Virus record (IMG/VR): IMGVR_UViG_3300028886_000061
Location: 73,635-113,809 of that record
Direction: 5' to 3' (one strand)
DNA from: a virus
Taxonomy: Duplodnaviria; Heunggongvirae; Uroviricota; Caudoviricetes
DNA length: 40,175 nt
Shown: positions 1-40,175 of the stretch, one piece after another
Position numbering within the stretch: the first letter of the stretch is position 1
Layout: each line of letters begins with the position of its first letter
Translations under genes and position numbers: made by a program
The notes under the pieces: generated by a model
Told to the model about the DNA's origin: nothing
Database searches by the model: none
The model's input: only the letters and a program-made list of their open reading frames with translations

Positions 1-1598
1 TCACCAGCCGCGTCGTAGTTGGTTGTGGTGGAACTGGAAGATCCATCCGTATTTTCCACTGTCGTATTCTCCGAGGATCCCGATATATCACCATTCTCAT
101 CGTAGTTGGTGGTGTTGGATTCTGTGGTCACCGAACCGGTGGTTGGATCCGGAGCAGATGTACTGGATTCTGTGGAGGATGAGGTACCATCGCTATTGGT
201 GGTATTGGAAGTAGTTGTCGAGGACCCATCTTGATTCTCTGTGGTTTCTGTAGTGGTTTGGCTTGTTGAACCATCAGCATTAGTTGTGGTGGATTGTGAC
301 TCGGTGGTGGTAGCACCGGTTTGTGGGTCTGTGGTTTCTGTAGTGGTTGTGGTAGTAACTGAACCATCCGGATTGATTGTTGTTTCCTGTGTGGTTCCGG
401 GCTGGTATTCGAGTGCTATATTCTTGGTGGCTGTATAACCATCATATACAGCCTGCACAGTGATATCACCGGATTGTAAAACAGTTATTTTACCATATTC
501 GTCAATAGTTGCGTTTTCATTTCCACTGGTTATGGACCATACCGGAACACATCCACTGTTATTATATAGAGCAACGACCGATCCGGTAGTACCGGTGATT
601 GTACCCGGACCATGTATAACCAACTGGTTATTATATGTTACTTCTATCACTTTCTGGTCAGTCCAGGTGCCATATTGAGCCTGCACAATGATATTCTGTT
701 CAACAGTGCCGGGGACGATATCCACGCGGCCCCACTGATTAATCACAGCATATTCACTACCACTCACGATAGACCATTGAGAAACGACTTCCTCGTTATC
801 GTATGTGGATTTTAGGAGGATATTTTTACCGGTATACTCACCGGGACCAACAATTTGAAAATTATGACTTATATCGCCTCTATATCCAACGATCTTATAT
901 AATACACGACCATCTGAGTTGGCATTGGTTGCTGCTGTGCCATAGAGTGATGTGGACCTACTGAAGAACACGCTGGTTTTATCCTGGGATACCATAACGG
1001 TCAATGCAGTCAATCTGTTTCTATTATTAGGGTTTTGAAGAATAGCAGACCCGATAAAATGTCCGAATGGACTGGAGTTCATTCCACCCAAATGAAGCCG
1101 TATTACAGAGGATGCAGTGGAGTCACTACCACTACCACCGGTACGTACGTATAGTTTCAATAATTGATACTCGGACATATCGAGGTTGGTAAGCTGCCAA
1201 GTCGGATTCTGTGATATATCAGCTTCTGCAGCAAGGATACCTTGGGCCACTGTCTGGGCTTCCCAAATCACCTCACCTTTACTTTGAGATAAGTTGTAGA
1301 TACACTTGGCCGAAGGATATTCGTTATCGGTTGACTCTGCAGATATACTAGTCACCTTATTACCTGGACTTTCAAAAACATTCAGATCGATATTAATAGT
1401 ACTATCGTCTGTCTTGGTTATAGTAAGTATATTGAGTGTCTGATTAAAAGATACATTCTTCACATCCGAACTAAAGCAATCACCAGCAAGGTATATTTTA
1501 TGGGTATATGGATCGAATACCAATAGGCCGTCAAAGCTATCGGTTGATGCATTGAATGACTTTCTTTTGAGGTTAAATTCTTTATTAGACATTGACAT
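1..1598 (-). CDS. Putative virion surface/fibre protein, about 532 aa visible, runs off the left edge. N-terminal domain paralogous to 1616..2335, then two Ig-like repeats, then a Thr/Ser-rich repeat region
   Basis: Absent from the ORF track (no stop in window). Manual translation from ATG at 1598 (or 1592): MSMSNKEFNLKRKSFNASTDSFDGLLVFDPYTHKIYLAGDCFSS...NKVTSISAESTDNEYPSAKCIY...GRVLYKIVGY, then two WSIxSG..A.I...G....VQAxY repeats, then TTINPDGSVTTTTTTETTDP-type repeats. Confidence 0.8.
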   Translation of the reverse strand, partial: MSMSNKEFNLKRKSFNASTDSFDGLLVFDPYTHKIYLAGDCFSSDVKNVSFNQTLNILTITKTDDSTINIDLNVFESPGNKVTSISAESTDNEYPSAKCIYNLSQSKGEVIWEAQTVAQGILAAEADISQNPTWQLTNLDMSEYQLLKLYVRTGGSGSDSTASSVIRLHLGGMNSSPFGHFIGSAILQNPNNRNRLTALTVMVSQDKTSVFFSRSTSLYGTAATNANSDGRVLYKIVGYRGDISHNFQIVGPGEYTGKNILLKSTYDNEEVVSQWSIVSGSEYAVINQWGRVDIVPGTVEQNIIVQAQYGTWTDQKVIEVTYNNQLVIHGPGTITGTTGSVVALYNNSGCVPVWSITSGNENATIDEYGKITVLQSGDITVQAVYDGYTATKNIALEYQPGTTQETTINPDGSVTTTTTTETTDPQTGATTTESQSTTTNADGSTSQTTTETTENQDGSSTTTSNTTNSDGTSSSTESSTSAPDPTTGSVTTESNTTNYDENGDISGSSENTTVENTDGSSSSTTTNYDAAG

Positions 1599-1615
1599 AA
1601 TCGAGTCGGATGTTT

Positions 1616-2335
1616 TTAATCGTAATAACCAACAATTTTATACATAATTCTTCCATTGTTATTGGCATCAGTTGCTGCTGTACCATAAATGGATGTGCAC
1701 CTACTGAATACCACGCTGGTTTTATCCTCGGATACTGCAACGGAAACTGCAAGTAATCTATTCCTATCGTTAGGAGCCTGCACAACGGCGGAACCCAAGA
1801 AGTGGCCAAATGTGGATTTATTCATATCGCTCAGGTCCACTTCGATCACAATGGAAGGTGTATAACTGACATTGGCACTACCACCGGCCTTGATATATAT
1901 TTCAACATATTTGAATGGTGTCATATCAAGATCGGTAAGATGCCAGTTTGGAGTTGCCGAGATATCAGTTTCACTGGCAAGTATACCTTGTGCCGTAGTA
2001 GTTGCTTCCCAGACAACAACCGGTTTCTTACGGATGCTATCGTACACACACTTGGCAGATGGGTATTGGGTATCAGTTGATGCCGATGACAGAGTTGTTA
2101 CCTTATTACCAGTAGTTTCAAATGTACTGAAATTAAGAGTTATGGCAGTTCCATCAAACTTGGTTATTAGCAGAACTTTAGTGGTGGTATTGTATGAAAT
2201 ATCCATCACTTCCGAGCTATAGCATTCTCCACCAACCCATATCTTACTGGCTGATTTATCGAAAACCACAACTCCGGGACCAGAATCCAATGATGGATTG
2301 TATACCTTCTTCTTTAATATGACTTCTACACCCAT
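1616..2335 (-). CDS. Hypothetical, probably virion-associated protein (239 aa); short paralog of the downstream gene
   Basis: ORF track. Contains NKVTTLSSASTDTQYPSAKCVYD, a motif I associate with phage tail/fibre proteins. Aligns by eye over its full length with the N-terminus of 1..1598. Confidence 0.75.
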   Translation of the reverse strand: MGVEVILKKKVYNPSLDSGPGVVVFDKSASKIWVGGECYSSEVMDISYNTTTKVLLITKFDGTAITLNFSTFETTGNKVTTLSSASTDTQYPSAKCVYDSIRKKPVVVWEATTTAQGILASETDISATPNWHLTDLDMTPFKYVEIYIKAGGSANVSYTPSIVIEVDLSDMNKSTFGHFLGSAVVQAPNDRNRLLAVSVAVSEDKTSVVFSRCTSIYGTAATDANNNGRIMYKIVGYYD

Positions 2336-2380
2336 TATATTGTACTTAATATTTCTTTGTTATATAAAAAATAAATTTTT

Positions 2381-2417
2381 TTGTTAAGATTGTTGTGCGT
2401 CCGGTTATATATAATTG
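2381..2417 (+). promoter_or_regulatory. Conserved phage promoter motif, copy 1
   Basis: TTGTTAAG-N12-CCGGTTATATATAATTG; same spacing as the copies at 16705, 22074 and 33093. Confidence 0.65.
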
Positions 2418-2430
2418 TAAAAATAGAACA

Positions 2431-2523
2431 ATGTCTAACAACAAGCCGGCCACAGTAGCCGGAACGCAACGAAGATGCAGCACAATAGAGACCGACCCTG
2501 AGGGTCACAATAACAGAATTTAA
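2431..2523 (+). CDS. Small ORF, 30 aa (MSNNKPATVAGTQRRCSTIETDPEGHNNRI), or a structured small RNA
   Basis: ATG preceded by AAAAATAGAACA, like the leader of the gene at 33156 (AAAGAAAGAACA). Lies between promoter copy 1 and the terminator at 2626. Confidence 0.4.
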   Translation: MSNNKPATVAGTQRRCSTIETDPEGHNNRI

Positions 2524-2625
2524 TTAGTATATATTTAGCGAAATCTTAAAACCCCAAAAAATGCCGCATATAAGAGACCAGTCGTAAACACTTAAGTTAC
2601 GCATAAGATACAGTTAAGCATAAAT

Positions 2626-2656
2626 AAAAAAGGCCCCTCGTGGAGGAGCCTTTTTT
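2626..2656. terminator. Intrinsic terminator, probably bidirectional
   Basis: AAAAAAGGCCCCTC-GTG-GAGGAGCCTTTTTT hairpin flanked by A and T runs, between convergent units. Confidence 0.75.
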
Positions 2657-2673
2657 GTTTCGTATAGTATCGG

Positions 2674-3930
2674 TTAGGAGATATGAGCGAGTTCTGCAGC
2701 GACTTGAGAGAGCATTGCAAGACGGGTTGGATCATCCTTGTACTTTTCGGTAAGTTCAGCGATTTTCTCTTTACGTTTCTCGATTTCAGTCTTTTCGAGG
2801 TTTTCTTTAACCTGTTGGCCTTCTTTTTCCTTGGCTGCTTCTACAGCAGTACCAATAGCCTGTTCGTAAAGTTTGGTAACGTCGAGACGAGTGTGTTTCT
2901 TGACAGCTTCAACAACCTGTGCGATATTACCCTTGGCTTCCCAAGGAGCTGTATGGTTAGTGCTGAGCATCTTTGCGTATGCATTTCCGTTATTCTCAAT
3001 AACAATAAAGCGATCGTTAGCACCGTTAATAATAGATACATTGTTAAGGATTGCAATGGACTTGAAGTTCTCAACAATTTTTGCAAAAGACTCGAGCATA
3101 GCGGCACGACGAGCACGGAGATTCATTGGAGTAGCCTGAACGAGATAATTGTTATTTTCGCGAAGTTGATCGACAGTGTATTCGGTGGATTTACCCTCGG
3201 AAGTGATAGTGCATTTCACCTCTTCATTTTCCTCATACACCTTATATTGACGGTTTGCAACTTCCATAAGAAGAGCACCTTCATTATACTTACAGATACC
3301 GCTTTCAAGCATAGAAGCAATCATGATAAAATCGTTATTAACGTCACGACGATCACACTCAACAATGGATTCTGCATTGGTCTTGAAGATGGAATTACCG
3401 GCGTGGAAGATATAAGAACCTTCGGATTCCACAACAAACGAAATAGGATGGATAGCTGTGTACTGCTCGGAGCATTCGACCACTGGCTGTTCACGATAAA
3501 CAGAACGTGCGATATTACGGAATGCCTCGACATACATAACGTTCTTAAGTGCACCGGATTTGATATAGGAGACGATCTCATCTTCCTTCATCTCAAGCAT
3601 AGGTTTAACCTGCTCAACAGCACGCAATTGGAGATAGTTACCAACGGATTGGCTATTGGAGATACCTTCACAAACACTGGCGAGTGCCCAACCATAACGA
3701 TTGGCATCAAGTTCCTCCATAATCTTATTCACTACTGCGGTAATACCACTATCGTAGGAAAGATTGCGAGCCTCACGGAGAAATGCATTCACGGTGCTGC
3801 AAGTTGCAGGATTGGCCACCACGAAAGCGCGATATTTATTAACTAATTCATTACCAAGAGCGGTCTGAGCCTTGGCTTCAAACAACTTACCGGAGAAATC
3901 GAGTCCGGACAAAACTTTGTAAACTTGCAT
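2674..3930 (-). CDS. Hypothetical protein (418 aa), C-terminal coiled coil, possibly virion/head-associated
   Basis: ORF track. Biased codon usage and an E/K-rich helical C-terminus; no family recognised. Confidence 0.75.
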   Translation of the reverse strand: MQVYKVLSGLDFSGKLFEAKAQTALGNELVNKYRAFVVANPATCSTVNAFLREARNLSYDSGITAVVNKIMEELDANRYGWALASVCEGISNSQSVGNYLQLRAVEQVKPMLEMKEDEIVSYIKSGALKNVMYVEAFRNIARSVYREQPVVECSEQYTAIHPISFVVESEGSYIFHAGNSIFKTNAESIVECDRRDVNNDFIMIASMLESGICKYNEGALLMEVANRQYKVYEENEEVKCTITSEGKSTEYTVDQLRENNNYLVQATPMNLRARRAAMLESFAKIVENFKSIAILNNVSIINGANDRFIVIENNGNAYAKMLSTNHTAPWEAKGNIAQVVEAVKKHTRLDVTKLYEQAIGTAVEAAKEKEGQQVKENLEKTEIEKRKEKIAELTEKYKDDPTRLAMLSQVAAELAHIS

Positions 3931-4024
3931 AGACGTAAATGTTTATTTCTTATGGCAACATTGCTGTTACTTTCTATATAATAAAGTTGATGTATTTAAT
4001 ATTTAATCTCGAGTGACACTTTCA

Positions 4025-4864
4025 TCATTGATCTGTTCTTGATACCTCATCGTCATTATAATGCAATGAATCATCATCTATAATTGACGTCTCACCAATA
4101 ACACTTACCATACCAATAGTGTGGGCAGTCATTGATCCGAGTATCTTACCATATCTTGTATAGTAACGTTCATGATTTATACCACCACTACCAGGAGTAT
4201 CTGCTATATCATCATCGTATGCATCCCTATAATAAGGACCATATTCGTCTGGAATCGAATTATTAGGCATAGATATGATAGCTGGACCGTATGGGAATAT
4301 TAAAAGGCCATCCAATGACACACCGTGATAGTAGTCAATGACACCCATATTTTTGTTCCAAGCATTTTTACAAGGAACGTTTTCAAATCTGGTATAGTCT
4401 ATATATCCCTCATTTTGAAATATTGTGATATATGGGGGTTTAAACGATTCCCACCATACACTACCATCATTCAGTTTCTTCCAGGTTCCTTCTTCGTAGT
4501 TATTTGCACAAATCTTAAGATTGTCATCTACTAACCTGATATTCTGTGTAATATCATTGAAATTGGATGTGATGGTCTTCTTTGGCGTGAGATTATCAAT
4601 GGTATAATTATGATCTGTTTCCCCATCTGCTGATTCACCAAGAGGACGCACTACTGGTGTATCATCTGCATCCACATCTGGTGTATAATCACGCACAAAT
4701 AATGAGAAATATGACATTACATCCGAATTATCAACCGTAATAACCTTGTTGGTAACTATATCCCATATATTAGGATTAGCTTTGAAATTAAGTGTTTCAG
4801 CTATAATTCCATTCAATGACATTGAATCCTTAAAAGCCCCTTCTCTTGATGTTGAATTTGGCAT
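4025..4864 (-). CDS. Hypothetical protein (279 aa)
   Basis: ORF track; co-oriented with neighbouring large genes. Confidence 0.7.
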   Translation of the reverse strand: MPNSTSREGAFKDSMSLNGIIAETLNFKANPNIWDIVTNKVITVDNSDVMSYFSLFVRDYTPDVDADDTPVVRPLGESADGETDHNYTIDNLTPKKTITSNFNDITQNIRLVDDNLKICANNYEEGTWKKLNDGSVWWESFKPPYITIFQNEGYIDYTRFENVPCKNAWNKNMGVIDYYHGVSLDGLLIFPYGPAIISMPNNSIPDEYGPYYRDAYDDDIADTPGSGGINHERYYTRYGKILGSMTAHTIGMVSVIGETSIIDDDSLHYNDDEVSRTDQ

Positions 4865-4917
4865 AATATATCTTTTTAATTTACAATATTAAATTGATCA
4901 TGCACTGGGAATCTTGA

Positions 4918-7599
4918 TTACACCGAGAACAATAACCCATTTAATGTTTTTGGTAGGTAATTTTTCACAGCCACACCTCCATATATTGGAGCTCTATATG
5001 TGTACTGATCATCTGGATTTATAAAACTAATGTAACCAACTGGTAATATGGTAATCGTGGTGTTTACATTCGTAGCAGATATTATACTTTGTTGAACAGC
5101 AGCAGCCTCGAATATACGAATATAGAAATCCACATAGTAATTTATTATTGTACCCATATAATCAAGAGTGCCTTGAATCCCGTGGAAATTACCAGAAAAT
5201 TTCCCAAACTTATCGGTCAATGCAGATACAGAACCATTTATTGCTGGTACTGATGAACCTTCTGACGCTGGCATATAGTTATCGGATGGGTTAGCAGTAC
5301 CGACTTCATACTCCTGAATCCTGAATGATGGGGTATTAAATACATCACCAGCTCCCTGTAATTGATATATATCACCACCATTGAATGTCCTGTGTTGTAC
5401 AGTAGGGGATCCCGAATCATATTGTACTGCATAGTATCGATTTTCACCTTCGCCATGCTCTTGAGACTTACATTTAACATGAGTATATAATATCTTTGCA
5501 ATAGATATTGGAATGTTATACTCAATCACATCATACATCTTTGGCCCATTATGGCGAGCTGAATCTCCTGTAATATTATTGGTAACGCCTTGTATTGATG
5601 TTGCAAAATTAATGTCTCGATCATACCACATACCCTGTGTATTATTTGGCGCGCTATAATTTGCCTGACATCCATACATTGCAACCGCCTTATGAATTGC
5701 TGTGTTTATATTTTGATTAGGTTCCCAGGCAAGATTGCCCTGTAATCCCTGTATTCTACTCACACGTCCAATACGGATATTAAGGGTTGTTGCCAGTTTG
5801 GTGTTATATATAATACCTTTTGGATCGTCACCTCCTGCCGTGTCACTACAATTATTAACATTCCTACTAATTTCACAACGAATATCCTTAAATTGACTGA
5901 TAGCAGCCATATGAGTATCCTTAATAGGACGGAATGTGCCACCCTGTGCAGTTAATTGTCCCTGTACCGTGATATTACCCTGAAGATATGTATCACCACC
6001 AACGGTTAAACCTCCCTGAATAATGGTATTGCCCTGAACACCAAGATTGCCTTGAGTATTGATATCACCCCCAACATCCAAACGGCCAGTCACATTAAGA
6101 TTATAATCCACTCTCCAGTCCCCAACGTGGGATCCGGATTCTGACCAAGGTTCATTCGTTTGACTTGAATGGGTTTTATCCATCAATACTGGAGATGTGC
6201 GTAGTTTAGTCCAGGCATCTGGATTCTGCCCATTTGGTATATCCAAATCACGCTCACTATATGTCATATGAGCCTTATCGCGAATTGTAACATCATTTTT
6301 GCAAGCTGGAATGTATAAACCACGCAAATCAGCATAATGGGTACCACCATTGTTCCAGTTATATATATTATTAAGATAGTCGCGAAGTACTTGTTTATGG
6401 ATGGCATCAAATATATTGTCTGACTCGTTATGAGCACACGATATTATCACGGTACCATTATCACGTATAATAGGGCGCCCAAGGAATGCAAAATTGCTGG
6501 GTGGATTACCTGTTTCCTCATCAGTATGGTTAGATGCTCCGTAAAATACCAATACAAAATCGATATTACGAATCACCACACTCTTATTGGAATTTGATGG
6601 ATCTTCCTGCCACACCAGGGTCATTACATCAACATTGTTGGTATTATCCACAACTGGTACCTGAGTACTGTTTCTCTCAACATAGTCAACATTACCATTG
6701 GTATCAATCACCTGAAGTTTGTCAATAGTGATAATATCGCCTGTGCGTGAACCCAAAGCCATAAGAGATTGAGGAGTATATCCATCACCACCTTTGATAC
6801 CTTGTGCAGTTACACCGGTTTGCTGGCCATTAACCTGCCAGCAGAATTCATTGACATTATCGTCGAAATACAGTTTGGGCACCAAGTCATTACGCCAAAG
6901 AGTCCACTTCCAATTTTCTACATCATCTTCTCCATTGTATTCAGCAGTACCATAAACTACAGTCGAAAAGTCATAGAAGTTCTTATATATGTCATTGGCA
7001 TTTGCATGATTTTTGATATAGCGATTAAGGTCTTCAATACGTCCATCAATAAACACATAAGGTACTGCGAGATATGCTTTACCATTATGTTCATCCACAA
7101 CTACGTTAACCTTGAATCCCTCATTGTTATCATCCAAAATCTGAGGAATCGAATGATGGCCACCCGGATTTTGTGTATCATCAAAAGTAAATACAGGGGC
7201 GATTGGCTTTATGGTTGGATCTTCATCTGGATTTTCAAGTCTATCGAGAATCCATTTCTTATTATGAACACCCTGCCAAGGATTATTGAGCCCATCATGA
7301 TAATCATCTTCAGGTCCATAATTATCTCCTTTAAAAGCACCATTACCAAAGATAGTGCTTACCAATCCATATCCTAACACGGATAGAGGGTCTGCATCAG
7401 GAGTGTCACCCAGGTTGACATCAATAATAAGCTTCCGAGCCTCCACACTATTTCCATCATTACCTTTTGTATATTGAATGGATATAAGACGCTCGAAGTT
7501 GTTTTTAACAGCTTTACAGAAATCTGTGAATTGCTGTGCAAAATCTCCTCCGAATCGTGGGATTGGTATACCTTGTAGGAAATTAATATTGTCTGCCAT
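4918..7599 (-). CDS. Large putative tail/baseplate or fibre protein (893 aa)
   Basis: ORF track. N/G/D/T-rich, with a short beta-repeat tract (NVTGRLDVGGDINTQGNLGVQGNTIIQGGLTVGGDTYLQGNITVQGQLT) typical of phage tail beta-helices. Confidence 0.6.
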   Translation of the reverse strand: MADNINFLQGIPIPRFGGDFAQQFTDFCKAVKNNFERLISIQYTKGNDGNSVEARKLIIDVNLGDTPDADPLSVLGYGLVSTIFGNGAFKGDNYGPEDDYHDGLNNPWQGVHNKKWILDRLENPDEDPTIKPIAPVFTFDDTQNPGGHHSIPQILDDNNEGFKVNVVVDEHNGKAYLAVPYVFIDGRIEDLNRYIKNHANANDIYKNFYDFSTVVYGTAEYNGEDDVENWKWTLWRNDLVPKLYFDDNVNEFCWQVNGQQTGVTAQGIKGGDGYTPQSLMALGSRTGDIITIDKLQVIDTNGNVDYVERNSTQVPVVDNTNNVDVMTLVWQEDPSNSNKSVVIRNIDFVLVFYGASNHTDEETGNPPSNFAFLGRPIIRDNGTVIISCAHNESDNIFDAIHKQVLRDYLNNIYNWNNGGTHYADLRGLYIPACKNDVTIRDKAHMTYSERDLDIPNGQNPDAWTKLRTSPVLMDKTHSSQTNEPWSESGSHVGDWRVDYNLNVTGRLDVGGDINTQGNLGVQGNTIIQGGLTVGGDTYLQGNITVQGQLTAQGGTFRPIKDTHMAAISQFKDIRCEISRNVNNCSDTAGGDDPKGIIYNTKLATTLNIRIGRVSRIQGLQGNLAWEPNQNINTAIHKAVAMYGCQANYSAPNNTQGMWYDRDINFATSIQGVTNNITGDSARHNGPKMYDVIEYNIPISIAKILYTHVKCKSQEHGEGENRYYAVQYDSGSPTVQHRTFNGGDIYQLQGAGDVFNTPSFRIQEYEVGTANPSDNYMPASEGSSVPAINGSVSALTDKFGKFSGNFHGIQGTLDYMGTIINYYVDFYIRIFEAAAVQQSIISATNVNTTITILPVGYISFINPDDQYTYRAPIYGGVAVKNYLPKTLNGLLFSV

Positions 7600-7616
7600 A
7601 AATATTTATATGTTTT

Positions 7617-9947
7617 TTATCTCAATCTAAATGTAACCGTGTATAATATTTCATCCACACTGTGGTCATTTGGGTAATCGAAATTATATTCGATCTGATA
7701 TATCTCTTTTAGCCAATGTTTGAACCAAAGGGATAGTTCCGTCTTATCCATCAATGTGGCAATATGATTATATAATAGTTCCCAGAACTTAAGTTCTTCA
7801 GTTTGCTCTGTATATGGAACCGGGTTATCTTCAAGAAATGTAGTGATATATCGTTCAGGTAATACATTGATACACCCATCATTTTTCCAAGTTACATCAC
7901 CTTCCCATCCATTATAAAAATCAGGTCGTAAAGTATTATCTTGTTCCGCAAGATATGTATAATATCCAATGCTTGGATAATTAGGATTAAATCCGGTCTT
8001 TAACATACGATTGTAATACTGAACATCCTTGGAGTTAATATCACCCCACTGTCTATATGGGAAGTTTATATTACGATAGTACTCGTGTGTTGGATCTATA
8101 AACATTGGACAGAGACGACCGGTATACCTCAATACAAAGTTATTCGCAAGGTTATCCTGATACATGTTTAATTCGGTTGGATGTTCATCACCAACAGGCG
8201 GCACCACCTCCGTTATAATAGACCTCGAGAACTCAATTCTATATGGAGGAATCCAAGCATTTGCTAACGCCTCAAGCATACGGAATATCTTAATATACGA
8301 ATTCATCGGGTTTGTATAAGGAGGTAAGTAATCCGATATATTCTTAAGTGTTGCCGTGGATTCATCTGTTGAATAGAAGTCAATCAGAAATGTTTTATCG
8401 TCCTGATTGTATTCGTATTTCATACCCCGATGTACACCTTGCCCGAATAGATTATCCATCACATCCTGATCAACTATTATATTGGCCATATATATAGTCA
8501 CATCACCTGCACCGATATAGGTTACACCATCAATCTCCTCTGTGGTTCCGTTGACATTCCAACGAACATCCATCATATTATAACGATTATTATTCAAGTA
8601 TGCAATCATTGAATCCTCGTTAAAATAAAGTTTAGAGTATAGGTTTTCTGGATGAATATGAGCATACGACATACGGTTAGCAACAGTCGCTACCGATAGA
8701 CCGGTATAATTGGTATAATGACACCAATGAGATGCATTGTTATATACAGTACTAACATCCTGTGAAATATCAGCTTGATCGTAATATCGTCCACGAATCT
8801 TATGAGGTTCGGATTCTCCACCAAGAAATACTGGAGCAAATCCATCATAGAAGTTATATATAAACTCGGGATTCTCCACCATTGACCAATGAAATATTGG
8901 TTGAGTGAATTTATTGGCCTGAACATAATCTATGATTCTATGGTCACCCAAATAATCATATACATTATATTCGTTACTTAATTCACCAGTATCAATACGA
9001 TATACCGGAATATTTGTATAGTTGGTATAGAGATCCTTTATTGGTAGGTAGGAATCATCATATTTTACCCTGATGGATACAGTAATATTCTTTCCCAGTA
9101 ATGCATCTTTAAGAAAGAATGAGATATCATCCATATTAAACACAAAATTGAGATTGATAAGTTGCTGTGCAATAATATGGTTTTCCTTGAAGTTAAACAA
9201 TAGGGTATTATCAAATTCCATCATAGGAACTTCCCTACGTAGTAAGGCATCAATGATGTATGAAATATCCTTTGTGGTATACTTTGCAGCATCCACCTGA
9301 ATACCTGTGATGAACGCCTCATCCGGATCAAATTTGATACTCAATAAGCTATCATCAACACCCATATATGGAGCTAATGATGGATCCGGATACTCGCTTG
9401 GGTCAGGGTCAATATATCGCGCACTCTTATTAAGGAACCCGGACATATAGGAACATAACTCGGGGGATAATGAAAATACACGGCGAGCTATATGGTCACG
9501 TTCTTCTCCCACCACCTTTACTGATACCTCGAATGAAAACTTTGAAGGGTCGGTTTCCTCGGATATCCATAATGGACAAAGAAATGAGAACTGTTTTTGA
9601 TACCTCTCAAAACGCATACGTCGAGTACCCATAATGAATACATGTGAGTATGGATCGAGATTATTTCCTCCATTATATAACCATTTATCACCGCTCCATT
9701 CACCAGCTGCTGAATAGAAATCATCACCCATTCTATCATATAGGTATTTCAGATTTTCAAGATGGCTATAATGAAGTGTATCCCTATCGTTATCCTCATT
9801 AAATACAAGGTTTTCATTCAGGGGTACTATATGTAATTCAGGAGTATCTATAACGTGCTCACCATTATCGTAATGATAATACAATGGTATATCCCAGCGG
9901 GCTTGGCCGGAAAGATATGGTGATGTACGTAGGAGTTGATATCTCAT
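7617..9947 (-). CDS. Large hypothetical protein (776 aa), possibly structural
   Basis: ORF track; no motif confidently assigned. Confidence 0.7.
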   Translation of the reverse strand: MRYQLLRTSPYLSGQARWDIPLYYHYDNGEHVIDTPELHIVPLNENLVFNEDNDRDTLHYSHLENLKYLYDRMGDDFYSAAGEWSGDKWLYNGGNNLDPYSHVFIMGTRRMRFERYQKQFSFLCPLWISEETDPSKFSFEVSVKVVGEERDHIARRVFSLSPELCSYMSGFLNKSARYIDPDPSEYPDPSLAPYMGVDDSLLSIKFDPDEAFITGIQVDAAKYTTKDISYIIDALLRREVPMMEFDNTLLFNFKENHIIAQQLINLNFVFNMDDISFFLKDALLGKNITVSIRVKYDDSYLPIKDLYTNYTNIPVYRIDTGELSNEYNVYDYLGDHRIIDYVQANKFTQPIFHWSMVENPEFIYNFYDGFAPVFLGGESEPHKIRGRYYDQADISQDVSTVYNNASHWCHYTNYTGLSVATVANRMSYAHIHPENLYSKLYFNEDSMIAYLNNNRYNMMDVRWNVNGTTEEIDGVTYIGAGDVTIYMANIIVDQDVMDNLFGQGVHRGMKYEYNQDDKTFLIDFYSTDESTATLKNISDYLPPYTNPMNSYIKIFRMLEALANAWIPPYRIEFSRSIITEVVPPVGDEHPTELNMYQDNLANNFVLRYTGRLCPMFIDPTHEYYRNINFPYRQWGDINSKDVQYYNRMLKTGFNPNYPSIGYYTYLAEQDNTLRPDFYNGWEGDVTWKNDGCINVLPERYITTFLEDNPVPYTEQTEELKFWELLYNHIATLMDKTELSLWFKHWLKEIYQIEYNFDYPNDHSVDEILYTVTFRLR

Positions 9948-10030
9948 ATGTCTTGATTTCTTTTATGTTACATCAATACAAACCAGTATTCAATGTTTAT
10001 TATATAATAAAAATACATTCATAGATCGTC

Positions 10031-11017
10031 ATGATTTCACTATATAATTATATCGTAGAGGCTATTTCATTGGATCTGGCTCGTGAATACGTTAAAATCA
10101 AACGTAATAAGAAATATGAGGCATATATGATGGCGTTCTGGGATGAATTAAAAAAATATATATTATCTCACGGCGGCAATGAATCCCGTAATAAGTATCG
10201 TTTATATCTACCATATACAGGACCAACTCCTAACGTAACTGCCGACGATACTGCATCTGCAGGGTCTGAATCGTATTGGACCACCAACCGTGAGGCCATT
10301 AAAAACATAGTTGCTCTTGTCTTGGATGAGCGTGGACAATGGATAGACCAATGGGATTACATCGGTGGTATTGTTGATGTTGCATTTAAGGACCAACAAG
10401 GAAACGTCAAAGTACGTAAGGGTCAAAAGATTGGTAAACTTATCGCAAAAGATACTATCCCAACAGGCAAAGGTAATATAAATGCATTGGATTTATTTTC
10501 AGCTGATCCGGTTAGATTAAGTAAGAATATCAAATCAGCCATATCTTCAAATGACCTTTGGATTGTCATTTCCAATCATGCATATGATATTGCCGGCATG
10601 TCAACCAATCGAGACTGGACATCCTGTATGAATATTATAGGTGGTGAATGTAAAGATTATGTTGAAAAAGATATAGAATATGGTACATTAGTATGTTATA
10701 TCATTGATAAGAAAGATACTAACATTGAGCACCCATATGGACGTATCCTTATCAAACCATATAAACTTCAACGTCCAAACTATCACGGATTCCTTCCTTG
10801 TCCTATTGTATACTCACCGGAGGTAACCGTATACTCTCCATATATTGGTCTTAAACCTATTAGGGAATGGTTGAAGAATATATGTGAGGATATTCAGGAG
10901 GGTGAAGGTATACTTCGTTCATTGAAGGAGTTATATAATGATAATTTCCACGATAATGTCGATACAAATTTTAAGGGTAAACGTGGTAAGAAACCCGAAT
11001 ATACCCAATTTAAATAA
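10031..11017 (+). CDS. Hypothetical jumbo-phage protein (328 aa) with YDIAGMST...WTSCM motif and capsid-targeting-like N-terminus
   Basis: ORF track. MISLYNYIVEA resembles T4 internal-protein N-termini; motif ISNHAYDIAGMSTNRDWTSCM. Confidence 0.7.
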   Translation: MISLYNYIVEAISLDLAREYVKIKRNKKYEAYMMAFWDELKKYILSHGGNESRNKYRLYLPYTGPTPNVTADDTASAGSESYWTTNREAIKNIVALVLDERGQWIDQWDYIGGIVDVAFKDQQGNVKVRKGQKIGKLIAKDTIPTGKGNINALDLFSADPVRLSKNIKSAISSNDLWIVISNHAYDIAGMSTNRDWTSCMNIIGGECKDYVEKDIEYGTLVCYIIDKKDTNIEHPYGRILIKPYKLQRPNYHGFLPCPIVYSPEVTVYSPYIGLKPIREWLKNICEDIQEGEGILRSLKELYNDNFHDNVDTNFKGKRGKKPEYTQFK

Positions 11018-11055
11018 CGAAAAAGGTCTCAGGGTCTTTTTATAATTTATATACT

Positions 11056-11724
11056 ATGCCACCAATTATTGAAAATCCTATAGAATCAGCAGGTAATTCA
11101 CAACAATTACGAAAGCCGTCTTCATTGAAATCCACATTCAATCCTATTAAGGAGATGAAGGGAGATCAACGATCACAGGCTATTCAATGGACTACGCAGA
11201 TCCTTGATGTGGCTATTAAAGGTCTATCAAAGGGTAAACGACTGGTAGCTAACCCATTCTACGAGAATAATGTTAAACTTCTCAAACCAGATTTGGTATT
11301 TGTCCACACCAAGGAGGAAGCTGACGAATGGAAGAAATGTGCAAATGATATCTTTTACTTCATCGAGACGTATGCCAAGACGATGACGCCATTAGGTATC
11401 CGTAATATCACATTACGTGATTACCAAAAAAGGTACCTGCAGTTACTCCTCGATCATCAATTGACGATCTACCGCGCAGCAAGGCAGTCCGCAAAGTGCA
11501 ACTTCTTCATTTCCAAAGTGTTAGTAAATATTTCTACAGAAGATTGCCTATTAGCTAAAAAAATAAACCTATCAAATTATTATATAAATGAAGATACATA
11601 TGAAATACCATTCTATGAGATATGGAATTGCTGCGATACCTCATTTAAGTGGAAAATCAAGTATCGACTTTATAAAATAATTGATAAGTTATATGCCAAG
11701 CAAAAAAGGAGCAAAGTGGGTTAA
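11056..11724 (+). CDS. terL: Terminase large subunit, N-terminal fragment (N-extein 147 aa) fused to split-intein N-half
   Basis: DIFYFIETY...LRDYQKRYL...IYRAARQSAK matches the T4 gp17 adenine-binding/Walker A region, then switches to intein-like CNFFISKVLV and stops. Confidence 0.92.
   Translation: MPPIIENPIESAGNSQQLRKPSSLKSTFNPIKEMKGDQRSQAIQWTTQILDVAIKGLSKGKRLVANPFYENNVKLLKPDLVFVHTKEEADEWKKCANDIFYFIETYAKTMTPLGIRNITLRDYQKRYLQLLLDHQLTIYRAARQSAKCNFFISKVLVNISTEDCLLAKKINLSNYYINEDTYEIPFYEIWNCCDTSFKWKIKYRLYKIIDKLYAKQKRSKVG
11497..11724 (+). mobile_element. Split intein N-half (IntN, 75 aa) starting at Cys148
   Basis: Cys directly after the Walker A Lys; block A-like CNFFISKVLV; EIPFYEIW helix; ends at TAA with no block B. 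Confidence 0.85.
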
Positions 11725-12877
11725 AAATCCGGAAGACAGCATTTTAAGATGGGAGTATTACAAAAAACAGGATCCTTCCAGAACACAGGAAGAATGTGAA
11801 ATACTTGCAATGAAACGCCGGAAGGCACGCAATAAGGGTAGTGTGGAGTACTATGAACTACACTACCCTAACTTATCCCACGAGGAACACATAAGGATGC
11901 TTGTGGAATTTCAGGAAAATTATAAAAAGAACCAACCAACACATATCGAATACTGGATTAATAAATATCCAGATCTTCCCACTAATGAACAGGAGAGATT
12001 ATTCCACGATTATATGAGATCAACCAATGGTGGGTGTATCGAGTTCTATGAACGAAAATATCCAGATAAAACACCGGAGGAACGTCAAAAGATGCTCGAT
12101 GATTGGTTAAAAAAACATCAGGTATCTCAACCAAAATTGGTTGGTGATAAAAATCCAGGACATTCCAAGAATACAACCGATTTGGAACGCAAACAACGTT
12201 CACCAAAATGCATAGAGTTTTATGAGTTGAGATATCCAAACCTTTCCCACGAAGATCATTTAAGGATGCTCAATGAACATAAATCAAATGTAACTAAAAT
12301 ATTACAGGACCCTAAAAATCAGGTATTATGTATTGAATATTGGTTGGATAAAGGATACTCGATCGAGGAAGCCGAACAAAAACTAACGAATGAATATCAA
12401 AAACGTTCCTTTACATTAGAAAAATGTATAAAAAAATATGGTGACGAAGAAGGCCAAAAAAAATTCGAAGAACGTCAGATAAAATGGCAAAAAACACTGC
12501 ATGAAGCATTTGGAAAATCAAAAATAGCACAAAGTCATATAGCAAATCAAATTATTAATGATATTAAGTCAAAATATGATGGTGAAACAGAGTATCTTGT
12601 AAATAAATATTCATTTGATTTCCGTTATAAAAATATTCTTATTGAAATAAATGGAGATTACTGGCATTGTAATCCAAGATTATACAAACCGTTCGAATTT
12701 AATAAAGTTATTGGTAAATACGCTCATGAAATATGGAAAAAAGATGAATTAAAAAAGAAAATAGCTGAAGATGAAGGTTATTTGGTTTATATAATATGGG
12801 AATATGATTATAGAAAAAACCCAAAAGAAACCCTCGACAAATGTTTATTATTCATACATGATAATATTTCTAATTAA
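11693..12877 (+). CDS. Free-standing homing endonuclease A, Vsr-like/EDxHD-type PD-(D/E)xK, with N-terminal repeats (394 aa from ATG 11693)
   Basis: C-terminal FDFRYKNILIEINGDYWHCNP...IWKKDELKKKIAEDEGYLVYIIWE; about six IE(F/Y)Y..(R/K)YP-type repeats; KCIKKYGDEEG motif; start overlaps the IntN end by 32 nt. Confidence 0.85.
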   Translation: MPSKKGAKWVKNPEDSILRWEYYKKQDPSRTQEECEILAMKRRKARNKGSVEYYELHYPNLSHEEHIRMLVEFQENYKKNQPTHIEYWINKYPDLPTNEQERLFHDYMRSTNGGCIEFYERKYPDKTPEERQKMLDDWLKKHQVSQPKLVGDKNPGHSKNTTDLERKQRSPKCIEFYELRYPNLSHEDHLRMLNEHKSNVTKILQDPKNQVLCIEYWLDKGYSIEEAEQKLTNEYQKRSFTLEKCIKKYGDEEGQKKFEERQIKWQKTLHEAFGKSKIAQSHIANQIINDIKSKYDGETEYLVNKYSFDFRYKNILIEINGDYWHCNPRLYKPFEFNKVIGKYAHEIWKKDELKKKIAEDEGYLVYIIWEYDYRKNPKETLDKCLLFIHDNISN

Positions 12878-12937
12878 CATAAGTTAATTAAAATTTCCCT
12901 TGCTGTTTGTTATTTTATAGGTATAGGTAGTAATATT

Positions 12938-14566
12938 ATGAATACCCCATCCATAGAATATATAAGGGCACATAAATATCATCGCGATTTTTATTTGAAC
13001 CGGGATTTCCCTGGTTTTTTGGAGATGCTTGTTGAAAAATTTCCAGATATCCAAAATCAATCCGAACGTATTTGGTTATATTTTAACGACCATCCAGTAT
13101 GCCCAATATGTGGTGGTCGGGTTAAGACATTTATAAATTTCAATAAAGGTTACACAAAGTATTGTTGTCCAACGTGTGCCCAGAAAGACCCCATGGTGCG
13201 TGAGAAAAATGAAAAAACAAATACCATTCGGTATGGAAAGGATCATGTAAAACGCCGCGTGGAAAAAACCACGGAAACCAAACTTAAACGGTATGGAAAG
13301 GCTGGGTATAACAATCCGGAGGCTATGAAGTCTACCTTTATTGAACGATATGGTGTGGATAATCCATTGAAGTCTGACGCTGTGAAAGAGAAGGTCAATG
13401 AGACCAATATGAAAAAGTATGGTGCCACCCGTAGGATAGCATCCGCAGACTATCTGAAACAAAAACGGGATCATATAGACAATCAGTTAATCAAAAAATA
13501 TCCAGAAGTTATACAAGTCATTGACCACCACGATGGATTACCAATATTCAAATGTTCATGCACAGATCCAAAATGCGCCAAATGTCAGGAACGAACGTTT
13601 GAAATAGGATACTGGATGTATTATGAAAGGAAATTTGTATATAAAACAGAAATATGTCCAGTTAAAAATACCATATATAAGAACAAAAACACCAATATAG
13701 AGTTATTTGTACAAAATATTCTTGATACCCACTCTGTGGAGTATGTAACCAACAACCGTAAGGTACTTTCAGGTACTGAACTTGATATATATATTCCATC
13801 ACGGAATCTCGCTATAGAATGTAATGGTATTTACTGGCATAGAACGGCTCCTGATAGTCGGATTTCTAAAATTTACCATCATACAAAATGGGATGTATGT
13901 AGAAAACAAGGAATCCAGTTACTTACCATATGGGAGGACCAGATAGTTAACAAACCGGAGGTTGTCCGAAATATTATACTATCACGGTTGGGTATATATA
14001 ACGAACGCATCGGAGCCAGTAAGTGTAAGGCGCTTGAAGTACCAGTTACAGAAGCTATAGAATTTCTTGATAATAACCATATACAAGGCTCCGTCAATGG
14101 ATCCATCAGGTTGGGATTATATTATAAAGATCAACTTGTAAGTCTGATGATGTTTGGTCGTAAGCGTAAGGTACTTAATTCCGAAGATAAGGAAAATACA
14201 TATGAGCTTTACCGTTACTGTAATAGATGTGGAACCCAGGTCATTCATGGTGCAGAACGTCTATTTAAGCATTTCTTAAAAGATCATCCGGGATGTATAA
14301 TTGAATCATTTTCCAGCAACGATATATCTATGGGTGACTTATATAAAAACCTTGGATTCGATCTCGTTGGTGAACAGCCAACATCTTATTGGTATATAGA
14401 TAAGAATTTTCAACGCCATCATAGATACACATTCCGTAAAGATATTCTTGTAAAAAACGGAGCAGATCCAAATATGACTGAGTTTGAGATAACTGATAAT
14501 ATGGGGCTGTATAGGATATACGACTCAGGACAACAAAAATGGAGATATGATAAGACTTCTAATTAA
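12938..14566 (+). CDS. Free-standing homing endonuclease B (542 aa): Cys-rich/KYG-repeat N-terminus, Vsr-like nuclease domain, Hef-like C-terminal domain
   Basis: CPICG...YCCPTC; repeated RYG/KYG units; ELDIYIPSRNLAIECNGIYWH...IQLLTIWEDQ; C-terminal FLDNNHIQG...LGLYYKDQLVSLMMFG...YELYRYC...YRIYDSGQQKW resembles phage Hef-like endonucleases. Confidence 0.85.
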   Translation: MNTPSIEYIRAHKYHRDFYLNRDFPGFLEMLVEKFPDIQNQSERIWLYFNDHPVCPICGGRVKTFINFNKGYTKYCCPTCAQKDPMVREKNEKTNTIRYGKDHVKRRVEKTTETKLKRYGKAGYNNPEAMKSTFIERYGVDNPLKSDAVKEKVNETNMKKYGATRRIASADYLKQKRDHIDNQLIKKYPEVIQVIDHHDGLPIFKCSCTDPKCAKCQERTFEIGYWMYYERKFVYKTEICPVKNTIYKNKNTNIELFVQNILDTHSVEYVTNNRKVLSGTELDIYIPSRNLAIECNGIYWHRTAPDSRISKIYHHTKWDVCRKQGIQLLTIWEDQIVNKPEVVRNIILSRLGIYNERIGASKCKALEVPVTEAIEFLDNNHIQGSVNGSIRLGLYYKDQLVSLMMFGRKRKVLNSEDKENTYELYRYCNRCGTQVIHGAERLFKHFLKDHPGCIIESFSSNDISMGDLYKNLGFDLVGEQPTSYWYIDKNFQRHHRYTFRKDILVKNGADPNMTEFEITDNMGLYRIYDSGQQKWRYDKTSN

Positions 14567-14954
14567 CATACTAATATTTATAATTGGTTTTATCGACCGA
14601 TTCGAAAAGGATGACGAAAAGATAATTAAGTCGTTCGATCTTAACGGTGTCGAAGTGAAGACGGATACCGGTTGGCAACCAGTATCCCAGATTCATATGA
14701 CTAAACCGTTCTCCATATATACTGTTAGCACCAAGGACTATGAACTATCAGGTGCGGATACCCATATATGTTACGATGAACTTTTTAACGAAAAGTTCCT
14801 TAAAGATTTTCATGTCGGTGACTATATAATGACTATCGATGGACCACAGCTCGTCCATAAGGTGACAAAGAATCCAACCAAGGTGTGTATGTGTGATATA
14901 TCGGTTGAATCCGAAGATCACCGTTATTACACCAACGGTATTCTCTCACACAAT
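14547..14954 (+). mobile_element. Split intein C-half (IntC, 136 aa) ending His-Asn, with Thr at +1
   Basis: VEVKTDTGWQPV (N2-like), SGADTH (block B-like), MCDISVESEDHRYYTNGILSHN|T (blocks F/G). Confidence 0.9.
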
Positions 14955-16502
14955 ACCACATCTTCTGCTATGTTCTTACTTTGGTATATCCTATTTAATA
15001 CGGATAAAAATGCCATTGTATTAGGTAATAAGGGCAAAACAGCTAAGGAAATTTTATCCAAAGTTAAACAGGTATTCCTCGAAGTACCTCACTTCCTCAA
15101 ACCCGGTGTGGAGAAGTGGAATGAAAACGAGGTGGTATTTGATAATGGATGTCGTATCCTTACAGAAACCACCGTTGCAGAACCTGCTATCGGTTTCACA
15201 TTGCACTGTGTATTGCTTGACGAGTTCGCCCATATTGCACCAAATATCCAGGAGCCGTTCTACTCCAATATCTTCCCAACCATTGATGCAGCAAACGCAA
15301 AACTTATGATTACCTCAACCCAGAACGGTCCGGATCTGTTCTGTCGTTTATTCGTTGGTGCCGAGAATGGTGAAAATGACTTCGCTCCATTTACCACCAA
15401 CTGGGACGAGGTGCCTAACTGGAACAAGGAGAAGAAATGTTGGGAGAAACGTGATGAGGAATGGCGTAGACGTAAGGTGGCAAACCTCGGTTCAGAAGAA
15501 GCATTCAATGAACAATATGGATGTGACTTCGCGGTGGCCACCAACGCACTTATCCCACAACGTTATCTTACTAAAAATCAACGGTTTGTTAAACACTTCG
15601 TTAATAAGGAAATACTTGGAGTATCACATGCGGATTGCTTCTTCTGGGATCCGGATTACGACCCAATGGATTTACGAAAAGACTATGTGGTGTTCACGAC
15701 CGATATTGCCACTGGCGTGCAAGAGGACTACACCAACGTACAGATCAATAAGTTAATAGGAGTGGACGAGGAGCGCAAACCAATATTTAAGGTTATTGGA
15801 TATTTCCGTACCAATATCCTGGATGATAATGAATGTTGTCGTTCGATAGCCGAGTTTATAAATCTATACTGTCACCACGATAGATACCTATATAGTTTTG
15901 AGAGCAACCTCTATGGTGACCTGTGGAAATCCAACTTCAAGCAACTTGCTGATGTGGAGTTCACTACAAACTTCACTATGGATAACTTCATTAAATTCTA
16001 TAACGAGGCACTTACCAGATTCCGTTATGGTGTTCAGATAACCTATAAATCGAAGCAGCTCGGTTGTAAACTCTTCCGTAATGCATATACCAAAGGAACC
16101 ATCATTAATCACTCCCATATATTCTTCAATGAACTTAAGTGTTTCTGTGATAAGAATGGTAACGGTACGTACGCTGCTATCTACGGGCATGATGATACCG
16201 TTATGTCACAGATTCAGTTGCCACTTATATACGACACCATCCAATTTAAGGAGTTCCTCGAAGAATTCATTGCAAATACCGGTGCGGAAGATAAGGGTCA
16301 AAATGAGAACTTCTATCAGGATATCCAACCAGAAGGATCCGGTAGAATCCAATCACCGGCCGAGTTGATGCAGATACGTGAATTTGCACCCTCATCGTTC
16401 GCTCAATTACGTCAAAATAATCAAAATAATCAAAGTGATATCATTTATGGAGTACCGCAAATGGGTAACATAGGAGAGGGTGGTACATTATATGATTTTT
16501 GA
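14547..16502 (+). CDS. terL: Split-intein C-half fused to terminase large subunit C-terminal fragment (rest of ATPase plus RNase H-like nuclease)
   Basis: After SHN the protein resumes TTSSAMFLLWYILFN...LGNKGKTAKEIL; Walker B VLLDEFAHI; ITSTQNG motif III; FNEQYGCDF; nuclease DIATG...DY...GHDDTVMS. Confidence 0.93.
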   Translation: MIRLLINILIFIIGFIDRFEKDDEKIIKSFDLNGVEVKTDTGWQPVSQIHMTKPFSIYTVSTKDYELSGADTHICYDELFNEKFLKDFHVGDYIMTIDGPQLVHKVTKNPTKVCMCDISVESEDHRYYTNGILSHNTTSSAMFLLWYILFNTDKNAIVLGNKGKTAKEILSKVKQVFLEVPHFLKPGVEKWNENEVVFDNGCRILTETTVAEPAIGFTLHCVLLDEFAHIAPNIQEPFYSNIFPTIDAANAKLMITSTQNGPDLFCRLFVGAENGENDFAPFTTNWDEVPNWNKEKKCWEKRDEEWRRRKVANLGSEEAFNEQYGCDFAVATNALIPQRYLTKNQRFVKHFVNKEILGVSHADCFFWDPDYDPMDLRKDYVVFTTDIATGVQEDYTNVQINKLIGVDEERKPIFKVIGYFRTNILDDNECCRSIAEFINLYCHHDRYLYSFESNLYGDLWKSNFKQLADVEFTTNFTMDNFIKFYNEALTRFRYGVQITYKSKQLGCKLFRNAYTKGTIINHSHIFFNELKCFCDKNGNGTYAAIYGHDDTVMSQIQLPLIYDTIQFKEFLEEFIANTGAEDKGQNENFYQDIQPEGSGRIQSPAELMQIREFAPSSFAQLRQNNQNNQSDIIYGVPQMGNIGEGGTLYDF

Positions 16503-16526
16503 TGGATAATTCGCTCCCTAATAAAA

Positions 16527-16569
16527 GATCTCACCGTCCCTTAATAGTTATACAGGGGACGGTGAGATC
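16527..16569. repeat. Dispersed palindrome family, copy 1 (14-bp stem, 15-nt loop)
   Basis: GATCTCACCGTCCC-TTAATAGTTATACAG-GGGACGGTGAGATC. Confidence 0.85.
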
Positions 16570-16704
16570 GTTGTTTATAGAGGAGATTTTTAAGCTGCGT
16601 CTTGAACTGTCCAATCGGAGGGGATGCCGTTATTACCACTCGGCAGTTTCAAATATTTTTATATGTTTCATATTCTTAATTTTTTGTCTATACATATATA
16701 ATAG

Positions 16705-16741
16705 TTGTTAAGTTTACCGGAATGCCAGTTATATATATTTG
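16705..16741 (+). promoter_or_regulatory. Conserved phage promoter motif, copy 2
   Basis: TTGTTAAG-N12-CCAGTTATATATATTTG, 15 nt upstream of ATG 16757. Ends in TATATTTG, matching the Bacteroides -7 element TAnnTTTG. Confidence 0.75.
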
Positions 16742-16756
16742 ACATAAAAGAAAGAT

Positions 16757-17299
16757 ATGTTTAAGTATAGAGAATTTCCCATTTTCAGTAAGGACAGACG
16801 GCGCAGCTGCTTACTCCAGGTCTCATGCGACGTAGACGTGATTCCTACGAATGAGTTTATTGGTACACCCAAAGCCATAGCCAACGATGTACACTACACC
16901 GTGTACTCCAAGTATACGAAGTATGAGTTCGGTGGATACAGCGGAGACAGCAAGCATTACAACTACTACTCCAAAGCATCCGAGGCCGCTCGTAAAATCA
17001 ACTCCTTACTTAAGGAGCCCGGCCGGTTTACCCATGAGGATATGAAGGTCGAGCTCAATAACCTCATAGCTCCGGTACAACACAAACTCAACAAGGAGGC
17101 TCACGAGATCCGTATGAGTGAGTTTATGAAGGACTTTAAGCAGTTGATTCTTAAGTACGGATTGACTATCAAGCCTTATGAGATAGACGCCGAGTATCAC
17201 GAATCCATTACCTATTACGATATTCATGATGAGTTTGATAGAGAGAATCTCGAAGATATGATTAACGATATGATGAACGAAGCAATACAGGGAAAATAA
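16757..17299 (+). CDS. Hypothetical protein (180 aa)
   Basis: ORF track; first gene after promoter copy 2. Confidence 0.75.
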   Translation: MFKYREFPIFSKDRRRSCLLQVSCDVDVIPTNEFIGTPKAIANDVHYTVYSKYTKYEFGGYSGDSKHYNYYSKASEAARKINSLLKEPGRFTHEDMKVELNNLIAPVQHKLNKEAHEIRMSEFMKDFKQLILKYGLTIKPYEIDAEYHESITYYDIHDEFDRENLEDMINDMMNEAIQGK

Positions 17300-17300
17300 T

Positions 17301-17708
17301 ATGGCAAACAAAAACTTCATTTTTTACAACCCCAATCCCAAGCAGCGCTTCCACAAAGATGGTAAGCCGTATAATTGGACAGAATGTGACTGCGTAGTCC
17401 GAGCATTCTCCAAGGCGCTGGATCTCTCGTGGAAGAAGACCTACGAGATGATGTGTAAGGTTGGTATGGACAACTACACGATGCCCAATTCCGATAAGGC
17501 AATCTACATAGCAGCTACCGCGGCCGACTTCCGTAGGGTCACATACAAGGCTGGTGAACGTAAACCCTTAAAGGAATGGGTTAAGAGTCATAAAAAAGGC
17601 ACGTTCCTGGTGCGAGTCAGTGGTCACATCACTGCCGTGATTGATGGTAAGATATACGATGCATGGGACTGCTCCGACTACTGCGTAACATCTTATTACG
17701 AACGTTAA
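17301..17708 (+). CDS. Putative papain-fold cysteine peptidase-like protein (135 aa)
   Basis: DCVVRA...GHITAVIDGKIYDAWD gives a Cys/His/Asp arrangement like C39/NlpC-type folds; function inferred. Confidence 0.5.
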   Translation: MANKNFIFYNPNPKQRFHKDGKPYNWTECDCVVRAFSKALDLSWKKTYEMMCKVGMDNYTMPNSDKAIYIAATAADFRRVTYKAGERKPLKEWVKSHKKGTFLVRVSGHITAVIDGKIYDAWDCSDYCVTSYYER

Positions 17709-17759
17709 TACTTATTGCGAACTTAAAAACTATAAGGAAATTAATTAAATCGAAATTAT

Positions 17760-18206
17760 ATGAATACAGTAGAAAATGTCAATCCAGACACGTTATTCCG
17801 CCGATATTTTGCAAATCGTGAAAAATTCCAGCAGGAACTCCACAAGTACCGTAAAGCAGTGTCCGATCTCCACTTCAACGAAATTCTTATCAACTCGCTG
17901 AAAAGATCGCTCGCCGTATATCCGAATGGGTCGGATGTAGCTTGGCGAATCCGTCAGGAAATTCAAATCCTCAAAGAAAAACGCATCGATCTCAATTCGA
18001 TTGTCAAGACCCGTAAGCAAAATATGCAAGGGGCCAGGGTTCGCGCTAACAAATATGTAGACTTGTATAAGGAAGTCAGGAGTATGGATCGTCTTGGTGA
18101 AGGGAAGATCACAATTACAGTGACCTCCGAGAATAGTAAGATTTATGTTGTTGGTGTTCTTATACTCGAAAGTGGTGAAGAAAAAACATTTACATTTGAA
18201 AGATAA
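17760..18206 (+). CDS. Hypothetical basic coiled-coil protein (148 aa)
   Basis: ORF track. Confidence 0.65.
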   Translation: MNTVENVNPDTLFRRYFANREKFQQELHKYRKAVSDLHFNEILINSLKRSLAVYPNGSDVAWRIRQEIQILKEKRIDLNSIVKTRKQNMQGARVRANKYVDLYKEVRSMDRLGEGKITITVTSENSKIYVVGVLILESGEEKTFTFER

Positions 18207-18216
18207 ATCAAATAAT

Positions 18217-18792
18217 ATGAAGAAAACTCCTATCCCACAAGCAATTGGTGACCCAGGAACGGTCGTTAATCTATACACCCTGGAGAAGCTGCGTCAACAA
18301 CAATATACAGTAATGGCAAGTAATCGCCTTAATTACGAGGTGCTCTTGAAGGAAGCTCATGAGGATGATATAATGGTACTATCTCTTACACCATTCTGTA
18401 ACAAGTGGTATAAATATGATATTAGTCCACATTCAGGTAAGCAACGTCATATAATGCAGCTAAAGAATGATGCGATTGATATGCTACAAAATGCTAAAAA
18501 AAGCCGCATAAATCTATATACCAAACTCATTCCTGACCGTAAGAATGTATATAAGCGTTCGATGGTGCATTATCAGCGGTTGAACTCTATGATTAATCAG
18601 ATGAAATGCATCCTGATCGTTGAGTGGAATAAAACCAATTCTCCAGAACTTAAAGCCAAACGTGAGTTGGATGTATGTTCTACCCCGTTAACATATAAAG
18701 TAATCTCTGGTGAGTGGGGATCAAAAACCGGATGGCATGCAGAACTTATTTGGACATCACCATCCGGTCAGGCATTTGCAGTAACCGTGTAG
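18217..18792 (+). CDS. Hypothetical protein (191 aa from ATG 18217)
   Basis: Track ORF 18145..18792; the A-rich leader and lack of overlap favour MKKTPIP at 18217. Confidence 0.65.
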   Translation: MKKTPIPQAIGDPGTVVNLYTLEKLRQQQYTVMASNRLNYEVLLKEAHEDDIMVLSLTPFCNKWYKYDISPHSGKQRHIMQLKNDAIDMLQNAKKSRINLYTKLIPDRKNVYKRSMVHYQRLNSMINQMKCILIVEWNKTNSPELKAKRELDVCSTPLTYKVISGEWGSKTGWHAELIWTSPSGQAFAVTV

Positions 18793-18796
18793 TTCA

Positions 18797-19807
18797 TTAT
18801 TCTTTCTTTTTACAGGCGTCTACCATCTTTTGATAGACGCTTTTTAGTTTATCGGGAAGCATTCGTTTACATACAGTATCCACATTTAGGATATCGGTAC
18901 TTTCGAATAATATGTGTTCAGTTTCAGCTATAGGCGTAAGAATAGCCCCAAAGTTATCAGTGAGTTCCTTAATGGTCTTTTTATGATCATCCACGTGGGA
19001 TTGTTTAATAAGGATCTCCACGTAGTCATCCTCCTGTATACCAAGATCTTTCCAATTTTCGAGTTCATCCTCATTAATGGTGTGAAAATGTATGGAGGAA
19101 TGTATAGGATGGAAAGTCAAATCATCACTATCAATAAGTGTCCAGAAACCTCGCTGTGAGTTTGTATCGGTAAAATCGATCGGATATGTTGCTCCGGTAA
19201 CCAACAAACCTCCTTCTTCCCATTCGTCCTTGGGCTGGTGAATATGACCTGTAATCAAACAATGACCTTTGATGATATTTTGAATATCCGGATCCATATG
19301 AAATGGATCTGTATGGGTAATGATGATATCTGTAAGGCTTGATGAATGCTTGATTGCATCCCGTAACATCCGCTTATTATGGAATACAAACCAGGGTATT
19401 AGTAATGCACCAATATTTGGATCGAAAACTGCATTATCCACCACGATTTCTATATTATTAAATTTCGGAAGCATTTTAATACTGGTGAAGTTATTATCGC
19501 TCTCCCAAGGATAGTAATAGTCGTGGTTGCCACCGATTATATACATTCGACCGGATACTTTAGTGAGTGTATTATCCATCTTATTCAGTAACTCCTCGAC
19601 TCCGCGCCATACCATTGGATTAATAGCTGAACGGGAATCAAATAAATCTCCCACATGCACCACGGTGAGACTATTAAACTCTGCCTTGTTTGTATTTATA
19701 TAATCGATGATCTCCTCGAATCCAGCCTTTTGATGTTTAAGCCAGGTCATTGAATTATTACGGGCTCCAAAGTGGGTGTCACCTATAATCAACAACACAT
19801 TCCTCAC
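18797..19807 (-). CDS. gp47: Recombination endonuclease nuclease subunit (T4 gp47/SbcD/Mre11-like metallophosphoesterase)
   Basis: Motifs GDTHFG, GDLFD, GGNHD, GHIH; near the gp46-like gene; GTG start. Confidence 0.92.
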   Translation of the reverse strand: MRNVLLIIGDTHFGARNNSMTWLKHQKAGFEEIIDYINTNKAEFNSLTVVHVGDLFDSRSAINPMVWRGVEELLNKMDNTLTKVSGRMYIIGGNHDYYYPWESDNNFTSIKMLPKFNNIEIVVDNAVFDPNIGALLIPWFVFHNKRMLRDAIKHSSSLTDIIITHTDPFHMDPDIQNIIKGHCLITGHIHQPKDEWEEGGLLVTGATYPIDFTDTNSQRGFWTLIDSDDLTFHPIHSSIHFHTINEDELENWKDLGIQEDDYVEILIKQSHVDDHKKTIKELTDNFGAILTPIAETEHILFESTDILNVDTVCKRMLPDKLKSVYQKMVDACKKKE

Positions 19808-19808
19808 A

Positions 19809-19955
19809 TTATTTTTTCTTCTTTTTCTTCACTGTTTTAAACATATGATCCATCTCGGGATCTATAATATGACTCCAACGGGAATCTATTTTAAGGGATT
19901 CTAATGGGAAATCCTTAATCTCTTGCTTTGTTATTTGGATGGAAACACTTATCAT
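19809..19955 (-). CDS. Small protein (48 aa), MISVSIQITKQEIKDFPLESLKIDSRWSHIIDPEMDHMFKTVKKKKKK
   Basis: Below the track cutoff. Fills the gap exactly: ATG overlaps the upstream stop (TAATG) and its TAA lies 1 nt before the gp47 GTG. Confidence 0.65.
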   Translation of the reverse strand: MISVSIQITKQEIKDFPLESLKIDSRWSHIIDPEMDHMFKTVKKKKKK

Positions 19956-20401
19956 TATTGTTTTGCTATTTCTTCTTCCACGAATGAAAATGAATTGTTG
20001 TGTAATTTATTTGGTGATATAAGAGTATTCGATTGAGGATAAACACCATCACGTGGGATAACTATGAATTTTCTGGACAGAGTGCCCTTTTGAAGAGCAT
20101 CCCGGATGGCATCACTTACGAGTTTAAATGTCTTGGTTACTGCAAAGCCACGACGAATTGGCCCGTCTCCATCCCTCATAAATGTGGAGGTTAACATCTG
20201 GTACATTTTATACTCTGCATTACCTTCATCATTTATATTATAGAAACATGCAAAAGCGTATGGTCCATTTGCTTCCCAATATTTCATCCATTCCCATAGG
20301 TTGACCTCTGATAGAATGATAGGAATGTCGACAGGAGATACTATATCGAAACTATCGTCAAATCCAGGGGTAAATGAACAGTTGACGTGAATCTTCTTCA
20401 T
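19955..20401 (-). CDS. Hypothetical protein (148 aa)
   Basis: ORF track; tightly packed between gp46 and gp47. Confidence 0.7.
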   Translation of the reverse strand: MKKIHVNCSFTPGFDDSFDIVSPVDIPIILSEVNLWEWMKYWEANGPYAFACFYNINDEGNAEYKMYQMLTSTFMRDGDGPIRRGFAVTKTFKLVSDAIRDALQKGTLSRKFIVIPRDGVYPQSNTLISPNKLHNNSFSFVEEEIAKQ

Positions 20402-20402
20402 A

Positions 20403-22016
20403 TTACTTTGATATATTTATTATTGAGTACTCGGATATACCGGCTGTACGGGTGACCTTAATAACACCATCCAGATACTGTTGATTGATTGGAGAGTGGG
20501 ATATAAGGAACATTACGTCCTTATCATCAATGGTACCTCTTAATAACGAACACATTGTATCACGCAGATCTGCATCGATGTTACCTATCAGTTCATCCAT
20601 AAAGTAGACGTTGAAATCTATCTGGGTGATGAATGTTTTGATGAATGCGAGAATGATAATCATATCAATCACTTTCTTCTGTCCTGTGGATAGACTGGAC
20701 ACCGGTATGGTTTCATTAAACGGGTTCTTCATCATACATTTGAATGTATCATCAAAGTATACCACGTAATTCTGGTGGGCCAACGACATATAATACTGAA
20801 TATATCTATTGATATTTGGTATGATGGATGATATGATTGTTGGACGAACCTGATCCCGGATAAAATCAAGCATCTCCTGCCAGTCAATTTTCTCCTTATT
20901 AAGATTCTCGATTACATCCTCGTAATTCTTTATCTCCTTTCGGTGATCATCTTTTTTCTTCTCGATTGCTGCCAATTGTTTTGAGTAATCCTGGGTTTTC
21001 ATCATTTCCCACTTGAGGATACTATGTTCATCTTCAAGTTTATCAAGAACAGCATGCATCTTTTGGTCATAATCTATTGATTTCTTTGCTCGTAGATCCA
21101 ACGTCAGCTTTGTATGTTCAACCAATTCCTCACGTTCCTTTATCTCATTCTCCATCTCCTCGATGTGTTCTGGTGTCACTGGGTTACCACATAGTGGACA
21201 TATACCACCCTTAAGTTTCTTGTAGTTATCCTTAATTGATTTTAAGGTAACAGATGCAGCTTTATGTTTATTGGATATATCATTGGATGCCTCGATCAAT
21301 TCACGGTGGTGCTTTTGAAACTCTTCCTTCTTGGCATCCCATTCTGCTTTCTTCTTACTCCACAACTCGGTAATCTCCTGCAGGTTGGAATATTTAGGCT
21401 TCTGTGGGGTGACATCATCGAGGGACTTCAACGCACCACTGTTCTCCGCAAGTTTATTTTGAGCCACTATTATATTCTTATCACATTCTTTTATCTGCTC
21501 CTTGCAGTACGCCTCATATTGTTCGATGCGGTCGAATGCGATTGTGGAATTAAGGAACTCTCTCGAATCCGATGTATTGAGTGTGGATAGTGATTTGAAG
21601 TTATTAAACGATATTATACATAGCAGCTCCAGCGTTGGTCTGGATATATCATACCACTCGCTTTCAAGGATGCCTTGAATGGATCGTTTATCGCTACCTA
21701 ATATCTCCTCATTCTCTATGGTTGCAGTCAATGGTGATTGACCATATGCATTGATCTCTCTCCTTATATATAGATGCCGGTTCTTTGTGTACACCCATGC
21801 TTCAACCAATGCATGTTTCTTACCCCACGAAATAAGACTCTCGTTTGTCTTACCACGAACTGTACCGAACAATGCGAATATAATGGCTTCCCCAATAGTA
21901 GTCTTACCGGATCCCACTACGCCGGATATCTCCCATAGTCCATTAATTTCCTGAAAGTTAATATCAAGTTCCGGTATTGATTTAAAATTAGTAATCCTTA
22001 TTCGGTCTATTTGCAT
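20403..22016 (-). CDS. gp46: Recombination endonuclease ATPase subunit (T4 gp46/SbcC/Rad50-like)
   Basis: Walker A GVVGSGKTT, coiled coil with CPLC zinc hook, signature LSTGQKK, Walker B YFMDE. Confidence 0.93.
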   Translation of the reverse strand: MQIDRIRITNFKSIPELDINFQEINGLWEISGVVGSGKTTIGEAIIFALFGTVRGKTNESLISWGKKHALVEAWVYTKNRHLYIRREINAYGQSPLTATIENEEILGSDKRSIQGILESEWYDISRPTLELLCIISFNNFKSLSTLNTSDSREFLNSTIAFDRIEQYEAYCKEQIKECDKNIIVAQNKLAENSGALKSLDDVTPQKPKYSNLQEITELWSKKKAEWDAKKEEFQKHHRELIEASNDISNKHKAASVTLKSIKDNYKKLKGGICPLCGNPVTPEHIEEMENEIKEREELVEHTKLTLDLRAKKSIDYDQKMHAVLDKLEDEHSILKWEMMKTQDYSKQLAAIEKKKDDHRKEIKNYEDVIENLNKEKIDWQEMLDFIRDQVRPTIISSIIPNINRYIQYYMSLAHQNYVVYFDDTFKCMMKNPFNETIPVSSLSTGQKKVIDMIIILAFIKTFITQIDFNVYFMDELIGNIDADLRDTMCSLLRGTIDDKDVMFLISHSPINQQYLDGVIKVTRTAGISEYSIINISK

Positions 22017-22073
22017 ATAGACTTCATACTTTATTTGGGTTAATATATTAACTTTATGGATTTTTTTAAAAAC

Positions 22074-22110
22074 AAGTTAAGATCCTTGTGATATCAATTA
22101 TATATATTTG
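22074..22110 (+). promoter_or_regulatory. Conserved phage promoter motif, copy 3
   Basis: AAGTTAAG-N12-TCAATTATATATATTTG, upstream of ATG 22133. Confidence 0.7.
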
Positions 22111-22132
22111 TAAAAAGAAAAGGAACAATACA

Positions 22133-22456
22133 ATGAACGCAAACATTAACCCCAGCCCCTACCAGACCACCAAGAACCTCTACCGCGAGGTTATCCGTCA
22201 AACCCTGATTGAGCACAACGTTGCCAGTCTGCATATGAAGAACAAGAAGGAACCGTTCTTCGAAGACGTGGTGGTAAATCCCGATGGCACTCTGAAGGTC
22301 ACACGCGGTGTTTCCCTGGACAATTTCTACTTTGACTTCACCAACGACTTTGCCCGCTGCCTCTCCTACATTGAGGACGCCATCTACTGTGCCGAGCGCA
22401 AGATGAAGGTCACTGACAACAACTACCACGGTATCACCGTTGTGTTCGCCAACTGA
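22133..22456 (+). CDS. Hypothetical protein (107 aa from ATG 22133)
   Basis: Track ORF 22088..22456; ATG after an A-rich leader; strongly biased C-ending codons suggest high expression. Confidence 0.75.
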   Translation: MNANINPSPYQTTKNLYREVIRQTLIEHNVASLHMKNKKEPFFEDVVVNPDGTLKVTRGVSLDNFYFDFTNDFARCLSYIEDAIYCAERKMKVTDNNYHGITVVFAN

Positions 22457-22485
22457 ATTTACTAATTTTCCAAAAATATAAATAT

Positions 22486-22731
22486 ATGGCAGAAATTTTC
22501 AATCACGACACCACCAACCCCGAACTCAAACCTTGTCCGTTTTGTGGGACTGCTCCTGTATGGTATCTCAAAGGGAATAATTTCACGAAGTCTCGCACAG
22601 TTATCATTAGATGCCCACATTGCAGGGTGGAGATGCAATCTTCCGGTATCCGCCTATCAGGTGAGGAAATTGCCGACATTGTAATGAGAAGTCAACTTCG
22701 AGTACACCAAGAAGGATGGTACTATCCGTAA
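22486..22731 (+). CDS. Lar-like (restriction alleviation family) Zn-finger protein with an apparently foreign C-terminus
   Basis: ELKPCPFCG...RCPHC; the WN-R-type ending I expect in this family is absent. Confidence 0.6.
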   Translation: MAEIFNHDTTNPELKPCPFCGTAPVWYLKGNNFTKSRTVIIRCPHCRVEMQSSGIRLSGEEIADIVMRSQLRVHQEGWYYP

Positions 22732-22912
22732 GGCACGAGGAACTCTCGATATGGGGATGATCCCTGAATCATATCGTCCCGTATTCCAACCAACCGCTCC
22801 TGATAACGTTCGTTACTGGGATCTGGATGTTCAAGGCTGGCGATCCTTCCGGCCGGAAAACTTCATTCGTATCGTGGAAGATAGCACCGACAAACCATCA
22901 CAGTACGTATGA
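22688..22912 (+). pseudogene. Start-less WYL-like (WYL_2/DUF2693-type SH3-fold) reading frame, 74 aa
   Basis: EVNFEYTKKDGTIRKARGTL...YWDLDVQGWRSFRPEN; immediately preceded in frame by TAA TGA; its TGA overlaps the next ATG (ATGA). Confidence 0.7.
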
Positions 22913-23310
22913 AACATCTTGGCATATTCCTGATACTGCTGGGCCTTCTAATTCCTACGAGGGCCCAGTGGAGTATCAATATGAAGGATACATCATTAAC
23001 TTTCAAGTATGAACAATGCCCTTATCCGGCCAAAATTTTATATGTTAATCCATCCAACATGCATCTCGGAGACGCCGTGGAGATCGATATGGTCTTTCTC
23101 GACTATACATCAACCCCTATACATACGATCGATGTAGTACAACTGGATGGTAGCGATCCAGAAAGTTATCAGACATTTATCTATTTCATTATCAATGCAT
23201 ATGGTTGGGTTGAAATGACTGTGCATAGTAGTGATGGTTATATATATATAATTATGTACTATCGACGATGCAGGCATACGAGGCTGAAACCCGACGATTA
23301 TGGTAGTTAA
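22909..23310 (+). CDS. Putative secreted/periplasmic protein (133 aa) with signal peptide
   Basis: MKHLGIFLILLGLLIPTRA|Q signal-peptide-like N-terminus. Confidence 0.65.
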   Translation: MKHLGIFLILLGLLIPTRAQWSINMKDTSLTFKYEQCPYPAKILYVNPSNMHLGDAVEIDMVFLDYTSTPIHTIDVVQLDGSDPESYQTFIYFIINAYGWVEMTVHSSDGYIYIIMYYRRCRHTRLKPDDYGS

Positions 23311-23342
23311 TTTTGATTTGATTTTCCTTATATATAAACGAT

Positions 23343-23459
23343 ATGGATGAGAAATTTTTATCATACGAAATTGAGTTTGATTGGGATGATCCCATCGGCG
23401 TACACCGTTGTTTATATTGGCGTATCAAACCGAGACAAATAGAATCGCGTAAAGATTAA
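23343..23459 (+). CDS. Possible small protein (38 aa)
   Basis: MDEKFLSYEIEFDWDDPIGVHRCLYWRIKPRQIESRKD fills the gap and ends 1 nt before the next ATG. Confidence 0.35.
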   Translation: MDEKFLSYEIEFDWDDPIGVHRCLYWRIKPRQIESRKD

Positions 23460-23460
23460 T

Positions 23461-23868
23461 ATGAAAGAATATCCAAAATTCACAAAGGAACAGCGCAGTA
23501 CATTCCCGTACTGGTTTTGGCATTGGGTTGCCTTTAATAGAACCGCCAGGGAGTGGCACGTATGGAAATTTCATCATCTTTTCCACGATATTGAAAAGCC
23601 ATTCCTACGTTTGTTGTTCCCATATGAGAAGGTCCAGAAGTGGCATCGAAGAAACAACAACCATCATCTCGAATACAAAAACCCATGTAAACGCAATTGG
23701 GAGGATATGGTAATTGACTGGGAGTGTTCAAGGCTGACCAAGGTTGCATGCCCTCGCAATGCCATAGAAGAGGCCAACTTCAAACTTGATGAAGGGTCAA
23801 TGTCGTATGAAGACTACCAGATATTTATAGGTATTTGGCGTATAATGGTTAAAAATAAACACAAATAA
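23461..23868 (+). CDS. HD-domain-like protein (resembles DUF5662)
   Basis: HDIEK...HRRNNNHHLEY...MVIDWE pattern. Confidence 0.55.
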   Translation: MKEYPKFTKEQRSTFPYWFWHWVAFNRTAREWHVWKFHHLFHDIEKPFLRLLFPYEKVQKWHRRNNNHHLEYKNPCKRNWEDMVIDWECSRLTKVACPRNAIEEANFKLDEGSMSYEDYQIFIGIWRIMVKNKHK

Positions 23869-23869
23869 T

Positions 23870-24091
23870 ATGGATAAATTCATAAAGATTCTAACTATCA
23901 TCATTAAAATCATTCTTGATATAGTCGTATTTGGTATATTCTTTATCAATGCAACTCTTTTCAGATCCGTATATGATCTTGTATTACCGGAAGCACCGGA
24001 TTGGCCAGCACATATCTTTGTGATTTTGATGGGAGGATTATATGTGTATGTAATAGGCCATATTAATAGGGATGATAGTATAATGAAATAG
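23870..24091 (+). CDS. Small membrane protein (73 aa, two hydrophobic segments)
   Basis: ORF track; two TM-like stretches. Confidence 0.65.
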   Translation: MDKFIKILTIIIKIILDIVVFGIFFINATLFRSVYDLVLPEAPDWPAHIFVILMGGLYVYVIGHINRDDSIMK

Positions 24092-24099
24092 ATTGGAAT

Positions 24100-24495
24100 A
24101 TGAGCTACCGAACACATTTTGAACGTGATGTGCAGGAACGTACACAGAACCTTCCAATTCATATGGCTCTCACCCAGGAGACTATAGATGAACGTAAAAA
24201 AGATCGTGAGGATCTCAATAATATCACCACCCGGCGATTGACTTCAATATGGATGTGCAAGATGTTATCTATAACCCATAATTGGCATCCTGGTGTTATC
24301 TCTGCGCTTCAATGCTATGATTATATAAATCAACTGATATGCAATATAAAGAACCATAATATAACCTCTGATTATTGCATACCCAACGAGTATTGCGATT
24401 ACTTCCTGACCACAGATCCAGATATAATTAAGAGGATTATTCAAGACGAGTTAAGGTATCATTTAGAATTATGGTCTGCACATCATAATGATTGA
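24100..24495 (+). CDS. Hypothetical protein (131 aa)
   Basis: ORF track. Confidence 0.6.
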   Translation: MSYRTHFERDVQERTQNLPIHMALTQETIDERKKDREDLNNITTRRLTSIWMCKMLSITHNWHPGVISALQCYDYINQLICNIKNHNITSDYCIPNEYCDYFLTTDPDIIKRIIQDELRYHLELWSAHHND

Positions 24496-24520
24496 TTTCA
24501 AAATATCCGTTTTAAACGAC

Positions 24521-24563
24521 GATCGCATCGTCCCTGTATAGTTACTCGAGGGACGATGCGATC
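24521..24563. repeat. Dispersed palindrome family, copy 2 (compensatory stem changes)
   Basis: GATCGCATCGTCCC-TGTATAGTTACTCGA-GGGACGATGCGATC. Confidence 0.85.
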
Positions 24564-24594
24564 TTTTATTAGGGAGCGAATTATCGCGCAAAAA

Positions 24595-25314
24595 TCATGT
24601 TTTTTTCTTCTTTGTCTGTACCACATTATGGTTATGTTTCTTCACCCACTGCTTCCAGTAGTTCATAATGGCAGCTCGGGTTTGTTTTTTAAACCATCCT
24701 TCAGTAAATACAGCTACATGCCACATCTGTGGTGGTATCATGCGAACCCTATTAATAAGTGAAGGATCATACATACGTACACCAAATTCCAATCCGGCAC
24801 TCTCCAATGCATTAATAAGATATCTATAATCAAATGCATCGACGGCTGATGCCTTACCTTCCTTGAAGTATTTTGTATATATTGGCTTATAGATTGAGAA
24901 TATCTTATTCATTATATTATAACGCATCTTGGGCGGGTAGTAATGGATATTAAATCCAAGTACACGTTTGCCTTGTGATGTGGTTACAACATTAAAAAAC
25001 ACAGTACACGGACTCGCGTCCCAATAGTCAAGTTCTTCTTTTGTTTTTGGTTCGAAGTACTCAAACATTATAAGTTGTCCTGGCTGTATGTTGCCAGCAC
25101 CCATCACTTTAATATGGTCTTCAAGAAATGCTCGGGCTTTTTCATCACTTCCACCGGACCTTCTATAATATGGGGTCTTTTTAATTTCCTTTATAAGGGA
25201 ATATCGAGGACCAGCGGATTCAGGTAATTCCTGTTCCACTTTCTGATTAACCCTATCACGGGACTTAATCTTACGTTTCTCTTTCCACTCTTTTGCCTTA
25301 TCGAGAATACCCAT
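24595..25314 (-). CDS. gp2: DNA end protector protein (T4 gp2-like)
   Basis: PGQLIMFEYFEPKTKEELDYWDASP...LGFNIHYYPPKMR matches the gp2 pattern (YMFxYDPK...YYDxFP...GxNLHYLP). Confidence 0.8.
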   Translation of the reverse strand: MGILDKAKEWKEKRKIKSRDRVNQKVEQELPESAGPRYSLIKEIKKTPYYRRSGGSDEKARAFLEDHIKVMGAGNIQPGQLIMFEYFEPKTKEELDYWDASPCTVFFNVVTTSQGKRVLGFNIHYYPPKMRYNIMNKIFSIYKPIYTKYFKEGKASAVDAFDYRYLINALESAGLEFGVRMYDPSLINRVRMIPPQMWHVAVFTEGWFKKQTRAAIMNYWKQWVKKHNHNVVQTKKKKT

Positions 25315-27281
25315 TATTCTTCCTCGTTCTTTTTAGTGGTTTTCTTGGTTTTCTTCACCGGTTTATCATCATCCTCTTCCTTTTTCTCGGGTTTCTTATC
25401 CTCCTTTTTTTCATCCTTCTTCTCATTCACCGGATGGTTGGATAATTTCTCGAGAATCATATTCTTGAGGGTATTTATCTCCTGCTGCATTGCCTCCATA
25501 CTACCCATAGCTTGGGCATCCGAAGATTCGCCACCAGCCAAGTGCAACTCATCGATCTCCTCTTGTTTATACTTATCATTCAACTTAATATCAGCATCTG
25601 ATAAGTGCAGATACTTTTGTACAAGGAACTTACTTGAAAAGTATTTGATTTCATTGCCTTGCACATCCATATCCACCATAGATTCTTTCATATTTTGGAT
25701 GAACTCAACGCGGCGATCCATTAATTGAAGGGTCATCAATTCCTCGAAAAGGTTATATGATTTAAACTGTAACTGGACACAAGATTGGAATTCCTTATTG
25801 GCCTGCATCTCGGGAATATCTAAACATAGCTGTAACCAGATAGGTTTCAATATAATCTGCGAGAATGGATTACGCATACGTGTTACATAACGGCCAAAGT
25901 CGATTTCAGTACGTAAATATGACTCTGCATCCGTACCAAACCAGTTGGGGCTATCATCCTGTTCAAATCGATTGATAGGGATCTTCGATATCTTATAAAG
26001 GATATTTTTGAAGAATTTTAGATAATCACTATCCATCAATTCAGGACCATCACCACCCAATGTTTCGATTTCAGGTGTACCTGCTTCGCTTTCCGGCATC
26101 CAATATTCTTTATTGAATGGCATCTGTGGTTTACCATTAATGGTCAATTCTCCGGTATCTGATATAAATTGAATATCCTCGCGGTATCTATTCATTGCTG
26201 CATTAAGGGTTTGTGAGCCACGAGCACGGTTCATACCTTTAACCGGGATGGTAAATTTGGTCTTGAATTGGGCGTTTGTGACCACCCATATAATCTGGGC
26301 CTGTTCGATGATACGATATATATTATATGGTCTAATCAGTCGTTCGAGGTAAGAAAGTCTTGATATTGATTTAGTTTCCTGGAATTGGATATAGATAACC
26401 TGTGCATCGAGGAGTTTGCGTTCCTTACCTTCTATACCGGCGAACTGTACCCAATACCATTTATCGTTCTCGAATTTCTTGGTAAGTGTTGCTGGATCCA
26501 ATTCGATCAATCCAATGATGCGGGTTGGTTTTTCAAGATTATCATATACAATCTCCCATGCAAGGATACCTTCGATCAACCAACGTTTAAAAAGATCCCA
26601 CGCACCGGTTCGCCATCCGAGCATTCTATAAAAACGCTTAAACGACTTGGTAACCGAATCATTGATTTTGGTTTGTACATCCTTGGTGAAATCGATCAGG
26701 TCATTATCATCAATATATGGTTCTGCGAAATATACGTAATTGGAATCATACACGATGGCCTCATTAGACATCGTATCGAGGATATCTTCGAGTTCCGGTT
26801 GCATTGCCAATGCACGTAATGAATCGCGTTTCGTGGCGAAGTCTTTCTCAAAGAATGACTTATCTTTATTATCTTTGGTCTTCCAAGCAGACATTAATTG
26901 ATTATAAAGAGATGATGTAACCTCCTGCTTTTCCTTTGGGAGTAAATCCTTATCGGCAGGTAAGGCACGCATGTTCTTAATAACCTGTTCATCCAACGAC
27001 ATACCCAGACGGGACATATTGGAGAAGAACTTATTAATGGTACGTTTGGATTTCTTTTCCCTGGCTTCTATCTCTGCCTGCGAGTACTTAGGTGCATACC
27101 TGGTGGTCTGCTTAAAACCGGGTATATTATTTGGACGACCGTAGTCAGCGGCTTCATTCATCATATTATCTGCATCTATAAAACCGTGGTCTTGTGACTC
27201 GTAAAGAGTCTTGAATCCAAATTCCATATCCTGTGTTGTATGTGTATTATCCATAATTACATATTCGAAAAGTATTTCCAT
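25314..27281 (-). CDS. gp20: Portal protein (T4 gp20-like)
   Basis: IIGLIELDPATL; YLERLIRPYNIYRIIEQAQIIW; KEYWMPESEAGTPEIETLGGDG (compare EDYWLPRREG...EISTLPGG); K/E-rich C-tail. The true start may be a downstream Met. Confidence 0.9.
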   Translation of the reverse strand: MEILFEYVIMDNTHTTQDMEFGFKTLYESQDHGFIDADNMMNEAADYGRPNNIPGFKQTTRYAPKYSQAEIEAREKKSKRTINKFFSNMSRLGMSLDEQVIKNMRALPADKDLLPKEKQEVTSSLYNQLMSAWKTKDNKDKSFFEKDFATKRDSLRALAMQPELEDILDTMSNEAIVYDSNYVYFAEPYIDDNDLIDFTKDVQTKINDSVTKSFKRFYRMLGWRTGAWDLFKRWLIEGILAWEIVYDNLEKPTRIIGLIELDPATLTKKFENDKWYWVQFAGIEGKERKLLDAQVIYIQFQETKSISRLSYLERLIRPYNIYRIIEQAQIIWVVTNAQFKTKFTIPVKGMNRARGSQTLNAAMNRYREDIQFISDTGELTINGKPQMPFNKEYWMPESEAGTPEIETLGGDGPELMDSDYLKFFKNILYKISKIPINRFEQDDSPNWFGTDAESYLRTEIDFGRYVTRMRNPFSQIILKPIWLQLCLDIPEMQANKEFQSCVQLQFKSYNLFEELMTLQLMDRRVEFIQNMKESMVDMDVQGNEIKYFSSKFLVQKYLHLSDADIKLNDKYKQEEIDELHLAGGESSDAQAMGSMEAMQQEINTLKNMILEKLSNHPVNEKKDEKKEDKKPEKKEEDDDKPVKKTKKTTKKNEEE

Positions 27282-27395
27282 TTAATAATACATGATGAAA
27301 GATTGAGGCTTAAGGAATACATTGTTGAAAAGCCTAATAAATTACTTAAATAGACATATGGAATGAGTATTTTATAACAAATAAACCGAGTATAT

Positions 27396-28439
27396 ATGTC
27401 GAAAAATGATACCATTTTGATTACTGGTGTAGCCGGCCTATTAGGTTATAATATGGCTACTTGGTTATTGAATCATACAGACCATCGGGTAATCGGTGTC
27501 GATGCTATGTATAATTGGGGTAATAACAACGAGGTAACTCCAAATATTCGATATGATTTCCATCGTTTGGATCTTACAAGGGATCCCAAGAAGTTTGATC
27601 AAATCGTAAAGGAAAACAACGTCCGGTATATTTATCATTTTGCTAGTTACGCCGCAGAAGGTCTTTCGCCATTTATGCGCCGTTTTAACTATATGCAAAA
27701 TACCATTGCATCATCCACAGTCATCAACGCAGCCATAGCTAATGATTGTAAAATAATATTTACCAGTTCGATGTCTGTGTACGGGTATGGTAAATGTCAG
27801 GAATCCACTCTGTTATATGATGAAAGGGATACTCCTAAACCCATTGATCCATACGGCATTGCAAAATATGGTATTGAGATGGACCTTCGGGTAGCCGGTG
27901 AACAGCATGGGTTGGAATGGGTTATCATTCGTCCACATAACGTGTTTGGAATCGGCCAGAATGTTAACGATCGTTATCGTAATGTGCTTGGAATCTGGAT
28001 GCATCAGGCATTCAATGGAGAACCCCTCACTATTTATGGTGATGGTAAGCAGGAACGAGCATTCACATATATTGATAATATTCTCGAACCATTATATAAA
28101 GCAAAAGACCTTACAAATGAGGTGATCAACCTTGGCGGTGTTAATGGTATCACCCTTAATGATGCATGTGAGATTGTAAAGAAAATCACCAGGGCTACCG
28201 AAGTAGTGCATCTCGAACCACGTCATGAAGTCAAACGAGCCATTCCAAATCCAGCGCGTTCGATTAAACTTCTTGACTATAAAGACGTAGTGAGTTTCGA
28301 AGAAGGTTTACAGCGCATGTGGGCTTGGGTAAGACTGGAGCACAAGGTTAAAGACTGGTATGTGTGGGATACCTTCGAATTGGATAAGGGTATTTATAGT
28401 TACTGGAAGAGAATACTACCAAAACACACCAAGAACTGA
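27396..28439 (+). CDS. NAD-dependent epimerase/dehydratase (extended SDR)
   Basis: GVAGLLG (GxxGxxG), TSSMSVYG, YGIAK (YxxxK), RPHNVFG. Confidence 0.92.
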   Translation: MSKNDTILITGVAGLLGYNMATWLLNHTDHRVIGVDAMYNWGNNNEVTPNIRYDFHRLDLTRDPKKFDQIVKENNVRYIYHFASYAAEGLSPFMRRFNYMQNTIASSTVINAAIANDCKIIFTSSMSVYGYGKCQESTLLYDERDTPKPIDPYGIAKYGIEMDLRVAGEQHGLEWVIIRPHNVFGIGQNVNDRYRNVLGIWMHQAFNGEPLTIYGDGKQERAFTYIDNILEPLYKAKDLTNEVINLGGVNGITLNDACEIVKKITRATEVVHLEPRHEVKRAIPNPARSIKLLDYKDVVSFEEGLQRMWAWVRLEHKVKDWYVWDTFELDKGIYSYWKRILPKHTKN

Positions 28440-28456
28440 AAGTAATAAATACAGAT

Positions 28457-28485
28457 AAAAAAAGGAGCTCATCGAGCTCCTTTTT
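28457..28485. terminator. Bidirectional intrinsic terminator
   Basis: AAAAAAAGGAGCTC-ATC-GAGCTCCTTTTT between the convergent epimerase and tail tube genes. Confidence 0.85.
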
Positions 28486-28502
28486 ATTTTATAGGGAATT
28501 GA

Positions 28503-29081
28503 TTAACCTTCACCAATCGAATTGTCGTCGGCCCAGTCGGATTTGAACTTCACTTCGATAGTAACCACATCCTGGGTTTCGTAGTTAAGCTCATCTATAC
28601 CGGAGATACCACTAAACATAATCATATCCTTGTAGATAATCTGACGATAGATATCACCACCACGGTTAGCGATAACAACCTTCAACCAATCTGCGACATA
28701 ATCAACCTTGAGGGTGGTCTCACCAGTTGCCTTGTTGTAACAAAGATTATTCCAGGCGCGGAATAAGTTATAAATGAAGTTATCGGTACCATTGCGAAGG
28801 TTGAGAGCAAGCTTAACGGTAAGCTCGTGAGATGTGGTATCGAGTTTGGAGTTAAGGTAAGTACGGGAAGTACCCATAAACTTCTGCTCGCCGGTTTCAG
28901 GACCTTTATCGAGAGATGCCAAACCACCAATGGATTGGACTTGTTCTGTCAACACAGCAACATCACTACCAAATCGAGCCTGAAGAGCTGCTGGGATGGT
29001 AAAATAAACTTCAAATAGGTTTACATATACAGGGTCCATTCTGTTAACACCTGCAGTACTATTCTTAATATGTGGTAACAT
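28503..29081 (-). CDS. gp19: Tail tube protein (T4 gp19-like)
   Basis: 192 aa; PVYVNLFEVYFTIP, FIYNLFRAWN, final EVKFKSDW strand; size and pattern fit myovirus tube proteins. Confidence 0.72.
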   Translation of the reverse strand: MLPHIKNSTAGVNRMDPVYVNLFEVYFTIPAALQARFGSDVAVLTEQVQSIGGLASLDKGPETGEQKFMGTSRTYLNSKLDTTSHELTVKLALNLRNGTDNFIYNLFRAWNNLCYNKATGETTLKVDYVADWLKVVIANRGGDIYRQIIYKDMIMFSGISGIDELNYETQDVVTIEVKFKSDWADDNSIGEG

Positions 29082-29145
29082 AATTGTTTAAATTTTTTCT
29101 TTCTATATTTGTATAATACTAATCGATCGAAAACTTGTAAATAAA

Positions 29146-29598
29146 TTACATATCATCTACTGTAGGAACAGCACAGCCGATACAAGGATTTGCACATATG
29201 GCACCACCATAATATGGTTGTTGAGGAGGGATTGATATGGATTTATCCTCAGAATCCACACGTCCTACAGCAACTGCCGGTTGACCATTATGTAAAATCA
29301 TTGCAGCCTGTAAATGATTACGCGAGAGTAGATCATTAAGGGTTGATGGTAATACTGTATTGGGTGCTGTTGATAGGACACGTGCATACATGATGCCACT
29401 TTGTAGGAACTTTTTACCTATTCGCGAACCCGTAATAATATAGTTACCATCATCCATCAATTGCATATGGGTATCGGTCAGGGTACCCCACCACATATTA
29501 TACCACTTGGTGAGAGTATCCGTGTATTCTTTTTTGATACCTGTATTGATAGTGCAGATATTTGCATTATCCTGCATTAAGTCTGCAAATGTTTTCAT
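29146..29598 (-). CDS. Hypothetical protein (150 aa)
   Basis: ORF track. Confidence 0.65.
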   Translation of the reverse strand: MKTFADLMQDNANICTINTGIKKEYTDTLTKWYNMWWGTLTDTHMQLMDDGNYIITGSRIGKKFLQSGIMYARVLSTAPNTVLPSTLNDLLSRNHLQAAMILHNGQPAVAVGRVDSEDKSISIPPQQPYYGGAICANPCIGCAVPTVDDM

Positions 29599-29622
29599 GT
29601 TAACTACTTATATTTCTTTTGA

Positions 29623-29994
29623 TTAAGCACCAAAGGATTTATTCAACATACCAACGAGCTCGGCCCAATCACCCTTATCAACAAGTTCCTTGTTATCCTT
29701 GATAAGGCCATCGATGGTCTTGTTCATCTTATCCTTGTCGAGCTTGTCACCGAAAACAACCTTGAACTTGTTTTCAGCATAATCGCGGAAGGTCTTTTCG
29801 TCCTTAATGGATTCCTTTGCGGCTTCCTTCTCTTCCTCTTCGGTCTCATGACCCCAGATTTTCTTACAGCGCTCGCACTCTTCTTCCTCGTTTTCGAGTT
29901 TGCAAGTACCGCAACCTTTATTTTCGGTTAATGGAGTATTTTCCATTTCAAGGGATTCCTTTACGTAATCAGTAAGAGATTTCATATTCTTCAT
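29623..29994 (-). CDS. Small acidic protein (123 aa), possible internal head protein
   Basis: MKSLTDYVKESLE N-terminus resembles T4 capsid-targeting sequences; E/K-rich. Confidence 0.65.
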   Translation of the reverse strand: MKNMKSLTDYVKESLEMENTPLTENKGCGTCKLENEEEECERCKKIWGHETEEEEKEAAKESIKDEKTFRDYAENKFKVVFGDKLDKDKMNKTIDGLIKDNKELVDKGDWAELVGMLNKSFGA

Positions 29995-30324
29995 TTATTT
30001 ATTTTCATCTTTATAAATAATAACAGGCTTCGACTGTGATTGTTTAAGGGCATCCCGAAGGTGATCGTTTTCCTGCTGGAGATCCTGGGTTGCCTTGGTG
30101 CATGTTTGTAAATTACCACGCAATATCAAAATAGAATCCTGCAATTGTTTATTCGATATATTCAAAGAATCCACATGTTCTATATGGTTTTTTTCCGAGA
30201 ATGCTGCATTCTGGGTACGGGAACATTTGGAACAAGTCTGTAGGAATAAAAGACATGCCAGTACTATAGTAGCCCATTTCCAGGACTTTGTTGGATTCTC
30301 TGTTATCAATTCTTTAATGTTCAT
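29995..30324 (-). CDS. Membrane-anchored coiled-coil protein (109 aa), possible lipoprotein/spanin-like
   Basis: Hydrophobic WATIVLACLLFLQTC followed by a predicted coiled coil. Confidence 0.55.
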   Translation of the reverse strand: MNIKELITENPTKSWKWATIVLACLLFLQTCSKCSRTQNAAFSEKNHIEHVDSLNISNKQLQDSILILRGNLQTCTKATQDLQQENDHLRDALKQSQSKPVIIYKDENK

Positions 30325-30326
30325 AT

Positions 30327-31769
30327 CTAATCTAAAATAGCGTTATGGGTTTTGAAGTTTTCGGATAACTCGGTCATCATGGTAATTAGATCGACATCAC
30401 TTTTACGACGGATGCACTCTGTAGGATATACGGATTCGAGGAAATTGACAATATTCAAACGATTGCCATCATAGTGCTCATCGATATAATCCATACCCTG
30501 CTCGAGGCAGTTAATAATGAACTCGCGAGCTGGTGTTTCAAGATTCTCCAACGCACAACCCATAGCGTTATTAAACACCCTTTTATCACACCACTGGGTG
30601 GATTCCTTAAGCATAATAAGTATATCGTCTGATATCATTGCATCCATAATGGTATCCACAGGATACATACTGATAAGAGCTTCCGTATATAAAGAAAGAA
30701 GATCAACCAGAATTTCTCGGGATTCCTTATCATTCTTGAGGAAATTCATAACAGCTTTTACATTCATAGCAACTGCTGCACCGGTAACCCCCATCTCCTT
30801 GGCGATCTCAACACCACGCATTTGTTTGTAATTATTCAATCCGAAGAACTTGTAAAAGCAGGTGGCCACCCTGGTTGAGAATTTGGAATCAATCTTTTTA
30901 TATATCTTATCCCACTTACGGCCAGCATTGCGATCATTGAAGGCATCATTATCATTGGAGAATGCCAACATACGGTCGACAAGGGTGTCTCCCTCATCGT
31001 CCAAAGTTTGATCTACAGAAACCACATTGAAATTACCTTTGGTATTCCCTTCTTTTTTATTCTTTTCATATTGGTATTGACTAATTCGAACTGTTCTCGA
31101 AAGGTCATTGATATCATTGAGGATTTGCTGACGGATACGCCAACTGGCATACTGTTTAAATGAAAGAGCTTTCGCCTTCTTGGTGGCTTCCTTATCTGTA
31201 TTACCCTGTTCGATATCCACGTATTCGTCCGGTTTATGATAGTCATTCATTGCCTTGGTAAGACCCAAATAGCCAGCACTTACAAGACCATTCCAGTCGA
31301 GACCGGAGTTTTTATACTTACTGGCGATAGCGGTTACCAGTTGACTATATTGACGAGCAACTTTATCGCGGCCGCGTTCGGTTTCAAGATCCATTGTGAT
31401 ATCATCTATGGATTTCTTACCGGTAATTACAGCCTGAACATCCGGTTCGGGTAAATAATATGGAAGGCCACGTAATTCGGATTTTGAAAGTTTCTTTGCC
31501 CACTTATTAATCTCGGCATACATCTCTTCCGTACCACCAAAGTTAGCAGCCATCCAGGCAAAATCCCTTGGTGCACCATTGATAACCTTTTCATCAATTG
31601 TTTTACCTATACACAAACCAAGGGTTTTGCAATTTTGAAGAATCAAAAGATACTCTTTGGGTAGAGTTTTGCTTTTTTTGACAACATCGATAAATTTCCC
31701 GAGCTCCTCAAGGGAAATATCAGTCAGCTCATTGCGGGAACTCTCCACTATTTCAGTAAATAACTTCAT
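30327..31769 (-). CDS. RNA polymerase sigma70-family factor with N- and C-terminal extensions (480 aa)
   Basis: Region 2: QYSQLVTAIASKY...LVSAGYLGLTKAMNDY...SFKQYASWRIRQQILNDINDLSRTVRI; region 4 HTH: FFGL...MRGVEIAKEMGVT. Confidence 0.88.
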   Translation of the reverse strand: MKLFTEIVESSRNELTDISLEELGKFIDVVKKSKTLPKEYLLILQNCKTLGLCIGKTIDEKVINGAPRDFAWMAANFGGTEEMYAEINKWAKKLSKSELRGLPYYLPEPDVQAVITGKKSIDDITMDLETERGRDKVARQYSQLVTAIASKYKNSGLDWNGLVSAGYLGLTKAMNDYHKPDEYVDIEQGNTDKEATKKAKALSFKQYASWRIRQQILNDINDLSRTVRISQYQYEKNKKEGNTKGNFNVVSVDQTLDDEGDTLVDRMLAFSNDNDAFNDRNAGRKWDKIYKKIDSKFSTRVATCFYKFFGLNNYKQMRGVEIAKEMGVTGAAVAMNVKAVMNFLKNDKESREILVDLLSLYTEALISMYPVDTIMDAMISDDILIMLKESTQWCDKRVFNNAMGCALENLETPAREFIINCLEQGMDYIDEHYDGNRLNIVNFLESVYPTECIRRKSDVDLITMMTELSENFKTHNAILD

Positions 31770-31947
31770 TGTTATTTGGATTTTTTCTTTATTATTTCAA
31801 AACTTGTTAAAAACAGTCTTCTATAGTATAAATTATAACATTTAAAACGGAAATTATTAAGAGTTTTTTGCAATTAACCTTAAAAAGATGATATATTTAC
31901 ATATTTTCATTTAGAATATCATTGATATTTCAAATAAACATCATCCT

Positions 31948-32388
31948 ATGATTGGTACAATCATTAATTATATAAAAGTCCAACGGGTACTTAATAAGAT
32001 ATTTACACACGAGAAAATCGAAAAAAACCTAACCCAAACATTTGGGGTTGAATGTAAGAGGGACTGGGTTGGCCGTCTTTATATGGTTATCAATCCAATA
32101 CTCCAGAATATTCAGGCTGATGGAAATGAGATGATCTTCGATAAGGATAACAATGCACAAATCGAGGCATGGGTTATGAAGAATCTCGAATTGATCCGCC
32201 ATTTCGTTGTCAATAATTCAATGTTTGATATCCTTTCCTATTCCATTGAGCGATTGGATGATGATGAAAACTACCTGGTTGTATTTAAAAACATCTACTT
32301 TGATGATGTAAAACGTATCGTTAAGTGGACATTCGGTATTATCATCACAGCTCTTATTGGATGGGGTATATATGCAATCGTGAAATAA
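31948..32388 (+). CDS. Hypothetical protein with C-terminal TM helix (146 aa)
   Basis: ORF track; WTFGIIITALIGWGIYAIV. Confidence 0.7.
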   Translation: MIGTIINYIKVQRVLNKIFTHEKIEKNLTQTFGVECKRDWVGRLYMVINPILQNIQADGNEMIFDKDNNAQIEAWVMKNLELIRHFVVNNSMFDILSYSIERLDDDENYLVVFKNIYFDDVKRIVKWTFGIIITALIGWGIYAIVK

Positions 32389-32413
32389 AACTCTAAAAAA
32401 AATATAAAACAAC

Positions 32414-33043
32414 ATGTTGGAATTTATTAACAGAGAAGACTTTAATGAAAAATCACTTGAGGATATCCGTAAGGAGTTCCAGGGTATAGTGGATGATTAT
32501 GAGAATGACATTAAGGATATGTCGCTCGAGCAGCTCCGCGAGGAGGAAAAACGACTCATCGATATTATGGAGAAGTGGGATGAACAGGTTAATGGAATCT
32601 CCTACGATCTTCCCAAATCGTTCACATTCGATGGTTCCAGCCGCGAGGTTACCCGCAAGACCATTGGTGGTTTCATCTGCGAATTACTTGAGAAGGTTGA
32701 ATGTGAGTTCTCCTACACCCTCGGCTACTACGAACTGTGGAAACTTTGGAAGAATCCTCCATCGACCATCAATTATCGCCAATTGAACTCCACTCTCCAG
32801 GTCCTTGGTAGTGGTATGAAGTTCCGTGGTCCTCACCAGTGGGAGTTGATCCTCTCGATCAACGAGTACTTCAAACCCCTCCACAACACCTACCAGAAGG
32901 ATAACTTCATCACAATCCTCTATGGTACCTGCCATAGTAAGTTGATCGATCTCCTCGAAATGAATGACCCCGAGAAGGCCAATAAGCACCACGAGGTCGA
33001 AGCCGAGCAAAGCGAGGTTCTTGTGGAAGACCCGGTTCAGTAA
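32414..33043 (+). CDS. Hypothetical protein (209 aa)
   Basis: ORF track; biased codon usage; followed by a terminator. Confidence 0.75.
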   Translation: MLEFINREDFNEKSLEDIRKEFQGIVDDYENDIKDMSLEQLREEEKRLIDIMEKWDEQVNGISYDLPKSFTFDGSSREVTRKTIGGFICELLEKVECEFSYTLGYYELWKLWKNPPSTINYRQLNSTLQVLGSGMKFRGPHQWELILSINEYFKPLHNTYQKDNFITILYGTCHSKLIDLLEMNDPEKANKHHEVEAEQSEVLVEDPVQ

Positions 33044-33064
33044 TCAGAAACCTAAAAAATCTAT

Positions 33065-33094
33065 AAAAAGCCCACCAATTGGTGGGTTTTTTTT
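33065..33094 (+). terminator. Intrinsic terminator abutting promoter copy 4
   Basis: AAAAAGCCCACC-AATT-GGTGGGTTTTTTTT. Confidence 0.85.
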
Positions 33095-33129
33095 GTTAAG
33101 ATATGGTAAGGACCAGTTATATATATTTG
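33093..33129 (+). promoter_or_regulatory. Conserved phage promoter motif, copy 4
   Basis: TTGTTAAG-N12-CCAGTTATATATATTTG, upstream of ATG 33156. Confidence 0.75.
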
Positions 33130-33155
33130 TAAGAAACATTAAAAAAGAAAGAACA

Positions 33156-33464
33156 ATGAAAAAAACGTTAGTAATTCTTGCAGTAATCGCATTGGTTTTC
33201 GCTGTAATTATTTTAGCACCACCATTGAATGTTGACGTCCACGTACTATGTGACTCAGATATGGGGTTCTTTATCAAGAAAACTACAAGTACTCTATTCG
33301 ATGGGTCGTGGTATCATTGGTCCTCTGATGTCCGTAATGTGTATATCAATTTAGGGAATTGGGGATTCTTGATCACCACAGGTATACTTATTATCGGACT
33401 TATATTTTATCTCTGCATAACCAAGCTTGATAAAGATCCAGTCGATAATAAGAAATCCGAATAG
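33156..33464 (+). CDS. Small membrane protein (102 aa from ATG 33156), N-terminal signal/TM plus C-terminal TM
   Basis: MKKTLVILAVIALVFAVIILAPP...GFLITTGILIIGLIFYLCI. The track start at 32964 reads through the terminator and promoter and is unlikely. Confidence 0.7.
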   Translation: MKKTLVILAVIALVFAVIILAPPLNVDVHVLCDSDMGFFIKKTTSTLFDGSWYHWSSDVRNVYINLGNWGFLITTGILIIGLIFYLCITKLDKDPVDNKKSE

Positions 33465-33483
33465 TAAAAATCTCCTCCCTAAT

Positions 33484-33534
33484 AAACGATCTCACCGTCC
33501 CCTGAATAACTATATAGGGACGGTGAGATCGTTT
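33484..33534. repeat. Dispersed palindrome family, copy 3 (18-bp stem, loop inverted relative to copies 1 and 2)
   Basis: AAACGATCTCACCGTCCC-CTGAATAACTATATA-GGGACGGTGAGATCGTTT. Confidence 0.85.
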
Positions 33535-33566
33535 GTTATATCGCAAATTTTCCGGCAAAAAACCGA

Positions 33567-34187
33567 TTAATCATCCACAACTCTTATGTAGACATTTTCT
33601 TGATTCTCGATATACGGGTTTTCCTCGTTAATGATCACTCGGGTAACTGTATGTTTCTTCTGGAACCATCGACATAGGAAGAACCAATGGGGTGGTTCTA
33701 TAGTTTCTCGTTTGGCGGTCACATACACTTCCTTCTTTGATACCATTGTTGCATCCACACAGATATCACCAGGATATCGCATATCCAAACAGGTGGTCCT
33801 CCATTGATCTTTGAAACAGGTATCCATCCAGAAATTCGGTTCCTTGAATATGGTATCGTGCAACCTTAACGTATCATACACGTGGAACTGGGAAGCCATC
33901 GAGATCATCGTTTGGAGTTCCTTGTTCTTTATATTAAGTTTCTCCTGCTGTTTGAGTAGATTCTGAATGGTGGAATCGTTGGTATGACGGAGGACATCCA
34001 GCGAGAGTTGCAAGGCGATAATCTCACTATCCTTATCATTTAACAAGGCTTTCGTGTTAGCAGATTCTACCTCATATTCGTGACGAAGATTCCGGTTGGT
34101 GTTACATTGAACCACGCAGGTAATTGTAAGACCTAATATGATAGCCAATATAATCCACTTAAAGTATTGTTTTATCTTCTGTAACAT
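33567..34187 (-). CDS. DUF6549-like membrane-anchored protein (Bacteroidota phages; possibly spanin-like)
   Basis: N-terminal TM, coiled coil, DTLRLHDT, FFLCRWFQKK...EENPYIE...YI ending. Confidence 0.55.
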   Translation of the reverse strand: MLQKIKQYFKWIILAIILGLTITCVVQCNTNRNLRHEYEVESANTKALLNDKDSEIIALQLSLDVLRHTNDSTIQNLLKQQEKLNIKNKELQTMISMASQFHVYDTLRLHDTIFKEPNFWMDTCFKDQWRTTCLDMRYPGDICVDATMVSKKEVYVTAKRETIEPPHWFFLCRWFQKKHTVTRVIINEENPYIENQENVYIRVVDD

Positions 34188-34197
34188 AACACGTCAT

Positions 34198-35409
34198 TTA
34201 TTTATATAGTTTATTCAATACCTCCCGGAGTCCATCATACGGTTCTTTAGCCCGAAGAATCATGCGCATTAGTATAGGTTTTAGTGTTTCCTTATCCCTT
34301 TCAAGTAGGTCATACTGATCTGTGACATCCATAATTGAGCCATACATCATCCCTGTATCATCCTTATCGAGATATCCCATAGCTACTGCTAATGCATCGC
34401 AAGGATTGAAGTAATCGTAATTATCGTGGAAATATGAGGTTGGTTTCTCAGGTGATTCAACTTCATCATCACTCATAGTCATCTCAACAACTTGTTCAAA
34501 GATATCCTTTGACATCTTTATCATATGGCAGTTGCTATCCCCGACGGAGAATGTAAGGAGCACATCATTATCATAATTGCAAAGACCGCATGCAAATTCG
34601 ATACCATCGGTGAGGAAATTGAATAATTGCCCCACGGATACAGGTTTGAGTTCATTATTAAATTTGACGAAATAATGATTATATCTCACCGTGCGATATC
34701 CAGCTTCTTTATAATCAATACGAATATGTCCTAAACATACATATCCATCCTTATAACGGATAAGTGGAGTTGACCCGGAATATTTTCCACTCCATACCGG
34801 CAGATCTATATGGTTATGATTTTCAGTATCGAGTTCATCAGGATTTAATGTAATGGTAATTCCTTCAGCTATATCATACATAAATGTAAATGGTTTGCCC
34901 TCGATAGGAAGCCACCCTTTTTCAATGTTTGAATTAGTCTCGAGAATCCAACTACGATTTATTTTGAAATCATCAGTGAATTCAATCAATTGCTGAACGA
35001 CTTTATCCTTAATAAGATCAGGTCGTGCACCAATACCATACACCGTATCATTCCAAGTTACTATACGCATATCCTCAAGTCCAGCATACATATTCCAGAA
35101 TTTATACTGGCCTAATGGTGGTTCTATAAAATGACCTCCTTCAAATCCATACTTCCATATGCCCATCTCATTATATGAATAGACAATCTTATTAGGATCT
35201 CCGGTATTAAATATTCGTTGAATAGGGATATTCTCATCTATCCACGGGGTCCATAAATAATTTGAAAGCCTCGTGTTTAGAACGATATTACCATTCAGTG
35301 CGGTTACAGATGCATTGGTGGAAAAGAATACAGAATCCCTCGTTATAGGACTGGAAATGGGAGAGACTTTCCCTCCCATTCCTTTAATTATTTCAGCCAA
35401 ATATTTCAT
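34198..35409 (-). CDS. Glycosidase-like five-bladed beta-propeller (GH130/GH43-like fold), paralog B
   Basis: GLEDMRI, EKGWLP, SGSTPL, YNHYFVKF, IEFACGL motifs. Confidence 0.65.
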   Translation of the reverse strand: MKYLAEIIKGMGGKVSPISSPITRDSVFFSTNASVTALNGNIVLNTRLSNYLWTPWIDENIPIQRIFNTGDPNKIVYSYNEMGIWKYGFEGGHFIEPPLGQYKFWNMYAGLEDMRIVTWNDTVYGIGARPDLIKDKVVQQLIEFTDDFKINRSWILETNSNIEKGWLPIEGKPFTFMYDIAEGITITLNPDELDTENHNHIDLPVWSGKYSGSTPLIRYKDGYVCLGHIRIDYKEAGYRTVRYNHYFVKFNNELKPVSVGQLFNFLTDGIEFACGLCNYDNDVLLTFSVGDSNCHMIKMSKDIFEQVVEMTMSDDEVESPEKPTSYFHDNYDYFNPCDALAVAMGYLDKDDTGMMYGSIMDVTDQYDLLERDKETLKPILMRMILRAKEPYDGLREVLNKLYK

Positions 35410-37013
35410 TATAAAACCCTTCTATTTTGATTATGTTCGATATTATGTTCATCATACCACTTAACTGCCTGTGGGTAATCCGATGTTTGCATTATACAAT
35501 TGTAATACATTCTATCGAAATCTTCTCGGCTGTAATACATTAATTGATTATGATCACCATCTCTTTGAAGAATCTCATATCCCTTCTGTGCAAAGAATCG
35601 AGCCTCAATGAACTTATCCCTGCAATAGTAGAACATTGCTGCTGCAAGATAGGCTTCGGGACGATTTGGATCATGCTCGATGGCTTGGATCCACATACCA
35701 ATCTCATGTGCATCCCTATGTCCAAGATTTGCAATACTACGAGCTGCAAAGAAACGTTCACCGTATGTATAGTTAAACTTTTCAGCTGCCTTCATAAAGA
35801 CACAATATGCAGCGGCAAATAAACCTTCATTGAAATACATATGTCCGGTATTCCAAAGTTCCTGCTGGGTGGCATTGGGATCGAATAATGCATTTATTTC
35901 ATCGGTCATAGCCATCATACGAGGATGTGATGTAGTTGCGGAAAGTGCAACAGTTTCATCATTATCAATGAATTTATCAATGATATTTTCATCCACCTCC
36001 ATAAGGAATGGGAAGTTATCCTGGATAGCGAATGGAATATAGAATTTACCATCTTTATAAGCCATACCACATGTGAACTCCACATTGAAATCCGCGAATG
36101 AGAATAGTGGTGACATACGGGTGATATTCCAATCATCATCCCATTCAACAAATACATGACAATAACGGGCAAATTTACGGTCGTTTGCAGTAAACCATAA
36201 TTCACAAGTATGTACCAATGTAATCCAATGATCTCTCCAACGAACAACCTGCGATGAACCACGAAGGAGATCAAAGTTCTCATCAATGAATCCGGTACGT
36301 TGTTCTTTACGTACCACCTCCTGTGTTGCACCAGTGCGTGGATCCGTCTTTACAACAACAGTTGGATTAGATAATTGCACATAATGGAATGGAAGATCCA
36401 TAATGGGCATCCAGTTCTTTTCACAATATGTATTATCATCACCCAATCCTTTAACCTTCAAGCGGCTGATCTCCTGTGGATGTTCCATATTCTCGGAGAT
36501 TCTCATCAGTTCCATTCTACCGCGGCCATCAGTATTATCATCACGACGTACACCGGTGGTATATAGTTTTTCATCCCAACGAATTAATCTGGCATCCTCT
36601 TCTCCCCAAAATTCCCAACGAGGATTATAAGGGGTTGTATGAATCATATTAAATGTCCATTCATCAGTCATTGGGTTGGTGGTTTCACCAATGAAGTTTC
36701 GTGTTTTAAGGTTTCGTCCATCTTCTGTTGGTACACTATATAATACCGGACCCCAATTGCTCAATGCCTTATGACTATCCTGGGCACCGTGCATCACATA
36801 ATTAACGTTACGTACAATAAACTTGAACTTTTCGGTTTTTTTATCGTACATAATCGAAGGATTACAACTACCCGGCCACATTGGATCATTTAAATGAAGA
36901 TCCATCTTACGGATGCGGGCACCACCTAAAAGACAATAATTGACGAAATGTTTTACTTGAGGTTCTTGTAAATATACATATCCATCATTGGGGTTGGGAT
37001 TCTGTCCTTCCAT
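35409..37013 (-). CDS. Glycosidase-like beta-propeller with C-terminal TPR-like helices, paralog A
   Basis: GEEDARL, EKNWMP, RGSSQV, YCHVFVEW, VEFTCGM; C-terminal AIEHDPNRPEAYLAAAMFYY TPR-like region. Confidence 0.7.
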   Translation of the reverse strand: MEGQNPNPNDGYVYLQEPQVKHFVNYCLLGGARIRKMDLHLNDPMWPGSCNPSIMYDKKTEKFKFIVRNVNYVMHGAQDSHKALSNWGPVLYSVPTEDGRNLKTRNFIGETTNPMTDEWTFNMIHTTPYNPRWEFWGEEDARLIRWDEKLYTTGVRRDDNTDGRGRMELMRISENMEHPQEISRLKVKGLGDDNTYCEKNWMPIMDLPFHYVQLSNPTVVVKTDPRTGATQEVVRKEQRTGFIDENFDLLRGSSQVVRWRDHWITLVHTCELWFTANDRKFARYCHVFVEWDDDWNITRMSPLFSFADFNVEFTCGMAYKDGKFYIPFAIQDNFPFLMEVDENIIDKFIDNDETVALSATTSHPRMMAMTDEINALFDPNATQQELWNTGHMYFNEGLFAAAYCVFMKAAEKFNYTYGERFFAARSIANLGHRDAHEIGMWIQAIEHDPNRPEAYLAAAMFYYCRDKFIEARFFAQKGYEILQRDGDHNQLMYYSREDFDRMYYNCIMQTSDYPQAVKWYDEHNIEHNQNRRVL

Positions 37014-37074
37014 ATCTATTAAATTGATTTTTTCTAAAATAACGACATAGAAGTGTTTCTTAAGGTACTGGTAT

Positions 37075-37103
37075 AAAAAAAGCCCCCATTTAGGAGGCTT
37101 TTT
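37075..37103 (-). terminator. Intrinsic terminator after the collagen-like gene
   Basis: Minus strand AAAAAGCCTCC-TAAAT-GGGGGCTTTTTTT. Confidence 0.75.
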
Positions 37104-37118
37104 CTGTTTTTGTTGGGT

Positions 37119-40100
37119 TTATTCTATTGGTATCTCGACCCATTTATTTTCTTCAAAGAATCCTACCCACTCATTTGCAACGCTTTTGGGTATTGCAACA
37201 GCAAGTTTTCCGTCACGATCCACAACCACTGGTAAGAAACTCCATTCTGCACCAGATTCAGGTATCCATCCATTTACTGGTCGATCAGCAAAATATCCGG
37301 GATCCTTATATTTGAATGTGACATCCGCAAATTCTGTTGGTATTACCAATCCAGCGTGTACATTTTCGTCAGTTGCCCAACCAGTTGTTACTACGCTGCC
37401 ACCGCCACCAGCAGGACCTTGGATACCTTGTGGACCTTGAGTACCACTACCGCCGCCACCAGCAGGACCTTGGATACCTTGAATGGTTACGAGGTAATCA
37501 TTACCATTAGGACCTGTTATACCAGACCATGCGGCACCATACACCTGTACGCCAACAGTACCAACATTACCTTGTGGACCTTGAAGTGCAGATCCTGGAG
37601 TGCCTTTAGCACCTTGGTTACCTTGAGTACCACATGTGCCTCGTGGACCTTGTGCAGTCGCAGATTGTCCAACAGTACCCTTGGTACCTGTATAACCAGT
37701 ATCACCTTTGGTACCATTCCAGTTGTTACCAGCATCACCAGTGTCTCCGTTATGACCAACATTACCAACATTACCTTGATACGATTTACCATTCTCACCC
37801 TGTGCACCTTGGTTACCTTGAGTACCACGTGTACCACGAGTACCTTGAGATGCAGCTGATGTACCTTTAGTACCCTTGGATCCTGTATAACCGGTATCAC
37901 CTTTGGTACCATTCCAATCGTTACCTCTATCACCACCAGGGCCAGCACCGGAATATTTATCACCTTGAGTGCCCTGATATGAAGTACCTGTACCACCCTG
38001 TGCACCTTGGTTACCTTGGGTACCACGTGTACCACGAACACCCTGAGATGCCGCGCTTGTACCTTTAGTACCCTTGGAACCTACATAACCTGTATCACCT
38101 TTGGTACCATTCCAGTCAATACCTCTATCACCACCGGTTGCGGTTGTAGAGTTCTTATCACCCTGGGTACCTTGATATGAAGTACCTACACTACCTTGTG
38201 CACCTTGGTTACCTTGGGTACCACGTGTACCACGAACACCCTGGGAGGCAGCGCTTGTGCCTTTAGTACCTTTAGAGCCTACATAACCTGTATCACCTTT
38301 AGTACCATTCCAATTGTTACCTGCATCACCGGTAGGACCAGCACCGGAATATTTATCACCTTGGGTACCTTGAGTATTGGTACCTATATTACCCTGTGCA
38401 CCTTGGTTGCCTTGAGTACCGCGTGTACCACGAGCACCTTGAGTTGGTGTAGTACCCTTCGTACCCTTGGAGCCTACGTAACCGGTATCACCTTTGGTAC
38501 CATTCCGGTTATCACCTGGATCGCCAGTAAGTGCTGATTGCTGAGGACCACTACCTTGTGTACCTTGGGTATTGGTACCTATATTACCCTGTGCACCTTG
38601 ATTACCTTGAGTACCACGTGTACCACGAGCACCCTGAGTTGGTGTAGTACCTTTAGTACCCTTGGAGCCTACATAACCGGTTTCGCCATTAGTACCGTTC
38701 CAATTGTTACCTGCATCACCGGTAGGACCAGCACCGGAATATTTACCACCTTGAGTGCCCTGGTATGAAGTACCTGTACCACCCTGTGCACCTTGGTTAC
38801 CTTGGGTACCACGTGTACCACGAACACCCTGAGATGCTGCGCTTGTACCTTTAGTACCCTTGGATCCTGTATAACCGGTATCACCTTTGGTACCATTCCA
38901 ATCAATACCTCTATCACCACCAGGACCGGCACCGGAATATTTATCACCTTGAGTACCTTGATATGAAGTACCTGTACCGCCCTGTGCACCTTGGTTACCT
39001 TGAGTACCACGTGTACCACGGACACCCTGGGAGGCGGCGCTTGTACCTTTAGTACCCTTGGAGCCTACGTAACCTGTTTCACCGTTGGTACCATTCCAAT
39101 CGTTACCCCTATCACCAGAAAGTGCTGATTGCTGAGGGCCACCACCTTGGGTGCCTTGATATGAAGTACCTGTACCACCCTGTGCACCTTGGTTACCTTG
39201 AGTACCACGTGTACCACGAACACCCTGAGAGGCAGCGTTTGTACCCTTTGTGCCCTTGGAGCCTACATAACCTGTTTCACCTTTGGTGCCATTCCAGTTA
39301 TTACCAGCATCACCAACAGGGCCAGCACCAGAATATTTATCACCTTGGGTACCTTGAGTATTGGTACCTATATTACCCTGTGCACCTTGGTTACCTTGAG
39401 TACCACGTGTACCACGAACACCCTGAGTTGGTGTAGTACCTTTAGTACCCTTGGATCCTACGTAACCGGTATCGCCTTTGGTACCATTCCAGTTATCACC
39501 TGGATCACCAGAAAGTGCCGATTGTTGAGGACCACTACCTTGTGTGCCTTGAGTATTGGTACCTATATTACCCTGTGCACCTTGATTACCTTGGGTACCA
39601 CGTGTACCTTTAGCTCCTTGAGTAGCTGTTGTACCTTTAGTACCCTTGGATCCTACGTAACCGGTATCACCATTAGTACCGGAATAGTCATCACCTTTAT
39701 CACCTGGAGTAGCTGTGGTTGTATTCTTATCTCCCTGAGTACCCTGAAGTGTGGCACCTATACCACCCTGTGCACCTTGGTTACCTTGAGTACCTTTGGT
39801 ACCACGAGCACCTTGAGCAGCTGTTGTACCTTTAGTACCCTTTGAACCTTGATCACCAGTACTACCAGTTGTACCTGTAAAGTTATCACCAGTATCACCG
39901 GTATTACCATTATCTCCCTTATCTCCCTGTGTACCTTGTGATCCTAAAGTACCTTGAATACCTTGAGCACCTTGGTTACCTTGAGTACCTTTAGTACCCT
40001 GGATACCTTGAGTACCCTTGGTACCTTCAGTACCGTGAGTTCCTTGATCACCTTGGAGTCCGTATGTTCCTTGGTCGCCCTGAACACCCTTATCACCTTC

Positions 40101-40175
40101 GGTACCGTTCTGACCTTGGTCACCTTGTGTGCCTTGGGTTCCTTGGTCGCCTTGGAGACCTTGGATTCCTTGTAT
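37119..40175 (-). CDS. Collagen-like fibre protein, at least 1018 aa, 5' end beyond the window; interrupted Gly-X-Y repeats and a short non-collagen C-terminal domain
   Basis: The frame of track ORF 37119..37544 is the Gly-X-Y frame at every point checked up to 40175 (IQGIQGLQGDQG). The track start is only an internal GTG (Val). Confidence 0.9.
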   Translation of the reverse strand: MQGIQGLQGDQGTQGTQGDQGQNGTEGDKGVQGDQGTYGLQGDQGTHGTEGTKGTQGIQGTKGTQGNQGAQGIQGTLGSQGTQGDKGDNGNTGDTGDNFTGTTGSTGDQGSKGTKGTTAAQGARGTKGTQGNQGAQGGIGATLQGTQGDKNTTTATPGDKGDDYSGTNGDTGYVGSKGTKGTTATQGAKGTRGTQGNQGAQGNIGTNTQGTQGSGPQQSALSGDPGDNWNGTKGDTGYVGSKGTKGTTPTQGVRGTRGTQGNQGAQGNIGTNTQGTQGDKYSGAGPVGDAGNNWNGTKGETGYVGSKGTKGTNAASQGVRGTRGTQGNQGAQGGTGTSYQGTQGGGPQQSALSGDRGNDWNGTNGETGYVGSKGTKGTSAASQGVRGTRGTQGNQGAQGGTGTSYQGTQGDKYSGAGPGGDRGIDWNGTKGDTGYTGSKGTKGTSAASQGVRGTRGTQGNQGAQGGTGTSYQGTQGGKYSGAGPTGDAGNNWNGTNGETGYVGSKGTKGTTPTQGARGTRGTQGNQGAQGNIGTNTQGTQGSGPQQSALTGDPGDNRNGTKGDTGYVGSKGTKGTTPTQGARGTRGTQGNQGAQGNIGTNTQGTQGDKYSGAGPTGDAGNNWNGTKGDTGYVGSKGTKGTSAASQGVRGTRGTQGNQGAQGSVGTSYQGTQGDKNSTTATGGDRGIDWNGTKGDTGYVGSKGTKGTSAASQGVRGTRGTQGNQGAQGGTGTSYQGTQGDKYSGAGPGGDRGNDWNGTKGDTGYTGSKGTKGTSAASQGTRGTRGTQGNQGAQGENGKSYQGNVGNVGHNGDTGDAGNNWNGTKGDTGYTGTKGTVGQSATAQGPRGTCGTQGNQGAKGTPGSALQGPQGNVGTVGVQVYGAAWSGITGPNGNDYLVTIQGIQGPAGGGGSGTQGPQGIQGPAGGGGSVVTTGWATDENVHAGLVIPTEFADVTFKYKDPGYFADRPVNGWIPESGAEWSFLPVVVDRDGKLAVAIPKSVANEWVGFFEENKWVEIPIE
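37600..39950 (-). repeat. About 12 tandem 195/198-bp coding repeats (65-66 aa) inside the collagen gene
   Basis: The WN-GT anchor or its variants recur at 37710, 37905, 38103, 38301, 38496, 38691, 38889, 39087, 39285, 39480, 39675 and 39870; every spacing is 195 or 198. Confidence 0.9.

Follow-up and report, generated by a model that had tools for sequence, protein, structure and literature searches.

A terL gene of a rumen phage fractured by an atypically split P-loop intein and two predicted homing endonuclease genes

Genes fractured by split inteins were described by Dassa, London, Stoddard, Schueler-Furman and Pietrokovski in 2009, whose account includes a single gp17-like "Terminase" locus from Lake Gatun (PMC2677866). 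The EDxHD (Vsr-like) homing endonuclease family was discovered in such fractured genes (PMC3239194). Related split inteins in terminases are represented by AceL-TerL, GOS-TerL and the consensus intein Cat (6DSL), reported by Thiel 2014, Bachmann and Mootz 2015 and Stevens 2018 (as summarized in PMC11766414). Here we analyzed a window of 40,175 nucleotides from a rumen phage, in which the DNA-packaging motor gene terL is encoded as two separate proteins. This split-intein terL belongs to the published kind, which is very common in uncultured phages.

Anatomy of the locus

All features described below lie on the plus strand. The first terL reading frame (11056-11724; 222 aa) starts with the N-extein (11056..11496; residues 1-147), which ends in the first half of Walker A (...AARQSAK) and matches the TerL family phrog_5989 (E 2.7e-17). 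The second reading frame (14547-16502; 651 aa) lies 2823 nt downstream and has 136 aa up to GILSHN, then TTSSAMFL. These boundaries agree with the initial annotation, according to which terL-N ends in RAARQSAK followed by a Cys, 74 more residues and a stop, and a second ORF about 2.8 kb further on carries 136 aa to SHN and then TTSSAMFL. The C-extein (14955..16502; 515 aa from Thr+1) opens with the second half of Walker A and continues with Walker B (LLDEF), the remaining ATPase and the C-terminal part. It matches PF03237 (E 1.1e-9) as well as phrog terminase families, and its alignment to T4 gp17 begins one residue after the Walker A lysine. A supposed second interruption within TerL-C (around residues 290-306, seen in many loci) was rejected as a second intein, being an in-frame insertion of about 87 aa.

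The inserted element, made of IntN, two endonuclease genes (HEG1 and HEG2) and IntC, occupies 11497-14954 (3458 bp) and cuts between the Lys and Thr of Walker A. IntN (11497..11724) consists of 75 aa from Cys1 plus the TAA stop; within it are the block A strands and two helices, one of them short (YEIPFYEIWN), the other basic and C-terminal at about residues 198-219 (bases 11647-11712). IntC (14547..14954; 136 aa) contains blocks B, F and G: an N-terminal hydrophobic helix (residues 2-17) is followed by block B (ADTH, residues 70-73, 14754-14765) and by blocks F and G, which end in SHN (14946-14954). The IntC ATG has a GGAG 2 nt upstream, and IntC overlaps the end of HEG2 by 20 nt.

The two ORFs between the halves are intact, in line with the two homing endonuclease genes claimed there initially. 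HEG1 (11693..12877; 394 aa from ATG, or 398 aa from a TTG at 11681) starts 32 nt inside the end of IntN, overlapping its stop. Its N-terminal part is built of repeated helix-turn-helix-like modules and its C-terminal part carries a Vsr-like nuclease motif (IEINGDYWH ... IWE); the protein matches phrog_22677 (E 3e-15) and, weakly, PF18741. HEG2 (12938..14566; 542 aa) matches the homing endonuclease family phrog_3339 (E 1.2e-105) and combines an EDxHD/Vsr-like nuclease core with a Zn-ribbon, DUF7487 repeats and, at the C-terminus, a Mom-like domain. It also matches PF24308 (E 9e-11) and, below the cut-off, PF03852 Vsr (E 0.004); its core matches I-Bth0305I (PDB 3r3p; E 8.7e-4). The nuclease motif is common to both proteins (E 0.005). 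From these similarities, HEG1 and HEG2 are predicted to be Vsr-like/EDxHD homing endonucleases, free-standing between the halves. A scan for the T4-type late promoter TATAAATA gave 9 sites against 6.3 expected, none usefully placed for the halves, and scans for sigma-70 and terminator signals gave results equal or close to those from shuffled sequence.

Intein identity, insertion site and distribution

Cys148, position 1 of the intein, directly follows the Walker A Lys147, as class 1 inteins require, and RQxGK-C is present in nearly all relatives, split and contiguous. Block B reads A-D-T-H; its His is invariant, and Ala replaces Thr throughout the family, as it does in VidaL when aligned. Blocks F and G read MCD...HRYYTNGILSHN, followed by T, with D117, H135 and N136 invariant across 12 split homologues. 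The residues proposed to carry out splicing are all kept in this intein, and the catalytic columns are invariant in the 12 homologues. In phmmer searches against PDB, the best match of IntC was CatC (6dsl_B, E 1.3e-5), with VidaL at E 9.5e-4; the IntN region matched only RopB, at chance level, and CatN was not found. A profile of the family matched inteins only (VidaL 3e-14, gp41-1 1e-11, CatC 2e-9). In the comparison with intein models and known terminase inteins proposed initially, CatC was recovered with IntC, and at E up to 0.1 Pfam intein models matched neither of the two halves in the window. On one relative (P0039), PF14890 scored 29.6 bits, under its cut-off of 35.8; several homologues have precomputed PF14890 matches. 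The lineage is divergent, and its membership among inteins is assigned by sequence from the PDB matches. An AlphaFold2 model of the contiguous relative P0023 (pLDDT 82.4, pTM 0.79) has a predicted HINT fold, and its top 50 Foldseek matches in PDB are all inteins or HINT domains.

Joining the N-extein (147 aa) and C-extein (515 aa) in silico gives 662 aa. As had been claimed, the join restores Walker A: the product aligns without gaps, at 99.4% identity, to the natural intein-free TerL P0084 of a sister phage with flanking genes in the same order. An intein-free relative (L005) is 94.0% identical in nucleotides up to base 11496 and 94.8% from 14955, and DNA alignment to it sets the breakpoints at exactly 11496/11497 and 14954/14955. 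Several relatives, among them P0023 (73% identical), have a contiguous intein at the identical site, as does Ackermannviridae TerL; these inteins are collinear with IntN plus IntC, with a total of 199-226 aa against 211 aa here. Both the intein-free and the contiguous alleles that were to be sought in related phages therefore exist. In all, terL occurs among these phages in five states: intein-free, with a contiguous intein, split with an endonuclease gene, split with a decayed one, and split without one. Searches of GenBank phages for near-identical DNA returned none.

After block A/N2 and before block B, two helices form a hairpin, and its loop is where the intein is broken; in the P0023 model this loop corresponds to residues 77-81, ahead of the VxVxTDTGW strand. 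The finding of block B in IntC, together with a small IntN and a large IntC, is the atypical TerL split pattern, as read initially from ADTH in the C-half. The start of CatC aligns at about residue 27 of IntC, just past the extra helix. The halves are oppositely charged (IntN basic, net +5; IntC acidic, net -7). A complex model of the window's own IntN and IntC restores the strand pairings and supports their association, with an ipSAE of 0.81 (median of 3 runs) against 0.00 for the best of 3 controls; of 78 solved complexes 51 attained that mark, as did 2 of 108 mismatched pairs. Contacts were at least 67% in common between runs, and partner pLDDT was at least 69. The HINT core of this model may reflect structures that the predictor had already learned, since a like complex has been solved (6DSL); nothing in the aligned CatC sequence corresponds to the helix-helix part.

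We classified 84 related loci, 48 of which are split. A HEG1-type gene lies between the halves in 27 of the 48, and Thr+1 is found in 22 of 23 parsed split loci. The two-endonuclease layout occurs in L058, L061, L065 and L091; both endonuclease types are present in 4 of the 48 (this window and three IMG/VR loci). The split and Thr+1 are thus usual in the family and the pair of endonucleases recurs, so the initial description of the combination as unusual does not hold. IntN has a median of 57 aa (range 33-85) across the family. Split alleles free of endonuclease persist, with spacers of -1 to 206 nt; an example (L009/L010) is on a 157-kb contig at 57x coverage. In some relatives block G is altered, ending SSQ in L001 and SSN in L017. 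Carriers of the stretch were recovered in 13 studies, with dates from 2018 to 2025, and IMG/VR contains at least 581 related stretches, many of them split.

Purifying selection acts on the two intein halves as well as on the two endonuclease genes, with dN/dS against L091 of 0.10 for IntN, 0.078 for IntC, 0.069 for HEG1 and 0.107 for HEG2. In a quick IQ-TREE analysis of the intein, in which branches were counted only at SH-aLRT of at least 95, the well-supported branches require at least 9 changes of state. The element is far less diverged than its host gene (pS 0.3-0.45 and about 0.85, respectively), which suggests horizontal spread of the whole fractured unit.

Proposed trans-splicing and alternative readings

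The split intein of this terL is real and probably working. The reading that we regard as very likely is that of a class-1 type intein at the P-loop site, broken in the hairpin loop with two endonuclease genes in the break, whose halves are trans-spliced, with packaging dependent on splicing. Two polypeptides would be made, TerL(1-147)-IntN75 and IntC136-TerL(148-662). Basic IntN would bind acidic IntC, its strands completing the HINT fold and the flanking helices packing antiparallel, and trans-splicing by Cys1, His of block B, Asp of block F, the terminal His-Asn and Thr+1 would yield the 662-aa TerL with Walker A intact (RQSAK-TT), so that packaging would depend on this reaction. The endonucleases presumably cut intein-free terL alleles, by which the whole 3.5-kb element would spread.

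The record is metagenome-assembled and relatives do have contiguous alleles, so the IntN stop and the frame changes could be thought to be assembly or sequencing errors in a contiguous or endonuclease-containing intein. However, contigs from an independent sample and study (X3) are identical over the junctions that they cover, and a strain diverged by 3-8% (X7) shows 27 substitutions but not a single indel where its sequence spans the junction of extein and IntN, the stop of IntN and the start of HEG1. The same four ORFs are found in a different assembly (L091), and about twenty protein clusters at 90% identity, from other assemblies, share the IntC start methionine. Independent contigs thus confirm the stop and the frames, and as far as contigs can show the error reading is refuted; we give it practically no weight. 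Rejoining at the RNA level, with 11497-14954 or parts of it as a group I or II intron carrying endonuclease genes and an mRNA encoding an uninterrupted TerL or a contiguous intein, is very improbable. Phage late genes are known to host introns. Vsr-like/EDxHD endonucleases also occur in group I introns (I-Bth0305I, PMC3239194). Against this, no Rfam family, intron or other, matched at gathering score in the window, nor any relevant one at E up to 10 in 11000-15200, no joints were seen in the sequence runs examined, and RNA-library contigs, which cover only parts of the locus and whose libraries can contain DNA, run unspliced across the IntN stop and HEG1 start. Both broken ends are moreover conserved as protein under purifying selection, and at related split loci the endonuclease-free spacers are too short for an intron.

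The halves might also associate without splicing, as a non-covalent two-chain TerL, or this copy might be inactive and the phage defective or using another terminase. The altered block G of the two relatives noted above could be taken to favour this, and at a CheckV completeness of about 40% another terL elsewhere is conceivable; none was found in the 114-kb record. An unspliced complex, however, would keep about 211 aa of intein within the P-loop, and published modelling of P-loop inteins in TerL argues that pentamer formation is impossible with an intein present (PMC5050341). The retention of every proposed splicing residue here and their invariance in the homologues, the strong selection on the intein and the presence of the lineage in many samples across several years also speak against it, and syntenic relatives have one terL only, at the corresponding place. 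We therefore consider both forms of this reading unlikely, if less so than an intron, and retain trans-splicing.

More tentatively, and with doubt, the helices flanking the break may form a built-in antiparallel clasp, so that the P-loop lineage would be equally functional in cis and in trans and would switch, within short spans of evolution, among the contiguous state, the split state with endonuclease and the split state without it. The helix on IntN is basic; the one on IntC is hydrophobic, with an acidic patch after it. Contiguous alleles have the two as a hairpin, and the aligned CatC begins after the second. The state changes in the intein tree and the low divergence of the element relative to its host gene point in this direction. 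If the clasp exists, this would be a natural Cys1/Thr+1 atypical split intein carrying its own affinity handle.

Significance and comparison with known systems

An essential enzyme made only if two proteins meet and splice would be a natural case of obligatory protein trans-splicing, and such terL halves should not be labelled pseudogenes in annotation. Most of the inteins on which the protein-ligation toolbox relies are of the Cys+1 or Ser+1 type; this lineage could widen it, as it has many natural inteins that are atypically split and use Cys1/Thr+1, with or without flanking helices. For the 2009 gene-breaking model of Dassa and co-workers, the series of five allele states is unusually complete (PMC2677866).

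As in the fractured genes of that account, a split intein cuts the host gene here, its halves flank a free-standing gene for a Vsr-like endonuclease, and all parts are on one strand (PMC2677866). Its terminase intein breaks at an "unusual point", which leaves a long C part, of 122 aa there, containing all N motifs but N1, likewise as here; alleles that lack the endonuclease gene are also common to both, and the complementary charges of the halves, proposed there, are seen here (PMC2677866). In contrast to the terminase locus as described there, which has one endonuclease gene, this one has two, and its intein has 75 aa in IntN and 136 aa in IntC, which includes an additional helix at its N-terminus (PMC2677866).

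AceL, GOS and Cat, as summarized in PMC11766414, share with this intein the TerL host and a split past the first strands, ahead of block B. Their IntN has 25-37 aa and their IntC 104 aa, so the 75 aa of IntN here exceed the short length that suits peptide synthesis, and their nucleophiles are Cys1/Cys+1 or Ser1/Cys+1 rather than Cys1/Thr+1 (PMC11766414). CatC as aligned begins past the second hairpin helix, whereas IntC here includes it. The insertion site of Cat is probably different, since Cat in 6DSL is followed by Cys-Glu and not by a Walker A residue.

The site itself is that of other terminase inteins. The contiguous mini-inteins in TerL of the Ackermannviridae phages Kevin (Serratia; XCN27914.1) and SD25 (Vibrio; XHB37310.1) are homologous to this intein, lie at the same P-loop position, between GK and T, and like it have Cys1, SHN and Thr+1, with 31-36% identity to P0023 over the region. 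The mycobacteriophage TerL1-a intein, at the "classic" P-loop site, is likewise inserted between the Walker A Lys and Thr (PMC5050341). Unlike the intein described here, those of Ackermannviridae and mycobacteriophages are single-chain and cis-splicing, without an endonuclease gene, and that of phage Kevin is also without the hairpin helices. Among endonucleases, the core of HEG2 resembles the I-Bth0305I/EDxHD family (3R3P), and HEG1 has the IE-NG-YWH ... WE motif too; both are larger, multidomain proteins in comparison with I-Bth0305I (PMC3239194), HEG2 having in addition the Zn-ribbon, the DUF7487 repeats and the Mom-like C-terminal domain.

The interrupted terL locus

The 113.8-kb IMG/VR phage record, of which the window is the last 40 kb, has a completeness of ~40% by CheckV, whose estimate puts the complete genome at ~280 kb, and contains a single TerL match. 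The stretch occurs in gut metagenomes of bovine and sheep origin, which come from 13 studies (dates 2018-2025). A portal gene and genes for SbcCD-like nucleases are among those near terL in the window. A conserved 328-aa ORF of unknown family (10031-11017) occupies the position where a small terminase might be expected, and is also found 5' of terL in the intein-free locus L005 and in L093, a close relative. It is followed by a terminator-like hairpin (11018-11045), immediately 5' of terL-N. No Shine-Dalgarno was seen for terL-N; the IntC ORF has GGAG.

Four plus-strand ORFs make up the locus: the TerL N-part (11056-11724, 222 aa), HEG1 (11681 or 11693 to 12877, 398 or 394 aa), HEG2 (12938-14566, 542 aa), and IntC with the TerL C-part (14547-16502, 651 aa). 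In the first ORF the match to phrog_5989 (TerL) extends as far as residue 148, and residue 128 of the fourth ORF is where it continues. The first ORF ends in RAARQSAK followed by Cys and 74 residues, the fourth starts with 136 residues ending in GILSHN and continues with TTSSAMFL, and the alignment of T4 gp17 to the fourth ORF begins one residue past the gp17 Walker A lysine. Both junctions, and the two endonuclease genes between the halves, are thus as the initial annotation had described them. It had also predicted a 662-aa terminase: the exteins joined in silico (residues 1-147 and 137-651) have this length, and align without gaps to P0084, a natural TerL from a different rumen assembly, with 99.4% identity over all 662 positions. 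The P0084 contig (L005) has the same neighbours as the window, namely a minus-strand 776-aa gene, the 328-aa gene and then terL. Window segments 7000-11496 and 14951-16534 align to L005 with 94.0% and 94.8% DNA identity; therefore the element spans 11497-14954 (3458 bp).

The search of relatives returned contiguous as well as intein-free terL alleles. P0023 (844 aa) has a contiguous intein at the same terL site, with 73% identity over the intein region, and P0096 (640 aa) is its intein-free sister with the same N-terminus. Ackermannviridae TerL carries a contiguous mini-intein at RQSGK|C...SHN|TT. Judged from these alignments, the terL insertion is exact and polymorphic.

Two other readings of the interrupted gene were considered. 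An assembly error in the IntN stop or in the frames, which the initial annotation had raised, was ruled out as far as contigs can show: contigs of an independent sample and study are identical to the window wherever they cover it, as they do at the IntC/extein junction and where HEG2 and IntC overlap; a diverged strain differs by substitutions alone from the junction of extein and IntN through the IntN stop to the start of HEG1; and L091, a separate assembly, has the same four ORFs. The other reading, an intron joining the halves at the RNA level, was rejected. There was no Rfam match to an intron at the terL locus and no joint in any run, and contigs from two RNA libraries span the IntN stop unspliced, a weak point because such libraries can hold DNA.

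Distribution among related loci

Our protein search gave 165 matches, which fell into split C-halves, contiguous-intein TerL and intein-free TerL, and at least 581 IMG/VR stretches encode relatives. We classified 84 loci: the best 80 of these stretches, the window and three reference loci (names given: L001, L005, L008, L009). The combination of two endonucleases, a 75/136 split and Thr+1 had been thought unusual, which was not borne out, since 48 of the 84 are split and four of these (the window, L058, L061 and L065) have both endonuclease types. Split loci with one HEG1-type gene on the plus strand were the most numerous (27); in 13 an endonuclease gene could not be recognised, and the spacers of several of these measure -1 to 206 nt. 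Two split loci carry a HEG2-type gene and one a HEG1-type gene, each on the opposite strand. A further locus without a clear class was not counted as split. Intein-free loci numbered 19 and contiguous ones 4, and in 14 the N side was off the contig or not found. Outside this set, L095 has one endonuclease gene. A quick tree built on the IntC part mixes split with contiguous states, and at least 9 changes of state are forced by its well-supported branches.

Several relatives differ in detail. In L093 (3135-3792), also outside the set, HEG1 has decayed into two pieces, one N-terminal (107 aa) and one with the nuclease (114 aa), and there is no HEG2; the intein is still split, a snapshot of endonuclease decay. 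The layout of the window recurs, with one endonuclease gene, in the huge phage LR756500.1 (L001, uncultured, 462 kb). Right after its split terL is a 270-aa ORF (5856-6668) that looks like the N-part of a TerL ATPase and contains a Walker A-like motif of its own (SSRQMG); duplication or capture of part of terL could account for it. The next gene is of HEG2 type (6762-8609). In many relatives (L019, at ~6906-7168, L022, L023, L025, L027, L029, L063-L065, L068 and L076) the ATPase domain of TerL is lengthened in frame by ~87 aa, at a point that corresponds to residue ~290-306 of the window C-half; the insertion looked like a second interruption in tblastn, a reading rejected because the ORF is continuous. 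P0094/P0095 and P0108/P0109 have identical IntC, although gene calls give a C-half of 738 aa for one pair and a contiguous protein of 932 aa for the other. Either a split/fusion change took place very recently, or the gene calling differs. In L077 (~4975-7600) the C-half ORF has ~476 aa ahead of the splice junction and starts with a Zn-ribbon, thus an endonuclease-like region is fused to IntC; its IntN has only 33 aa.

The intein and the position of its break

The best PDB match of IntC is CatC, the C part of the consensus atypically split TerL intein Cat (6dsl_B, E 1.3e-5), followed by VidaL. A profile from 18 contiguous relatives matched only inteins in PDB (VidaL 3e-14, gp41-1 1e-11, CatC 2e-9), and with the AF2 model of P0023:125-344 (pLDDT 82.4, pTM 0.79) the top-50 Foldseek matches to PDB were all inteins or HINT domains. 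The splicing residues are retained (Cys1, the block B His of A-D-T-H, the block F Asp and His, the terminal His-Asn and Thr+1), with no variation in the homologues compared. The Pfam intein model scored below significance on the window's own IntN and IntC, which makes this a divergent intein lineage. L001 (IntC ORF 3878-5764) and L017 end their IntC in GILSSQ|T and GILSSN|T, respectively; both lack SHN and its penultimate His, and in L001 the terminal Asn is replaced by Gln. The splicing chemistry of these two variants could be altered or reduced.

The P0023 model shows a hairpin of two helices (residues 58-76 and 82-94), which separates the block A/N2 part from the strand VxVxTDTGW. The window IntN terminates past helix 1 and IntC begins with helix 2, which places the break and the endonuclease genes in the hairpin loop, upstream of block B, in agreement with the earlier placement of block B in the C-half and of the break close to the intein N-terminus. 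CatC aligns from directly past helix 2. Relatives with longer in-frame inteins have their added sequence at the loop position too, and from these alignments the loop appears to be the endonuclease entry point of the lineage. P0093, P0091 and P0120 have contiguous inteins of 344-447 aa, with an extra 100-240 aa at the same atypical position. This added part has low complexity and is rich in Arg, Ser and Gln, as though an endonuclease gene encoded in another frame were being read through in the intein frame.

The complex model of IntC(1-160) and N(128-222) scored 0.81 (median of three runs; best of three controls 0.00), a mark that 51 of 78 complexes of solved structure attained, as did 2 of 108 mismatched pairs; the related complex 6DSL is already solved, so the HINT core of the model may simply reproduce a known structure. 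Runs had at least 67% of contacts in common, with partner pLDDT of at least 69. The contacts of lowest expected error join IntC residues 5-17 and IntN residues 201-213, two helices in antiparallel packing, and the aligned CatC sequence offers no counterpart to them. IntN is basic, at +5 in the window and +4 on family average, and IntC is acidic, at -7 and -4.

Endonucleases, divergence and known systems

HEG2 matches phrog_3339 ("homing endonuclease", E 1e-105), and contains DUF7487 repeats and a C-terminal part that is Mom-like, together with a weak Vsr match. The core of HEG2 resembles I-Bth0305I (PDB 3r3p, E 8.7e-4). Fractured genes are where the EDxHD/Vsr-like family, of which I-Bth0305I is the prototype, was first noticed (PMC3239194). 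HEG1 has the same nuclease motif as HEG2, and its type is the one between the intein halves in most related loci. Against L091, dN/dS is 0.10 for IntN, 0.078 for IntC, 0.069 for HEG1, 0.107 for HEG2 and 0.035 for the C-extein, values which speak for a functioning element. Synonymous divergence is far lower in the element (pS 0.3-0.45) than in the exteins (~0.85, saturated). In these two lineages the element is therefore younger than the gene that carries it, which homing would lead one to expect.

Taken together, the fractured terL is real and its earlier interpretation correct, with trans-splicing predicted from sequence and model. Among the fractured genes of Dassa et al. 2009 is a single gp17-like terminase; its intein is "fractured at an unusual point" and has a 122-aa C part with all N motifs but N1. 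The characterised atypical TerL split inteins are AceL-TerL (IntN 25 aa), GOS-TerL (IntN 37 aa, Ser1/Cys+1) and the consensus Cat (PMC11766414), and the K|T P-loop is the "classic" intein site of mycobacteriophage TerL (PMC5050341). By its sequence features the window intein is a member of this already known class. Unlike the characterised members, it has Thr+1, longer halves with a helix pair, and two endonuclease genes, and its insertion site probably differs too, since Cat is followed by Cys-Glu.
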